A stretch of DNA of 64,000 nucleotides from Candidatus Saccharimonadota bacterium (lineage in GTDB: Bacteria > Patescibacteriota > Saccharimonadia > Saccharimonadales > Saccharimonadaceae), in NCBI GenBank assembly GCA_017421325.1, contig JAFOJO010000024.1:27005-91004 (forward strand), in the 5' to 3' direction. Below the pieces are notes generated by a model that was given only the letters and a program-made list of their open reading frames with translations, was not told the DNA's origin and did not search any database. The position numbers were made by a program, and so were the translations under genes. Every line of letters starts with the position of its first letter. Positions within the stretch are counted from its first letter, which is position 1. Below are positions 1 through 64,000 of this stretch, in pieces.

Positions 1-6
1 TGGGAC

Positions 7-104
7 TTGGATTTTTAAGCACGTCATACGCTGGGCGTCCGGGAAAGATTACCCTACGGGTAACTTTCTCGGCGCCGTCAGGAATATACGTATTAAAAAT
101 CCAA
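7..104. repeat. Nested palindromic element
   Basis: TTGGATTTTTAA (7-18) pairs with TTAAAAATCCAA (93-104); inner CCGGGAAAG/CTTTCTCGG and TTACCC/GGGTAA stems. Confidence 0.65.
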
Positions 105-152
105 ATCAAATTTTATACTACCAGAAAAATACGTGACGGCCACCCGCCAGAG

Positions 153-1880
153 TTATTCGCCGGCGGAGCGAGCAACACAGCGTACAGACCACCCGTAGTT
201 GCCGTAGCCACGGGCTGGATAGATTTCATTATTGCCGCCAAAAGCCAGACTGTAAGCGCTGGTACTGCTGCTAACCGTACTAGACCAGTAGAAGCCGTAG
301 ACGCCGGGACTGTCTAGGAGGCCGCCACCGATATCACCAGACCGCACAAAGTAGTATGGATTAGAACGTAATTTATTGAAGCCACCCGTCGTGTAGCCTA
401 CAGAACCATCACCGGCAGATACTTTAGCAGTTATTTCAGCTTGATATAACATCCTACCAAATTCATTGTTAACGTTGTCTGTCTGTGAGGCATTAGGTAG
501 ACGCCAACCTTTAGGACAAATGGAGTTAGAGGCTATGGCTCCAGTAGTACTTATATTAGTAGAGTTGTTAGAAGCTATAGCGGCAGACCAGTTGTAATAG
601 TTGCCAACAAAGTAACGTTTACACTCATCTTCTGTATGGCTTGCGTTTTTGCAATCTTGCAGCGAATTATATCTTGTGTCGTTATTAGTGTTATTGGAGG
701 TATAGTAATACGTGTCACCGCCTTCGGCTGAGTATGGCGTGATGTAGTTATTGGTTGGCCAAGCAGATGGTTTAACTGAATTGCCATAAATATAGTAATT
801 AGACGTAATAGCTGTAGATACTGGAGTCCAAGTCCAGACGCCATCTTGTTCTGTATAGCCAGCTGAGTAGATACCACTACCGGATGCGGTGGTACTGATA
901 TCTGTGTTTTCCGATGTTAGTGTCGCTACGTTCGTACCGCTGATGTCTAGATCTAGATTACTAGTCATCCAACAATGTCCATCTTTAAGCTTAGTTACCC
1001 AGTAGAGTTTATCGTCTCTGGTGTCTACTAGCTGTGTAGCGGTATTTTCTCCATCTCCAGATACGGAGCTACATATATCTGCTGTCATATCCTGCATAGC
1101 GAAATAGTATTTGTTATCTTCATCTCGGTAGATTGGTTGTATGCCATGTGAAGCAAATGCTGATTCTAGATTATTAAGTGTTGGTTTATTGGTGTTTGGA
1201 TGCACTAGCATATACTTCACTTGCCCATTATAAGTACCTGCATACTGTGATGATGATGTATATACGGCATAGGTGGTAGTAAAAGATGACCCTTTGATCA
1301 TATCAGTGGCTTTTGCCGGGAGAGATGCTACTTTAGTCCACTTATCTGGGACTATGCCGTATATACCATCATAGTCTGATGTAATGACGGGAGGAGTAAG
1401 CGATGGATCATCTTTTAGGTTATTTAGACTCATAGCCCAGTTAGATGTATTACCTGACTCTGCTGTTCCTGATACTATATTAAAGTTAGAACTTTCTGTA
1501 TTAACTAGCTTATTATTACCTTCCTCATTATTACTATACCCTACTGCATATACACTATACCCATTGCCATCATTACATAGTGTAGTAATGGTAGTCTTAC
1601 CTATACCATTAGTATAAGTACCATTAATCAATTCTGCTGTATGACTACTATCTACTACACTACTTAATGTACAGGATGATGAGATAGAAAAGGATAAACT
1701 ATCTGTGGAGGAAGTAGAATCACTACTAGAATCAGTAGCAGAACTATGAAATGATAAATGAGATAAAACAACACCAGAAACCACAAGGAGAGGAATAGAA
1801 ACTAACAATACATTACGGAAAGCATAGTAGAAGAAATCTATTCTACTACTCATTAAAGATTGTTTTACTTTGTGGCCCAT
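153..1880 (-). CDS. Surface/secreted protein with C-terminal FISUMP (Fibrobacter succinogenes major paralogous, C-type-lectin-like) domain, paralog 1
   Basis: N-terminal hydrophobic segment, S/T-rich linker; motifs GHCWMTxNLDL, GNYYNWSAA, SICPKGWRLP, YWSST, SVRCVAR. Confidence 0.75.
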   Translation of the reverse strand: MGHKVKQSLMSSRIDFFYYAFRNVLLVSIPLLVVSGVVLSHLSFHSSATDSSSDSTSSTDSLSFSISSSCTLSSVVDSSHTAELINGTYTNGIGKTTITTLCNDGNGYSVYAVGYSNNEEGNNKLVNTESSNFNIVSGTAESGNTSNWAMSLNNLKDDPSLTPPVITSDYDGIYGIVPDKWTKVASLPAKATDMIKGSSFTTTYAVYTSSSQYAGTYNGQVKYMLVHPNTNKPTLNNLESAFASHGIQPIYRDEDNKYYFAMQDMTADICSSVSGDGENTATQLVDTRDDKLYWVTKLKDGHCWMTSNLDLDISGTNVATLTSENTDISTTASGSGIYSAGYTEQDGVWTWTPVSTAITSNYYIYGNSVKPSAWPTNNYITPYSAEGGDTYYYTSNNTNNDTRYNSLQDCKNASHTEDECKRYFVGNYYNWSAAIASNNSTNISTTGAIASNSICPKGWRLPNASQTDNVNNEFGRMLYQAEITAKVSAGDGSVGYTTGGFNKLRSNPYYFVRSGDIGGGLLDSPGVYGFYWSSTVSSSTSAYSLAFGGNNEIYPARGYGNYGWSVRCVARSAGE

Positions 1881-1910
1881 CTTTTAACCTCACTTATATA
1901 TAATTACTAC

Positions 1911-2045
1911 TCCCCCATGTGGTGCCACTTGTAAACGGGGTAATCATACAAAAATGGCACCGCAAGGGTGTCATATCTAACTATCTACACTAGTAACTAG
2001 GTAAAAGGCTCGATACCTTACGGTGCCGTTTTTTCTTTTACCTAG
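1911..2045 (-). promoter_or_regulatory. Conserved structured 5' leader, copy 1
   Basis: Same motif upstream of all four paralogs; promoter TTGTGA-17-TATAAT on minus strand (-10 at 2107-2112). Confidence 0.7.
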
Positions 2046-2171
2046 TCTTAACTTATTTATAAAAAATGTTCTAGTGTTTACTCAGGTAGTTAAATATGAC
2101 CTTTTTATTATAACCTATATTTTTTATTTTCACAACGCATTTTCTGAAGGTGGTTATGGTATAATTTAGGT

Positions 2172-3104
2172 ATGAGCGGGTTGGGCATAGAAAATCTAGA
2201 GAAAATTAAGCACCGAATACGCGCGGCGGACTATTTGGCAGTGGCGCAACTATACTTAAAAGATAACTTTTTACTGGAACGGCCGCTAACACCAGAAGAC
2301 ATTAAGCCGAGACTACTCGGCCATTGGGGTACTTGCCACGGCATAAATGTAGCGTATGCAAATCTCAAAAGCTATTTTGGCGATGACCCGAACTTTAGTT
2401 TTGTGCTGGGGCCGGGGCATGGGTTTCCGGCATTGCAGGCAAATCTATTTTTGGATGGGGATTTAAAAAAAGTAGACCCAAAGGCTACAGTAAATGCGGC
2501 GGGCGTAGAGTATATTTGCAAACATTTTTCATGGCCAGATGGATTCCCGAGCCACGCTAGTCCATATACGCCAGGTATTATTACCGAGGGCGGAGAACTA
2601 GGCTATGCTCTGGCTAATGCTTATGGCGTGGTACTAGGCCACCCAGAAAAGATTCTTGCCGTGCTGATAGGCGATGGCGAACTAGAAACCGCCACAGCAA
2701 TAGATTCACTTAATTTAAAGAACTTACTGGGCGGAGCTAAAAATGGCAAAATACTACCAATACTACATCTTAACGGCTATAAAATATCGGCGCCGTCTAT
2801 CTATGCGCGTAAATCTGAAAGAGAAATGAACGAGCTAATTCGTGGATTTGGTTTTACGCCCATATGGATAGATGCGGAAGACATAGAAAGTTTCCAAATG
2901 GCTTTGGTACAAAAGATAGAAGCACCGTTCTATATTCTAAAAAGCGAGAAAGGCGAGGGTGGGCCAAACCGCCACCAGGATGCACACCAGATCCCACTGA
3001 AAGACCCAAAAACCAACCCAGAAGTGCTAAAGCAACTAGAGGAGTGGCTAAAATCATATAACTTTGTGGAAGTATTTGATGCTGAGAAAGGGGAATTGAA
3101 ATGA
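2172..3104 (+). CDS. xfp: Phosphoketolase, N-terminal (TPP-binding) half
   Basis: KPRLLGHWGT, GPGHG, HEGGELGY-like and GDGE motifs. Confidence 0.85.
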   Translation: MSGLGIENLEKIKHRIRAADYLAVAQLYLKDNFLLERPLTPEDIKPRLLGHWGTCHGINVAYANLKSYFGDDPNFSFVLGPGHGFPALQANLFLDGDLKKVDPKATVNAAGVEYICKHFSWPDGFPSHASPYTPGIITEGGELGYALANAYGVVLGHPEKILAVLIGDGELETATAIDSLNLKNLLGGAKNGKILPILHLNGYKISAPSIYARKSEREMNELIRGFGFTPIWIDAEDIESFQMALVQKIEAPFYILKSEKGEGGPNRHQDAHQIPLKDPKTNPEVLKQLEEWLKSYNFVEVFDAEKGELK

Positions 3105-4240
3105 ATTTATATTCACCTGCAAAAAGAATAGGGGAGCTTTTGGCGGCAGAGTTTAAGAAAAACCCGCATTTTTACTTTTTTTCGCCAGACGAAACTACGT
3201 CGAACAAATTTGACCAAATTTTTAACGTAGAAAAACGGGCGTGGGCAATGCCGACTAAAACTTGGGATTTGCCAGAAGGTGAAGATGGGCGGATAGTAGA
3301 GATGTTATCCGAAAACGTGCTATTTAGTGTGATGACCGGGCACCTAATGAACGGTGAGCCAGCCATGATGGGGAGCTATGAAGCCTTCTTCCCGATTATC
3401 ACCGCACAACTATTACAACAAATAAAGTTTATTAAACAAGCCAAAGAAGTGAGCTGGCGGGCACCAATGCCAGCGGCAAACCTGCTTTCTACCTCTACCT
3501 GCTGGCGACAAGATCACAACGGCTACACTCACCAATCGCCAGCGTTGATTTCTACTTTACTGAGCGTGCCAAGTAATTTGGCGAATTGCATTTTCCCAAT
3601 AGACGACGTAGCGGCAGAAGTAACCTATAACTTTATGATAAATTCTACCAATGTAGTAAATCTGGCTACCTTTAACAAAATAGACGAGCCGAGATATCTA
3701 AATAAAGAACAAGCGGAGCAGGAAATAAAAGATGGAGCCACTATATACGAATTTATTTCGGACCCCGAGCCGGATATAGTATTTACTGCGGCAGGGGATT
3801 TGGTGGCAAAAGAAATGGTAGAAGCAATAAAGATATTGAAGGAAGATTTGCCAGAAGTAAAAATTCGTTTGGTATATATAAACTCACTATCTTACCGAGC
3901 GATTGGTACTACGGAAAATAAACTTAGCGCGGAAAAATTTGCCGAAATGTTTACCAAAGATAAGCCAATTATTGCGAATTTTCATGGCTATCCAGAAACT
4001 TTGGAAAATATTTTGGAAAACTATACCATACGTGGGCGGCTGAGGGTACACGGCTATAATGAAGAAGGCTCTACCACCACACCGTTTGAAATGCTGCGTA
4101 GAAATGTAGCGTCACGTTATGACATCACCACAGATGTGGCAAAACTATATGACCGGGATGATTTGATACTAAAATATCAGGAAACTTTGGCTAAAAACCA
4201 CACCTATGCGCTAGAGCACGGCGAAGATATGATAGAATAA
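3101..4240 (+). CDS. xfp: Phosphoketolase, C-terminal half
   Basis: FSPDET.SNK, EMLSE, YEAF, WRQDHNGYTHQ.P, HGY.EEG.TTTPF motifs; ATGA overlap with the upstream half. Confidence 0.85.
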   Translation: MNLYSPAKRIGELLAAEFKKNPHFYFFSPDETTSNKFDQIFNVEKRAWAMPTKTWDLPEGEDGRIVEMLSENVLFSVMTGHLMNGEPAMMGSYEAFFPIITAQLLQQIKFIKQAKEVSWRAPMPAANLLSTSTCWRQDHNGYTHQSPALISTLLSVPSNLANCIFPIDDVAAEVTYNFMINSTNVVNLATFNKIDEPRYLNKEQAEQEIKDGATIYEFISDPEPDIVFTAAGDLVAKEMVEAIKILKEDLPEVKIRLVYINSLSYRAIGTTENKLSAEKFAEMFTKDKPIIANFHGYPETLENILENYTIRGRLRVHGYNEEGSTTTPFEMLRRNVASRYDITTDVAKLYDRDDLILKYQETLAKNHTYALEHGEDMIE

Positions 4241-4245
4241 AGATT

Positions 4246-4932
4246 ATGGAATTATTTATTTTAATATTAACTTTGGCAATTTTTGCCGAAACAAGTTTTC
4301 TCACCGCTAGCAAATATAAGCCGATAAAGGGTGGGAGTAGGAAAATCTACGTAGATACTTCGGCTCTAATAGACGGGCGAATACTAAATATTGCCCGGAC
4401 CGGATTCATGGATGGGGATTTAATAATACTAAAAAGCGTACTACTGGAGCTACAGCTTCTGGCAGACGGGAAAGATACGGAAAAACGAAACCGCGCCAGA
4501 GCCGGGCTAGAAGTAGCAGCGGAATTAGAGCGAGTAATAGAAGTAAATACCGAGATACTAGATAATGGCATCGAGGGGCGAAAAAAGGTGGACGAGGAAC
4601 TGCTGAGGCTGGCCAAAGAAAATAAGGGCGTAATACTGACGCTAGATTATAACTTAATTAAAGTAGCGGCGGCGGAGAAAATCCCTACGCTAAATATTAA
4701 TGATCTAGCGCTTGCAGTAAGAAGTGAATTTTTACCGGGCGAGAAAATGAAGCTAAAAATATTAGAAAAAGGCTCGGGCCGGGGGCAGGGAGTGGGGCAT
4801 CTATCAGACGGCACTATGGTAGTGGTAGATAAAGCCGCCAACAAAGTGGGGCGGGAGCTCACAGTAGAATTTGTGAAATTCCACGAGACTTCAGCTGGGA
4901 AGATGATTTTCGCTAGAATTGCCAGAAAATAG
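4246..4932 (+). CDS. PIN/TRAM domain protein (YacL-like)
   Basis: YVDTSALIDGRI PIN motif; C-terminal GQGVGHLSDGTMVVV TRAM motif. Confidence 0.85.
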   Translation: MELFILILTLAIFAETSFLTASKYKPIKGGSRKIYVDTSALIDGRILNIARTGFMDGDLIILKSVLLELQLLADGKDTEKRNRARAGLEVAAELERVIEVNTEILDNGIEGRKKVDEELLRLAKENKGVILTLDYNLIKVAAAEKIPTLNINDLALAVRSEFLPGEKMKLKILEKGSGRGQGVGHLSDGTMVVVDKAANKVGRELTVEFVKFHETSAGKMIFARIARK

Positions 4933-5117
4933 CACTATATATAATATATAGTGGGACACATACGCTATATATAGCGTATAGTAGGTGTGCAAAACGCTAG
5001 ATATAGCGTATTTTGGCGTTTTTGGGGCTACTATATATTATATGTACAGCCAAAAAGTATATGTGCGATAAAAAGCGGGCCAATCCTTAAACTGGCCCGC
5101 TGGTTTACCTTTAAACG

Positions 5118-7880
5118 CTATGGTGTAGGTTTACCTGGTTTTGAACTCGAGTTCGAACTTGAGCTTGAATCACTATCCACTGCAGGTTGCTTGGTAGGGG
5201 TAAGTGTCATTTCGCTAGTAGCAACATAGCCCGAAGAATCGGAAACGGTAAAGCTGATGGATGTTTCGGTGCCTTTTAGGGTATAGCCATGGACCACGCC
5301 ATCTCCGCCTAACGAAATACCACCTTGTTCTACACCGTTAACATAGAGCGTGTAGCCAGCAATATCGTAAGTACCGCGCTTAACCGTAGCGATGATGTTA
5401 TTACCGCTAGTAGAGAGGGCAACTTGCGGAGGAGTATAGTCGCAAGGGTCGCTAGTGTTGCGGTCGTATGGCTCTGGCACGCTATATACATCGTTGCCGG
5501 TCATGGGGTCGGTAGTTTTAGTGACTTCTACTTCAATCTTGTAATCTTCTGGTGTACAGCTAGAAGCTAGCAAATGGTTATAGCGGTTGAACACCAGTTT
5601 CTCTTTAGCGACGCCAGAGTTTTTGCTAGAGTTAAACCAGCTAGGCCAAATGTCAGTTCTACCGTTAACGGTGAGGGTTTGGATGCCGGCCGGCTTAGCT
5701 GGCTGATCGCCATAATGCCAGCGACCATCTGGCTCGTAAACTTCTTTGTGGACGCGTTCCATATAGGTACCGACGGTGTTTCTGACGACATCGTTAGCAT
5801 TTGAGGAAAGCCCCGCGCCGTCGTGGTTGCCATTCCAGACAAACGTAGAGAGGGCAGTAGAATAACTTTCAATTAAGGAATCTTTGGTTTCAGCAGCATT
5901 AGAGGTAGTAGTAGTACCAGTTTTGGTAGCAGTCCAAACATCTGGAACTACATAGCCAAAACTCTGCGAGCCGCCAGCGGCATAGATACTAAAACGGGCG
6001 CTGCCATCGCTTAGAATATTTGAAATCATGTAGGCGACTTGGTCGTCTACCACGCGGGTAGCTTCTTTATCTTCCCAAGTCTCAATAGTTTCACCAGAAG
6101 AATTTTTAACTTCTAGCACATAGGCTAAATCTTTATATGAACCACCGCGGGCAAGAGAAGCATAAGCATTGGCATGCTCTACCATGCGAACACCACAGCC
6201 AGAGCCAATAGCAATAGACAAACCATACCCCTCACGACCTTCACAATAAGTGCTGTCGCCAAGTGCATGAGCAATTTCAAGCGAATTGTCTATGCCGTTA
6301 ATATAAAGCGCCTTAACTGCGGCAATGTTTAGAGAGTGGCCTAATGAAAAACGAATAGTAACATCACCATAGAAAGTATTGGTAGCGTTAGTCAGAGAAC
6401 AGCCACCGGAGTAGCCGGCACAATAGAGCCTGTTGATGTTCTCGTCTCTCAAGATAGAGCCTGGGCCATAGTTAACACCTTCGCGTTGCATAAAGAGTGG
6501 GGTATAGTCCAAGATCGGTTTGATAGAAGAGCCCGGTTCAATTAGGCCGTCAGTGGTTACGTTTAATTCGCCATAAGCAGGATTTGTAAAATCCGCTGAG
6601 CCAACCATAGCAACTATTTGCGAAGTTTCTACGTCTACCGAAACCAACGCTACGTTATCGCTATTATTTTTGTAGGAGAAACCCATACCTACATTTACTG
6701 CATCTTCGGCAATCTTTTGCGCGCGAAGGTCTAGAGTAGTTTTAATAGTCCAGCCACCGGCCCGCATAGTTTGGATGCCGTATTTATCTTCTAATTGTTT
6801 ACGCACCTCGAGCACAAAATGCGGAGCTAGCATATTAGAATATTGGGCAGATTCTGGCTTGATAGTGTCTAGCACAGCCACTTGCTTAGCCTCTTCCGCT
6901 TCGTCTTTAGTAATATAACCCATTTCTGCCATCACATCTAGAGTGTATTGCTGACGCCAAAGTAGCTGTTCGTGGCCGTATTCATTATATGGGTTAAATA
7001 CACCAGGGTTATTTGGAATGGAGGCCAGCAAAGCTGACTCGGCTAGAGTTAGGTCTTTAGCGGACTTACCGAAGTAAGTTTGTGCGGCAGACTCTACGCC
7101 GTTACGGCGACCACCATAAGGCGATTGGTTAAGATACATGGTAAGAATTTGGTCTTTGGAATACATACGCTCTAGCTCGATAGCTAAAATTAGTTCCTTA
7201 ATTTTACGAGCAAGGCCACCGCGGTTTTCACTGGCAGCTTCATCGGCAAAGTAAACTTGCTTGATAAGCTGTTGAGTTAATGTAGAGCCACCCTGTACAC
7301 CATGGCCGCCGAGAGTAGAAAATGTCGCCCGCACAAGAGCGCCAAAATCTACGCCGATATGGTTGTAGAAGTTGCGATCTTCGATGGCGACAGTAGCCTG
7401 ATACATATAGGGCGAAATTTCATCGGCATCCACTACTAAGCGATAGTTTTCATTACCGGTATCTTTCCAGAGCACTTCGCCATTACGATCTAGATAAGTA
7501 TTGACGGTTTCAGAAATTGACATTTCATCGAGACGGATTTCATCGAGATCCTTTTTATAGTAAAGGAAGAGGCCGCCGATAAAGATTACTAAAACCAAAA
7601 AACAGGCGGCAATAGTTTTCCAAATGGTTTTTTGACCACGCTTGGAAAACCACCATTTGAATACGCGCTTTGGGTGCAGACGCGCAAAAAAACGCTTAAC
7701 TGGGTCTTTAGGAAGTTTGGCCAGCTCTTCGGCGCGGCGCCTAGCTTCAGCCTCTTTCTTAGCCTTATGCTTGTAGCTAAGGCTGGTATATAATTTCATA
7801 TTCTTTTTCGCAGTTTTTTTGGGTTGTTTAGTCGTTTTATTCTTGAACGGCAAAATAACCTCAGATTTTTTCTTTACCAT
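5118..7880 (-). CDS. ponA: Bifunctional transglycosylase/transpeptidase PBP1A
   Basis: EDRNFY, GGSTLTQQL, RKIKE, SSIK, KTGT motifs; start placed at MVKK, 6 nt after TATAAT. Confidence 0.9.
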   Translation of the reverse strand: MVKKKSEVILPFKNKTTKQPKKTAKKNMKLYTSLSYKHKAKKEAEARRRAEELAKLPKDPVKRFFARLHPKRVFKWWFSKRGQKTIWKTIAACFLVLVIFIGGLFLYYKKDLDEIRLDEMSISETVNTYLDRNGEVLWKDTGNENYRLVVDADEISPYMYQATVAIEDRNFYNHIGVDFGALVRATFSTLGGHGVQGGSTLTQQLIKQVYFADEAASENRGGLARKIKELILAIELERMYSKDQILTMYLNQSPYGGRRNGVESAAQTYFGKSAKDLTLAESALLASIPNNPGVFNPYNEYGHEQLLWRQQYTLDVMAEMGYITKDEAEEAKQVAVLDTIKPESAQYSNMLAPHFVLEVRKQLEDKYGIQTMRAGGWTIKTTLDLRAQKIAEDAVNVGMGFSYKNNSDNVALVSVDVETSQIVAMVGSADFTNPAYGELNVTTDGLIEPGSSIKPILDYTPLFMQREGVNYGPGSILRDENINRLYCAGYSGGCSLTNATNTFYGDVTIRFSLGHSLNIAAVKALYINGIDNSLEIAHALGDSTYCEGREGYGLSIAIGSGCGVRMVEHANAYASLARGGSYKDLAYVLEVKNSSGETIETWEDKEATRVVDDQVAYMISNILSDGSARFSIYAAGGSQSFGYVVPDVWTATKTGTTTTSNAAETKDSLIESYSTALSTFVWNGNHDGAGLSSNANDVVRNTVGTYMERVHKEVYEPDGRWHYGDQPAKPAGIQTLTVNGRTDIWPSWFNSSKNSGVAKEKLVFNRYNHLLASSCTPEDYKIEVEVTKTTDPMTGNDVYSVPEPYDRNTSDPCDYTPPQVALSTSGNNIIATVKRGTYDIAGYTLYVNGVEQGGISLGGDGVVHGYTLKGTETSISFTVSDSSGYVATSEMTLTPTKQPAVDSDSSSSSNSSSKPGKPTP

Positions 7881-7953
7881 GCATATATTATACATAATTT
7901 ATGTAAAAACCGCAAAAACAAAACGTAGCCATTAAGAATATACTTTATATTGC

Positions 7954-8087
7954 TGCATAATTCATCATATCTCGGAAGCTTCGCAATGTGATATTAAATT
8001 ATATCACATTGCTTCGCCCCTTCGGCGGCAAGAATTTACCTAAGGGTAAATTTTGCCTTTATGTTCCTCAATATAATGAATTATGCA
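7954..8087. mobile_element. ~134-bp MITE-like element, copy A
   Basis: TIR TGCATAATTCAT/ATGAATTATGCA, two internal hairpins, homologous inverted copy at 45438-45570. Confidence 0.7.
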
Positions 8088-8114
8088 ATATCGCCCCATG
8101 CTATAATAAAAGTT

Positions 8115-9053
8115 ATGGATATCTCGATTATTGTGCCAGTTTACAATGCGGAGAAATATTTGGATAAATGTATACAATCCACATTGCAGGCTTTAAGCAA
8201 TTTTGATGGGCGTGGAGAAATTTTGTTGATTGACAATAATTCGACAGATAAATCTGGTGCTTTGATGCAGAAATATCAGAAAAAATATCCAGAAACGATA
8301 TTTTTATACAAACAAAAGACGCCAGGCGCAGCAGCAACCAGAAATTATGGCGTTTCGAAAGCTACTGGGAAATATATTTGGTTTATAGATGCGGACGACA
8401 CTATTAGCAGCGATGCTGTAGTAAAGTTAGCGGAGAGGGCTAAAGAGAAAACAGTAGATTTAGTAATGATGGGTGCGAAAAGAATTTTCCCAGATGGCCA
8501 TACAAATTTCTTATCAGCTATATGCCCCCATGAAAATGATTATAAAAGTAAATTTGTACGATACGGCGCTGGGCCGTGGCAGTTTATCATAAGGAGAGCT
8601 TGGTGGAATAAAAATAATTTTAAATTCCGCGAGGGAATTATTCATGAAGATATGGAACTAATGTCAGCATTAATACTTTACACAGATAAATTCGCTTGCG
8701 TAGATGAGCCTTTGTATAATTATTATCAAAATCCAGAATCGGTACTACATAAAACTAGCTGGGACCCGCATTATTTTGATATTTTTTCGGCACTAGCGGG
8801 ACTTTATGCAAGGTTCGATGAAAAAGGGGCAGTGAGGAATTATTATAATGAACTGGAGTGGTTTTTTATTTGGAATTTACTGATAGATTCGGCTAAGGAT
8901 TTTGGCAAATTTAAAGAAGGGCACAGTGGCTTCAGGCGTTCACGACAAATGCTAAAACAATATTTTCCAAATTGGCGGAAAAATATCTTTTTAAAACAAA
9001 AACCATTAAAACTGCGGGCGCGAGTGTTTTTAAATTATTATCGATGCAAATGA
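8115..9053 (+). CDS. Family 2 glycosyltransferase
   Basis: ISIIVPVYN, DNNSTD, ATRNYG, FIDADD, HED motifs. Confidence 0.9.
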   Translation: MDISIIVPVYNAEKYLDKCIQSTLQALSNFDGRGEILLIDNNSTDKSGALMQKYQKKYPETIFLYKQKTPGAAATRNYGVSKATGKYIWFIDADDTISSDAVVKLAERAKEKTVDLVMMGAKRIFPDGHTNFLSAICPHENDYKSKFVRYGAGPWQFIIRRAWWNKNNFKFREGIIHEDMELMSALILYTDKFACVDEPLYNYYQNPESVLHKTSWDPHYFDIFSALAGLYARFDEKGAVRNYYNELEWFFIWNLLIDSAKDFGKFKEGHSGFRRSRQMLKQYFPNWRKNIFLKQKPLKLRARVFLNYYRCK

Positions 9054-10108
9054 TTTTTAATTTTAGCTAGCATTTTATTTAGATAATAAAATGCATTTAA
9101 TGAGGATTCGTAAGTGCCAACTAATTCAATAACGTGCCCGCCAAAACCTTTTTTAAATTCGTAAATCCCGTAATCTTTGGCATTTGGGTCGGGCAAGCCT
9201 TGAATGCCATAAAAATTATAACGTTTAAAATGGTGCTTGGCGGCGTATTGAATCATATACCACTGAATAAGATATTGTGCGTTGTAATCTCGCATGTATT
9301 TTTGATCTGAGCCAGAAAATAGATAGATGATTTCGTCGCCATACATAATAAACATAGCTGCCGAGAGTGGTACTGTTTTGCCGTCAATCTTGGCTTCGGC
9401 GAGAATGAATTTGGCTTCGTTTTTTGGCACAAAAAGTCGGTACATTTTCTCATAATACGCTAATGGGCGGTCGGTAAAGTTGCGACGTTCGGACGTAGAT
9501 TCTGTAATTTGTTTAAGCTTGGGAAGTTCATCTTCGTCAATTTCGCGTATTTCTACGCCCATTTTTTCGGCTTTACGAATATGATTTCTAGTATTTCTCT
9601 TAAATTCGGACCAAAGTTCGTCGGCAGTGCGACCATTAATATCCAACGCAAAAAGATATTTTGGCTGAGAAGCGTGTTGTACTGGCTTAAAACCTAGGCT
9701 CTGGAGAGCAGAAACAACCTTTTGATGGTTGAAACCATGCTCGACCTCAATGCCATTGCGGTCACGTTGGATGAGTTCGTAATATGGACTAATTTGTAAC
9801 ACGTAGCCATTATGCGTTTTAGCATAAGAGCGAATTTTGGAGAGGAAAAACTTAGTGAGCGCGGTCTTTTCTAAATCTAGCAGTGGGCCTCCTGGTATAG
9901 TAAAAAGTGATTTACCAAAAAAAGTAGGTTTAGCAAAAGCTAGGGCGGCTGCAAGAATTTCTTCACCCTCTTTCACGGCAAAGTAATATGATGTCCAACC
10001 TTCAGATTCTCTATAACTGGCAATTTCTGATGTTTGAGTGAAAGAGCGATACTGATTTTGGTTGGCAAATTTCTTAAATTCTTCAACCGAGATTAAAACA
10101 AATTTCAT
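9038..10108 (-). CDS. FemABX/MurM-family peptidoglycan bridge aminoacyltransferase
   Basis: FTQTS, GGPLLD, RRNFTDRPLAYY, YNFYGI, GIYEFKKGF motifs. Confidence 0.85.
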   Translation of the reverse strand: MKFVLISVEEFKKFANQNQYRSFTQTSEIASYRESEGWTSYYFAVKEGEEILAAALAFAKPTFFGKSLFTIPGGPLLDLEKTALTKFFLSKIRSYAKTHNGYVLQISPYYELIQRDRNGIEVEHGFNHQKVVSALQSLGFKPVQHASQPKYLFALDINGRTADELWSEFKRNTRNHIRKAEKMGVEIREIDEDELPKLKQITESTSERRNFTDRPLAYYEKMYRLFVPKNEAKFILAEAKIDGKTVPLSAAMFIMYGDEIIYLFSGSDQKYMRDYNAQYLIQWYMIQYAAKHHFKRYNFYGIQGLPDPNAKDYGIYEFKKGFGGHVIELVGTYESSLNAFYYLNKMLAKIKNHLHR

Positions 10109-10152
10109 GTTTTTATTATACATCGATTATCGAATTTGTTATAATGAATTAT

Positions 10153-11793
10153 ATGCGAAGATTTAAGTTTAAGTCGGTGGTAAGATTGGCCAATATGAAG
10201 CTGTCGGTAAAATCGGCAGCGATCGTACTAGCTTCGTCTACTTTGGTCTCGGCTTTACTTGGGTTATTTCGCGACCGCTTGTTAAATTCCTATTACTTGG
10301 GCACTTATCCTACCGGGATCGATGCTTATACGGCAGCGTTTACCATACCAGATTTTATGTTTTTTATTTTGACTTCGGGCGCGTTAGCAGTATCGTTTAT
10401 TCCAGTATTTAATCAAAGGTTAGCTTCGGGTAACAAAAAATCAGCGTGGGAACTTTCTTCTAGTTTACTTAATTTGTTTGCAATTTTAACCTTAATTACT
10501 AGTGTGCTGATTATGATTTTTGCGGACCCTTTAATTCGCTATATTGTGAGTCCAGGATTAGACGAGTCTGGCATGATTCTCGCTATTAATATGACACGGG
10601 TGATTGCGATTAATCCGTTTTTGTTTTCTATTGCTACGGTGCTGACTTCTATTCAGCAGGCCGTGGGACGTTTTGTATTTTACGCCTTTGCGCCGGCGAT
10701 TTATAACATTGGTATTATCATTGGTATTACTTGCTTTACGGGCGGGATTAATGTCTTTGGCGTAGAAGTATTTGGCGGCGGGATTATGGGTGTGGCGCTA
10801 GGCGTAATACTGGGGGCGATTATGCAGCTAATCGTGTCTTTGATTGGACTATTTGGCCTAGGAATGGACTATAATTTCAAAATTAATTGGAAAAATCAAG
10901 GATTTAGGTCTATTTTGCGTCTATTGCCAGCGCGGTCACTAGATCAGGGGATTGACTACATAAATGGAATCGTAAACACAAACTTGTCCTCGCGGATGGG
11001 CGCTGGGGCGGTGAGGTCGTTTAACCAGGCATCTTCTTTACATTTAATGCCGGTAAATTTAATTGGTGTAGCAATTTCTACCGCTTTTTTTCCAAAACTA
11101 ACCGAAGAATTAGGTAACGGCGAAAAAGGGGAATTTAACAATACTTTTCGACAGGCGCTACGTACAATTATTTGGATAGCATTGCCGGTGTCGGTAATTG
11201 CGTTTTTTGGGCGGGGTTATGTAACCAGTTTTATTTCCAACATTGGCAATAACGATAGCAACGGCACAATCGCTTCAATACTTGGCACTTTGTGTATCGC
11301 GATTTTTGCGCGCAGCGTGTTTCATATTGCTTCGCGCGGATTTTACGCCTACCAAGATACCAAAACACCATTCGTGGTATCTATCGTTGCGATTGGGCTA
11401 ACGATTTTGCTATCAATATGGTTTTACGTGCTAGGCTGGGGGGTGGACGGGTTGGGCCTCGCGCAGTCTATCGGCGCAATTGTAGAAATTATTATCCTGC
11501 TGTATATTTTGCAAAAAAGGTCAAAGAAAGAATTATTAGATAAGGCTTTTTGGCGGGCAATGTTAAGAATGGCGTTTGCCACGATAATTGCTGGATGTGT
11601 GGCATTTTCGATGACTAAGTTTATTCCGCTGATGGCGACAGATAATTCGTTAGTAATCACCATTCCGAAATTCTTGGCGATTTCAACGATTTCGGCTGTT
11701 GCGTATATCGTGGCAAGTTATTTCTTGGACCTGAAGGAAGCTAAGCCAATCTTTAGCTACTTTAAGAAAATTTTGTTTAGAAACGCCAAGTAG
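10153..11793 (+). CDS. murJ: Lipid II flippase MurJ/MviN
   Basis: LGLFRD, DAYTAAFTIPD, SFIPVF; polytopic membrane protein. Confidence 0.9.
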   Translation: MRRFKFKSVVRLANMKLSVKSAAIVLASSTLVSALLGLFRDRLLNSYYLGTYPTGIDAYTAAFTIPDFMFFILTSGALAVSFIPVFNQRLASGNKKSAWELSSSLLNLFAILTLITSVLIMIFADPLIRYIVSPGLDESGMILAINMTRVIAINPFLFSIATVLTSIQQAVGRFVFYAFAPAIYNIGIIIGITCFTGGINVFGVEVFGGGIMGVALGVILGAIMQLIVSLIGLFGLGMDYNFKINWKNQGFRSILRLLPARSLDQGIDYINGIVNTNLSSRMGAGAVRSFNQASSLHLMPVNLIGVAISTAFFPKLTEELGNGEKGEFNNTFRQALRTIIWIALPVSVIAFFGRGYVTSFISNIGNNDSNGTIASILGTLCIAIFARSVFHIASRGFYAYQDTKTPFVVSIVAIGLTILLSIWFYVLGWGVDGLGLAQSIGAIVEIIILLYILQKRSKKELLDKAFWRAMLRMAFATIIAGCVAFSMTKFIPLMATDNSLVITIPKFLAISTISAVAYIVASYFLDLKEAKPIFSYFKKILFRNAK

Positions 11794-11809
11794 TGGTATA
11801 ATTTAGGAT

Positions 11810-12097
11810 ATGGAAATAAAACGCGAGGACATTATACATTTGGCGGATTTGTCAGATTTTTCTTTGAGTGAGTCGGAAATTACGTCTTTGGGGCAAGATT
11901 TGCAGGGAATTATCGGCTATATTTCGCAGTTAGAAGAATTAGACACCGACAATACTAAGCCAACCTATCAGGTATTTGAAATGGAAAATGTGTGGCGGGC
12001 AGACGAAATTTTGCCACAAGATGCCACACGTGAGGAGTTATTAGCCTTGACTAAAGAAGAAAAAGATAATCAAATAAAGGTACCGAAAGTATTATGA
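11810..12097 (+). CDS. gatC: Asp/Glu-tRNA amidotransferase subunit C
   Basis: I.HLA.LS...L pattern, KVPKVL end, position before gatA. Confidence 0.9.
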   Translation: MEIKREDIIHLADLSDFSLSESEITSLGQDLQGIIGYISQLEELDTDNTKPTYQVFEMENVWRADEILPQDATREELLALTKEEKDNQIKVPKVL

Positions 12098-13464
12098 AAA
12101 TAGCAAACAAAAAAGTAACAGCCGAGAGATTGGTGCGTGATGCTTTGGAAAAAGCCAAGCATTTTGCAGATTATAATATTTTTACGTTTTTGAACGAAGA
12201 AGGTGCTTTGGAAAAGGCACGCGAAATTGATGCGAAAATCGCCCGCGGGGAAGAAGTGGGGCGGCTGGCTGGCGTGCCGTATGCCTTGAAGGATAATTTT
12301 CTCAGCCCTGAAGGGCAAACTGCCGCGGCTTCGCATATTTTGGAGGGGTTTGTGTCGCCGGTGACAGCTACAGCAGTAGAAAAATTAGAGGCGGAAGGTG
12401 CGATTATGGTTGGGCGCACCAATATGGATGCATTTGCACACGGATCATCTACAGAAAATTCGTATTTTGGGCCAACGCACAATGCTTGCGATAAAGAACG
12501 AGTTGCCGGTGGATCTTCTGGCGGTTCGGCGGTAGCGGTAGCATTAGATATTGTAGAGTTTGCAACTGGCACCGATACTGGCGGTTCTATACGCCAACCG
12601 GCTTCATTCAATGGCGTATATGGATTAAAGCCTACGTATGGCACTATCTCGCGCTATGGCGTAGTAGCAATGGCGTCCTCTACGGATTGTATTGGATTCT
12701 TTACAAAAACCCCAGACGATATGAATTTATTAATGGAGATTGCGAGCGGGCAAGACGAAAAAGACCTTACGACTTTACCAGATTACTACGACAATGCAGG
12801 CGCCAAAAAGATTACTAAGGTCGGAATTATCAAGGATTTTGACAACAACTCAGTACATCCAGAAATCCGCAAAGCTTTACAGAATAAAATCGAGCTACTA
12901 AAATCTAAGGGCTATGAAATCGTAGATTTAGAAATGCCGGCTTTAAAATATGCGCTCGCGGCATATTACATAATTGTACCGGCAGAAGTAGCAAGTAATT
13001 TATCGCGCTATGACGGAGTGCGATACGGATTTCGTTCGGAAAAATCGGAAGATTTAGACGCGCTCTATAAGAATACACGCGGTGAAGGTTTTATGCCAGA
13101 AAATAAACGCAGGATTATGATCGGGAACTTTGTATTGTCTAGCGGATTTTATGATGCATATTTCCTAAAAGCAGCCAAAGCGCGAACTTTAATCGTGCAG
13201 GAGTACACAAAAGCCTTCGAGAAGTGCGATTTTATACTTTCACCGGTTACGCCAAATCCAGCCTTTAAGTTAGGCGAAAAAACTAGTGATCCGGTAACTA
13301 TGTATCTAGAAGATGCGATGACGGTACCATTAAACCTTGCTGGCGTACCTGGCCTTACTATACCGGCCGGTAAGACAGAGGATGGCGTCGCCCTAGGGCT
13401 ACAGCTGATTGGCCCGCGACGCAGCGATAAGAATTTAATCGAATTCTCTAAGGAGCTAATATAA
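12094..13464 (+). CDS. gatA: Asp/Glu-tRNA amidotransferase subunit A
   Basis: Amidase signature GGSSGGS, GTDTGGSIRQPA, SRYDGVRYG. Confidence 0.97.
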   Translation: MKIANKKVTAERLVRDALEKAKHFADYNIFTFLNEEGALEKAREIDAKIARGEEVGRLAGVPYALKDNFLSPEGQTAAASHILEGFVSPVTATAVEKLEAEGAIMVGRTNMDAFAHGSSTENSYFGPTHNACDKERVAGGSSGGSAVAVALDIVEFATGTDTGGSIRQPASFNGVYGLKPTYGTISRYGVVAMASSTDCIGFFTKTPDDMNLLMEIASGQDEKDLTTLPDYYDNAGAKKITKVGIIKDFDNNSVHPEIRKALQNKIELLKSKGYEIVDLEMPALKYALAAYYIIVPAEVASNLSRYDGVRYGFRSEKSEDLDALYKNTRGEGFMPENKRRIMIGNFVLSSGFYDAYFLKAAKARTLIVQEYTKAFEKCDFILSPVTPNPAFKLGEKTSDPVTMYLEDAMTVPLNLAGVPGLTIPAGKTEDGVALGLQLIGPRRSDKNLIEFSKELI

Positions 13465-13883
13465 TGGACGGCGGAGTAGTAACTTTTATCTTTGCGATAC
13501 TATTCGTAGCCGTGCTGGTATTTATTGCAATTTTATTAACTGGTAAGCGCGGGCACCATTTTAATGTAGAAGCTTATCAGTCACGGTTTTTGGCGATTGA
13601 AAATAAATTATCTCAAGATAATCCAGCCACTTTTATAACGACAGTGATAGAAGCGGACAAATTACTGGATAAAGCACTGATAGAGATGGGTGTGCCGGGC
13701 AAAACTATGGGGGATAGATTAAAGCGTTCTGGTGGAAGATTTACAGATATTAATGCGGTGTGGCGGGCACACAAATTACGTAATGCTATCGCGCACGAGC
13801 CCGATTTGGAGATGAGTCATAAAAAAGCATCTAATGCGTTGGCGGTTTATAAGCAAGCGTTAAAAGATTTAGGAGCCATATAA
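13464..13883 (+). CDS. Membrane-anchored hypothetical protein
   Basis: N-terminal TM; EADKLLD...GKTMGDRLK...AHKLRNAIAHE. Confidence 0.7.
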   Translation: MDGGVVTFIFAILFVAVLVFIAILLTGKRGHHFNVEAYQSRFLAIENKLSQDNPATFITTVIEADKLLDKALIEMGVPGKTMGDRLKRSGGRFTDINAVWRAHKLRNAIAHEPDLEMSHKKASNALAVYKQALKDLGAI

Positions 13884-15295
13884 TGAAATATATACCTACA
13901 ATTGGCATAGAATGTCATGTACAGCTAGCCACCAAAACGAAATTATTTTCCGAAGTAGATAACGATGCGCGCGGTAAAGAGCCAAATTCTTGCGTATCGC
14001 CGGTAGATTATGCCTTGCCAGGCATGCTGCCGCGTCTAAACGGGGAAGCAATAAAGTTTGCAATCTTGGCTGGTAGGGCCATGAACTGCGAAATTAATGC
14101 TTATTCTAGGTTTGATCGTAAACATTATTTCTACCCAGATTCACCAAAAGGCTATCAGATTACTCAGTTTTATCATCCGATTATCGGTGAAGGTTATGTG
14201 GAATTGCCATCCGGTGCCAGAATTCGCATAGAGCACGCACACCTAGAGGGTGATGCGGGCAAATTAACGCATTTTGATATGTATTCACTGGTGGATTTAA
14301 ACCGCGTAGATACGCCACTAATTGAAATTGTTTCTATGCCGGATATTCACTCGGCGAAAGATGCACACGATTATTGTAAGGAACTATGGCGGCTGATGAC
14401 TTTTGCCGGGGTATCGTATGGAGATTTATATAATGGCAATATGCGTTTTGATGTAAATGTTTCTTTGGCGCCAGAAGGCGCTACTGAGCTTGGTACGCGC
14501 GCCGAGGTGAAGAATTTAAATTCATTCAGAAGCGTAGAGCGAGCCGTAGAATATGAAATTGCACGACAGAGCAAAATACTAGATGCTGGTGAAAAGGTAG
14601 TACAAGAAACTAGGGGTTGGAACGATAGCACAGGCAAAACTACCGGGCAGCGTAGCAAGGAAGAGGCTAAAGACTATCGCTATATGCCAGAGCCAGACTT
14701 ACCACCGATTAATCTAACCGCTGAATTCATTGAGACAGAATCCGCAAAATTGCCGCTAATGCCAACAGGTTATCGCAAGAAGTTTGGCGGTGTTTTGAAG
14801 GCTGAAATTTTAGAGGTTCTACTAGATTATGCCGAATTAATGAAAAAACTTGCTGAGATTGATGAGAAATATGTGGTAGCAATTGCGAATCTGTTTACTT
14901 CTGTATTACTAGCTGAGGAAAAATCGGCGGAATATCTCAATGATTTGCCAACTGCAAAGCAATTAAATGACCTGGCAGAGATGAACGAAAAGAAAGAGCT
15001 CAGCTCTACCGCTACAAAAGAGGTATTCCTCCGATTGTTTGATCCACAAATGAAAGGCCGCGACACTAAGGTCATCGCTAAGGAATTGGGGTTAATTCAA
15101 GAAAATGATTTGGGCGCCCTAGAAGCAATAGTAGATACGGTTCTAGCTAAGCCAGAGACTCAGAAGGCCCAGGCCGATTTTAAGGCTGGGGAAGAAAAAG
15201 TGATTGGTTTCTTGGTGGGACAAGTGATGAAAGAATCCCATGGTAAAGCTAATCCATCTGCCGTGCAAGAGATTTTACGAAAAAAGTTAGCTTAA
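13883..15295 (+). CDS. gatB: Asp/Glu-tRNA amidotransferase subunit B
   Basis: IGIECHVQL, FDRKHYFYPD, DYRYMPEPDLPP. Confidence 0.97.
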   Translation: MKYIPTIGIECHVQLATKTKLFSEVDNDARGKEPNSCVSPVDYALPGMLPRLNGEAIKFAILAGRAMNCEINAYSRFDRKHYFYPDSPKGYQITQFYHPIIGEGYVELPSGARIRIEHAHLEGDAGKLTHFDMYSLVDLNRVDTPLIEIVSMPDIHSAKDAHDYCKELWRLMTFAGVSYGDLYNGNMRFDVNVSLAPEGATELGTRAEVKNLNSFRSVERAVEYEIARQSKILDAGEKVVQETRGWNDSTGKTTGQRSKEEAKDYRYMPEPDLPPINLTAEFIETESAKLPLMPTGYRKKFGGVLKAEILEVLLDYAELMKKLAEIDEKYVVAIANLFTSVLLAEEKSAEYLNDLPTAKQLNDLAEMNEKKELSSTATKEVFLRLFDPQMKGRDTKVIAKELGLIQENDLGALEAIVDTVLAKPETQKAQADFKAGEEKVIGFLVGQVMKESHGKANPSAVQEILRKKLA

Positions 15296-15299
15296 GCGC

Positions 15300-15328
15300 T
15301 TGACGGATGCTAATGGATGCGGTAAGAT
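15300..15328 (+). promoter_or_regulatory. Sigma70-type promoter
   Basis: TTGACG (15300-05), 17 nt, TAAGAT (15323-28). Confidence 0.65.
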
Positions 15329-15455
15329 GGTCTACATAGACGGTGATATCTGTCTTGTGTTATTTAAAACGATTGTAGGAAAATAAACCCAGGACGGTGG
15401 CTCGTCATTGACGTAAGTATATACTACGTCCCAGCCGGAAAGGAGGAAATTATCC

Positions 15456-15623
15456 TTGACGCGAACATTTTTCCCGATGAGGATCCCAGGTTTTGCCGCA
15501 CCAATAGGGCGGCCAGTACCTGAAGGATTAGGCCTCTTGGAGAAGCCGCTGGGGGATGATAATCAGCAAAGTACCCCCTTCACCGTGGCGGCACAAGCGT
15601 ACGATAAGCTTGTGCCGAAGTAG
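15456..15623 (+). CDS. Possible 55-aa small ORF (TTG start)
   Basis: AGGAGG 9 nt upstream of TTG; no recognisable homology. Confidence 0.3.
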   Translation: MTRTFFPMRIPGFAAPIGRPVPEGLGLLEKPLGDDNQQSTPFTVAAQAYDKLVPK

Positions 15624-15899
15624 CTTAAGAGGCTACCGTTTGCGGAAGTTATGTTATCTAAGTTTTTTTCACTTCCCCTAATACAGTAGCCTCGGTAAAA
15701 ATCCGCGCATACGTTCACAGATGCGTAGGCATGCGAACACACAAAATCGTTTTTTATCGTTTTAGTAACACGTCCGAACATTAAAAGTCATCCGGTAGGC
15801 GCGATCCAGAGCCAGTCGCAAATCTAAACCCTATTGCTAGTTAATGAACAATTGAATAATGAATAATCTTTTCGGCTCAGGATGACTATTATCCTCTCT

Positions 15900-15930
15900 A
15901 ATCCCAGTACAGCCAGTACTGGGATTTTTC
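15900..15930 (+). terminator. Intrinsic terminator
   Basis: AATCCCAGTAC-AGCCA-GTACTGGGATT followed by Ts. Confidence 0.8.
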
Positions 15931-16049
15931 CTGCCTTTCAACCAAATCTAGTGGTTTATGCTTGACAAGAATAAGCATGTGTGGTATAATGATGATATGG
16001 ATAGGAGGTTTGCAGCCTAGCCAAATAAAAAACAGGACCGGTGCTGTCT

Positions 16050-16760
16050 ATGAAAATAGCAAAAGTAGTTTTAACATTCATCTCTAATTTCCTCCAAGCA
16101 AGGAAAAAGAGAAAGGAGAGAAAGAGGATAGGAAACTATCGCAGGGAAAGGTATTATAGCAAAAAGGCAAAAGATTTCATACGAAGACCGTTTATATACT
16201 CGAGCATCCCCAGGACCGAAAAGGTGTTGATCATCGCCTACGGCGTTCTGGATTTCTACAAGTATTACGGCAAACGGTATCTATTGCAAGCCGTAGAAGT
16301 CGCATTATCTTTATGGAGCGATATTCTACAGCTTGACTTGGTGGCGTCGATGTCGCCAGAGTCATTAGAAGACTATAATATCCCGGCAGTGAATGCATGT
16401 TTCAATGATCTACTGTTGAAGTACGGTCACTTAGATGTAGTATACCACAAGCGTAAATACAGAAAGTTGAAGCATGCAGCTTGTAAAGCTGCTAGTTCTA
16501 AAGCCGGTGATCACTTCTATCTTACGGAACAAAGAATCGGGATGCCAGTAAGAATGTTCTTGGTGTGGTATAAGGGCGGAGTGTCTATTCCGAACGATAT
16601 ACTGCAGGAATGGTCAGGGATACCAGCGGATAAGCTGGAGGATGCATACCAAAGCATTTTACAGATCTTTAAGGATGACTTAAAATCAAATGGAAGATGG
16701 GACATGCTGACTAATTCAACCAAAAAATTCGAGGCTCCGATTATTGAAGTTTCAATCTAA
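16050..16760 (+). CDS. Hypothetical basic protein (unrecognised)
   Basis: Long ORF with own consensus promoter TTGACA-17-TATAAT (15962-15990) and a UUCG-loop terminator at 16795-16818; GTG at 16041 is an alternative start. Confidence 0.7.
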   Translation: MKIAKVVLTFISNFLQARKKRKERKRIGNYRRERYYSKKAKDFIRRPFIYSSIPRTEKVLIIAYGVLDFYKYYGKRYLLQAVEVALSLWSDILQLDLVASMSPESLEDYNIPAVNACFNDLLLKYGHLDVVYHKRKYRKLKHAACKAASSKAGDHFYLTEQRIGMPVRMFLVWYKGGVSIPNDILQEWSGIPADKLEDAYQSILQIFKDDLKSNGRWDMLTNSTKKFEAPIIEVSI

Positions 16761-16945
16761 CCCCTATTTCTCCTCATTCAGGCTAGGCCTGGGGCCCCGA
16801 GTTCGCTCGGGGATTTTTCTTGGCCAAAATTTTAGATTAAATTTCATTTTATTTTTGCAGTAGATATGGTATAATTTAGCAAAATATGTCTTGTTTTTGA
16901 GTGTGGAGCTTAAAAAAGACCAAAATAATAAATTAAAAGGAGCAT

Positions 16946-19045
16946 ATGGCTACTGAAGTTAAAGACCTAAAAAATCTGCGGAATATCGGGATTATCGCTC
17001 ATATTGACGCAGGCAAAACTACTACCTCAGAAGCGATTTTGTATCGCACGGGGTTGAAACATAAAATTGACCTAGTGAAGGGTGGCACTGGTGGTGCCGA
17101 TACCGACTGGATGGAGCAGGAAAAGGAACGTGGTATCACTATTACCTCTGCCGCGGTAACGGTTTTCTGGAAAAATCATCAAATCAACATTATTGATACC
17201 CCGGGCCACATTGACTTTACCGCCGAGGTAGAGCGTTCACTACGTGTACTAGATGGTGCCGTGGTGGTATTTGACGGCAAGATGGGCGTAGAGGCGCAGT
17301 CTGAGACTGTATGGCGCCAGGCTACTAAATATGGTATTCCACGTATTTGTTTCGTAAACAAAATTAACCAGATTGGTGGCGATTTCTATAAATCACTAGA
17401 TTCTATCCACAAGCGCTTGTCTAAAAACGCAGTAGCAATCCACTTGCCAATTGGTTTTGAAAAAGATATTTGTGGCGTAGTAGATTTAGTAGATATGAAG
17501 GCTTACACCTATAAGGATTATGCCGACCACGAGCTAACAGTCGGTGAAATTCCAGCCGATATGGTAGAGAAGGCCAAAAATGCTCGTTCGATGTTGGTAG
17601 AGGAAGCCGTCCAAGCCGATGAAAACTTGATGAATAAGTTCTTTGAGGAAGGCGAAGACGCTATTACTGTAGACGAGCTAAAGGCAGCACTACGCAAGCG
17701 CGTGCTTGACGGCGATTTCTTCTTAGTAACTGGTGGCGATGGTCGTGGTGTGATTGTAGAAAAAGTTCTAGACCTCATGACCGATTACTTGCCATCACCT
17801 CTAGATCGTGACCAAGGTCAAACCGTAGGCACCAATCCAAAGACTGGTGACGAAATCGTACGCAAGGCTGAAAACTCTGAACCTTTGACAGCTTTGGCAT
17901 TTAAGATTGCAACAGATCCGTTCGTAGGTAAGTTAATCTTTGTACGCGTATATGCTGGTAAATTAAAGTCTGGTGACACCGTATATAATGCCACAACTGG
18001 TGACAAGGAAAGAATCGGGCGTTTGGTACGTATGCATGCTAACGATCGTAAAGAGATTTCAGAGATTGGCGCAGGTGACATTGCCGCTATCGTAGGGCTC
18101 AAGAATTGTACCACTGGTACTACTCTTTGTGATCCAGCACATCCAATCTTACTAGAGTCTATCGAATTCCCAGATCCACCAGTGTCTATCGCCGTCGAAC
18201 CGAAGACTAAAGCCGACCAAGAAAAAATGGGGCTTGGGCTTTCTAAAATGGCAGAAGAAGACCCAACCTTCCGCGTGCATACTGATGAAGAAACTGGCCA
18301 GACAATCATTTCTGGCATGGGTGAGTTACACCTAGAAATCATTATAGACCGTTTGAAACGCGAACATAATGTAGAAGCCAATACTGGCGCACCACAAGTA
18401 GCTTATCGTGAAACTATTCGCGGTACCGCAGAGGCACAAGGTAAGCACATTAAACAGTCTGGTGGTCGTGGTCAGTACGGTGACGTATGGATTAAGTTTG
18501 AGCCAAACGAACCAGGGAAAGGCTTTGAATTTATTGACCAAATTAAAGGCGGCGTGGTGCCTCAAGAATACCGCAAGCCGGTACAAAAAGGCGTGGAAGA
18601 CACACTTGCTGGTGGCGTTATCGCTGGTTATCCAGTAGTAGATATTAAGGCTACACTTTATGATGGTAGCTACCACGATGTGGACTCATCCGAGCTCGCC
18701 TTTACCTTGGCTGGTGCTTTAGCTACTCGTGAAGGTATCAAGAAAGCTAACCCAGTACTCTTGGAGCCTGTGATGAAACTTGAAATCACCACTCCAGAAG
18801 AATTTATGGGTGACGTAATTGGCGATATCAACTCTCGCCGTGGCCGGATTGACGAAATGGAAGATCTGAACGGTGGTGCTAAGCTGATTAAGGCGTTCTG
18901 CCCGCTGGCAAACTTGTTCGGCTACACCGGTGATTTGCGTGGTATGACGCAGGGCCGTGCAGCCTCTTCCATGGAGCTCTTTGCTTACGAGGAAGTTCCG
19001 CCAAACGTAGCGCAAGAGATTATTGAGAAGAGAAATTCGAAATAA
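16946..19045 (+). CDS. fusA: Elongation factor G
   Basis: AHIDAGKTT, RGITI, DTPGH, GMGELHL, GGRGQYG. Confidence 0.99.
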   Translation: MATEVKDLKNLRNIGIIAHIDAGKTTTSEAILYRTGLKHKIDLVKGGTGGADTDWMEQEKERGITITSAAVTVFWKNHQINIIDTPGHIDFTAEVERSLRVLDGAVVVFDGKMGVEAQSETVWRQATKYGIPRICFVNKINQIGGDFYKSLDSIHKRLSKNAVAIHLPIGFEKDICGVVDLVDMKAYTYKDYADHELTVGEIPADMVEKAKNARSMLVEEAVQADENLMNKFFEEGEDAITVDELKAALRKRVLDGDFFLVTGGDGRGVIVEKVLDLMTDYLPSPLDRDQGQTVGTNPKTGDEIVRKAENSEPLTALAFKIATDPFVGKLIFVRVYAGKLKSGDTVYNATTGDKERIGRLVRMHANDRKEISEIGAGDIAAIVGLKNCTTGTTLCDPAHPILLESIEFPDPPVSIAVEPKTKADQEKMGLGLSKMAEEDPTFRVHTDEETGQTIISGMGELHLEIIIDRLKREHNVEANTGAPQVAYRETIRGTAEAQGKHIKQSGGRGQYGDVWIKFEPNEPGKGFEFIDQIKGGVVPQEYRKPVQKGVEDTLAGGVIAGYPVVDIKATLYDGSYHDVDSSELAFTLAGALATREGIKKANPVLLEPVMKLEITTPEEFMGDVIGDINSRRGRIDEMEDLNGGAKLIKAFCPLANLFGYTGDLRGMTQGRAASSMELFAYEEVPPNVAQEIIEKRNSK

Positions 19046-19060
19046 TCTAGCTCAAAATAA

Positions 19061-19094
19061 TAAAAAGACCAGATAAAATTATCTGGTCTTTTTA
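19061..19094. terminator. Bidirectional terminator
   Basis: TAAAAAGACCAGAT/ATCTGGTCTTTTTA perfect stem between convergent genes. Confidence 0.85.
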
Positions 19095-19190
19095 TTTGGG
19101 GGGGCAGAAAAAAATCATCATTAAACATTTAGCTATTTCCGACTATAAAAAATAATCGGCCATACGACCGATTATTTTTACTTACTTTGA

Positions 19191-21113
19191 TTAGTATTTT
19201 TTATTAAGGAATCTTTTCCTGGAGAATGCCCTCGCGCTAGCATATAGGCCGAGACTGCCACCAATGGCGAACACTATTATCGTTGCGTTATCAGACAGGA
19301 TGCCTCCGTTGGCGGTTTTTGTGATAGCACCAGTATCTGGTGGCGGTGGAGCGACCGAGACGGTCTGGCTGGCATTATCGAAATCTGAGTGAGAGAGGAT
19401 AAGCTCATCTCCATAGTAAAGCTCTTCGAAAATCACTAGATCTGTGCCGCCCAAATCTTTAGTATTTAGACTGTAGATCATTTCGGTAGTTCCGCAAGTG
19501 CTATCCGGTGTGAGCGTAATGGTTTGTTCTACTTTTTTACCATCAACCAAAAGTGGCTCTTTAGTGTTTTTGTTCATTACTACACCCTTAATAGTAAATT
19601 CCATATCCTCTTTAAGGCAGTAGTCCACCACATCTTTAATTTCTATATCTTCATTAAAAGCAACTATCTTATCGCCGTCGGCATTATCCGTAGCGGTGGT
19701 AGTGATACTAAACTCCGCACAGTCATTAGACCACTCACCAAGATCTACTACCTCGCCATTGGTTTTAATGGTAACAGTTTTCTTGGTGTCGCCAATATCG
19801 TAACAGAATTTGTTGGCATCGCATTCTAATTCGGTAATTTCATATGTGTCGTATGGGAGTGCCCCTTTGTCGTCATCTACGGCATTAGCTGCGCCAAACC
19901 AAGTGCCATAGGCAAGATATTCTATTTCATCTTCTTCCATATCGTCATAGCCATTAGTGTGGAATTTGTGGGAAGCGTGAGCTGCAGAAGTATCCACAAC
20001 GCCGTTTTCGTCCGACACAACTAAATGCTCCTCTTTGACGCCACTAGTAGATTTGATTTTGAAAACTACATTAGACATTGGCTCGCCGTCTACATCGCTG
20101 GTTTTAGTGAATTTGACATCGCCACGGATAACGTCGTCGTAAAATTTCAGTTCGTTAGCAGCACTACCAGCGATAATAGTAGGAGTCTGCTCTGACGCGG
20201 TAAGCAGATAGCTGACATTAGTTTTAGTTTCTTTAACTCGATATTTTATACCGATAGGCAAATTTCTAACGATAAGTAGCCCATTAGTATCGGTAGAGCC
20301 AGAAGCAATAAGAGTACCATCATTATAAAACTGACCATCGCCGGGATTGTAAATTCTGTTGCCAGAAGCATTATAGATTTCAAACTCAATACCACTAAAA
20401 TTGGCCTGGCCCTGTGCACTGTCACATTTTCTAGTCTCGCTGTCGCATTTTTGTATTTTAAGATCGCCATATTGAGGGTCAGACTTTATCCATACGACAG
20501 ACTGATAAAACGAGTCGCTGTCTGGATTAGTAGTGTAAAGCGTGTAATTTTTTGCAATTAGCCAAGCATCTGCATTATGGCTAATTGCATAGGCTAGACT
20601 TTCTTCGTCTTCGTCGGTACCGTTAGCTATCGTTCGAATTTTATCGAGGTTAGTAGACAGTCCGGCGTCATCGCCATTAATTACACCAATCGTGGCGTGA
20701 ATGTACGCAAAACGTTGGTCATCGGTGTTAGCCAAATTGCCATATAGAGCATTCACTAGCTCGTTGGCAGAGCCACTATTATTAGTGGCAAGGTAAACCA
20801 ATAGTTTAATTTTGTCGTTATTTAATGAAGAATAATCGTAGCTAGCGCCAGCCGGGGGGTTCTTAGACGGCTCTGCACAGAGGGCCTTATAAGGTTCTCC
20901 GCCTATCTCAACCGAATATCGATAAGTGGCACCGCTGCCATCATAACGTATAATCTCACCGCTACTGCTAACTTTCGCTTGTTCCCCTGCGGCTTCGACA
21001 ACACCAATTTGAATATTCTTCACCGCAATAAAAGCGCCTGCAATAATCGCAATGGAAGAGGTGAGTGCTAGTAAGAAGCGCTTCAGCAGCTTGGTTTTTA
21101 ATAATGTAAACAT
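19191..21113 (-). CDS. Gram-positive-type surface adhesin (thioester-like, SpaA/Cna-B-like and ester-bond/VaFE-like domains, PPDTG sorting signal)
   Basis: Signal/TM; ALCAEP..NPP; GDLKIQK, GDVKFTK and Y.VKE repeats; VIFEELY..HSDFDNASQTV; PPDTG + TM + basic tail. Confidence 0.7.
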   Translation of the reverse strand: MFTLLKTKLLKRFLLALTSSIAIIAGAFIAVKNIQIGVVEAAGEQAKVSSSGEIIRYDGSGATYRYSVEIGGEPYKALCAEPSKNPPAGASYDYSSLNNDKIKLLVYLATNNSGSANELVNALYGNLANTDDQRFAYIHATIGVINGDDAGLSTNLDKIRTIANGTDEDEESLAYAISHNADAWLIAKNYTLYTTNPDSDSFYQSVVWIKSDPQYGDLKIQKCDSETRKCDSAQGQANFSGIEFEIYNASGNRIYNPGDGQFYNDGTLIASGSTDTNGLLIVRNLPIGIKYRVKETKTNVSYLLTASEQTPTIIAGSAANELKFYDDVIRGDVKFTKTSDVDGEPMSNVVFKIKSTSGVKEEHLVVSDENGVVDTSAAHASHKFHTNGYDDMEEDEIEYLAYGTWFGAANAVDDDKGALPYDTYEITELECDANKFCYDIGDTKKTVTIKTNGEVVDLGEWSNDCAEFSITTTATDNADGDKIVAFNEDIEIKDVVDYCLKEDMEFTIKGVVMNKNTKEPLLVDGKKVEQTITLTPDSTCGTTEMIYSLNTKDLGGTDLVIFEELYYGDELILSHSDFDNASQTVSVAPPPPDTGAITKTANGGILSDNATIIVFAIGGSLGLYASARAFSRKRFLNKKY

Positions 21114-21330
21114 ACTTGTTCCTTTTATTTTATTTTTTGTGTTAGACCTTTTGTATCCTCATTATATACATAAGTTTTACGGTTGTCAAGAGTTTTTTGC
21201 AAGAATTTTGGTGAGATTTTTCTCTAAAAGCTCTTTACAAGTGGGGAAAAATAGTCTAAAATAGTATGGTAGAGTTTTGGAGCTGGTTTTTATTAGCGCT
21301 CCAACCGTAATGTAATAAAAAGGAGAATGA

Positions 21331-22515
21331 ATGGCAAATTTTGACCGTTCCAAGCCGCACATTAACGTCGGCACCATGGGTCATGTCGACCATGGTAAAA
21401 CCACTTTAACTGCTGCGATTACTAATGTACTCGCAAAGCGTTTGCCAAGTGATGTTAACAAGGCAGTCGCTTACGACCAAATCGATAACGCTCCAGAAGA
21501 GAAGGCTCGTGGTATCACCATCGCTACTTCTCACCAGGAGTATGAGTCTGAGAAGCGCCACTACGCACACGTAGACATGCCAGGCCACGCAGACTACATT
21601 AAGAACATGATTACCGGTGCCGCTCAGGTAGATGGCGCTATCTTGGTAGTTGCTGCCAATGATGGTCCTTTGCCACAGACTCGTGAGCACGTACTTCTCG
21701 CCCATCAGGTGAACGTACCAAAAATCATTGTGTTCCTAAACAAAATGGACCTAGCTGATCCAGAACTAGTAGAACTAGTAGAGATGGACGTACGTGACCT
21801 ATTGAACAAATATGGTTTCGATGGTGACAATGCGCCTATCATCAAAGGTTCCGCTACTAAGGCCCTTGAAGGCGATAAGGAAAACGAAGACGCTGTTATG
21901 GAACTCGTCAAAGCTATGGATGAGTACTTTGATGTACCAGAACACGATCTCGACAAACCATTCTTGATGCCAATCGAGGATGTCTTCTCTATCAAAGGCC
22001 GTGGCACTGTTGCTACTGGTCGTATCGAGCAGGGCGTCGTAAAATTGAACGATGAAGTTGAAATCGTTGGTCTTAAAGACACTCAAAAGTCGGTTGTAAC
22101 TGGTATCGAAGCCTTCCATAAGACTTTGGACCAAGGTCAAGCTGGCGATAACGCTGGTTTGCTCCTTCGTGGTATCGAGCGCGATCAAATCGAACGCGGT
22201 CAGGTGATTGCAAAGCCTGGTTCAATCACTCCTCATACCGAGTTTGAAGCTCAGGTTTACATCCTCAAGAAAGAGGAAGGTGGTCGTCACACTCCATTTT
22301 CTAAGGGTTACAAGCCACAATTCTACTTCCGCACCACTGACGTGACCGGCGAAGTAGAACTTCCAGCCGATAAGGAAATCGTCATGCCTGGCGATCAGGT
22401 GACCTTCAAGGTTAAATTGCTCGCTCCAGTAGCTATGAACGAGCAAGATCGTTTCGCTATCCGTGAGGGTGGTAAGACTGTTGGCTCCGGTGTTATCACT
22501 AAGGTTATAAAATAA
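21331..22515 (+). CDS. tuf: Elongation factor Tu
   Basis: [25 protein letters not shown]. Confidence 0.99.
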
Positions 22516-22529
22516 TATAGCCACTTTTA

Positions 22530-22555
22530 AAAATAGCCCCTTAAGGGGCTATTTT
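22530..22555 (+). terminator. tuf terminator
   Basis: AAAATAGCCCC-TTAA-GGGGCTATTTT. Confidence 0.85.
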
Positions 22556-22574
22556 TGTGGCTATTTGGTTTTCT

Positions 22575-22725
22575 TGTTCCAGTTACCGGAACCGTTATTG
22601 GGGCGCTATGCTTCGTTAGGAGATGCGCTGCTCATTCGCCGTACGTTAAGTACGGCTCGGTTCGATGCTCCTCCTGCCTCACCTAGCACTCCTACTAACG
22701 ATTTGTCGGAATAGTTACAAATCGC
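22575..22725. repeat. REP-like multi-hairpin element
   Basis: Stems GCCGTAC/GTACGGC, CGTTAG/CTAACG, CGATTTGT/ACAAATCG, GTTCC/GGAAC. Confidence 0.5.
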
Positions 22726-22821
22726 AAATTTTACTTTATATGAAAAATATGTTAAAATATAAGGATGGGGGAGTTCTTTTATTGTTTGGTTGGAAAATAT
22801 GGTTTAAAGGAGTGATGTAAT

Positions 22822-23805
22822 TTGGAATTTCAAAAAAAATACGGAAGTTTCGAACATATCGCATCTGGCAAGGTGCGCGAAGTTTACCTGAGTGAGGAAA
22901 ATGATGAAATAATGATGGTGGCGACCGACCGAGTTTCGGCTTTTGATCAAAAGCTCGGTATCGAAATTCCGGACAAAGGCAAGATTCTGACGGCCATATC
23001 AGCCGAGTTTGCATGTTTGGCTCAAGAAAGCTGGGGCATCCGGACTGCATATCATTACGCGGGTACACCTTGCTCCCAGGTTGTTATTGGCTGCTTTATG
23101 CTTCGTCAATTTAAAGACTATAATATTATCGGTACCGCACCCGAGCTATCTGGTCGCTTTACTCTTATGGAAAACCTTCAAATGTTCCCGGTGGAATGCA
23201 TTGTACGCGGATACCTGTTTGGTAGCATTTGGAAACTCTACGAACAGGGTGAACGCGTAATCTGCGGCGTGAAATTGCCCGATGGGCTAGTAAAGGGTAG
23301 TAAATTGGAAGAGCCAATCTTCACGCCCACCACCAAAGCCCCGGAAGGCGAACATGACGAGAACATCACACTCGAAGAAATGACGATAATACTTGGGAAA
23401 ACTGGTATGGTATTTGATGCCTGGGAAACCGCTACGGAGATCCGCGATTTATGTATCGAGCTTTACCAAAAAGCCGGCACATGGGCATACGAACGTGGCC
23501 TTATTATCGCCGATACTAAATTCGAGTTGGGATTATATAGGCTCAATGATGAAGTTGGCGTACGCATTTGCTTCGGCGACGAGATTTTAACGCCGGATTC
23601 TTCACGTTTTTGGGATGCAGAAACATACGTCCCGGGCGAAGAGCCAAAATCCTACGATAAACAGATCATTCGAGATTATTTGGCGGAAGCTCAGGCTCGC
23701 GGCGAAGTTAATCCTACCTTGCCTGCTGATATTATCGAGAAAACTCGCCAGCGTTATATCGAGCTCTATGAAAAGCTCTTTGATAAAACTTGGCCGAAAG
23801 GTTGA
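22822..23805 (+). CDS. purC: SAICAR synthetase
   Basis: SGKVREVY, ATDRVSAFD, ECIVRGYL.GS, FTPTTKA, ADTKFE, DEILTPDSSRFW, SYDKQ; TTG start with AAGGAG. Confidence 0.93.
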   Translation: MEFQKKYGSFEHIASGKVREVYLSEENDEIMMVATDRVSAFDQKLGIEIPDKGKILTAISAEFACLAQESWGIRTAYHYAGTPCSQVVIGCFMLRQFKDYNIIGTAPELSGRFTLMENLQMFPVECIVRGYLFGSIWKLYEQGERVICGVKLPDGLVKGSKLEEPIFTPTTKAPEGEHDENITLEEMTIILGKTGMVFDAWETATEIRDLCIELYQKAGTWAYERGLIIADTKFELGLYRLNDEVGVRICFGDEILTPDSSRFWDAETYVPGEEPKSYDKQIIRDYLAEAQARGEVNPTLPADIIEKTRQRYIELYEKLFDKTWPKG

Positions 23806-23897
23806 CTATTCAACTGAACCCCCCACTCCAACCAAATCCCTCGCTCACGCGGGGGATTTTTGTGATATAATGTAGAATAATAAGCATAAGGAGTATA

Positions 23898-24182
23898 ATG
23901 AGCGAGAAAAAGAGTATTTATAGTTTAAGCATTAAGGAAATGCGGAAATTACTACGGGGTTTTTCTAATACTTTGTATGGACGAACGGTGTTTTTTTTGG
24001 CTTATTTTGTGCCGATGATGGCATTTCTAGTGATGACAGGGCTAGTAGTAGCCGAAATGATCAGGCCAGAATATGAACTATTTTATCCAATTATGGGCAC
24101 ATTCTTCCTCTTTATCGGCGTATTTATTTTGGGAAATATTTACTATTATCACGAACTTCGCGTGTTCGCCGAGAAAAGATAG
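23898..24182 (+). CDS. Small two-TM membrane protein
   Basis: Own TATAAT, SD AAGGAG, two hydrophobic segments. Confidence 0.7.
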   Translation: MSEKKSIYSLSIKEMRKLLRGFSNTLYGRTVFFLAYFVPMMAFLVMTGLVVAEMIRPEYELFYPIMGTFFLFIGVFILGNIYYYHELRVFAEKR

Positions 24183-24361
24183 TGGAGGTAGCGACTATTT
24201 ACTTAATAATACACTGAGGTCATCTGTTGACAGTGGCTGCTTGATTTTTGGGGCGAAGTGTGGTATAATGGGGGTATATTAAATTAATTATCTACCTCTA
24301 AAAACTTATCGACAGACCATCTAAGCGTTTATCTAAGGTTATAGGGAAGAAAGGAAAAAAT

Positions 24362-24688
24362 ATGGCAGAAGCCAAGAAAAACGAAGGCCTGAAGATCCGG
24401 ATTCGGCTGAAGGCTTATGATCACCGCGTGATTGATCAAAGTGCAAGGCAAATCGTAGACACCGCTATCCGCACTGGAGCAAGCGTAAGTGGGCCCATCC
24501 CACTACCTACCAAGCGTAGCACCTTTACCGTAGTAAAGTCGCCACATGTATACAAGACCGGTGGCGAAGCTTTCGAGATGAAGGTGCATAAGCGTTTGAT
24601 TGATATTTCCAACGCTACCCCAAAGACAATTGAGAGTTTGCAAAACCTCTCGCTCCCAGCTGGCGTGGACGCAGAAATTAAGATGTAA
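24362..24688 (+). CDS. rpsJ: 30S ribosomal protein S10
   Basis: [29 protein letters not shown]. Confidence 0.99.
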
Positions 24689-24732
24689 CACCAAAATCCC
24701 CCGAATGGGGGATTTTTTGATATAATAGATAT

Positions 24733-26007
24733 ATGAGTAAAACCGCTAAGTTAAAGAAGCGCTTTTATTTCGTGGCGGCGAAATATTTTCGGCATTTTGC
24801 AGATAGAACTCTGAAACGTTGGCAGCCACGCGTGATTGCGATTACTGGTTCGGCAGGGAAGACCACCATGCTAAACCTAATGGAGCACGAAATGGGTAAA
24901 AAAGCGCATTACTCGCACGATGCAAACTCTGCATTTGGGGTGAGTTTTGATATTTTGGGGCTTAAAGGCGTGCGTGGGTCCAAACTACGCTGGATACATC
25001 TGTTCGCGGCAGCACCATTTAAAGCGCTGTTTTCGCGTCATAAAGAGAAGTTTTATGTGGTAGAAATAGATGGCGAGCGCCCACATGAAGCCGAGTTTTT
25101 GGCGAAATGGCTGAAGCCAGAAGTGACTATTTGGGTGTCTATTGGTAGATCACACGCGGTGCAGTTTGAAAAAGAGGTGGAAGAGGGCAGATTTAAGAAC
25201 CTAGACGAAGCAATTACGGCAGAATTTGCCAATTTGCCGCAAAATACCACCAAAAGAGTATATATAGATGCAAATTCTAAGATGATGAAGGCGGCCACTA
25301 AGGGCATTTCTGCCAAAGTAGTACCAATTAATAAAAATATTATTAAGAAATATGTGGTTTATCCAGATTCTACGGATTTTACCTATGGCGACACTACTTT
25401 TCACTTTAATCACCCCGAGCCAAAAGACATTGCGTTTAATTTATTGGTATTGCAAGATTTGATGAAATATCTGAAATTATCGTTTAAGGCGGATTTCTCA
25501 GATATTAAAATGGCGCCAGGAAGATGTTCATATTTTAAGGGGAAGAAGGGTATAGACATAGTAGATAGTAGCTACAATGCGCACATGATTTCGATGGCAT
25601 CGGTGCTAGATATGGCAAAGCGCATGCATGCCGAGAAAAAGTGGCTGGTAATTGGCGACATTGTAGACCAAGGGTCTACCGAAGCGGAAGAGCATAAGAA
25701 ATTGGCACATTTAATCGCCGAAGTAGAGCCAGATAAGGTGATACTAGTAGGCCGACGTACCAAAAAATACACTGCGCCGGAGTTAAAAAAGCTAGGCGTA
25801 TCGGCAGTGGCAACCTTAGATCCACGCAAGGCTTTAGAATATATAGAGAAGCGCTCACGTGGCACGGAAACGATTATCTTTAAGGGGAGCCAATATCTAG
25901 AATGGATTATTGAAAAGTTACTAGCCGATCCGAAGGACGCGAAAAAATTATGCCGACGCGAAAAAGCAGCAGTACAACGGCGTAAAAGTTGGGGGTTGGA
26001 TTCGTGA
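24733..26007 (+). CDS. Mur ligase family protein (MurF-like)
   Basis: AITGSAGKTT P-loop, DSSYNA, FKGSQ. Confidence 0.8.
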   Translation: MSKTAKLKKRFYFVAAKYFRHFADRTLKRWQPRVIAITGSAGKTTMLNLMEHEMGKKAHYSHDANSAFGVSFDILGLKGVRGSKLRWIHLFAAAPFKALFSRHKEKFYVVEIDGERPHEAEFLAKWLKPEVTIWVSIGRSHAVQFEKEVEEGRFKNLDEAITAEFANLPQNTTKRVYIDANSKMMKAATKGISAKVVPINKNIIKKYVVYPDSTDFTYGDTTFHFNHPEPKDIAFNLLVLQDLMKYLKLSFKADFSDIKMAPGRCSYFKGKKGIDIVDSSYNAHMISMASVLDMAKRMHAEKKWLVIGDIVDQGSTEAEEHKKLAHLIAEVEPDKVILVGRRTKKYTAPELKKLGVSAVATLDPRKALEYIEKRSRGTETIIFKGSQYLEWIIEKLLADPKDAKKLCRREKAAVQRRKSWGLDS

Positions 26008-26044
26008 TTTTAGAATTTAGGTGCATTAAAAAAGGAGGTAAATA

Positions 26045-26725
26045 ATGGCGGATCTTTATATTATTCATGGGTGGACATATACGGTAGAGCCATGGAAAAA
26101 TACTTTGGCTATGCTTCGCGATAACGGCATTAGCGTAAAGATGTTACATGTGCCGGGGCTAACCGAGAAATCCGACAAAGTTTACACGATAGATGATTAT
26201 GTAAAATGGGCGGATGAGAATATTCCAGATGGCGCAGTGGCGCTAGGGCATTCTAACGGGGGGCGGATTTTGCTGAATTTATGCGCAGATAGCCCAGAGA
26301 AATTAAAATATCTGATTTTACTAGATGCGGCAGGGGTATACGAGCCATCTGCGCGAAAAAGATTAGTAGAAAAAGTGGCGAAAATTGGTAAGCCCCTAAA
26401 AAAAGTACCAATTATAGATAAAGCGTTTCATAAAATTACCGGCTCTACAGATTATTCGCGGGCGCCAGAGAATATGAAACAGACCTTGGCGAATATGTTA
26501 GAGTCTGATAAGGATTTAGACTTTAGTAAAGTCACTACTAAGACTTTTATCCTGTGGGGTAAGAAAGATACAACTACGCCACCCCGCCAGGCCACTACAA
26601 TGTACGAGAAATTACCCAATGCCGAGCTAAAGTTTTATGCTAACTGGACACACGCACCGTATATTTCTAGCCCAGAAGAGTTAGCCCGCGCCCTGACCAC
26701 GCTAATTAAGAGGATTAAAAAGTGA
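26045..26725 (+). CDS. Alpha/beta hydrolase
   Basis: IIHGW, GHSNGG nucleophile elbow, LWGKKD, HAPY. Confidence 0.85.
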   Translation: MADLYIIHGWTYTVEPWKNTLAMLRDNGISVKMLHVPGLTEKSDKVYTIDDYVKWADENIPDGAVALGHSNGGRILLNLCADSPEKLKYLILLDAAGVYEPSARKRLVEKVAKIGKPLKKVPIIDKAFHKITGSTDYSRAPENMKQTLANMLESDKDLDFSKVTTKTFILWGKKDTTTPPRQATTMYEKLPNAELKFYANWTHAPYISSPEELARALTTLIKRIKK

Positions 26726-27906
26726 AGCGCTACTTTTTAGGTATGGCAGCAAATTATAAAGGGCGGCTGTGGGCGCACACTTTTGCGATAGGGCGCGAGC
26801 GCGACCGCGGAGCCTTGCAAAGGTTTTTGACCAAAAAATATGGTGGGCAGGCGATTTTAACTAAAAATGGTAGGTCTGCACTGGCTTTAGCTCTGAAAGC
26901 ATATTTTGAGCCGGGGGATGCGGTGATCGTAAATGGGTTTACTTGCTATGCGGTTTATGAGGCGGTGAAAGCTGCTGGACTAGTGCCGGTATGGGCGGAT
27001 ATTTCGAGTGGGGATCTAAACTATAATGCCACAACTTTAACCGCCGCTCTCCGGGCGGGTCCTGCCGTCGCAGCTTCCCCCACTGTGCTCGACTCGCGTC
27101 TGCGCGCAGCGGGGGACCCCCCAGCTCCGTCACCCGCCCGTATAAAGCCGGTAGGCATCATCATTCAAAACTCACTTGGTAACCCAGTAGATATTGCCGC
27201 TATTGAAAAATTCGCCAAAAAGCATAACCTCACAATTATCGAAGACCTAGCGCACTGTGCTGGAGTGAAATACCCGGATGGGCGGGAGGCCGGTACAGTG
27301 GGGACAGCCGCGGCTCTGTCTTTTGGTAAAGACAAAGCTATAGATACAATTTCTGGCGGAGCGGTAGTGCTTCGCGACCCTTGTAAAACGGCGATTAAAG
27401 CGCCTAGTAAACTTCCGAAAGTTTCTGATACTCTACGGGCGAGATTTTACCCGCTGCTAGGATCTATCGCTCGCGGGTTATCTCATGTACGCCTAGGCGG
27501 AGCATTTATGCGGTGCCTGGTAAAAATCCACTGGGTAGAGAAGTCGGCCGATAATAAGCTGGATTTAGAGCGAAAAATTGCCAAATTTGAAGCCAAACTA
27601 GCCTTGAAACAACTAAAAAATTTGAAAAAATCTGGCGAACCACCTTTGAGAGAGTTTTATTTGGTGCGCGATAGGGCGGAAGTACTAAAGAAATTGCAAG
27701 AAAAGGGCTACTACTTTGGTGGGTTTTGGTATGAAAAACCGGTATCACCGGAAAGATATTACAAAAAAGTACATTTTCCAGAAGATAAATGCCTGGTAGC
27801 TACAGAGGTGGCGGCAAAGATTATCAATTTTCCAACTTATTACAGCAAAAAAGATTTAGAGCCAGCGCACAAAATTGTAGCGGAATATATGGAGGGTGAA
27901 AAATGA
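26722..27906 (+). CDS. DegT/DnrJ/EryC1/StrS PLP aminotransferase with in-frame palindromic insertion
   Basis: GRSAL, IIEDLAH, SFGKDK; P/A-rich insert near residues 105-145. Confidence 0.85.
   Translation: MKRYFLGMAANYKGRLWAHTFAIGRERDRGALQRFLTKKYGGQAILTKNGRSALALALKAYFEPGDAVIVNGFTCYAVYEAVKAAGLVPVWADISSGDLNYNATTLTAALRAGPAVAASPTVLDSRLRAAGDPPAPSPARIKPVGIIIQNSLGNPVDIAAIEKFAKKHNLTIIEDLAHCAGVKYPDGREAGTVGTAAALSFGKDKAIDTISGGAVVLRDPCKTAIKAPSKLPKVSDTLRARFYPLLGSIARGLSHVRLGGAFMRCLVKIHWVEKSADNKLDLERKIAKFEAKLALKQLKNLKKSGEPPLREFYLVRDRAEVLKKLQEKGYYFGGFWYEKPVSPERYYKKVHFPEDKCLVATEVAAKIINFPTYYSKKDLEPAHKIVAEYMEGEK
27052..27140. repeat. GC-rich palindrome inside coding sequence
   Basis: CGGGCGGGT/ACCCGCCCG ends, inner TCCCCCACTGTGC/GCGCAGCGGGGGA. 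Confidence 0.65.
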
Positions 27907-28877
27907 ATTGGCAAGAGGTAATTAAAAAATTCCCAGAGGCGAATATTTTGCAATCGCCAGCGTACGGTAAGATGAACGAGCTACTCGGTGCCAAGGTGAT
28001 AGAGGAAGATTTCGGAGGAAAAGGACGCGCTCTAATGATAGTGCGAGATGCCAAGCGTGGGCGATACTTAGAAATTCCGTGCGGGCCCTTGCTAGATTAT
28101 AAAGATAAAAAGACAGTAAAAGCTGCGTTTGAAAAAATTGCCGAAATCGCCAAAAAAGAAAAGTGTGTGTTTGTACGAGTGCGACCACAATTAATAAATA
28201 CTCCGGAAAATTTACAACTTTTGGCGGATTTGGGGCTGAAAAAATCGCCCATGCACCTAGCCGCAGAACATACAGTAATTATAGATTTAACTAAATCGGA
28301 GGATGAGCTGCTCGCCAATATGCGCCGGCAAACCAGATACGAAGTGCGCCGGGCTGACAAGCAGGGAATCAAAGTAGAGAAATCACAGAGCGAGGAGATT
28401 TTTAAAGAATTCCGCAAGGTACAGGCTGAGACGGCCAAGCGGCAAGGGTTTGTGCCACCTAATCTAAAGACTTTAATGGCAGAGCGGGAAGCCTTTGGTG
28501 ATAATGTTGCGATTTATTTAGCGAAAACTGATGACGGTAAGCCAATTGCCTACGGCATGATTATCAAAGACGGCAAAGAAGGGGATTATTATGAGGCAGC
28601 TTCTACGGATTTACATCGTAAAATGCCTGGGGCGTATGCTTTGCTTTGGCAAGCAATGAAAGATTTGAAGGCCGAGGGCTATGAAAGGTTTAATCTATGG
28701 GGGATTGCGCCGCCAGGGCAGCCAAATCACCGCTATGCCGGGGTGACCACCTTTAAAACGGGGTTTGGTGGCGAAGTGGTAGAATATGTGCCGGCACACG
28801 ATATGGTAATTTCGAAAGCCAAGTATTTGAAAAATTGGCTGGTGGAAACAGCACGCAAAAAACGGAGGCATTTGTGA
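27903..28877 (+). CDS. FemABX-family peptidoglycan bridge transferase
   Basis: ILQS, GPLLD, FVRVRP, TRYEVRRA, FNLWGI, FKTGF. Confidence 0.85.
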   Translation: MNWQEVIKKFPEANILQSPAYGKMNELLGAKVIEEDFGGKGRALMIVRDAKRGRYLEIPCGPLLDYKDKKTVKAAFEKIAEIAKKEKCVFVRVRPQLINTPENLQLLADLGLKKSPMHLAAEHTVIIDLTKSEDELLANMRRQTRYEVRRADKQGIKVEKSQSEEIFKEFRKVQAETAKRQGFVPPNLKTLMAEREAFGDNVAIYLAKTDDGKPIAYGMIIKDGKEGDYYEAASTDLHRKMPGAYALLWQAMKDLKAEGYERFNLWGIAPPGQPNHRYAGVTTFKTGFGGEVVEYVPAHDMVISKAKYLKNWLVETARKKRRHL

Positions 28878-29893
28878 GAATAGTAGAAATAGAAAGCCAA
28901 GCGAAGTGGGACGGATTTATCACTTCGCACCCGGAAGCGAACTTTTTGCAATCTTGGGATTTTTACGAATTCCATAAAGCGCGTGGCAAAAAAGTAGTGC
29001 GGCGTGCGGCGGTAAATGATAAAGATGAAATAGTAGCAGCTTATGCTGGGGTGGTAGAGACTGCTAAGCGCGGCACACATCTAGCCATCGCTGGCGGGCC
29101 GATTATAGATTGGAGAGATAAAAAGTTGGTACGCGAGATTTTTGCAGACATTAGAAAGGTGGGGAAAGAGACGGGGTGTGCCTTTGTGCGGGTACGACCA
29201 CAGCTACCTTTGTCTGATAAATCTTTGAGATTGATGCAAGAGCTGGGCCTGAAAAGAGCACCGATGTATTTATCGGTAGAATATGCTGGAATATTAGATT
29301 TGAAGAAATCTCGGGAGGAAATTTTGGCGGGAGCATCACAAGGTTTCCGACGGAAACTACGTAAGGCCGAGAAAAACGAAATAGAAATTACCGCCGATGC
29401 TAAGTGCGAGTCTATTGAGGAATTTTGCAAGCTGGAGAAAAAGCACGCCGAGCGGCAAAAATATGTAGCATTTTCTAGTAGTTTTCTCACCAAGCAATTT
29501 GATGCGTTTGCTAAAAATAATGAGGTATTAATATATACTGCGAAAAAAGATGGGGAGATTTTAGCGCAAAACTTTATGATATTTTACGGGGCGGAGGCGA
29601 GCTATCATTACGGCGTATCGTCGGAGCTAGGCACCAAATATTCTGCGGCGCCACTACTGCATATGGCGGCAATGGACGAGGCCAGAAAGCGTGGTTGCAC
29701 GCGGTATAACCTGTGGGGGATAGTGGGACTAGACGAAAAAACGCACCGGTTTTATGGTGTAAGCGAATTTAAACGGTCGTTTGGCTGTGAAGAATTAAAA
29801 TACACCCCAGCACACGATATGATTTTAAACCCAGTAAAATATCAGCTAACTAAGCTGGTAGAAACCGCCCGCAAGAAAAAACGACATGTGTGA
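28874..29893 (+). CDS. FemABX-family peptidoglycan bridge transferase (tandem paralog)
   Basis: FLQSW, GGPIID, FVRVRP, YNLWGI, FKRSF; GTGA overlap. Confidence 0.85.
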   Translation: MRIVEIESQAKWDGFITSHPEANFLQSWDFYEFHKARGKKVVRRAAVNDKDEIVAAYAGVVETAKRGTHLAIAGGPIIDWRDKKLVREIFADIRKVGKETGCAFVRVRPQLPLSDKSLRLMQELGLKRAPMYLSVEYAGILDLKKSREEILAGASQGFRRKLRKAEKNEIEITADAKCESIEEFCKLEKKHAERQKYVAFSSSFLTKQFDAFAKNNEVLIYTAKKDGEILAQNFMIFYGAEASYHYGVSSELGTKYSAAPLLHMAAMDEARKRGCTRYNLWGIVGLDEKTHRFYGVSEFKRSFGCEELKYTPAHDMILNPVKYQLTKLVETARKKKRHV

Positions 29894-29998
29894 ACCTAAA
29901 TAGATCCCTCGGGGGATTTATTTTTTATGTTTATGATTTTTATCGCGCGGGAGTTAGGACAGATGTGGTATAATAAGCATAGGTAATAAAGGATTTTT

Positions 29999-30589
29999 AT
30001 GGCGAAAATAAATCGCAAATACATAGACAAACATTGGTTAGTATTTATCTTAAGAGGCGCGCTAGCGGGGGTGTTTGGATTTATTGCGCTGTTTGGCGGA
30101 ATGTCAAACGTAGAAAGCGTGGTGGCAATTATCAGCATTTTCTTACTAATGATGGGTGTAGTAGATTCGGTAGGGGCGCTATATAATTCTACCAAGAAGC
30201 ACGGATGGGTGAATTCTGTAATAGATGCCGCGATAGACGTAGTAGCAGCAGTAGTATTGCTGTTTGTCGCGCGCAATGATTTGGTGACTAGCGTGATTGT
30301 ATTATCGGTTTACACAATTTTGTCCGGCGTGATAGATATTTTTCACGGATTTCTATCTACCGTGGATCCAACAGACCGTTTTATCCGCATATTAGCTGGG
30401 GCGTGTGGCTGTATTATCGGCGCAGTAATACTGAACTCAGGGAATTTCGAGATAATGACGTTTATACGCTTCTTTGGTGTATATATGCTAATCGTTGGCA
30501 TAACGAGCTTGATTTACGGTGTACATAACCGTGCACAAAATATAGAAGACAAAATGGCGCGAAAACAGTCTAGAAAAAGAAAAAAATAA
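29999..30589 (+). CDS. HdeD/DUF308-like membrane protein
   Basis: HWLVFILRG start, about six TM helices. Confidence 0.7.
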   Translation: MAKINRKYIDKHWLVFILRGALAGVFGFIALFGGMSNVESVVAIISIFLLMMGVVDSVGALYNSTKKHGWVNSVIDAAIDVVAAVVLLFVARNDLVTSVIVLSVYTILSGVIDIFHGFLSTVDPTDRFIRILAGACGCIIGAVILNSGNFEIMTFIRFFGVYMLIVGITSLIYGVHNRAQNIEDKMARKQSRKRKK

Positions 30590-30625
30590 TTTACTATGGT
30601 ATAATCAGGTCTTAAGGAGGCCTTA

Positions 30626-31504
30626 ATGTCAGCTATTAAAAAAGCTATAATTACAGACGCTGGATTCGCCAGTCGTTATCTACCAATTACTAAAACTATA
30701 CCGAAAGCAATGATCCCGATCGGGGCGAAGCCAGTGATGCAACTGTGTGTAGAAGAATGTGTGGAGGCGGGGATTGAAGAAATTATCATCGTGGCGACGC
30801 CAAACACTAAGTCCAAGGAAGTTTACGACGACTATTTCCACAATAAAGCAGACAACGTGAAAGCTTTGCTAGATAGGCAGGGGAAGTCTGAGAGGTTTGC
30901 GGCGGTAGAAGAAGTGCTAAATTTCCCGAAAATTATCGTAATAGAACAAGACCCGAGCTTGCCATATGGCAATGGTTCGCCAATAGTGTCTGCTAAAGAT
31001 TTTGTGAAAGATGAAGAAGCTTTTGTGGTATTATATAGCGACGATTTGATTTTGGGTGAAGGTGACGTAAAGACTTTGATTGAGGATTATGAAAAAACGC
31101 CGGGCGCGAAGGGAGTGATTGCCGCACAAGAAATGCCAGAAGAAGTATGGCATAAATACGGCATGATTGCCCTAAAAGAAAATGGGACCTTAAGTCATAT
31201 TGTAGAAAAACCGAAAACACCAGATCTAGCACCAAGTAATTTAACTAGCTATGGGCGGTATTTACTGACGCCGGAAGTATTTGATTATTTATTGCCATCT
31301 AATACCGGACTAGATGGGGAACTATGGACGGTAGATGCAATCACGAAGCTAGCTGAGCACGGCGACGTAGTGGTAGCAAAAAGCAAAGGCAAGTGGATTA
31401 CTACTGGCGATCCGAAAAACTATTTCCTAGCACACTTAGAGTATGTACTAAACTATAGCGACTACGCAGACGATGTAAAGAAAATCGTAGAAACAGCTAA
31501 ATAA
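30626..31504 (+). CDS. galU: UTP-glucose-1-phosphate uridylyltransferase-like nucleotidyltransferase
   Basis: KKAII..AG..SRYLPITKTIPKAM, IVEKP, GRYLLTP, GELW. Confidence 0.8.
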   Translation: MSAIKKAIITDAGFASRYLPITKTIPKAMIPIGAKPVMQLCVEECVEAGIEEIIIVATPNTKSKEVYDDYFHNKADNVKALLDRQGKSERFAAVEEVLNFPKIIVIEQDPSLPYGNGSPIVSAKDFVKDEEAFVVLYSDDLILGEGDVKTLIEDYEKTPGAKGVIAAQEMPEEVWHKYGMIALKENGTLSHIVEKPKTPDLAPSNLTSYGRYLLTPEVFDYLLPSNTGLDGELWTVDAITKLAEHGDVVVAKSKGKWITTGDPKNYFLAHLEYVLNYSDYADDVKKIVETAK

Positions 31505-31536
31505 TTGGTGCTATAATAAAATAAAAGGAGAAAAAT

Positions 31537-31830
31537 ATGAATGTAGCCGAATGGATATTAGTAGTAATGCTTAGTGTTACGCTTTTGATTTTCTTAATCG
31601 TAGGGATTATACTATTTGTGAAGCTAATCGACGTGAGCAAAGAGATGAAAAAGGTGATGGTGGAGAGCCAAGACATTGCCAAAAATGCGAACGGAATTGT
31701 ATCTAATGTAAAAGGTATGACTTCTATCGGCGGAACGATGGAAATGTTCGTAGATAAGTATATTAATCCAAAGTTAAAGGAAAAAATTAAAGAAAGGAAA
31801 GAAGATGGCGGAAGAAAAGCAGAAGAATAA
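31537..31830 (+). CDS. Small membrane protein
   Basis: N-terminal TM plus coiled segment; SD AGGAG. Confidence 0.65.
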   Translation: MNVAEWILVVMLSVTLLIFLIVGIILFVKLIDVSKEMKKVMVESQDIAKNANGIVSNVKGMTSIGGTMEMFVDKYINPKLKEKIKERKEDGGRKAEE

Positions 31831-32152
31831 AAGCGGTGCAGGAAAGTTCTTTTTAGGAGCAGCATTAGGTGCAATAGCGGGTGCATTCGCTGGGAAATTT
31901 GTGTCTGACAAAAAATGCGATAAATGCGACTGCGAAGAAAAGTTAGATGAGCTAGAAGATGAATTCGATGATATGAAGGAAGATATAGCTGAAAAAGCAA
32001 AAGCAGCGAAAGAAGAAGTTGAAGACAAAGCCGAAGAGGTCAAAAAAAAGTCTGAAAAGGTAGGTAAAACTGTAGCCCATGAAGCTAAAAGGGTGGGCAA
32101 AACGGTAGAGAAAAGCGCCAAGAAGGTAGAAAAGACAATCAAGAATGCCTGA
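31805..32152 (+). CDS. YtxH-like protein
   Basis: FFLGAALGAIAGA followed by charged coiled coil. Confidence 0.7.
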   Translation: MAEEKQKNKSGAGKFFLGAALGAIAGAFAGKFVSDKKCDKCDCEEKLDELEDEFDDMKEDIAEKAKAAKEEVEDKAEEVKKKSEKVGKTVAHEAKRVGKTVEKSAKKVEKTIKNA

Positions 32153-35100
32153 AACGCAGCTAAAGCCTAGCGATTTCGTGCATCTACATAACCATACACA
32201 TTATTCTTTGCTGGATGGTTTGACTAAGGTGCCCGAACTTGTAAAATATGTAAAAGACCAGGGCATGGAAGCGGTGGCCGTAACGGACCACGGCACGATG
32301 TCTGGCCTAGTGGAGTTGTATAAAGAATGCAATGCGGCCGGCATAAAGCCTCTACTTGGACTAGAGGCTTATGTGGCTGCGCGTAAAATGACTGACAAAG
32401 ACCCAGCACATGATAAACAACGCTTTCATATTACACTAATCGCGATGAATAACAAAGGTTTTGAAAACCTTTGCCGGATAATGAGCAACGCCGAGGAACA
32501 CGGCAAATATTACAAGCCGCGTACTGACCACGACGAACTGCAAAAATACAACGAGGGAATTATTTGCCTGTCTGGCTGTATGGGATCGGAAATATCAGAG
32601 GCAATACGAGCGGGAGATGATAAAAGGGCATATGAGCTGATAGACTGGTACCGCAACGTATTTAAGGACCGGTTCTACCTAGAGATGCAAGACCACGGCC
32701 ACCCGAAGTCTACCACCCATTCTGCCGAGCAGAAAAAGGTGAATGACTGGCTGATGGCACATGCCGAGGAATTAGGTTTGCCGCTGGTGGTGACCTGTGA
32801 CGCGCACTACCTAACTAAAGAAGATCAAGATGCGCACGAGGTTTTATTGTGTATTGGTACGGCGGCGAATTTATCTGACACCAACCGGATGACCCTGAAG
32901 GATTACGACCTACATGTAATACCAGCGACTGAAATCATAGAGCATTGGCAAGATACCTGCCCCGAGGCGGTACGTAACACTAAACGGATAGCAGATAGAT
33001 GCGATGTAGACTTGCAACTGGGGCGGATTTTGATTCCAAAATTCCCAGTGCCGGATGGGGAAGATGAAAAAACATATCTAGATAAACTGGTGTTTCAAGG
33101 CCTAGTTTACAGATACAGCGGCAAAAAGTTGGAAGAAACCGTAGATTTAAGCGTGGAAGATTGCCGCAAGATTTTGGAGGAAGTAGATAAAGAGCGCGAC
33201 AAAACACACAAGGTGCTGCCGCGCATAGATTACGAGCTCTCCGTGGTAGATAAAATGGGCTACAATGGATACTTCTTAATCGTGCAGGACTTTATTAACT
33301 GGGGTAAGTCTCAAAGAATAGTGTATGGGCCGGGGCGTGGCTCGGCAGCGGGGTCTATTCTCGCGTATGCGCTACGTATTACCGAGCTGGACCCGTTAAA
33401 GTATGATTTGCTTTTTGAGCGGTTTTTAAACCCAGACCGTATCTCGATGCCAGATATTGATACGGATATTCAGGATACGCGGCGCGACGAGGTGATAGAA
33501 TATTGTTCGAACAAATATGGTTTTGATAGGGTATCCAATATTGCAACCTTTGGTAAAATGATGGCTAAAAACGCAGTACGCGATGTAGCGCGGGTACTAG
33601 AGGTACCGTACGCCGAGGCAGATAGACTAGCCAAAATGGTGCCAGACCCAGTAATGGGCCACCATGTACACCTGGCCGATGCCATTAAAGACGTACCAGA
33701 TTTAAAGCAAGAATACGAAACTAACCCTACCTCTAAGGAGGTGATAGATTTTGCCTCGAGATTAGAGGGGACGATTCGTAACCACGGCGTGCACGCCTGT
33801 GGGGTGATTATTGCGCCAGATGACCTAGTAAAATTTTTACCTTTGGAGGTTTCGGCCAAGGGGCCGATTGCCGCGCAGTTCCCAATGGGCCAGGTAGAGG
33901 AGCTGGGGCTTTTAAAAATGGATTTCCTCGGCCTATCTAACCTATCCGTGATTAATAATGCGCTCCGGATGATCCGGAAAGTTTATAATGACGATATAGA
34001 TTTATCTGCCTTACCGCTAGACGACCCCGAGACTTACGCGCTGCTTCAGCGGGCAGAGACTACCGGCGTGTTCCAGCTAGAATCTGCCGGGATGAAACGA
34101 TATCTGCGCGACCTGAAGGCCTCTACCTTTGAAGATATTATCGCTATGGTGGCGCTTTATCGCCCGGGGCCGATGCAGTTTATTGATTCGTTTATTAAGC
34201 GTAAGCACGGGGAAGAGCCGATTACTTATCTGCACCCGGGGCTAGAAAATTCCTTGAAAAATACCTACGGGATTATGATCTACCAAGAGCAGTTCATGCA
34301 GATATCGAAAGAGTGGTGCGGCTTTACTGGCGGGCAGGCGGATACTTTGCGTAAAGCGGTAGGTAAGAAGAAAATTGACTTAATGAAAAAGGTAAAGCCA
34401 GAGTTTATCAAAGGTGCCATAGAAATAGGTGGCGCTACCGAGGAAATTGCCGAGACATTTTGGAGCCAGCTGCTAGACTTTGCGAACTACTGCTTTAATA
34501 AGTCGCACGCGGCGTGTTATGCCCTGATAGCCTACTGGACGGCGTACCTCAAAGCACACTACCCAGACGCCTTTATGGCAGCACTAATGACGGCAGATAT
34601 GCGTTGGACAGACCGCCTAGCCATAGAAATTGCTGAGTGTAAGCGGATGGGGCTAAAGGTGCTGGGACCGGATATTAACCAAAGTTATGGTGATTTTGGT
34701 ATTGTGGGTGGCGAAAAAACGATACGGTTTGGACTCTCAGGTATTAAAAGTATGGGCAAGGCCCTGGTAGAAGATTATGTCATACCAGAGCGCGACAAAA
34801 ATGGGCCGTTTAAATCTATTTGCGATTTCGCCAAAAGAGTAGACAGTACTAAATTTAACAAAAAATCCTGGGAAGCAGCGATCAAAACCGGAGCGTTTGA
34901 TAGCTTTGGACATTCGCGGTCTGATTTGCTCTTTAATCTGGAGGCTATTCAAGCTTATGGGGCAAAAATACAGAAAGACGTAGGCTCGGGACAAACAGAT
35001 CTATTTGGCATGATGGGCGAAGCCGGAGCGGTACCAGAGGTAGAGATCAAAAAAGCACCAGTGCAACATCCAGAGAAAGAGCAATTGCTCTGGGAAAGAG

Positions 35101-35891
35101 ATTTGATGGGATTGTACCTTTCTGCACACCCGCTAGATAAATACGACACCTACTTCGAAGAGCAGACCCACCCGATGGATCTAATTACGGCCGAGAATAA
35201 CAACAAAATGGTAACAATTGGGGGAATTATCACCGCGGTGCGGACAATCCTCACCAAAAAAGGCGATAAAATGGCCTTTGTGAAAATGGAGAATAAGTCC
35301 GCCGAGACAGAGTTTATCGTATTTCCGAGTACTTTTGCGGAATATGGCGGTAAGCTAGAAGTAGATAACGTAGTACGAGTGCGGGGCAAAGTAAATGCTA
35401 CAGACAAAGAGGGAAATATCACTTCTGATGTAAAACTCCTAGCGGAGACGGTAGAATTAGTGTCTGATGATGTACTAGAAAATTATCAGCCTACCGGCAC
35501 TAAACTTGCAGCACCGACTTTGGCGCCAGACGCGGGCCGACGCCGCCGAGGGAAAATATCCGCCGAACGCGTGTATAACGGGGGTAGCGGAGGGAACGGA
35601 GCGCGTAATGTTTCTCCGACAATAGATGCGCCACGTGTGCTAAAAGAGCCGCCTAAGGACCCCCGCAAAGAGAGATTATATATATTAGTTGAAGATCCTA
35701 ATAATACGGATACTTTGAGCGCGATACGGCGCTTAGCGGATCTGAATCCTGGATTCCAAGAAGTGGTACTAGTGCTACGCGACGGGGAGCGAAAACGGCC
35801 ACTCCGGATGCCGTTTAAGGTAGAAGTGTCTGATGATCTGTTAGGGAAACTAAGAGAACTGGTGGGGAACGAAGCAGTAAAGGTAAACTAG
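32145..35891 (+). CDS. dnaE: DNA polymerase III alpha subunit
   Basis: HLHNHTHYSLLDG PHP domain, GRGSAAGS, SMPDIDTD, KMDFLGL, FNKSH. Confidence 0.98.
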   Translation: MPETQLKPSDFVHLHNHTHYSLLDGLTKVPELVKYVKDQGMEAVAVTDHGTMSGLVELYKECNAAGIKPLLGLEAYVAARKMTDKDPAHDKQRFHITLIAMNNKGFENLCRIMSNAEEHGKYYKPRTDHDELQKYNEGIICLSGCMGSEISEAIRAGDDKRAYELIDWYRNVFKDRFYLEMQDHGHPKSTTHSAEQKKVNDWLMAHAEELGLPLVVTCDAHYLTKEDQDAHEVLLCIGTAANLSDTNRMTLKDYDLHVIPATEIIEHWQDTCPEAVRNTKRIADRCDVDLQLGRILIPKFPVPDGEDEKTYLDKLVFQGLVYRYSGKKLEETVDLSVEDCRKILEEVDKERDKTHKVLPRIDYELSVVDKMGYNGYFLIVQDFINWGKSQRIVYGPGRGSAAGSILAYALRITELDPLKYDLLFERFLNPDRISMPDIDTDIQDTRRDEVIEYCSNKYGFDRVSNIATFGKMMAKNAVRDVARVLEVPYAEADRLAKMVPDPVMGHHVHLADAIKDVPDLKQEYETNPTSKEVIDFASRLEGTIRNHGVHACGVIIAPDDLVKFLPLEVSAKGPIAAQFPMGQVEELGLLKMDFLGLSNLSVINNALRMIRKVYNDDIDLSALPLDDPETYALLQRAETTGVFQLESAGMKRYLRDLKASTFEDIIAMVALYRPGPMQFIDSFIKRKHGEEPITYLHPGLENSLKNTYGIMIYQEQFMQISKEWCGFTGGQADTLRKAVGKKKIDLMKKVKPEFIKGAIEIGGATEEIAETFWSQLLDFANYCFNKSHAACYALIAYWTAYLKAHYPDAFMAALMTADMRWTDRLAIEIAECKRMGLKVLGPDINQSYGDFGIVGGEKTIRFGLSGIKSMGKALVEDYVIPERDKNGPFKSICDFAKRVDSTKFNKKSWEAAIKTGAFDSFGHSRSDLLFNLEAIQAYGAKIQKDVGSGQTDLFGMMGEAGAVPEVEIKKAPVQHPEKEQLLWERDLMGLYLSAHPLDKYDTYFEEQTHPMDLITAENNNKMVTIGGIITAVRTILTKKGDKMAFVKMENKSAETEFIVFPSTFAEYGGKLEVDNVVRVRGKVNATDKEGNITSDVKLLAETVELVSDDVLENYQPTGTKLAAPTLAPDAGRRRRGKISAERVYNGGSGGNGARNVSPTIDAPRVLKEPPKDPRKERLYILVEDPNNTDTLSAIRRLADLNPGFQEVVLVLRDGERKRPLRMPFKVEVSDDLLGKLRELVGNEAVKVN

Positions 35892-35973
35892 ACCGCAAAA
35901 AAAGAAAACGGCTGGAAAATCCTGCAATTTTGGGGTGAAAGTGGTTGGGAAAAGTTGGAAAAGTAAAAGTTGA

Positions 35974-37617
35974 TTATCTAGCGATACAGCGAAGTGATCT
36001 ACCGGTACCTTTGGTTGCTTGGCCACCGGCAAGAACAACAGCATTATTTGCAAAGCCGAAGGTATAAGCGTAAGAACTTGTATTGTTTGCGTTGGACCAA
36101 TAAAAGCTTTGTGCGTTTTGGTATTCGAATAAATTATTATTAACCCTTCCTGATTTGATAAACAAAAGGGGACTAATGGTTAAGCCGGCATCCGTATTAA
36201 TTTTGTTTTCATTGTACAAATAATTCAACCTCGCAAACTCATTAGTAGAACCAGGTATTGTTTCAGATTGGTTGGATACGGTAGGTAATCTCCATCCTTT
36301 AGGGCATATAGAGTTCTTAGGATTCTTAGATATATCATTTAATGTATCTTGTTTTAGAGAACTACTATCATTAGAAGCTATAGTCGCATTCCAGTTATAG
36401 TAATTGCCTAGTGAAGCATGTCCTGTTTCTATGCTATCTATCTTACTAGCAGTGTATGGCGCAGTATTGCTATTTTGCCATCCAGTAACGGTGGTACCGG
36501 TAAAGTCTATGGTAGTAGCACTACTAGCCGGCTCCCAATATATTACTCCATTGCTTTCTGTGTATCCATCACTATATTCTGTATATTGTCTAGTGCTAGA
36601 GTCATAAGCTACATTTAGATCCGTATTATTAGAATTAAAACTAATGGAAGAGTTAATATCTATATCTAAGTTCTCAGTCATCCAACAATGTCCATCTTTT
36701 AGTTTAGTTACCCAGTAAGTTTTGCCGTCTCTTTTGTCTATAAGCTGAGTCTGTGAAACTTCATCATATACGTCTACCTGATTGCAGATAGTTGCATCCA
36801 TATCTTGCATAGTGTAGTAAGTGCCATTTTCTGTGGTGATGGGGGTTTTATTATGTAGGGCATAGATTTCGTTAAAACCTAGATGATTGTTGTTGCTATT
36901 TGGATGCACCATAACGTATTTTACCTTCCCACTATAAGTACCAGCAGGCTGGATAGAACTAGCATAGATTTGGTAGGTAGTATTGATATAGGAACCAGAC
37001 AAAGTAGTATCTAGAGACATATCGGTTTTAGAGGTTCTTTTAGCCACTAGAGTGTAGATATCTGGTACTTCTTTATAACTATCGTAACCATTTTCTATAG
37101 TAGGAACAGTAGGATTAGATCCTGTGCCTATTCCCGCCGTTAGCTTCATGGCCCAGGATGATGGAGTAAGAGATGATGCTGTACTGCTATCATATACTCC
37201 GGTTTTAACATTATAACTATCACTAATACTACTAATAAGGTCTGTATTACCATCTATGTCCCCACTGCTACCTATAGCATAAATACTATAGCCATTATTA
37301 TCATTACAATAAGCATTCATTTTGGTATTACCTACATCTTCTACCAATTGTCCACCATTTAGTGATGCTGTATGAGCAGAAATAACTTCACCACTAATAG
37401 TGCATGAAGTAGATAGGGTAAATGAGATATTATCTGAACTAGAGCTACTAACTGTAGATTTATTATTTGCTTCCGCAGAACTATGAGAAGTACTAAAACC
37501 AAGAATAAAAGCACAAACCACAAGAAGAGGAATAGAAACTAACAATACATTACGGAAAGCATAGTAGAAGAAATCTATTCTACTACTCATTAATGATTGT
37601 TTTACTTTGTGGCCCAT
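35974..37617 (-). CDS. FISUMP-domain surface protein, paralog 2
   Basis: N-terminus nearly identical to paralogs 1 and 4; GHCWMTENL, GNYYNW, SICPKGWRLP, SLRCIAR. Confidence 0.75.
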   Translation of the reverse strand: MGHKVKQSLMSSRIDFFYYAFRNVLLVSIPLLVVCAFILGFSTSHSSAEANNKSTVSSSSSDNISFTLSTSCTISGEVISAHTASLNGGQLVEDVGNTKMNAYCNDNNGYSIYAIGSSGDIDGNTDLISSISDSYNVKTGVYDSSTASSLTPSSWAMKLTAGIGTGSNPTVPTIENGYDSYKEVPDIYTLVAKRTSKTDMSLDTTLSGSYINTTYQIYASSIQPAGTYSGKVKYVMVHPNSNNNHLGFNEIYALHNKTPITTENGTYYTMQDMDATICNQVDVYDEVSQTQLIDKRDGKTYWVTKLKDGHCWMTENLDIDINSSISFNSNNTDLNVAYDSSTRQYTEYSDGYTESNGVIYWEPASSATTIDFTGTTVTGWQNSNTAPYTASKIDSIETGHASLGNYYNWNATIASNDSSSLKQDTLNDISKNPKNSICPKGWRLPTVSNQSETIPGSTNEFARLNYLYNENKINTDAGLTISPLLFIKSGRVNNNLFEYQNAQSFYWSNANNTSSYAYTFGFANNAVVLAGGQATKGTGRSLRCIAR

Positions 37618-37650
37618 CTTCTACCTCACTTATATATGATTACTACTACT

Positions 37651-37788
37651 CCCCCATGTGGTGCCACTATATTAATGGGGATTAACAAAAATGGCACCGC
37701 AAGGGGTGCTATACATTATTACTAGATACAAAGTATTTTGTCTCTGCAACAAGGTTCCTTACGGCGCCATTTGAATTGCAGAGTAAAA
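37651..37788 (-). promoter_or_regulatory. Conserved structured 5' leader, copy 2
   Basis: Motif as in copy 1; extended -10 TGGTATAAT at 37846-37854 (minus). Confidence 0.7.
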
Positions 37789-38061
37789 TACTCATAAAAG
37801 CATATTATAAAAAATACTTTGTAAATAATAATGTATAGCTCTTTTATTATACCACGCATATGAAAAATCAAATAAAAAACGTTCTTCAAGCAGTAGAAAT
37901 CCGTATAAAGCTTATGTTTCCACATTTTCTTTTGCAAATGTAAAAAATGTGCTACAATAGTGAAGGAGTTTATTAGAAATCGTAGTTGACATTGTAATAA
38001 AACTATGATATTATAAGTAAAATTAACAATATTAACAGTAGTGGGACAAGGAGACCTATTG

Positions 38062-39090
38062 ATGGAGCAAAATGCGGAAATCCTCGAAAATGCAATCTCT
38101 GGCAGTCTAAAAATCATTGAACAAGACCGCGAAAAAGAAATTATTTCTAGGCGATTTGGGCTGACCGGAACAAAAGAAACCCTTGAACAAATTGGCGAAA
38201 TGTTGTCAATTACTAGGGAACGGGTTAGACAACTCGAAAAAGCAATTCTTATTCGTCTCCAAATTTCCGCTGAGGAGAACCAAATTCCGGAACTTGCCGC
38301 TGCTGAAAAGATTTTGATTCGCAATTTGATTGAAATGGGGCGGGTGGCCAAGATTTCTGACCTAGCCGACAAGGTTTATGGCCGAGACACCACCGCGTCC
38401 GAAAAGACCGGCATTTATTTTATAGCGACTTTCTCGAAAAGCCTAACTGTAGTAGAAGAAAATGACCGTTACCACGCAGCAGTGGGTATTGCTGAGTATG
38501 GCGATAGTAAGGAAATTCGCGAAAAAGTAGACGAAATCGTGAAGGTAATTAAAGATAACAAAAAGCCAATGACCATCGACGAGCTTGACAATAAGCTAGA
38601 TTATGAGCACCCAGACTATATAAAGGCTGTGGCGTCAATATCTAAGCTACTCGCTACCTTAAATGGGGTGTGGGGCCTCGCCAAGTGGCCGGCAGTAAAC
38701 CCGAAGAATATTCGCGATAAGATTTTTGTAATACTAGAGACTAAAAAAGAGCCAATGCATTTTTCAGAAATTGCGGCAGAGATTAAAAAGTCTAATTTCA
38801 AGCGTAAAAATGTGACGATTCAGGCCATTCATAATGAACTAATTAAAGATGCGCGCTTTGTGCTGATTGGCCGGGGGATTTATGCGCTAAGTTCGTGGGG
38901 ATACAAGAAGGGAACTATCTCGGAAATTATTAAGTCTATCCTAGAGAAGGCCGGAAAACCCCTAACGCGTGAAGAGATTGTGAAACAGGTGCTGAAGGTG
39001 CGCAAGGTGAAGGAGACTACGATACTACTGAATTTGCAGAATAAGGCGCTGTTTAAGAAAGTTGATAAAAACTCTTATACTTTGGCCTAG
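38062..39090 (+). CDS. Sigma70 region-4 HTH plus C-terminal winged-HTH (RpoE/HARE-HTH-like) protein
   Basis: RRFGL...ETLEQIG....ITRERVRQLE; IHNELIKDARFVLIGRGIYAL. Confidence 0.75.
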   Translation: MEQNAEILENAISGSLKIIEQDREKEIISRRFGLTGTKETLEQIGEMLSITRERVRQLEKAILIRLQISAEENQIPELAAAEKILIRNLIEMGRVAKISDLADKVYGRDTTASEKTGIYFIATFSKSLTVVEENDRYHAAVGIAEYGDSKEIREKVDEIVKVIKDNKKPMTIDELDNKLDYEHPDYIKAVASISKLLATLNGVWGLAKWPAVNPKNIRDKIFVILETKKEPMHFSEIAAEIKKSNFKRKNVTIQAIHNELIKDARFVLIGRGIYALSSWGYKKGTISEIIKSILEKAGKPLTREEIVKQVLKVRKVKETTILLNLQNKALFKKVDKNSYTLA

Positions 39091-39107
39091 TGTGATAGAA
39101 TAATTAT

Positions 39108-42100
39108 ATGGAACAAGTCATACATTTTATTTTAATGCCTATCTTCTGGATTCCGGTGGTGGGGATACTGGCGTTTTTGACGTACCGGAATTATAAGAAG
39201 TTAAACACCCTGAAGGTGTTGAATGTAGATTCGGTGCTATTGATGCTAGAAATTCCGCGCACCAATGATAAAAAAGAGCTGGCGGCAGAGCAGTTGTTCG
39301 CTAGTTTGCATGGTATTTTAAGAGATAAGAATGAATTAAAGAACAGTGGTGGGGTGCAAGAGCATTTGTCGTTTGAAATTGTATCTACGGCGGGACAGAT
39401 ACGGTTCTATGTATGGGTGCCGAAGGTACTACAAAGTTTTGTAGAAGGGCAGATTTATTCGCAATACCCAACCGTGCAAATCTATAAGATGAATGAAGAT
39501 TATGCAGATGACCGCACTAAATATCCGGTGAATTATTCAGCGGAACTGGGACTGATAGAGAATGAAGCTTTGCCGATTAAGACCTTTGACAACTTTGAAG
39601 TAGATCCCTTGGCCGGGATTACCGGGACTTTGGCAAAGTTAAACCCAGACAACTCTGAGGAGATGTGGATCCAGATATTGGCGCGTCCAATCCCGGATGA
39701 CTGGCATAAAAATACCACCGATAAGTGGGTGCGACAGATAAAGTCTGGCAAAAAATCACTGTTTGCCAGCACTGGCATAGACTGGACTTGGCTAGCCGAG
39801 GCGATTGGGGCACTGTTTCGCCCACCGGCAGGGGGCACGGGATCTGACGTAAAGATAGAATTGTCCGAGCGTGATAAAAATCGCATCGCCAAAGCCGAAG
39901 AAAAAGCTACCAAGCTAGGATATGAAGTGAAAATTCGCCTGGCGTACTTGGGGCAAAACCAAACCGATGCCAAGCTAAATATGCAGGCTTTGGTGGGGAC
40001 CTTTAAGCAATATAATTCTACAAACTTGAATGGGTTTAAGCAGGTGGGCGGCTCGTTCAACCCGAGCGACCTAGATGCGTATAAAATGCGGCAGTTTTCT
40101 AGTCGCGGGTTTATCTTGAATATTTCCGAGCTGGCTAGCGTGTATCATTTGCCGCATACTTCGGTAGAAACCCCGAACATTGTTTGGGCTACATCCAAAA
40201 CAGCTGAACCGCCGGCAAAATTACCAGTACTAACTGGCGAGGTTTCTAATGACGAAAATATTTCAGCCTTTGGGCTAACTAATTTCCGAGGAATCAATCA
40301 TCAGTTTGGTCTGTTGCGTCGCGATAGATCGCGCCATGTATATATTATTGGGCAAACAGGAGCAGGGAAAAGCGGGATGCTGGAACTCTTGGCACTTTCC
40401 GATATTTTCTACAATCAAGGGTATTGTATTATTGACCCGCACGGAGATTTTGCGATAGATAACCTAAGATTTGTGCCAGAAAGCCGTGTGAAGGATGTGG
40501 TATATTTCAACCCGGCGGATACGGCATTTCCGGTGGCGTTTAACCCGCTAGAGATTACCGACCCCGCTCGCAAACCCAATATATGTTCTGAAGTGATAGG
40601 TGTGCTAAAGCGAATGTTTGGTGACTCTTGGGGGCCAAGGCTAGAGCATATTTTACGTTATACTTTATTGGCTTTGTTAGATAGGCCAGAAGCTACATTA
40701 CTAGACATTTCTAGATTATTAACTGATAAGGAATTTCGTAAAGAAACTTTGGAATATTGCAAAGATGTTACAGTGTTACAATTCTGGAAACACGAGTTTG
40801 GGCAATGGAATGAAAAACAAGTAAATGAGTCCATCGCGCCAGTACTTAATAAGGTGGGGGCCTTTACCGCTAACCCGATTATTCGTAATATTATTGGGCA
40901 GCCGAAATCTTCGTTTGATATTCGTAAGATTATGGATGAAGGGAAGATATTAGTAGTGAATCTTTCTAAGGGGTTAATCGGGGAAGATAATGCGGGGATT
41001 TTGGGTTCTTTCTTAGTTACTAAAGTGCAATTAGCGGCGATGTCGCGCTCTGATATACCAGATGTAGCAGATCGGCGGCCGTTTTATTTGTACGTAGATG
41101 AGTTCCAGAACTTTGCTACAGATTCCTTTTCAGTGATTCTTTCTGAGGCACGTAAGTACGGCTTGAATTTGACCGTGGCAAACCAATACGTGGCCCAAAT
41201 GACCGACAGCGTGCGTGATGCGGTATTTGGCAACGTGGGCACCACTATTAGCTTCCGCGTATCCGCCGACGATGCACCAATACTGGTAAAGCAATTTGAG
41301 CCAACTTTTGAAGAAGGCGACATCATCCAGCTGAACAACCGGCACTTTGTGATTTCAATGATTATTAACGGTGAGAAGGTGCCAGCGTTCTCGGCTACTA
41401 CCCTTTCTATCCCAGATACGCCAAAGGATAACTTTGATGCGATTGTTGCGCATTCACGCGAAAATTACGCCCGTCCACGGATGGAAGTAGAGGCCGAAAT
41501 TCGTGAGACGATCGAACAATCTGAAAAATACAAGAAGGATTTATCCGACTCTGGTCGGCAAGAAGAGCCACGTCTGGTAATAAATAGCGCCGAGCAGCCA
41601 GTATTTAAGCCGGTGACGCGTGAGAAAAAAGAGTTTTCTACTTCTATTCGTACTAACGGCCCAAGTTTCTCATCCGAACAAAAACCGAACTTAAAATATC
41701 GGTCTACGTACCAGCCCACACCGCAGGCGGATTTCCGGCGTCAAAATTTAAGCCCAAATACCGCTGAAGGTAAAGAAAGGCTGGGCTTGAAGGATTTGGC
41801 AAAGTTAGCGGCAGACAGACAGGGAAATAACGAGGCCGCTAAACCCGTAGAGACTACGAAGCCCGCAAAAAAGGGAAAAGTAAATAGTAAAAACCAGCGG
41901 CGGAACAATAAAAAGGGAAAGAAACGCCAGGCAGTTCCCACTGTTAAGCCTACTAAGAATGCTAGTGCTACCCCTGTAAGACCAGAGGTGGAATATCAGG
42001 AAAAATCTACCGTAGATATTCATCCATCTCATAATTCTCTACCCCTGTCTACCCCTGTTAAACGGACAGAAGATTTCGCTGGAAAAGATAATTCGGTAGA

Positions 42101-42125
42101 TGGGTTCTTGTCTATAAAACATTAG
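39108..42125 (+). CDS. TraD/VirD4-like (T4SS coupling protein family) ATPase with N-terminal membrane anchor
   Basis: Walker A GQTGAGKS, IIDPHGD, YVDEFQNF, SEARKYGL; disordered C-tail. Confidence 0.8.
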   Translation: MEQVIHFILMPIFWIPVVGILAFLTYRNYKKLNTLKVLNVDSVLLMLEIPRTNDKKELAAEQLFASLHGILRDKNELKNSGGVQEHLSFEIVSTAGQIRFYVWVPKVLQSFVEGQIYSQYPTVQIYKMNEDYADDRTKYPVNYSAELGLIENEALPIKTFDNFEVDPLAGITGTLAKLNPDNSEEMWIQILARPIPDDWHKNTTDKWVRQIKSGKKSLFASTGIDWTWLAEAIGALFRPPAGGTGSDVKIELSERDKNRIAKAEEKATKLGYEVKIRLAYLGQNQTDAKLNMQALVGTFKQYNSTNLNGFKQVGGSFNPSDLDAYKMRQFSSRGFILNISELASVYHLPHTSVETPNIVWATSKTAEPPAKLPVLTGEVSNDENISAFGLTNFRGINHQFGLLRRDRSRHVYIIGQTGAGKSGMLELLALSDIFYNQGYCIIDPHGDFAIDNLRFVPESRVKDVVYFNPADTAFPVAFNPLEITDPARKPNICSEVIGVLKRMFGDSWGPRLEHILRYTLLALLDRPEATLLDISRLLTDKEFRKETLEYCKDVTVLQFWKHEFGQWNEKQVNESIAPVLNKVGAFTANPIIRNIIGQPKSSFDIRKIMDEGKILVVNLSKGLIGEDNAGILGSFLVTKVQLAAMSRSDIPDVADRRPFYLYVDEFQNFATDSFSVILSEARKYGLNLTVANQYVAQMTDSVRDAVFGNVGTTISFRVSADDAPILVKQFEPTFEEGDIIQLNNRHFVISMIINGEKVPAFSATTLSIPDTPKDNFDAIVAHSRENYARPRMEVEAEIRETIEQSEKYKKDLSDSGRQEEPRLVINSAEQPVFKPVTREKKEFSTSIRTNGPSFSSEQKPNLKYRSTYQPTPQADFRRQNLSPNTAEGKERLGLKDLAKLAADRQGNNEAAKPVETTKPAKKGKVNSKNQRRNNKKGKKRQAVPTVKPTKNASATPVRPEVEYQEKSTVDIHPSHNSLPLSTPVKRTEDFAGKDNSVDGFLSIKH

Positions 42126-42131
42126 GAAAGG

Positions 42132-42310
42132 GAATTTAAAACCCATTTTTCTTCTGCGCCTACGCTGCACGCCGGGAAGAATTTTTCTAAATTTTTTCAC
42201 GAAAAATCGCTCGTCTCACGCCGGATAAGGGTTCGCTCGTCGATTTTTCTAAAATTTAGAAAAATTTTCTCGGGTTTGCTTTATGCAGAAGAAAAATAAG
42301 TTTTAAATTC
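42132..42310. repeat. 179-bp nested palindrome
   Basis: Perfect stems of 11, 13, 16 and 9 bp nested in order. Confidence 0.75.
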
Positions 42311-42540
42311 ACAAATATCAGCTTGTCGTGCGAGCAAACTGCAAAAATCCATGATGACCGGCTACATTGTCAATCATCATTTCAATATAGTTTTAATGTC
42401 GTACAATACAGATTTTAAGACATTACGGTTATGGTTTTTAGACGGTTAAGTTATCGTCTTTTGCAGGTAAGTTTTTCCTGGCGGGCGGGAATTACGACTA
42501 AAATCGTTTTTCGACTAGCTGTAGTCCTTATTTTAGCTAC

Positions 42541-42780
42541 AGTCATAATTCCTATTTCAGGAGCCGGACTTGGCAGTTGATAATTTCTGCAAAATCCGGC
42601 AGACGCTCGCGTCTTACTCGTCGACTGCAGTATTTTCTATATAGAGACTCAACCTGGGGCCCAATATAATGCAATGATTTTTACAAAAATTCTCAGGTTG
42701 GACGCTCACGTAACTGGGATTTTGCAGAAATTACAACGGGCCAAATCAATTTTTATGCTCCTGAAATAGGAATTATGACT
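42541..42780. mobile_element. 240-bp MITE-like element with 24-bp perfect TIR
   Basis: AGTCATAATTCCTATTTCAGGAGC (42541-64) and its reverse complement (42757-80); inner 17-bp perfect IR. Confidence 0.7.
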
Positions 42781-43150
42781 ATAAAAAGCCTTCTAGCTTG
42801 GTGCATTTAGGCTAATTTTATAGGTTTTGGTGGATTTTTCGGGTTTTTGGGCGAATTTGGGCTAAATTTGCGAATTTGACAATTCCCTTGGTTTATTTCC
42901 CTTTTTTATGATTTTCCCTGTTTTTGGTCGGGGCGTTGGTATTATTCGTTATTTTGATTACCATTTTTGCCGAACAAAAACCGAACAGGAATAGGAAATT
43001 ATAGAATTGCAGGTACTAGAACAAAACCCGAACACTTCCCTATTATTTGCACTATTGCTTTTATTAAGGATGTGTGCTATAATGAGGTTATATTCCGATG
43101 CGGGCAATTCGAACGGAGAGATACCCAAGAAGAACCCGTTTTTTTGTTGG

Positions 43151-43652
43151 CTATTTTAGATAGGCGATTTTTTTCTTTACACCTACATTATCTAGAAAAT
43201 CTACATATTTTGGTGTATAGGTTCTGTATAATGAAGAGGTAGAATGACGATTAGGCGACAATAATTTGCAAAAACGGTTTTTATTCACTAAATATTGTAC
43301 CATTTTGAAATAGTCCCCGTCACCAGATACCAATACTACATCATCGAAAGGTTCGTTATCAGCGATTTTGGACATAATGGAAAACACTATATCGGTATCC
43401 ACATTTCCCTTTTTCTTTCCGGTCATTACTTGGCTGTGCTCACGGAATACAAGGATGAAACCTGCCGTTTGGATGAGTTCGTATAAGGCTCTGGTTTGCC
43501 TCATCTACAGCCCCTAGAAAATAATAGGCCTTAGTAACCTTATATTTGTCCCTTAAATAAATCCTGAACTTCTTAAGATCAACAATCCAATTGTTCGCCT
43601 TAGTGTTCATATATAGATTTTGTCCGTCTATAAAAGCATAATTATTTGTCAT
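43151..43652 (-). pseudogene. NYN (LabA/DUF88) nuclease-domain gene with single frameshift
   Basis: YAFIDGQNL in one frame; KGNVDTD and LVSGDGDY in another; join at AAC CAG A GCC TTA near 43489. Confidence 0.75.
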
Positions 43653-43744
43653 ATTTTATACATTATACCATACAGGTATTATTCTATGGTCCAGGAGGGA
43701 TGAGACAAAGGTCGATTGATGACTGCCCTAGGGGCAATTTAATC

Positions 43745-45394
43745 TTAGCGAGCTACGCAGCGTACAGACCTCCCGTAGTACCTGTAGTAGTTACTGGCTG
43801 GGTAGATATCAGTACCATTAAAGCCCAGGGAGTAAGCGTAAGTACTATTGCCAACCGTACTAGACCAGCAGCTGCTGCTGACACCGGGATTGACCAGGGT
43901 ACCGTCACTGACAGCGCCAGACCGCACAAAGTAGTAAGGATTAGAGCGTAGCTTGCTAAAACTAGTAACGCCACTGTAATAACCTACGGAGCCATCTCCA
44001 TTTGATAAAGCCGCGGTAATGCCTTCCCCATACAGCATCCTACCAAATTCGTTGTTAACGTTATCTGTTTGTGAGGCATTGGGTAGACGCCATCCTTTAG
44101 GACAGATAGAGTTAGAGGCGATTTCTCCTGCTGTGCTACCTATATTAGTAGAATTATTAGAAGCTATAGCGGCAGACCAGTTATAGTAGTTACCAGCATG
44201 ATAATGTTTACAATCTCCTTCTGTATGATTTGCTGCTATACACTCAGATAGTGAATTGTATTTTATATCATTTGCTTCGGAATTAGATGTATAGTAATAT
44301 ACATCACCTGGATCTGCAGAATATGGATAGTTATTTTGATTAGACCAACCAGGAACAGAAGTACCGTTTACTGGTAGGTTATATTTACCATTAGTGGTAT
44401 CTGGTTTCCATGTAGCATTACTATCAAAACTATCTGGATCCCAACCTAGATCCGTATCATTATGAGTGTAGGTTCTGGTGGCGTCTATCTCTAAGTCTAA
44501 GTTCTGCGTCATCCAGCAATGTCCATCTTTAAGCTTAGTTACCCAGTAGAGATTATTATCTCTAGTGTCTAATAATTGTGTGGCGGTACTTGTGCCGTCG
44601 TTAGCGACCATATTACAAATCCCCGCATCCATATCTTGCATAGCATAATATTCACCAACGCCAGCTATATTGATTTTATTTTTCCCGGATAAGGCAAAGG
44701 TATCCTCGATAGTTAAAGTGCCTTCATTTTTGTATGGATGAATTAGGGCATACTTCACCTGCCCCTGATAAGTACCTGCATACTGACTAGATGATGCATA
44801 TACAGCATAAGTAGTAGTAAAGGATGAACCCTCAGCCATGTCCGTAGTACCAGATGCTCTTCCTGCTACCTTAGTCCAATAAGGTGGTACTATACCATAG
44901 ACATTATTGTAATCACTTTCTATAGTAGGAGGAGTAGGAGAAGGATCATCTGGCATATTGTTTAACTTCATAGCCCATTGTGAGGTAAGACCACTTGTTG
45001 CTAATCCTGTGTCTATACTATATTGTGGATATTCAGTATTAATGAGTCTATTATTACCTTCTTCATTATTACTATATCCTACTGCATATACACTATACCC
45101 ATTACCATCATTACATAGTGTAGTAATGGTAGTTTTTCCTATATCTCCTAAATAGTTACCATTATATACTTCTGCATTATGAGAAATATTAACTACACTA
45201 GATAAAGTACATGATGATGAGATAGTAATAGCTAGATTGTCTGAACTAGAACCAGAGTTTGTAGCAGAACTATGAGGCAACGATAAGATAATGGTAGAAA
45301 TGATAACTAATGGAATACTAATGGCTAATATATTGCGGAAAGCATAGTAGAAGAAATCTGTATAACTATTTGTTTTATATTGTTTATCACCCAT
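43745..45394 (-). CDS. FISUMP-domain surface protein, paralog 3
   Basis: Closest to paralog 1 in N-domain and C-terminal domain. Confidence 0.75.
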   Translation of the reverse strand: MGDKQYKTNSYTDFFYYAFRNILAISIPLVIISTIILSLPHSSATNSGSSSDNLAITISSSCTLSSVVNISHNAEVYNGNYLGDIGKTTITTLCNDGNGYSVYAVGYSNNEEGNNRLINTEYPQYSIDTGLATSGLTSQWAMKLNNMPDDPSPTPPTIESDYNNVYGIVPPYWTKVAGRASGTTDMAEGSSFTTTYAVYASSSQYAGTYQGQVKYALIHPYKNEGTLTIEDTFALSGKNKINIAGVGEYYAMQDMDAGICNMVANDGTSTATQLLDTRDNNLYWVTKLKDGHCWMTQNLDLEIDATRTYTHNDTDLGWDPDSFDSNATWKPDTTNGKYNLPVNGTSVPGWSNQNNYPYSADPGDVYYYTSNSEANDIKYNSLSECIAANHTEGDCKHYHAGNYYNWSAAIASNNSTNIGSTAGEIASNSICPKGWRLPNASQTDNVNNEFGRMLYGEGITAALSNGDGSVGYYSGVTSFSKLRSNPYYFVRSGAVSDGTLVNPGVSSSCWSSTVGNSTYAYSLGFNGTDIYPASNYYRYYGRSVRCVAR

Positions 45395-45437
45395 TTTACC
45401 TCACCTATATAGTTTAGTTTTTTGATTAACCTACTAA

Positions 45438-45570
45438 TGCATAATTCATTAATGTTGAGGGACATAAAGGCAAAATCTATTGAAAGTAGATTTTGCCGCC
45501 GAAGGGGCGAAGTGATGTGATAAAATTTATTATCACATCACGAAGCTCCCGAAACATAATGAATTATGCA
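45438..45570. mobile_element. ~133-bp MITE-like element, copy B
   Basis: 13-bp perfect TIR TGCATAATTCATT; inverted homolog of 7954-8087. Confidence 0.7.
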
Positions 45571-45590
45571 AAAGTACATTTTAGCTTGTA

Positions 45591-45721
45591 GTGCCACTTG
45601 TAAACGGGGTAGTTATACAAAAATGGCACCGCAAGGGGTGCAATAACAAGTCATATACCAGGCTTATACCCATATAGAACTTAGTCCTTACGGCGCCGTT
45701 CATATCCTATATGGATATAAG
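45591..45721 (-). promoter_or_regulatory. Conserved structured 5' leader, copy 3
   Basis: Motif as in copy 1; TGCTATACT at 45770-45778 (minus). Confidence 0.7.
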
Positions 45722-45807
45722 TATCTAAAAAACGCACTGGTTTACTTTATAACTTGTTATTGCACTTTTAGTATAGCACAATTATTTTGCTTTGTGCGAA
45801 AAATTGG

Positions 45808-46473
45808 TTATTTCCAGTAGGCTTTGTGGGGGAGGCGGACGTCGATATACTCAAAATTAGTAATTCCCTGGCCGGCGAGATGGCGAAGAAGGCGGTCGGC
45901 ATCTTCTACCGAAACGGCGGTGCCGCGGTCGATAATCATTTTGATAAAGCCAGAATAGCCGTCTAAGTAGAAATCTACTTCACGGACAGCACCGGTGGGA
46001 AGAACGGCCCTAACCGGCTGATAGCCGAGGGCTTTAAAATCTGCTTCGGCCTGGCCGATATAATCTTTCATGCGGCTGGTGATTTTGCCGCTAGTGGCAG
46101 CGGCATCTTCGTCTACGATTTCAATGGTGGGTTGGTAGATGGACTCTGGCTCTACTACTACAGGCTGGTCTTCCCCACCCCGGAAGAAAACAAAATAAAC
46201 TACCACTAAAATAACGGCTAAAATAATAAAACCGAAGCTTACAAAAAATACACGAAAATGGCTTTTTCGCTTATCTTTTTGACGGGCGAGTTCGCGCTCG
46301 TTAGCGGTTTCGAGCTTTTCCCTTTGCTCGCCAATAGTACGGCCAGCTTTGATGGTAGAATGGCGGTTGGCGCTACGGCGCGCCAGAGTTGGTGGTGGTG
46401 AATCTTCACTAGAAAACGGGGCGCGTCCGTCCGGCACTGCTTTTTTGGATGATTTTTTCTTAATTAAACCCAC
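45808..46473 (-). CDS. FtsQ/DivIB-like membrane protein
   Basis: Basic N-tail, single TM, C-terminal YIDVRLPHKAYWK; last gene of the dcw cluster. Confidence 0.55.
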   Translation of the reverse strand: MGLIKKKSSKKAVPDGRAPFSSEDSPPPTLARRSANRHSTIKAGRTIGEQREKLETANERELARQKDKRKSHFRVFFVSFGFIILAVILVVVYFVFFRGGEDQPVVVEPESIYQPTIEIVDEDAAATSGKITSRMKDYIGQAEADFKALGYQPVRAVLPTGAVREVDFYLDGYSGFIKMIIDRGTAVSVEDADRLLRHLAGQGITNFEYIDVRLPHKAYWK

Positions 46474-46483
46474 CGTTATAATC

Positions 46484-47716
46484 CTATGCTTCCTCTAAAA
46501 TAATCTCGGCTAGGTGCTTCGCAGCGTCGGAACGGGCTTCTTCGGCGAGGCGGTCAGCCATATCGGCACGTAAGCGGGGAGATTTGACTAAGTGGTGAAT
46601 TTCTTCTAGTAATTTATCGGGGTTAGCCATCATATCGGCATCTTTTATAACGAGGGCGGCATTGGCCTGTTCTAATCTTTCGGCATTTTTAACCTGGTGC
46701 CCACCGGGTAGGCGCTCGAACGGCACTAGGATAGTGGCTTTTTTCAGCGCAGCCATTTCGGCGATGGTGGTGGCGCCAGCGCGCGAAACTACTACATCTG
46801 CAGCGCCCATGAGCTCGTTCATAGTGGTGTTGAATTCCCACATCCTAAAATTAGATTCTAAGCTGGCCTTTTCCCAGTTTTCGTACTTTTTAAGATCTAC
46901 CATGTTTTCGTAATGTTTGCGACCAGCCACTAAGCCGACGGAGGTGAATTTTAATAATTCTGACAAAATTTGACGGGTGGCCTCGTTGAGATTCTCAGAG
47001 CCTTGAGAGCCACCAGTAATAACTACTAGGGGTTTTTCGGGGTTAAAAGAAAATGCCTTTTTAAGGGAAAACTGTCTAGTGGGACTAACAGACTTAAACT
47101 CTGGACCAACTGGGATACCGGTCCATACGTAATTAGGATGTTTTTCTAATATTTCTTCAGATAAAGGCATACCAAAGGCGACTTTTTTAGCCTTACGCAT
47201 AAGTAAACGATTGGCTAGGCCAGCCACCACGTCGGACTCATGAATAACGTAAGGGATGCGGAAAAGCCTAGCAATTAGACCTACCGGCAAACAAACGTAG
47301 CCGCCTTTTAGAAAAATCACGTTAGGGCGGGAAGATTTTTTAAGTAAGCGGAAAAAAGCAGTAAGAATGCCGCCGACAAAACCAAGAAAGCCAACAATAT
47401 TACCGAAAACTAAATCTTTAAGAGTAACATTTAAATGTAGGAAGTAATCTTTAAATTTCCAGCCGGCATAGCGGTGAAATTTCCCTGCTGGGATGCGGCG
47501 CACGCGAATATACGGGCCTTTGCTACGAGCAGATTTAGCTTCTTCGCCCCAAGAAACGCCTATCTCAGTGGTGAGTTTGGTGACGTTTTTATAATATTTA
47601 AAATCGGTCCAAAATTCCACGCTGGTGCGGGGTTTTTGGCTTAAAATTTCACGAACTACGGCGACCGCTGGAGTGATGTGCCCCCCGGACCCCCCGCCGA
47701 CTACTAATATCTTCAT
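46484..47716 (-). CDS. murG: UDP-GlcNAc:lipid I transferase
   Basis: GGGSGGH, KGGYV, HESD, GGSQG, SRAGA, HQVKNA. Confidence 0.95.
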   Translation of the reverse strand: MKILVVGGGSGGHITPAVAVVREILSQKPRTSVEFWTDFKYYKNVTKLTTEIGVSWGEEAKSARSKGPYIRVRRIPAGKFHRYAGWKFKDYFLHLNVTLKDLVFGNIVGFLGFVGGILTAFFRLLKKSSRPNVIFLKGGYVCLPVGLIARLFRIPYVIHESDVVAGLANRLLMRKAKKVAFGMPLSEEILEKHPNYVWTGIPVGPEFKSVSPTRQFSLKKAFSFNPEKPLVVITGGSQGSENLNEATRQILSELLKFTSVGLVAGRKHYENMVDLKKYENWEKASLESNFRMWEFNTTMNELMGAADVVVSRAGATTIAEMAALKKATILVPFERLPGGHQVKNAERLEQANAALVIKDADMMANPDKLLEEIHHLVKSPRLRADMADRLAEEARSDAAKHLAEIILEEA

Positions 47717-48881
47717 TTCTAATTACCTCTCTACTAGTATAACACGAAAGTTGACAAACTTCACCAATAGCGAAGGTAATAAAGATCATACTAGTACCAC
47801 CATAAGAGAGCAGAGGCAAAGTAATGCCGGTAACTGGTACCAAGCTAGTCATAGCCATAATATTAACTACCACTTGAGCCAAAGTCCAAGAAAACACCCC
47901 GATAATAAGCAGGCGAGCGTCGAAATCGGCGGTACCCTCGGCGACCTTAAGCATGCGAAGTAGCATTACGCCAAAAATAGCAATAATAATGAACAGTCCA
48001 ACAAAGCCAAAAGTTTCGCCCATAATAGCAAAGACTGAGTCGTTGATAGATTCGGGCAAGTAGCCGGTAGCCTGGACAGAATTACCTACCCCTACACCAA
48101 ACATGCCGCCAGTGCCAATAGCCAGCATTGCGTTTTCTACGTGATAGGTAGAGTCGGTGCTTTCGCCACCAGTGAGAGTAGTGAGCCAGGCATCTACGCG
48201 CTGCATGCGATGAGAAGATGTAGCTACTGAACCAACCGCTACGGATAGTACTACGGCCAGCATAATAAGATATTGGCGAGCCGGCACGCCAGAAATCAGC
48301 AAAGTGCCAAAGATGATAGCGATGAGTGCCACGCCGGTGCCAAGGTCGCCCTGAGCGATAACTACTAGGAAAAGTGAAAGACCACAAACAATCAAAAGCG
48401 GCAACCAAAACTCGCGCCATTTACCAATGACGCCTTCTTCCCTTTTGCGAGAAAGAAAATCTGCGAGATAAAATACCATCGCGAGTTTGAGGAATTCGGC
48501 AGGCTGAAAACTGAGACCGCCAAAGTTAAACCAGCGGCATTCGCCAAGTTCACATTTAACGAGCGAGGAGTGGGCCATTGCTAACACCCAAAGCAAGCCG
48601 GACAAAATTAGCGCTACAATCATTAGGGGTTTAGCGAATTTCTTAACGTATTTATATGGTATCCACTTGAAGGCGGCAAAAAAGGCCAAGAGCGACAGAC
48701 CTACCGAACGCAACTGCCCGATAAAGAAAAAGTTGGAGTCGTAATCAGTACCATAAGTGTTATTTAAAACATTGGCGCGCATCGGACCGATGGCGTAGAT
48801 TACAATGAGGCCGAGCGCCATTAACCCTAGCGTGGCGAATAAAATTACAAGATCAGATTTATGCTTTCTGATGGTGGGCAT
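47649..48881 (-). CDS. ftsW: Peptidoglycan glycosyltransferase FtsW
   Basis: FQPAEFLK, QGDLGT, GGMFGVG.G.S, LPLLSYGGTS; TAATG overlap with mraY. Confidence 0.9.
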   Translation of the reverse strand: MPTIRKHKSDLVILFATLGLMALGLIVIYAIGPMRANVLNNTYGTDYDSNFFFIGQLRSVGLSLLAFFAAFKWIPYKYVKKFAKPLMIVALILSGLLWVLAMAHSSLVKCELGECRWFNFGGLSFQPAEFLKLAMVFYLADFLSRKREEGVIGKWREFWLPLLIVCGLSLFLVVIAQGDLGTGVALIAIIFGTLLISGVPARQYLIMLAVVLSVAVGSVATSSHRMQRVDAWLTTLTGGESTDSTYHVENAMLAIGTGGMFGVGVGNSVQATGYLPESINDSVFAIMGETFGFVGLFIIIAIFGVMLLRMLKVAEGTADFDARLLIIGVFSWTLAQVVVNIMAMTSLVPVTGITLPLLSYGGTSMIFITFAIGEVCQLSCYTSREVIRNEDISSRRGVRGAHHSSGRRSS

Positions 48882-49906
48882 TAGATAGCGCCTCCGGTAG
48901 CTGCAATAAAGATGCCCAAAATAGCGCAGACGCCGGCCACAATCCAAAACCGCATTACGATTTTGGCTTCGCCCCAACCTTTGGCTTCTAAGTGATGATG
49001 CAGTGGTGCAGAAATGAAGACTTTTTTGTGAAAGAACTTTTTAGAAATTAATTGGATGAGACTGGAGCTGGTTTCTACCACGAAAGGCAGACCAATTATA
49101 GGTAGAAGCAAGAACGAATTAGTCATCATAGAGACCACGCCAAGGCCAGCACCAAGGGCAAATGAACCAGTATCGCCCATCATAAAACGAGCGGGCGGCA
49201 CATTAAACCAGATATAGGATAACAGCCAGCCGACTACAGTGAGACAGAAGCCGAAGAGCATAAGATTGCCCTGGAATAAAGCAATTACGCCGTATGCACC
49301 GTAAGCCATCATAGCTAAGCCACCAGAAAGGCCATCTAGCCCATCCGTAATATTGACAGCATTAGAGGTAGCAACTACGGCAAAAGCAAAAATCAGCATC
49401 ACCCAAACGCCGCCAATAGTAAAATCTCCTACGAATGGCACTAAAATATCCGTCCAACCAAGTTTAAAGGCGAAGAACCAGCCTAGGATTAGACCTACAG
49501 CCGAGATTAAGAAAAATTTGACTGGTCCACGTAGGCCCGCTGCACCGCGGCCCGAACCAAAAATATTGATAGCGTCGTCTATGGCACCTACAAAGGCGCC
49601 GCCAAGGAAGCCTACGAGTGGCAACCAAGTTTGGCCACGATCCAGATTAAAAATCCAAGTAGTAGCGGTAACCGCAATCACGCCCACCAGCCCGGCCATG
49701 GTGGGGAAAACGCGCTTAAATTTATGGGCGTGAAGCTTAGTCATAATGGGCAAGTCTTTACCGTCTACCGTAGTTTGCTTTTGTTTCTTCCAAAATTTAT
49801 ATTTATAGGCAAAATGAGTGTAAATGGGAGTAAAAAACATGGAAAAGAGGAACCCAGCTAAGGCCAAGAGCAATCCATGAAATACTTCGTCGTTGATATT
49901 TTCCAT
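48881..49906 (-). CDS. mraY: Phospho-MurNAc-pentapeptide transferase
   Basis: PTMAG, NAVNITDGLDGL, FMGDTGS, PLHHH. Confidence 0.95.
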   Translation of the reverse strand: MENINDEVFHGLLLALAGFLFSMFFTPIYTHFAYKYKFWKKQKQTTVDGKDLPIMTKLHAHKFKRVFPTMAGLVGVIAVTATTWIFNLDRGQTWLPLVGFLGGAFVGAIDDAINIFGSGRGAAGLRGPVKFFLISAVGLILGWFFAFKLGWTDILVPFVGDFTIGGVWVMLIFAFAVVATSNAVNITDGLDGLSGGLAMMAYGAYGVIALFQGNLMLFGFCLTVVGWLLSYIWFNVPPARFMMGDTGSFALGAGLGVVSMMTNSFLLLPIIGLPFVVETSSSLIQLISKKFFHKKVFISAPLHHHLEAKGWGEAKIVMRFWIVAGVCAILGIFIAATGGAI

Positions 49907-49908
49907 TA

Positions 49909-51693
49909 TTATGCTTTCGGTTGTATCTTTAGATAATTAATTGCGTAATTAGAGAGTTTATCGAATAAATCCATTGCGTCGCCACTGCCGACGCTTTGGC
50001 CCTCTCCCCACATTTTAACCATTATCACGTATTTTGGCAACTCCCCTTCTGGGCCAATGAAGCCAATATAAGAGCCGACTAATTCTGCATAAGTATCGTC
50101 GTAAACACCGTTGCGGACTACCTGCGCAGTGCCAGATTTACCGCCAACAGCGTAACCGTATTTATCGGTGCCGTCGCGCACCTTGTAGTTACGGTTATTA
50201 ACTAACATATCGCGCATAGAAGCACTAGTCTCGGGGGAAAGGATTTGATCTTCTACAACCTCAACCTGAGACTGCGTTTTTAGTTCTCCGTCTTCCAGAG
50301 TGCCTTTCACGATGGTGGGGGTATGATAAATGCCGCCATTAATCACGGCTGAAAAAGCGGTAGCGGTTTGAATCATAGTGATGCCTAAGTTCTGGCCAAA
50401 GGTCATGTTGGCATAAACCGAGTCGCGGCCCCAGCCTTCGTTGGGGTCCGGAATATAGCCTTCGGCTTCGAATAGTTCAATGCCAGTGGCCTGACCAAGA
50501 CGGAATTTGTCGTAATAATAATTATAAAGTTTTTCGCGACCTTGCTGCGTGATGGCAGCAGGATTACCGCCGAGCAATTTAAGCGCATAGATTGAACCGG
50601 TATTAAGCGACCAATAGAGGGCGGTTTTCATAGAAATAGTGCCGTAAATTGAAGCGCGCTGTTCAGCGTTTTGGATTTTCCAGCCGTCAACAATTTCGTA
50701 ACCTTCGTTGAAATAAGTAGTATCGGCAGTCATAGCACCTTCATTGAGTGCAGCAGAGTAGGTAAAACTCTTGCAAATACTGGCTGGCTCGTAAGGAACT
50801 TCGGTAACATAATTAACGTAGGCTGAAGCATCCTTAACGTTGCCATAATCGCCTGGGTTATAGTTTGGTAAATTAGCCATTGCTAGCACCTCGCTAGTGT
50901 TTGGATCCATAACCAATACGGATGCGTTGGTGGCAACAGAAGAATTAACGGCATCTATGGCAATTTCTTCTACCCCCTTTTGCAAGCCGCGATCTACGGA
51001 TAATACTACATTTTTACCATCCTCAGCCGGAATTTTAACGTTGTCTTTGCCAATAGATAGGGCTACTTTATTAACGTCGGCGGTAGCCTTGAGCAGACCA
51101 TCCTTGCCAGAAAGTTCGCCATTAAGTGAACCTTCCACGCCATATTGGCCAAGACCGTCAGAATTAACGAAGCCCAGCAACCCCGATGCCATCTCACCTT
51201 CTGGGTAAACGCGCTGATTGTTCTTCTTAAACCAAACGGCACCAATATTTTCTTCGGCGATTTTGTTCGCCATATCCCGTGGAACATTTTTAGCTACGAT
51301 AGAATAGCGCAACCCCTCGGTGTCATAAACTTCATCTAAATCTACCACAGTATAATCTTTGGCGTAGGTTTCTAGCGCGTGTTTAATTCCCTCTTTATCT
51401 GTAACGGCGGGGTCTATAATGATTTGATAAGTGGTTTGATTTAATACTACTGGCACTGGCTCGCCGTCGTCCATCATGTAGATTTCACCGCGCTTAGCCA
51501 CGATAGTTTCTAGCAAGGTGTGAGCTTCATCTGCTTTGGCTACCCAGGCATCATGCTCAACAATCTGAATAAAAAATAGCCGCACCAAAATAATGGCGAG
51601 GGCTATCAAAACAATATTTTTCAAAATTCTAATCCGGCGAGGCATTGAAACGGCCGGGTTGGTTACCAGGTGCTGGTAATTAGTCCGCGACAT
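49909..51693 (-). CDS. ftsI: Class B penicillin-binding protein (FtsI-like)
   Basis: RVYPEG, YGVEG, YEPASICK, SLN, KSGT; start uncertain (51693 or 51645). Confidence 0.85.
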   Translation of the reverse strand: MSRTNYQHLVTNPAVSMPRRIRILKNIVLIALAIILVRLFFIQIVEHDAWVAKADEAHTLLETIVAKRGEIYMMDDGEPVPVVLNQTTYQIIIDPAVTDKEGIKHALETYAKDYTVVDLDEVYDTEGLRYSIVAKNVPRDMANKIAEENIGAVWFKKNNQRVYPEGEMASGLLGFVNSDGLGQYGVEGSLNGELSGKDGLLKATADVNKVALSIGKDNVKIPAEDGKNVVLSVDRGLQKGVEEIAIDAVNSSVATNASVLVMDPNTSEVLAMANLPNYNPGDYGNVKDASAYVNYVTEVPYEPASICKSFTYSAALNEGAMTADTTYFNEGYEIVDGWKIQNAEQRASIYGTISMKTALYWSLNTGSIYALKLLGGNPAAITQQGREKLYNYYYDKFRLGQATGIELFEAEGYIPDPNEGWGRDSVYANMTFGQNLGITMIQTATAFSAVINGGIYHTPTIVKGTLEDGELKTQSQVEVVEDQILSPETSASMRDMLVNNRNYKVRDGTDKYGYAVGGKSGTAQVVRNGVYDDTYAELVGSYIGFIGPEGELPKYVIMVKMWGEGQSVGSGDAMDLFDKLSNYAINYLKIQPKA

Positions 51694-52021
51694 ACCCCGT
51701 AACCGTGGCGTCTTCCATAGCCGCGGCAACGGTACTGTTTTTCGCCGTAGCAACAGAATTCAGACGCGCTTTTTCTACTGCGAGATCATCTTTTTTGGCG
51801 TTCATTTCGGTGATTTCATCTTCAACTTTGGAAATTTCGTAATCAAAACTAGTGGCCTTGGTACTTTCAGCCACATAAATAAGTCCGAAAATTAGGGTAA
51901 GCATACTAACTATCACAATTTGAGAGATTGAGCCTAGGCTCCTTTTGGTATGGCGAACGGTATTATGATTACGGGCAAAACTGTTTCCTGAATTTCGCCT
52001 AGTAGTATATGTTTGTTGCAT
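51680..52021 (-). CDS. ftsL: FtsL-like protein
   Basis: Single TM plus coiled coil between rsmH and the PBP gene. Confidence 0.6.
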   Translation of the reverse strand: MQQTYTTRRNSGNSFARNHNTVRHTKRSLGSISQIVIVSMLTLIFGLIYVAESTKATSFDYEISKVEDEITEMNAKKDDLAVEKARLNSVATAKNSTVAAAMEDATVTGYVAD

Positions 52022-52251
52022 TTTTCCTCGCTAATGTTTGTTTTTGTTTTGATTTATTTTAATTTGGTTTCTGTCTTAGTCCGGGAACTGATTACCAGGC
52101 AGAGCTATAAGTAACCTAGCAAGAGTTCCCGGGAAGGTCATACACTTCACACTCTCTGTGAAAACTCTATTTGGCGGACCACACTCGGCCCATGTCACTA
52201 ATCACGGAATACCGGGCAGAGTTTTTATTTTGCTCTGCCCGGGAAGGGAGA

Positions 52252-52317
52252 CTAGCGGAAATGTACCTTAACTTTTTGGGCGCGGGATTTGTTCGCGACT
52301 ACGATTTGTTTTGGCAT
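52252..52317 (-). CDS. Putative 21-aa small ORF MPKQIVVANKSRAQKVKVHFR
   Basis: AAGGAGG SD 4 nt upstream of ATG. Confidence 0.4.
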   Translation of the reverse strand: MPKQIVVANKSRAQKVKVHFR

Positions 52318-52350
52318 ATTGCCTCCTTTTGTTTTATGTTTTTATTTTTA

Positions 52351-53223
52351 TCAATTCCGCGTTGCAACTCGTAATTTTGCACTACGCGCACGCGGGTTGA
52401 TAACTAGCTCTTGATTTTCCGCAACGATAGGTTTTTTGGTGATGATTTTTAGTTCGGACTCTTCGCCAAAGCTGGAAACTTCTTTGAAATAATCTTTCAC
52501 TAACCGATCTTCTAGACTATGAAAGGTGATAATGCCGACGCGACCATCTTTATTTAGTAATTTCGGTAGCAGGGGCAAAGTTTTTTCGATTTCGCCGAGT
52601 TCGTCGTTGACGGCGATACGAATAGCCTGAAAGACGCGGGCTGCGGGGTGGGTTTTAGAATACCTAGATTTACCGATAATAATATCAGTAAGCTCTTTAG
52701 TACTCTTGATCGGGCGATGGTGGACAATTTCGCGGGCTAGCAACCTTGCACGGCCAGGCTTTTCTTCGCCAAACCTAGTGAAAATATCTGCTAGTTCCCT
52801 TTCGCTGTAGCGATTTACGATATCATCCGCCGAGAGGACCTGACTTTGATCCATCCGCATATCCAACGGGCCATCGTGCTTAAACGAAAAACCACGCTCA
52901 CCCATATCTATTTGCGGAGAAGAAACTCCAAAATCCGCCAGTATCATATCAAAAGTTCTTCCACACTCAGTAAGCTGTAGCACTGCACTATAAAAATCTT
53001 CGTTAATGATAGCAATATCGGGGGGAAATTTGCGCTCTAAGTAATCGGCGGCAAATTTATCCCGGTCTACCAGGACGGAGTTTTTATAATTCTGTGTTAC
53101 ATCCAAAATTTTGCTAGCGTGGCCGCCATAACCTGCGGTAAGATCTAAATATGTTTCGCCAGGCTGCGGATCTAGGCTAGCTAGAACTTCAGATAATAAT
53201 ACGGGGATATGTAATTTCTCCAT
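52351..53223 (-). CDS. rsmH: 16S rRNA m4C1402 methyltransferase
   Basis: HIPVLL.E, DLTAGYGGH, DFGVSSPQ, LDMRMD, FHSLEDR, NPRARSAKLR. Confidence 0.96.
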   Translation of the reverse strand: MEKLHIPVLLSEVLASLDPQPGETYLDLTAGYGGHASKILDVTQNYKNSVLVDRDKFAADYLERKFPPDIAIINEDFYSAVLQLTECGRTFDMILADFGVSSPQIDMGERGFSFKHDGPLDMRMDQSQVLSADDIVNRYSERELADIFTRFGEEKPGRARLLAREIVHHRPIKSTKELTDIIIGKSRYSKTHPAARVFQAIRIAVNDELGEIEKTLPLLPKLLNKDGRVGIITFHSLEDRLVKDYFKEVSSFGEESELKIITKKPIVAENQELVINPRARSAKLRVATRN

Positions 53224-53886
53224 ATCTTTATTATACAACGTTTGAGATCGTTCAACTAGAAACTGCGGCGGGTTTGTTTTTGTATGATTTTTATTTAGTG
53301 ATTCACAATATATCCACCACAATTTGATTGGTTTACGCGAAGTAAGCCATAGTAGATTGTGGCCGTTGAGAGACTTATTGTGTTTCGATCTCACGATCAT
53401 ATAGAGTTTTATTGGGAGGTGTGTTTAAGGAAAGAGCGCACGATTTTGGTTTCGCATCTCGCTAATATTGATGCGCGCCAGAGCTCCTAGATGATCGATC
53501 TCAAACTTTTTTAATGTACGACTTTTTGTTTAGCGTTTTTGTTTAATTATTCGCTGATTTAAGTTTATGATATTTTTTCACAAAATGCAAGAGCTTTTTT
53601 GGACTTTTTTTATATTTTTTCACACCCTGAGTTTTTCGCATTTGTGGAAAACTTCCCTGTTAATTTCCCGAACAAAGCTAGTTGAAGTTTTTCGTTTTTT
53701 GTGGTGTAATAACCGAACAGTTCTCTGTAGATAATTTGGCGCTTCCCTGTGGGTGCCGGTTTTGCTTGACTTTTTAGCGTAAATGTGATACAATTGAAGT
53801 AGTTGGGTATTTTGTGGTCTAATCGCTTTTAGCGGTTAGTTTTTTGTTTGTATGATATAATTGGGGGAAATAAGTGGAGATAATAC

Positions 53887-54894
53887 ATGGAAAATACCGA
53901 CCCTATAAAGGAAAGTAATGTGGCCGAACCGTTTGATGTCTTTCTCTGGGCGAACGAGATTGATGAAGTAAAAAACAATGTTTCGGCGGAACTGTTTTTG
54001 TTTAACAAAAATTACACACCGTATAAGATAAAATATTCAGACAAGCTGACCGGCGCAGTGAAGTCGATGTTTATGCAAGAGGCAGTGCATTATATTATAG
54101 AGGAGGCAGACAAGGGTCTGGAATGCCGCGAATACGAGCGGGCTGATGGTGAGGAGAAGGTGATTTATCGTACTTCCCTTTCAAAAGTTGGCCGCGCTGA
54201 AACTTTAATCCACCTGATTGAAAATGAGTATAAAGATATAGATTATTTCTCGGAAAACGAGTACGATTTTAAGAAGGTTAAGGGCATTATTGCAAAGTTT
54301 ACTTACCCGGGCGAAGACGGTATGAAAACTTTCTATATTGCGAAGATTTTGCCAGCTTCGGCGGCACTAAAGGGTGCGACGTCCTGGGAAATTAATGGTG
54401 AAAGTTTTGAGCCGTTCTCTGCCGAGATTGCTCTCAAAATGCCAGAAGATAACCAAGTAGCAATAGTGGATGGCACGATTATTGTGTTTAACCAAGCTAA
54501 GTTTGAAAATTTATTCCAATATGATTATAAATCTCAGGTGATTGCTGAGGCGAAGGCAAAGGAACTCACCGAGAAGTATAAGCTATCCTTTGCGGAGGGG
54601 TTGACTTTGGATTCCCTTTTGGCAGATAAGAAACCTATTCTTAAAAAAGTACAGGCGATGGATATTGCCGAAGAAATGCCGCAAGATAAACTGCTAGATT
54701 ATGCAGATGAGATGCAGCTAGAACTAATGACAGATGATGATGGTTCGATCATCATCATGGACGATAAAGACCTCACAATGTTCGTGAATTTATTGAATGA
54801 AGATTATTATGTATCGCCGGTAAATGGTAAGCGGTACGAAATAAAGTCCAAAAAATTGCTGGGCGAGCCAGATGGTGAACCGCCGAGAGGATAG
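53887..54894 (+). CDS. Acidic protein, possibly KwaB/DUF4868-like
   Basis: Recalled resemblance to the DUF4868 family (FNQAKFE.LF.Y; LLNEDY); not verified. Confidence 0.45.
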   Translation: MENTDPIKESNVAEPFDVFLWANEIDEVKNNVSAELFLFNKNYTPYKIKYSDKLTGAVKSMFMQEAVHYIIEEADKGLECREYERADGEEKVIYRTSLSKVGRAETLIHLIENEYKDIDYFSENEYDFKKVKGIIAKFTYPGEDGMKTFYIAKILPASAALKGATSWEINGESFEPFSAEIALKMPEDNQVAIVDGTIIVFNQAKFENLFQYDYKSQVIAEAKAKELTEKYKLSFAEGLTLDSLLADKKPILKKVQAMDIAEEMPQDKLLDYADEMQLELMTDDDGSIIIMDDKDLTMFVNLLNEDYYVSPVNGKRYEIKSKKLLGEPDGEPPRG

Positions 54895-54905
54895 CGCTGA
54901 CGCTT

Positions 54906-55024
54906 TGGACTTTTCTCCGGAGGTAGAAAAGTCCAGCAAAAGAGGCTAGCTAGAAAATCGAAACGGAAGTCAATCCTGTTTCGATTTTTGATTATGTCTA
55001 ATTAATCCTGTTAGGATTAATTAG
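54906..55024. repeat. Three tandem perfect hairpins between convergent genes
   Basis: 11-, 11- and 12-bp perfect stems. Confidence 0.6.
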
Positions 55025-55028
55025 TAGA

Positions 55029-55565
55029 TTATTTTTGTAATTCAAAATACGCAGTTTCTACAAAATTGGATTCGCCGAGGGTTTCGAAGGTTTTTTGTAA
55101 ATCTGATTTTGCGGCGGCGACAGAGTCGTTGGCAGCAAGATTGGATTCTATTTTGGCGTAGTAGCCATTTTTGCCGTCTATTTTATCTAAGTAAATATAG
55201 GTGCCTTCACCCATTTTCAGCTCTTGGCGACGACGGGAGACTTCGCCGGCTGGTTTGAAGCCCAGCTGCAAGATGATATTTACGGTATTTTCGTAATCCT
55301 TGATAGGCGTTTCCTCTACCACATCTACGCCAGAATCTTCGATATGACGGCGCAGAATGAGCGAATATTTGGGCGGTTTGTCTACTGCTTTCATTTCGGT
55401 GCGCATTACTAGGCGCGGTAAATTCATTCCCCGTTTGTAGCCACGCGGCACATAGACACGATCGTGCTGCCAATAGATACTCGAAAAATCTAAATCAATA
55501 TCAGAAAGCTTTTCTTCAAACTTATCACGGCTGGTGAGCTTACATTTTAAGATTACTTTTTTCAT
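55029..55565 (-). CDS. CYTH-domain protein
   Basis: QHDRVY, LVMR, V.RRRQE, IYLDKID..GYYAKIE. Confidence 0.75.
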   Translation of the reverse strand: MKKVILKCKLTSRDKFEEKLSDIDLDFSSIYWQHDRVYVPRGYKRGMNLPRLVMRTEMKAVDKPPKYSLILRRHIEDSGVDVVEETPIKDYENTVNIILQLGFKPAGEVSRRRQELKMGEGTYIYLDKIDGKNGYYAKIESNLAANDSVAAAKSDLQKTFETLGESNFVETAYFELQK

Positions 55566-55901
55566 AGGTTAATTATAACACATTCTGCTTGGGGAATTTT
55601 AGCGCGGGTGAAAAATCGAAAAAATCAAAATTTTATACATTTTACTACCGCTTAGAATAAGCAGAGCGGGATGAATTTTAAGCCTAGACGGTTTGTGATA
55701 AAATTATTGTTCGCGCAGCAAAATATTTTTGTGCGGGTGGGGGTTGAAATTATAAATAGAGTGTGCATATACTATAGGCGGGTTGGCTCCGGAGTTTAGT
55801 GGACGCGAGATTCACAAGCCCTAAAAAGAGTTTGTGGTTGTGTGAGGGTCCATTAAACGGTTATTCTAGGCAGACTAGGATCCTAGAAGGGAGATGATTA
55901 A

Positions 55902-55973
55902 ATGACCATACAGATTAATCTGCTATGTATCATCTTTTCCGGACGGAAACGCCGAAGTAAAAAATCTAGCTAG
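55902..55973 (+). CDS. Putative type I toxin-like peptide A (MTIQINLLCIIFSGRKRRSKKSS)
   Basis: Promoter TTGAAA-18-TATACT (55744-73), structured leader, SD AGGGAG 8 nt upstream, terminator 56004-56033. Confidence 0.55.
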   Translation: MTIQINLLCIIFSGRKRRSKKSS

Positions 55974-56035
55974 CTACAAAGCTAACTAGACAACCCAAAA
56001 CTTAGAGAAGTCGTCCTAGAAGGCTTCTCTTTTAT
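55958..56035 (-). ncRNA. Putative antisense RNA A
   Basis: TAGACA-17-TACAAT with extended TG (-10 element 56042-50); two hairpins ending in a T-run. Confidence 0.55.
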
Positions 56036-56047
56036 GCTTTGATTGTA

Positions 56048-57673
56048 TCACGAAATTATCTCTATGTCTACAATGCGAGCCTCGGCAGATTTTACACCGT
56101 TGAAATCATTCTCCATTAGTTTAATCAGTGGTGCTATCTTATCTTCTGGAGTGAGCGCTAGCCATTCTTCGGGAGCATAAAAGGCGACGAGTTTAAGATT
56201 GTTGCCTTTTTTATCTCTAATATCTAAGCGGAGATGATTTTGATCTGTACCCATATGAGAGACATTAGCGATATCTACTTCTGGCAAGCGGAAAATTGGC
56301 TCTTCGTTCCCTGCGCCAAAAGGTTCTAAAGATTTTAGCTCGTCCAGGAATCCTAGAGATAAATCGGCCAGGCTAGAGACATCTAAATCAGCATGATTTT
56401 TAAGGCAATCTTCCTGGCCGGTGAGATGTAGACTTTTATAATACTCGTTGATTTTCTCACGGAAACTATAGAGTTGTTTGCCATCCACCCGCACACCAGC
56501 GGCGCCAGCATGGCCACCGCCGCCGATAATGGAATCTTTAGCAAAATCTAGTGCGGCGGCTAGGCTAAAATCACCGAAGCTACGTCCGGAACCTTTAAAA
56601 ATACCGTTCCCTACCTCTGATAATACAAAGGCTGGGCGGTGATAATCTTCTACTAGGCGGCCAGCGATGATGCCCAAAATTCCCTCGTGCCAGACACCAG
56701 TTTCTATAATTACTGGGTCATCTGAAATGCCCCGAGTGGAAATCTCTTTGATGGCGGCTTGCTGTTCTGCTTTGCGTTTTTTATTGAGCTCTTCTAGCCG
56801 TTCGGCCAGGGTGGCAGCATCAGTAGGAGAGGTGGCGCGGAGCAAATCTAGCGAAAGGTGAGCGGATTTTAGCCGGCCGGCGGCGTTTAACCGTGGGCCA
56901 ATCTGAAAGCCGATGCTTTCGGCGGTAAGAGTTTTTACCCTAGCTCTATTCATTAGTTCCTTCAGCCCGGCGCGGCGAGTTTTGGCTAGCACTTTTACTC
57001 CGTAATAGCCGAGAATACGGTTTTCACCGGTGAGGAGCATATTGTCACAGATAGTGCCGATGAGCACCAAGTCTAGCAGCCATTTTTCTTGGCCGCTAGG
57101 GATTATCCCTTTCCTTACTAAGCCTTGGGCGAGTTTAAAGGCTACCCCTACACCGGCGAGGTTTTTAAGATTTGGTTTTTCTTCTACAAAATCTGGACGT
57201 TTGGGATTAACCACCGCGAGAGCATTTGGCAAATCTGTGCTACATTCGTGGTGGTCTGTAACGATGGTGTCAATTTTTAAGGTATTTAGTTCATCTATAA
57301 TGGCGTGATTTTTCGAGCCACAGTCTACCGTAATCACCAAGGTAACTCCCTGTTTTTTGGCGCGAGTAATTAGGCGCGGACTCATACCGTAACCATCCGC
57401 AAAACGGTCTGGCAACATAATATCTATATTTTCAGGATTGGCGCCGGCCAGGGTAAGCGCATCCGCCATTACGGTACTAGCGGTGACGCCGTCCACATCG
57501 TAGTCGCCATAGATTAGAATCTTCTCGTTCTCTGCTATAGCTTGATTAATTCTGTCTGCCGCCTTATCTAAATCCGGCAAAACGAATGGGTCAGTAAGAT
57601 TTTCGTATCTAGGGGCTAAAAAACTGCGATCTAGCCCACGCGCTTCTAATAAGCGTTCAAATAATTTACTCAT
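56048..57673 (-). CDS. recJ: ssDNA exonuclease RecJ
   Basis: IYGDYDVDG, TVDCG, TDHH, PRLNAAGRL, GGGHAGAAG. Confidence 0.96.
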   Translation of the reverse strand: MSKLFERLLEARGLDRSFLAPRYENLTDPFVLPDLDKAADRINQAIAENEKILIYGDYDVDGVTASTVMADALTLAGANPENIDIMLPDRFADGYGMSPRLITRAKKQGVTLVITVDCGSKNHAIIDELNTLKIDTIVTDHHECSTDLPNALAVVNPKRPDFVEEKPNLKNLAGVGVAFKLAQGLVRKGIIPSGQEKWLLDLVLIGTICDNMLLTGENRILGYYGVKVLAKTRRAGLKELMNRARVKTLTAESIGFQIGPRLNAAGRLKSAHLSLDLLRATSPTDAATLAERLEELNKKRKAEQQAAIKEISTRGISDDPVIIETGVWHEGILGIIAGRLVEDYHRPAFVLSEVGNGIFKGSGRSFGDFSLAAALDFAKDSIIGGGGHAGAAGVRVDGKQLYSFREKINEYYKSLHLTGQEDCLKNHADLDVSSLADLSLGFLDELKSLEPFGAGNEEPIFRLPEVDIANVSHMGTDQNHLRLDIRDKKGNNLKLVAFYAPEEWLALTPEDKIAPLIKLMENDFNGVKSAEARIVDIEIIS

Positions 57674-57674
57674 T

Positions 57675-57965
57675 TTAGCCTATGGTTTTACTAGGTTTGC
57701 TGCCCTTTTGGCTTTTGATGACGATGCTTTGGAGCTCTTTTAAGATTGGGAATTGCTTGTTGGTCTGGTAAATTTTAGTTTTGCCCTTCTTAGTAACAAT
57801 AAGAAACTTGCCCTCGGCCATGCGGTTTAATTCCCTTTGGATGTTGCCAGGGTCTTCTTTAATTAATTTAGCTAAGCCGCGCACATGGGTTTTAAAGTCT
57901 GGATATTTGGCAAAAACCACGATAATTTTGCGGCGCACTCGAGAAGTGACAAATATATCTAGCAT
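57675..57965 (-). CDS. Winged-helix DNA-binding protein
   Basis: HVRGLAKLIKEDPGNIQREL HTH. Confidence 0.75.
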   Translation of the reverse strand: MLDIFVTSRVRRKIIVVFAKYPDFKTHVRGLAKLIKEDPGNIQRELNRMAEGKFLIVTKKGKTKIYQTNKQFPILKELQSIVIKSQKGSKPSKTIG

Positions 57966-58026
57966 ATTACCTCGCTTAATCTTCCACTATTATAGCACAA
58001 GGTGTGTAAAAAATACAACAGCCGTT

Positions 58027-58144
58027 CACGACTAAATAACACCTTTCGGGGTCGTGTCCGTCCGGCCCGTCGCCACGGGCGGCCGGCACTAATTCTCGCG
58101 CTGCCGCGCTCCGAAATGCCCCGAAAGGTATTATTCTAGTCGTG
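58027..58144. repeat. REP-like nested palindrome
   Basis: CACGACTA/TAGTCGTG, ACCTTTCGGGG/CCCCGAAAGGT, inner GCCCGT/ACGGGC. Confidence 0.7.
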
Positions 58145-58165
58145 TCTGATGCTATAATTATATAT

Positions 58166-60109
58166 ATGTTCTATGAGGTGATACCTGGGAAGGTGTTTGG
58201 TAAGGGGGAGGTGCTGACGTATATGTCTGACGAAGCCTTAGCGCCCGGGCAGATTGTGATAGTGCCGCTAGGACGAAGCAAGGCAGTAGGCGTAGTTAGT
58301 AAAAAAGTTGCGCAACCAGATTTTGCCACCAAAAAGATTTTGCAAGTTTTGTATTCAACGCCGCTGCCGGCACATTTAATTGCTACGGCAAAGTTCGTAG
58401 CAGAATATTACCAAGTGCCGCTAGCTAGCACTCTGGGACTAATACTGCCAAATGGAGTAGATAAGAGGCGGCGAAAAACCGAACAAATGTTCGGGAACAT
58501 AGCAAAAACCGAACAGGCCGCTGCTAATGCGGAAATCCCGCTTAACCAGGCTCAAAAAAATGCGCTAGAAGCCCTAAAAAAGGCCACAGGAGCCACGAAA
58601 CTACTGCATGGCGTGACCGGAAGCGGTAAAACTAATATATACCTCAAAATGGCTAAAAATGCCCTTTTAGCGCAAAAATCTACTATACTTTTGGTGCCGG
58701 AAATAGCTTTAACGGGGCAACTTGTTCGGGTTTTTGAGAAATATTTTGGCGACAAGGTGGTATTAATCCATTCCCGACAGACAGAGGCCGAGCGACATTT
58801 GATCTTTAATTCCCTCCTAGAAACAGATGAAACTAAGATAATAATAGGACCAAGATCTGCCCTGTTTGCGCCTTTAAAAAACCTGGGGCTAATTATTATA
58901 GATGAGGCACATGAGGGCACTTACCATCAAGAGAATGCACCAAAATATTCGGCGATAAGAGTAGCAAGCTACATGGCCGGGAAGCTAGGAATTAACCTGA
59001 TTTTGGGTTCAGCTACTCCTACAGTGGAAGATTATTACTTGGCGGAGAAAAAAGGTGCTCTAGTGATACTAAAAGAAAAGGCCAAAACTACCGCAGTAAA
59101 GCCAGAAATTAAGATTATAGACCTAAAAAACAGAGATAATTTTAGTAAAAACCGGTATTTTTCTAATTCCCTGCTTGCGGCGATCAAAAACAACTTAGAA
59201 CAGGGGCAACAGACGCTAATTTTCCATAATCGTAGGGGGTCTGCGCCGCTCACGATTTGCGAAAGTTGCGGCGAGGAGATGATTTGCCCAAACTGCTATC
59301 TACCCCTGACACTACATGCCGATACCTATGAGCTGGTATGTCATACTTGCGGACACAAGGAGCGAGTACCGCTAAATTGCCCTAAGTGTGGTGCGCCAGA
59401 ATTAATACACAAGGGGTTTGGCACGAAGCTATTAGAGAGTGAATTAAAAAAGCTCTTCCCTGGTGCACAGGTAAAGCGATTTGACGCAGACAACAAAAAA
59501 GGCGAGGGGCTAGATGTGGTGTATTCAGAAGTAAGAGGTGGTGAGGTGGATATACTGGTTGGCACGCAGACCTTAGCGAAGGGGCTAGATTTACCTAGAT
59601 TAGCTACGGTGGGGGTGGCACAGGCTGATGCAGGGCTAAATTTACCGGATTTTATGGCAGAGGAAAGGACTTTTCAGCTGATTACCCAGGTGATAGGCCG
59701 GGTAGGGCGGGGGCATAGCGACAAAGCAGAGGCGTTTATACAGACATTTCGGCCGGAAAGCCCTGTGATAAATATGGCAGTAGAGTCTGACTATTTTGGG
59801 TTTTACGAATATACAGTGAAAAAGCGGCACCAGGCTGGGTTTCCGCCGTTTATGTTTGTAGCGAAGCTAGAAATCGCCATGAAAACAGAGGCGATTGTGC
59901 TGAAAAAAGTACGCACGGCAGTGGCAAGTCTCGCCCGAGATAAACGACTGTTAGTTTCCCCGCCAATGCCGGCGTTTCACGAGCATACTAGTAGGGGATA
60001 TACCTGGCAGATTATCGTGCGGACTAAATCTCGTAAAGTATTGATAGAGGCGTGTAAAGATTTAGGCCCGAATTTTCGTGTGACTTTCGACCCGGTGGGG
60101 CTATTGTGA
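58166..60109 (+). CDS. priA: Primosomal protein N'
   Basis: GVTGSGKT, LVPEIALT, DEAH, NRRG, two CxxC pairs, GRVGRG. Confidence 0.95.
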   Translation: MFYEVIPGKVFGKGEVLTYMSDEALAPGQIVIVPLGRSKAVGVVSKKVAQPDFATKKILQVLYSTPLPAHLIATAKFVAEYYQVPLASTLGLILPNGVDKRRRKTEQMFGNIAKTEQAAANAEIPLNQAQKNALEALKKATGATKLLHGVTGSGKTNIYLKMAKNALLAQKSTILLVPEIALTGQLVRVFEKYFGDKVVLIHSRQTEAERHLIFNSLLETDETKIIIGPRSALFAPLKNLGLIIIDEAHEGTYHQENAPKYSAIRVASYMAGKLGINLILGSATPTVEDYYLAEKKGALVILKEKAKTTAVKPEIKIIDLKNRDNFSKNRYFSNSLLAAIKNNLEQGQQTLIFHNRRGSAPLTICESCGEEMICPNCYLPLTLHADTYELVCHTCGHKERVPLNCPKCGAPELIHKGFGTKLLESELKKLFPGAQVKRFDADNKKGEGLDVVYSEVRGGEVDILVGTQTLAKGLDLPRLATVGVAQADAGLNLPDFMAEERTFQLITQVIGRVGRGHSDKAEAFIQTFRPESPVINMAVESDYFGFYEYTVKKRHQAGFPPFMFVAKLEIAMKTEAIVLKKVRTAVASLARDKRLLVSPPMPAFHEHTSRGYTWQIIVRTKSRKVLIEACKDLGPNFRVTFDPVGLL

Positions 60110-60172
60110 TTATTGTCTTTCCGCCTAAACAGTAATTTTTGGCTTTAGCGCTAAATGTGATATAATGTAAAC

Positions 60173-60243
60173 ATAAAGAGGAAGTTCTCTAGGAAAACTC
60201 CCTCGAATGGGTTGTTAGATTAGGCTAGTAGCCTAATCTTTTT
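60173..60243 (+). ncRNA. Putative antisense RNA B
   Basis: TGATATAAT (60158-66); hairpin 60178-60203; terminator 60216-38 plus T-run. Confidence 0.55.
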
Positions 60244-60297
60244 CTTCGGTTTGTCGTCTTTGTTCCGGTTGACAATGATCAAAGCGATTTGAAACAT
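60232..60297 (-). CDS. Putative type I toxin-like peptide B (MFQIALIIVNRNKDDKPKKKD)
   Basis: Promoter TTGACT-18-TATACT (60426-55, minus), leader homologous to module A, SD AGGAAGG. Confidence 0.55.
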
Positions 60298-60605
60298 TTT
60301 AACCTTCCTAGGGCAACTTTGGCACACCTAGAATAGCCGTTTAGTGAGCCCTCACACAACCGCAAACTCTTTTCAGGGCTTGTGAATTTTTGTGCCCACT
60401 AAACCCCCGAAGCCAACCCGCCCATAGTATAGGCAGATTGAATTTGAAAAGTCAACCCCTTACTTGGGAAATTGGGAGCGTAAGAAGTTTTACCTCTAAA
60501 GAATTAAGATGGTACTTGCGGTTATTTTAAGCCTAGGCGGAATAGGAGTGCATACCTTTGGCGAAAATGTGGGTAGTTTACTCGTAACCTAAATTGGTAA
60601 ATTCG

Positions 60606-62276
60606 TCAGCGGGCGAGACAACGGATAGAACGTCCGTGAGTTCTGCCGCTGCCATATCTACCAGCTAAATCCACCGTGTGCTTACCAAAGTATAAATAGT
60701 ATGTGCTCCTATAGTCAGAAACGGTGCTAGACCAATTACTACCACCAGAACCAGCAAAATAGAGCGGCCCACCGTCTATATTTCCAGATCGCGTAAAATA
60801 TAAAGGCGCATCGATCCAACCTACGTCGGAGTCAATGTTGTCTCTATTGTATAAATTATTAAGTTTAGTGAATTCATTAGCATCTTGACTTGAAATTACT
60901 GGCAATCTCCATCCTTTAGGACAAATAGAGTTTTGCGGATTTTTAGTTATGTTAACATAGGTATTAGACATGAATGAACTACTATCGTCGCTAGCAATGG
61001 CGGCAGACCAGTTGTAGTAATTGCCCGTTGAGCCATGGGTACTATTATTGTGGTATGGAGTTCGTGAGAAATGTTCACAAGCAGCAATAAGATAGTTGCA
61101 GTCCGACGTATCGTCGTTTGCATCCCAATACCATTCGCCTACATCCATAGAATAAGCTTTATTATTGTTATTTACCCACGCCGCACCGGTTCCAGTGTTG
61201 TAATTTCTGGTGACATTCTCTGGAGTCCAAGTAATAATTCTGGTATTCGGGTCATACGAGTAGTGTAAGTTATAGGCCCCAGTAAGTGAGTTGTCGTTTA
61301 GGTCTGTTTCCTCTGACGTAAGAGCTATAGAAGAAGATAGATCTAGATCTAGATTTTGTGTCATCCAACAGTGCCCATCTTTTAGTTTGGAGACGTAGTA
61401 TAGTTTATTGTCTCGTATGTCCACTAGTTTTTCTTCTGTTTCATAAGTAGTGGTTAAGGAGCATATTCTACTACTCATGTCTTGCATTTTGTAGTAGTTG
61501 CCAGTTTCACCTGTGATAGGATCTGTGACTTGTACTTTGTCTTTACCGGCTATATCAAAGGCTTCTTCCATAGTAGTAAGTTGGCTAGCATCATATGGGT
61601 GAGTCATGGTATATTTAACTTTACCTAGATAAGTTCCTGCTGGTTGGATGGGATTAGTGTATATTTCGTAGGTGGTATTAAAGTATGAACCAGTTAAGTC
61701 CGTGTTTAGATCCATGCTGGTGCCGGATGTTCTATAAGCCACTATAGTATCTGTACTAGGTATGAGATTATAGTTATTATATACATCTACTACAGTAGGA
61801 GCATAAGTTCCATTACTACTAGTTAACTTCATAGCCCAGGATGAAGGGGTATTGGCAGTTATTGTGCTACTATCATACACATTAGTATGAATATTATAGT
61901 TATCATTAATACTACTAACTAAATCCGTATTACCATCTGTATCATTACTACTACCTATAGCATAGATGAAATAGCCATTATTATCATTACAGTAAGCATT
62001 AATTCTAGTATTACCAATATTTCCTTCATATTGGCCATTAACTAATGTGGCATTATGTGGAGTAAGTATATTAGCGCTAATAGTACATGAAGTAGGTAGA
62101 GATAAAGAAACGCTGTCTGTACTAGAACTATATGCAGAACTATGAGATGATAAATGAGATAAAACAACACTAGAAACAACAAGAAGAGGAACAGAAACTA
62201 ACAATACATTACGGAAAGCATAGTAGAAGAAATCTGCTCTACTACTCATTAATGATTGTTTTACTTTGTGGCCCAT
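60606..62276 (-). CDS. FISUMP-domain surface protein, paralog 4
   Basis: Same architecture; N-domain closest to paralog 2. Confidence 0.75.
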   Translation of the reverse strand: MGHKVKQSLMSSRADFFYYAFRNVLLVSVPLLVVSSVVLSHLSSHSSAYSSSTDSVSLSLPTSCTISANILTPHNATLVNGQYEGNIGNTRINAYCNDNNGYFIYAIGSSNDTDGNTDLVSSINDNYNIHTNVYDSSTITANTPSSWAMKLTSSNGTYAPTVVDVYNNYNLIPSTDTIVAYRTSGTSMDLNTDLTGSYFNTTYEIYTNPIQPAGTYLGKVKYTMTHPYDASQLTTMEEAFDIAGKDKVQVTDPITGETGNYYKMQDMSSRICSLTTTYETEEKLVDIRDNKLYYVSKLKDGHCWMTQNLDLDLSSSIALTSEETDLNDNSLTGAYNLHYSYDPNTRIITWTPENVTRNYNTGTGAAWVNNNNKAYSMDVGEWYWDANDDTSDCNYLIAACEHFSRTPYHNNSTHGSTGNYYNWSAAIASDDSSSFMSNTYVNITKNPQNSICPKGWRLPVISSQDANEFTKLNNLYNRDNIDSDVGWIDAPLYFTRSGNIDGGPLYFAGSGGSNWSSTVSDYRSTYYLYFGKHTVDLAGRYGSGRTHGRSIRCLAR

Positions 62277-62307
62277 CTTCTACCTCACTTATAATTAGCT
62301 TTACTAA

Positions 62308-62442
62308 CCCCCATGTGGTGCCACTTGTAAACGGGGTAGTCATACAAAAATGGCACCGCAAGGGGTGCTATAACCTAATCAAAGTAATCGTGCGAACACT
62401 ACACATCTGACGGCTTCCCTGCGATGCCATTATTAGATATGT
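62308..62442 (-). promoter_or_regulatory. Conserved structured 5' leader, copy 4
   Basis: Motif as in copy 1; TTGAAA-18-TATAAT with extended TG (-10 at 62497-62502, minus). Confidence 0.7.
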
Positions 62443-62583
62443 AGTTTTCGCCTATAAAATAGGCACGATTTTTAATGATTAAGTTATAGCATCTTTATTA
62501 TATCACGAGCAAAAAGTGGATTTCAAGGGCTTTTTTCTTCCCTGTTATTTTGCGGATTATTCGTTCTGTGATATAATAGGCTT

Positions 62584-63156
62584 ATGAAAATAATTACCAC
62601 GCCAGATCCTAGGCTTCGTGAAAAATCCGAAAAAGTTACCAAGATTGATGATGAAATTTTGGGGATTATTGAGAACATGCGGAAACTTTCCCTGGATTGG
62701 GAAAAAGAGCACCCGTACGAGCTGTCGGCGGCAATGGCGGCGCCACAGATGGGCGCGAATAAGCGTATTATTATAGTGCGTGACGATATGGCGGATAAAT
62801 CTAAGGCGACTTTTACGGCGCTGATTAACCCAGAGGTGATAAAGGCGGATGGTAAGGTAAAGACTGATTTTGAGGGGTGCCTGTCGGTGCCGTTTATTTA
62901 TGGGAAGGTACCGCGGGCGAGCAAGGTGCGCGTGAAAGCAAAGCTGGAAGATGGTACAGAGGTGCGTATTAAAGCCACAGATGAGCTGGCGCGGACGCTT
63001 CTTCACGAGATAGACCATCTAGATGGAGTGCTGTTTATAGACCATATCAAGGGGGTGAAAGATGCGTTTTACGAAATGGACGACAAGGGTGATCTGAAGC
63101 CGGTGGATTACGATAAGAAAATCGCTAACAATAAAAAGCTGTTCCCTGATGAATAA
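62584..63156 (+). CDS. def: Peptide deformylase
   Basis: AAPQ, EGCLSVP, HEIDHLDG. Confidence 0.96.
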   Translation: MKIITTPDPRLREKSEKVTKIDDEILGIIENMRKLSLDWEKEHPYELSAAMAAPQMGANKRIIIVRDDMADKSKATFTALINPEVIKADGKVKTDFEGCLSVPFIYGKVPRASKVRVKAKLEDGTEVRIKATDELARTLLHEIDHLDGVLFIDHIKGVKDAFYEMDDKGDLKPVDYDKKIANNKKLFPDE

Positions 63157-63925
63157 GATAATCTTTTTAGGCAATGGACCGCTGGCAGAAGCGGCATTAG
63201 AAGTACTAGAAAAGCATTTTGAGGTAGTATTTCATGCGCGTACGAAGGAGGATTTAGTTAAAGTTTGCGAGATAAAGCGCGAAATGCCAGAGGTGCACGG
63301 GGTACTTGCGTCTTTTGGGGTGTTGGTCAAATCTGAGATATTAGAATTATTTGAACCAGAGGGGATTTTAAATATTCACCCTTCCCTGCTACCTTTATAC
63401 AGGGGTGCTTCACCGATAGAGAGTGCGATACTGGCGGGAGATAATGGCTTTTCCGTATCTATTATGAAGCTAACAAAGGCGATGGATGCCGGACCGGTAT
63501 ATTATCAGACCACTTTGAAAGATTTGCCCCTAGATAAAGCGGTGATTTATAGAGAACTGGCTAGGGCTGGGGCGGAGTGGATATGTGAAAATATAGACAA
63601 TTTACCCACCCCTGCTCCGCAGGATGAAGCAAAAGCAACATTTTGTGGGAAATTTGATAAATCTATGGGAGTTTTACATCCTGAAACAGAGAGCGCGGAA
63701 GAAATTTTTAGAAAAATTGTGGCGTTTCAGGGGTTCCCCAAGGCAAAATATGCGTTTTACGGCAAAAATTGTGCGATTTTAGCCGCACATAGACTAAAGG
63801 CGGGTGAGACGGCGGTTTTGCCGCTAAGGTGTGCCGACGGCCAAATTTTAAGCATAGACAACTTGCAGCCAGATGGTAAAAAGCCGATGGATGCGAAAAG
63901 TTTTATTAACGGATATAAGAAATAA
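63149..63925 (+). CDS. fmt: Methionyl-tRNA formyltransferase
   Basis: NIHPSLLP.YRGASP, MDAG; follows def. Confidence 0.9.
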   Translation: MNKIIFLGNGPLAEAALEVLEKHFEVVFHARTKEDLVKVCEIKREMPEVHGVLASFGVLVKSEILELFEPEGILNIHPSLLPLYRGASPIESAILAGDNGFSVSIMKLTKAMDAGPVYYQTTLKDLPLDKAVIYRELARAGAEWICENIDNLPTPAPQDEAKATFCGKFDKSMGVLHPETESAEEIFRKIVAFQGFPKAKYAFYGKNCAILAAHRLKAGETAVLPLRCADGQILSIDNLQPDGKKPMDAKSFINGYKK

Positions 63926-63932
63926 CCAATTC

Positions 63933-64000
63933 CTAAGCGCCGATGAGGCGGGATCGGTTGGCGCGGATCTCTTCTTTCATTTCGTTGATAGTGCGAGCGA
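63933..64000 (-). CDS. 3' end of a truncated ORF (...ARTINEMKEEIRANRSRLIGA*)
   Basis: Open frame running off the window edge and ending in TAG. Confidence 0.4.
   Translation of the reverse strand, partial: ARTINEMKEEIRANRSRLIGA

Follow-up and report, generated by a model that had tools for sequence, protein, structure and literature searches.

The window, meaning the whole 64-kb stretch of DNA analyzed here, carries a mini-gene locus of about 300 bases from a rumen lineage at 60455→60160 on the minus strand. We refer to it as module B. It stands tail-to-tail with priA, as its paralog in the window, module A, does with recJ. A search of the 64-kb window for tRNA and tmRNA genes found none. 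The features of module B, in the order of the mRNA and then of the opposite strand, are as follows.

60456..60590, no strand: flank of module B, which moves together with the module at this locus
60426..60455, minus strand: predicted sigma-70 promoter of the mRNA, TTGACT (60455-60450), 18-nt spacer, TATACT (60431-60426)
about 60423-60419, minus strand: mRNA start, placed from the promoter
60316..60421, minus strand: conserved leader of ~105 nt, scoring 105 and 90.5 bits with covariance models R1 and R2
60419-60413 and 60413-60407, minus strand: 5′ clamp in the leader sequence, GGGTTGG and GCTTCGG
60404-60394 / 60349-60339, minus strand: base stem, with stem covariation, of a long, irregular leader hairpin; arms GTTTAGTGGGC and GCTCACTAAAC
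60303..60338, minus strand: SD-sequestering hairpin in minimum-energy folds
60220..60297, minus strand: small ORF of 25 aa, MFQIALIIVNRNKDDKPKKKIRLLA, with ATG at 60297, TAA at 60222-60220, and an SD upstream
60217..60239, both strands: hairpin 1, in the mRNA an internal stem-loop over the ORF end, on the plus strand the predicted antisense terminator
60209..60214, minus strand: CAACCC linker between the two 3′ hairpins, predicted partner of the 5′ GGGTTG in a long-distance 5′–3′ clamp
60168..60204, minus strand: mRNA terminator of the intrinsic type, whose 12-bp stem (60204-60178) carries the conserved loop TCCTAGA and is followed by a T-run
60139..60166, plus strand: convergent antisense promoter, TTGGCT-16-TGaTATAAT, extended -10
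60173..60247, plus strand: predicted antisense (antitoxin-like) RNA of ~75 nt, from promoter, terminator, and folds

Promoter and intrinsic terminator together predict an mRNA of ~250 nt (about 247 to 262 nt in the modules examined). The GGGG-TTGA context of the -35 box and the -10 box are conserved across all homologs. In module B, the SD sequence GGAAGG lies 5 nt ahead of ATG 60297; a 35-aa ORF beginning at GTG 60327 was discarded, as it has no SD. The ORF contains CCGAAG (60249-60244), the predicted partner of the 5′ CUUCGG, and its last five codons are taken into hairpin 1. On the plus strand, hairpin 1 followed by TTTTTCTT (to about 60247) forms an intrinsic terminator. The predicted antisense RNA would thus consist of two hairpins joined by a linker, GGGUUGU, that repeats the 5′ end of the mRNA, and its complementarity to the mRNA 3′ end is complete and takes in the final ~25 nt of the ORF.

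Module A is laid out on the opposite strand.

55744..56070, plus strand: module A, paralog of module B, with promoter at 55744-55773 (TTGAAA-18-TATACT) and leader at 55778-55881
55902-55973, plus strand: module A ORF, MTIQINLLCIIFSGRKRRSKKSS, with hairpin 1 at 55964-55991 and CAACCC at 55991-55996
about 56004-56034, plus strand: module A terminator, followed by the antisense promoter at 56070-56042 on the minus strand

The preliminary description had taken module B for an inverted homolog of module A, and on sequence comparison module B is an inverted paralog. The promoter spacing of 18 nt is the same in both modules, as described, and each has a leader, an SD, an ORF, a pair of 3′ hairpins, and, facing them, an extended -10 promoter. 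The high leader similarity was likewise recovered: a blastn search of the window with module A matched module B only (82% over 133 nt; E, 3e-31), and a leader covariance model scored the two modules at 121.7 bits (A) and 105 bits (B). The next match in the 64 kb, at E 0.08, lies inside an ORF; it and a second model match (53268-53348 and 22500-22592; E, 0.08 to 0.4) were discarded, neither having the ORF/antisense layout. The terminator and antisense sequences of B have diverged from those of A, and both hairpins are kept, again as described. The differences between A and B in the leader stem had been called compensatory; one is a true two-sided compensatory pair (A-U to G-C), and two others are one-sided wobble changes (G·U to G-C and G-C to G·U). 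One detail needed correction: the peptide of module B has 25 aa and not 21. The shared N-terminal pattern stands as Q-I-x-L, kept in frame.

The same layout is shared by 12 leader-bearing modules and one leaderless copy (L027) on contigs of rumen and other Saccharibacteria. Leader context was counted on 12 matches in about 0.5 Mb of related contigs, and within ~20 nt of each of these an SD is followed by a small ORF. The genome collection and the metagenomes were scanned with one exact-word query each, a 21-base leader word in the case of the genomes. The genome collection gave a single true match (L009), and the metagenomes gave two (L012 and L013). Two further genome-collection matches, inside rplB of Lentimicrobium, were attributed to chance. 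Scans of viral sequences gave no sign of phage carriage; their sole match, on a high-GC phage contig (L014), was also due to chance.

Folding of the predicted mRNAs indicated extensive structure. The two window modules had z-scores of -4.5 and -5.9 relative to shuffled sequences, and the consensus structure comprises 91 pairs, 93% of which are paired. Two-sided pair changes numbered 16, compared with 7.2±1.8 in shuffles and 1 to 5 in slid controls. The leader stem, the two 3′ hairpins, and the SD/anti-SD helix are all backed by covariation. Two leader-stem positions each show AU, GU, and GC once more homologs are added; the mRNA terminator stem has seven pairs with two-sided compensatory changes around an invariant loop; and hairpin 1 is kept in every homolog though its sequence is hypervariable (helix 9 has five pairs with two-sided changes).

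In the predicted fold of module B, the SD (GGAAGG, 60308-60303) lies within CCTAGGAAGG, which pairs with the leader 3′ end, GGCTATTCTAGG (60338-60327). The predicted SD partner differs between ORF types: it is leader sequence, UAUUCUAGG, in module B and ORF codons 10 to 14 in the common ORF type. The SD helix of the common type covaries, with pair 117:169 being AU in three sequences, GC in three, and GU in one.

The GGGTTG/CAACCC fold-back noted earlier is kept in module B, between GGGTTGG (60419-60413) and CAACCC (60214-60209). More broadly, the invariant 5′ GGGUUGG-CUUCGG has CCGAAG and CAACCC, both close to the 3′ end, as its predicted partners, and minimum-energy folds predict this 5′–3′ closure in most of the ten modules folded. 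The exceptions are L020a, in which closure is only partial, and L032b, which has none, its 3′ linker pairing with the leader instead. The clamp helix GCUUCGG:CCGAAGU is retained in 8/8 common-type sequences, and the (C)CAACC(C) motif recurs in metagenome and metatranscriptome variants. The clamp helix is invariant; the SD/anti-SD and stem helices covary.

Across the modules, the conserved promoter and terminator predict antisense RNAs of 73 to 79 nt that would base pair along their whole length with the mRNA 3′ end; the RNA contigs are unstranded. The preliminary description had proposed that diverged hairpins could give module-specific pairing, and predicted duplex energies agree. Cognate antisense/mRNA duplexes range from -126 to -139 kcal/mol, compared with -43 to -76 kcal/mol between distinct modules. 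For module B, the predicted values are -131.7 kcal/mol with its cognate and -43 to -54 kcal/mol with other modules. Cross-pairs between L012 and L013, two modules of almost the same sequence, come to about -121 kcal/mol.

Module sequences are also present in cDNA. Metatranscriptome assemblies contain a B-specific contig that matches 60269-60405 exactly and carries adapters on its flanks, and they hold common-type contigs as well; leader, ORF, and 3′ part are all covered by the contigs, which are unstranded. Depth was discarded as a measure of expression: DNA metagenomes show an equal 3-10× excess of the module core over its flanks, so the excess reflects copy number, and the module is multi-copy.

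Presence of the module varies between strains and relatives. Module B together with its flank (60456..60590) forms a segment of ~480 nt that is missing from strain L007, and the priA-site module is likewise missing from L021 and L023-26. Relatives whose PriA is 81% and 70% identical have the module at neither site; in the one at 70%, a pair of divergent modules occupies intergenic sites elsewhere. Mosaic and deleted variants occur. In its multiple copies and variable presence, the module behaves like a selfish or accessory element. No relative with at least 87% PriA identity lacks the recJ-site copy.

The ORF appears to encode a basic peptide with a short hydrophobic N terminus and a polybasic tail. 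Close common-type ORFs differ by seven distinct synonymous changes (I5 twice, L8, C9, I10, R15, and S19); the replacements are I5V and SG-to-PN/PD at codons 13-14, the latter covarying with the SD region. The ORF looks coding, given that single-base changes in the common type are for the most part synonymous. The N-terminal codons of module B align in frame with those of the common type through Q-I-x-L, with synonymous codon differences. ORFs of the family encode 22 to 31 aa, and each has an SD. In the sister strains L001, L003, and L004, one extra A in the A-run gives a 21-aa form ending in KKKD, and a divergent member, L032b, has an amphipathic, basic peptide that is not hydrophobic. The uncharged or hydrophobic run is 14 aa in A and 10 aa in B, with eight strongly hydrophobic residues in B. 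Membrane helices of type I toxins typically measure ~18 to 20 aa. By this measure, a membrane toxin would be expected to have a longer hydrophobic segment than the 8–13 aa seen here, which calls for caution about a toxic role.

Toxin-antitoxin (TA) systems of type I are defined generically by an mRNA of 150 to 400 nt, a peptide of 20 to 60 aa, and an antisense RNA of 60 to 200 nt, together with a toxic protein, its neutralization by the antisense RNA, and SD sequestration and/or a 5′–3′ long-distance interaction (PMC8594479). The predicted sizes of the module match this definition. By its predicted signals, the mRNA has its own promoter and terminator, and both SD sequestration and 5′–3′ pairing are predicted in most of the ten folds. 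The type I TA-like reading first put forward therefore stands as far as sequence can take it: all features testable in silico are present, and they recur in all 12 leader-bearing homologs.

Known families gave no counterpart. Rfam had no match at gathering scores over the 64 kb, and a search of 60100-60610 with E values up to 10 returned only sub-threshold hits (RatA [RF01776], 21.4 bits versus 49; ctRNA_pND324, 23 versus 45). The module accordingly falls outside the Rfam antitoxins, such as RatA, SR4, RNAII/Fst, Sok, Sib, IstR, and others. Three module peptides matched no Pfam or NCBIfam toxin family at E values up to 10, placing them outside Fst, Ldr, Hok/Gef, Ibs, TisB, ShoB, Bsr/TxpA, and other peptide families. 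An exact look-up of nine module peptides and spurious ORFs among 15 billion proteins found none, so that the module peptides have no gene call in that collection. A literature search found no report on this module family, and none of the papers searched joins "type I toxin-antitoxin" with "Saccharibacteria." The absence of similarity to toxin families or Rfam antitoxins counts against a type I TA reading.

On balance, module B is probably a member of a previously unannotated type I TA-like family in Saccharibacteria. In the mechanism that we propose, a sigma-70-type promoter would drive an mRNA of ~250 nt whose 5′ end, GGGUUGG-CUUCGG, clamps onto CCGAAG at the ORF end and CAACCC between the 3′ hairpins. 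With its SD buried in the predicted fold, the full-length mRNA should be translationally inert. The convergent extended -10 promoter would make a two-hairpin antisense RNA of ~75 nt that could pair without mismatch along the final ~75 nt of the mRNA, from the ORF end through hairpin 1 and the CAACCC linker to the terminator. The two RNAs may make their first contact loop to loop, through the conserved hairpin loops that contain CUAG (YUNR-like). Pairing would then spread, leaving the mRNA either held closed or degraded by RNase III in the manner of RatA/txpA and SR4/bsrG; RatA and SR4 are expected to act through RNase III decay of the duplex. Upon loss of the antisense RNA, 3′ trimming or refolding could open the clamp and free the SD, so that a 22–25-aa peptide is made, which would be expected to inhibit growth. 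Because the hairpin sequences turn over fast while their structure is kept, each antisense RNA would probably be specific for its own copy.

A variant of this reading, a type I TA system specific to Saccharibacteria/CPR with a non-membrane toxin and a clamp-mimicking antisense RNA, is possible but unlikely. At 22 to 25 aa, with a head too short to span a membrane, the peptide would act on a non-membrane target, for instance the ribosome, nucleic acid, or the surface of the inner leaflet. Through its GGGUUG, the antisense RNA would compete with the mRNA 5′ end for pairing with the 3′ CAACCC, so that opening of the clamp would be tied to formation and decay of the duplex, and the invariant leader 3′ half would be an additional switch. 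A point against the main reading is that the antisense RNA, whose linker is a repeat of the mRNA 5′ end, could on binding open the clamp rather than silence the mRNA.

Also unlikely is a small-protein gene under antisense and structural control whose peptide is not a self-toxin; this basic peptide of 22 to 31 aa might bind the ribosome, nucleic acid, or the envelope or might act on the epibiont's host bacterium. The short hydrophobic segment with its strongly basic tail, the amphipathic and cationic divergent member, the lack of any toxin-family match, and retention of the recJ-site copy in all relatives with at least 87% PriA identity all fit such a gene. However, the module is multi-copy and differs in presence between strains, its antisense-interaction hairpins are hypervariable, frameshifted and leaderless derivatives are tolerated, and translation is doubly locked by SD sequestration and the 5′–3′ clamp. 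Such traits are typical of addiction-type modules and not of housekeeping small proteins.

It is improbable that the locus is a small gene with a structured mRNA only, in which case the plus-strand hairpin and T-run would be the terminator of priA (or of recJ for module A) and the -10 box would be fortuitous or vestigial. Both window modules do lie tail-to-tail with a housekeeping gene, the antisense -35 box of module A overlaps the final recJ codons, and the antisense terminator could double as a terminator of the convergent priA or recJ. Yet in 10/11 modules with 3′ sequence, TGnTAYAAT stands at an unchanging distance from the mRNA terminator while its neighboring bases are not conserved; only the box of L032b is weaker and shifted. 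The box is also kept in unrelated contexts (L009, L013, and L032a), and the antisense promoter of L013 is perfect (TTGACA-17-TGgTATAAT).

It is likewise improbable that the leader RNA is the functional unit, whether it acts as a riboswitch-like sensor, binds protein, or works as a small RNA, and that the ORF is incidental. The leader 3′ half, GUUUGYGGUUGUGUGAGGGUCCAYUAAAC, is nearly invariant in ten modules (the near-invariant segment of module B is GTTTGYGGTTGTGTGAGGG), and the apical loop, ORF tail, and 3′ hairpins vary. As its 3′ half is more conserved than the ORF, the leader may have a separate function. The preliminary description had set a riboswitch-like element, heading unrelated long genes, against the TA reading. 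None of the 12 leader matches in about 0.5 Mb of related contigs precedes a long gene and all 12 precede an SD and small ORF; the diverse, functionally related long genes downstream of a riboswitch are likewise missing. In addition, ORF substitutions are codon-periodic and mostly synonymous, L027 keeps the ORF and antisense unit with the leader lost, and Rfam has no match. A decaying, now functionless repeat or miniature mobile element, which multiple copies, strain presence differences, and mosaic and deleted variants would suit, is very improbable given that the module has no terminal inverted or direct repeats, four helices under compensatory evolution, an ORF under purifying selection, conserved promoters, and a presence in cDNA libraries.

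Saccharibacteria are epibionts whose genomes measure about 1 Mb. That a rapidly diversifying module under RNA control occurs there in several copies bears on the persistence of selfish or defense-type elements in so reduced a genome. The loci escape gene callers, and because the modules are repeats, assemblies of rumen Saccharibacteria break at them. For RNA biology, the module offers a compact unit of about 300 nt with ample covariation, in which a predicted 3′-antisense layout of the Gram-positive kind is joined to a hok/AapA1-style clamp. The type I TA catalogue consists almost entirely of Firmicutes and Proteobacteria, with 24 families from 218 species in T1TAdb (PMC8594479).

Among known systems, TxpA/RatA, BsrG/SR4, BsrE/SR5, and YonT/SR6 of Bacillus subtilis resemble the predicted layout of the module in having convergent genes and a 3′-overlapping antisense RNA that includes the ORF end and has its own promoter and terminator (PMC8594479). 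They belong to another phylum, and the module has no sequence or covariance-model similarity to them. TxpA/RatA-type toxins, at 29 to 59 aa, contain a complete membrane helix; the antisense RNAs of these families span 180 to 220 nt, compared with a predicted ~75 nt here. We know of no 5′–3′ clamp in these families.

Fst/RNAII (par, pAD1, Enterococcus) and SprA1/SprA1as are short convergent RNAs with an antisense RNA of ~65 to 75 nt, first contact expected at U-turn (YUNR) motifs of the terminator loop, and a translation-repressing 5′ structure. The module is predicted to be like them in its convergent short RNAs, antisense size, loop contact, and repressing 5′ structure. In par, however, the terminator is shared and bidirectional, and the decisive pairing occurs at 5′ direct repeats outside the overlap (PMC8594479), whereas the predicted module antisense RNA is wholly complementary to the mRNA 3′ end, and the peptides are unrelated.

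The clamp has its likeness in hok/Sok (plasmid R1) and AapA1/IsoA1 (Helicobacter pylori), in which 5′–3′ pairing locks an inert full-length mRNA with its SD sequestered (PMC8594479) and which also occur as multi-copy chromosomal loci. Their antisense RNAs target the 5′ or translation-initiation region and lie wholly within the mRNA, whereas the one predicted for the module covers the mRNA 3′ end and contains the mRNA 5′ clamp sequence in copy. Ibs/Sib of E. coli has peptides of 18 to 19 aa, several copies per genome, and variable antisense RNAs that give copy-specific pairing. The module shares the very small peptides, the several copies, and, by prediction, the copy-specific antisense pairing. 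In contrast, Sib spans the whole ibs ORF, and Ibs peptides are uniformly hydrophobic, whereas module peptides join a short hydrophobic head to a polybasic tail. Our best reading of the predicted structures is that the family combines a 3′-overlapping antisense RNA, as in Gram-positive families, with a hok/AapA1-like 5′–3′ clamp.

Module B occupies a 496-nt spacer, with the converging ends of priA and a 556-aa gene on either side. Its promoters and terminators were located by promoter and terminator scans.

Features of module B and its flanking genes
58142-60109, plus strand: priA
60606-62276, minus strand: 556-aa gene upstream of module B
60455..60426, minus strand: predicted mRNA promoter, TTGACT-18-TATACT
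5 nt before the ATG at 60297, minus strand: SD sequence, GGAAGG
60297 (ATG) to 60220 (end), minus strand: ORF of 25 codons
60239-60217, minus strand: hairpin 1, 10 bp
60214-60209, minus strand: CAACCC linker
60204..60178, minus strand: predicted intrinsic terminator of the mRNA, 12 bp
60139..60166, plus strand: predicted antisense promoter, TTGGCT-16-TGaTATAAT, with a strong extended -10
60217-60239, plus strand: predicted antisense terminator, a hairpin and then a T-run

As the preliminary description proposed, module A (55744-56070, plus strand) carries the full part set of module B in inverted orientation. The similarity it reported was also found by blastn, in which either module returned the other as its sole match in the window (82% identity across 133 nt, E 3e-31; a weaker 3′ match was also returned). 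Pairwise alignment agreed with the proposed pattern: about 90% identity in the leader (the conserved ~105-nt 5′ RNA), a moderately conserved 3′ part, and a diverged ORF. A covariance model of the leader scored A at 121.7 bits and B at 105 bits, with no other match with an E value below 0.08 over the 64 kb; a broader second model likewise gave nothing else below that value. Both mRNAs folded better than 200 of 200 shuffles (z = -4.5 and -5.9). The leader stem described for module B was present at its position, and of the compensatory changes claimed relative to A, one pair was two-sided and the remaining two changes were wobbles. CTAG is enriched in both modules (seven copies in A, 55744-56075, and four in B, 60135-60455, each ~330 nt) relative to the whole-window background of 4.7 per kb, and these copies lie chiefly in hairpin loops and SD/anti-SD segments.

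DNA of the window was found in bovine, goat, and other gut metagenomes; among genome records, the nearest belongs to an uncultured Candidatus Saccharibacteria MAG. Related sequence, ~0.5 Mb in total, was collected by three routes: exact-word scans, a search for contigs that carry genes for the window's own proteins, and a search for contigs with genes for PriA homologs (70-94% identity). Three exact-word matches, two lying in Lentimicrobium rplB and the third in a phage contig, were set aside as chance. Among the related contigs (given L handles here), the leader model identified 12 distinct leader-bearing modules, and alignment placed their parts in identical order in all 12.

RNAalifold was run on five, and later eight, full-length module mRNAs, and both alignments gave a single consensus architecture with five parts.

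Consensus parts of the module mRNA
a: 5′ GCUUCGG with CCGAAG(U/C) at the ORF end, and 5′ GGGUUGG with (C)CAACC(C) between the 3′ hairpins
b: long leader hairpin
c: small UUCUAGG hairpin
d: helix burying the SD
e: hairpin 1 and the terminator

In the five-sequence alignment, 93.3% of the cells of this structure were paired, and 16 pairs showed two-sided changes, compared with 7.2±1.8 in shuffles (0 of 500 reached 16) and 1-5 in slid controls. Compensation was concentrated in hairpin 1, with 5 pairs, and in the terminator, with 7; the terminator loop, UCCUAGA, was invariant while the stem compensated. Two pairs of the leader stem were each seen as AU, GU, and GC. The SD/anti-SD pair 117:169 occurred as AU and as GC in three sequences each and as GU in one; the sole recurrent amino acid replacement (SG to PN at codons 13-14) is thus tied to a change beside the SD. 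The 5′–3′ fold-back, which had been described as retained, was reproduced in most single-sequence folds; it was partial in the L020a module and absent from L032b, one of two modules on contig L032, in which the 3′ linker paired with a conserved leader segment instead of the 5′ end.

The module ORFs encode several peptide types.

Peptide types
Common: MTIQ[IV]NLLCIIF[SP][GN]RKRRSKK…, in eight modules with a leader and in the leaderless L027 copy at the priA site
Common, distant: MTIEINLLCIILRRLRNRRSKKSTR, in a relative at 70% PriA identity
B: MFQIALIIVNRNKDDKPKKKIRLLA, in the window (module B)
Divergent: MGVRFSLWRLQITVKLSFRRVCRRKKLVSES, in L032

Module B had been assigned a 21-aa peptide; its ORF instead encodes 25 aa, ending KKKIRLLA. 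The 21-aa form, ending KKKD, belongs to L001, L003, and L004, in which the A-run following CCGAAG (equivalent to 60240-60244) is one A longer, so that the module B ORF changes frame. The shared QI pattern held up, with module B in frame over Q-I-x-L and differing by synonymous codons. Close common-type ORFs and metagenome variants contained seven distinct synonymous changes (I5 twice, L8, C9, I10, R15, and S19); replacements were limited to I5V and the codon 13-14 change, which covaries with the SD region. Judged from the sequences, this substitution pattern is that of a translated ORF, since third-position periodicity is not expected from RNA structure alone. No Pfam or NCBIfam family matched the peptides, and an exact protein look-up found them absent from called genes. 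A hydrophobic 27-aa ORF (60509-60592, plus strand; MVLAVILSLGGIGVHTFGENVGSLLVT) also lies in the flanking segment that accompanies module B; its L027 copy shows three synonymous and two replacement changes, and the ORF may represent another unannotated small gene.

On the antisense side, of the 11 modules whose 3′ sequence is available, 10 have TGnTAYAAT at a constant distance past the mRNA terminator, in surroundings that are not conserved. The L013 promoter is a perfect TTGACA-17-TGgTATAAT; the L032b box is weaker and shifted. Each predicted antisense RNA (73-79 nt) forms two hairpins, and its single-stranded linker carries GGGUUG or GGUUGG, identical to the mRNA 5′ clamp sequence. The predicted antisense terminator takes its U-tract from the ORF's Lys-Lys codons (AAAAAA), and peptide C termini differ among modules (SS, SN, N, VRP, STR, IRLLA, or D after the +1 A) because the last residues are encoded by the hypervariable hairpin. 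Predicted energies were -126 to -139 kcal/mol for cognate antisense/mRNA duplexes and -43 to -76 kcal/mol for those between distinct modules; the near-identical L012 and L013 cross-paired at about -121 kcal/mol. These predicted energies agree with the suggestion that pairing would be module specific. Elsewhere in the window, a promoter-like TTGACT-N17-TGATACAAT (53768-53797, plus strand) upstream of a KwaB-like gene is close to the module B antisense promoter (23-nt blastn match, 91% identical), probably reflecting a local strong-promoter consensus.

In a cDNA metatranscriptome, an adapter-flanked 137-nt insert matched module B exactly at 60269-60405 (leader and first codons), and the neighboring genes had no coverage in that run. 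Three further cDNA runs yielded common-type variant contigs of 165-211 nt extending from the leader to the CAACCC linker. Because the contigs are unstranded, these data show that family members are transcribed and leave the antisense RNA as a prediction. Depth in possible RNA libraries was rejected as an expression measure, as copy number yields the same profile.

In DNA metagenomes, module core depth was 3-10× that of single-copy flanks and the core joined many different flanks, which indicates that the modules are multi-copy. The priA site is occupied in the window, L001-4, L008, L012, and L020 and empty, with a 58-nt spacer, in L007, L021, and L023-26. In L027 it holds a natural deletion derivative (11921-12274, between priA and the next gene) in which a B-type promoter is joined directly to ...AGATGGTTAAATG and the common ORF, without the ~100-nt leader and SD and with the 3′ hairpins and antisense promoter intact. 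The recJ site is occupied in relatives at ≥87% PriA identity, and both sites are tightly closed at 81% and 70%; the 70% relative has two divergent modules at other intergenic sites. At the priA site, L012 and L020 are mosaics that combine the common ORF with a promoter and flank of B type, and metagenome contigs fuse the B-type SD region to the common ORF. Together, site occupancy and mosaics indicate that modules are gained, lost, and recombined. A divergent module on L032 (19181-19907), with a 31-aa amphipathic basic ORF, adjoins tRNA-Asn; its flank has two tandem ~70-nt repeats starting with sequence from one tRNA-Asn gene end, which look like an integration-site scar.

Two genes from module A, and syntenic in all relatives examined, is a 335-aa gene (53887-54894, plus strand) matching Pfam KwaB (Kiwa defence protein B-like; 34.7 bits, cut-off 26.3), with no obvious candidate for a KwaA partner beside it. 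Both modules are preceded, 50-70 nt ahead of the -35 box, by a 17-nt motif, ATTTTAAGCCTAGRCGG, whose core GCCTAGGC is palindromic; L027 has it too. Despite the opposite orientations of the modules, both window copies (55675-55691 and 60524-60540) are on the plus strand. The motif may be an operator or may be coincidental (E about 0.1 for the window). The 556-aa gene (60606-62276) has no Pfam match, and its L029 ortholog matches Fib_succ_major (PF09603) faintly. A paralog sharing its C-terminal motif (...CWMTQNLDLD...RCLAR) at L009 6607-7407 is also just upstream of a module.

Type I toxin-antitoxin (TA) loci are defined generically by an mRNA of 150-400 nt, a peptide of 20-60 aa, an antisense RNA of 60-200 nt, and SD/anti-SD and 5′–3′ interactions (PMC8594479). 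Because the sizes and parts of the modules, with their predicted antisense RNA, fit this definition and their 3′-overlap layout is that of Gram-positive type I families (PMC8594479), we consider it reasonably likely that module B is a type I TA-like locus belonging to a new sequence family. Beyond the homology, promoters and terminators, covarying structure, coding signature, copy number, polymorphism, and sense-region transcription shown or predicted here, such a locus would make its first mRNA/antisense contact by kissing at CUAG (YUNR-like) loops. Decay of the mRNA would depend on the resulting duplex, loss of the antisense RNA would activate the mRNA, and the peptide would be toxic. The main points against this reading are the short hydrophobic segment, the highly conserved 3′ half of the leader, and possible clamp opening, in which antisense binding would open the clamp instead of silencing the mRNA. 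No Rfam family matched the module, the literature searched never combined type I TA with Saccharibacteria, and the Patescibacteria/CPR/TM7 literature searched made no mention of a type I toxin. As a type I TA-like locus, the module family is unusual in combining a predicted 3′ antisense RNA with a predicted 5′–3′ clamp and a very small basic peptide.
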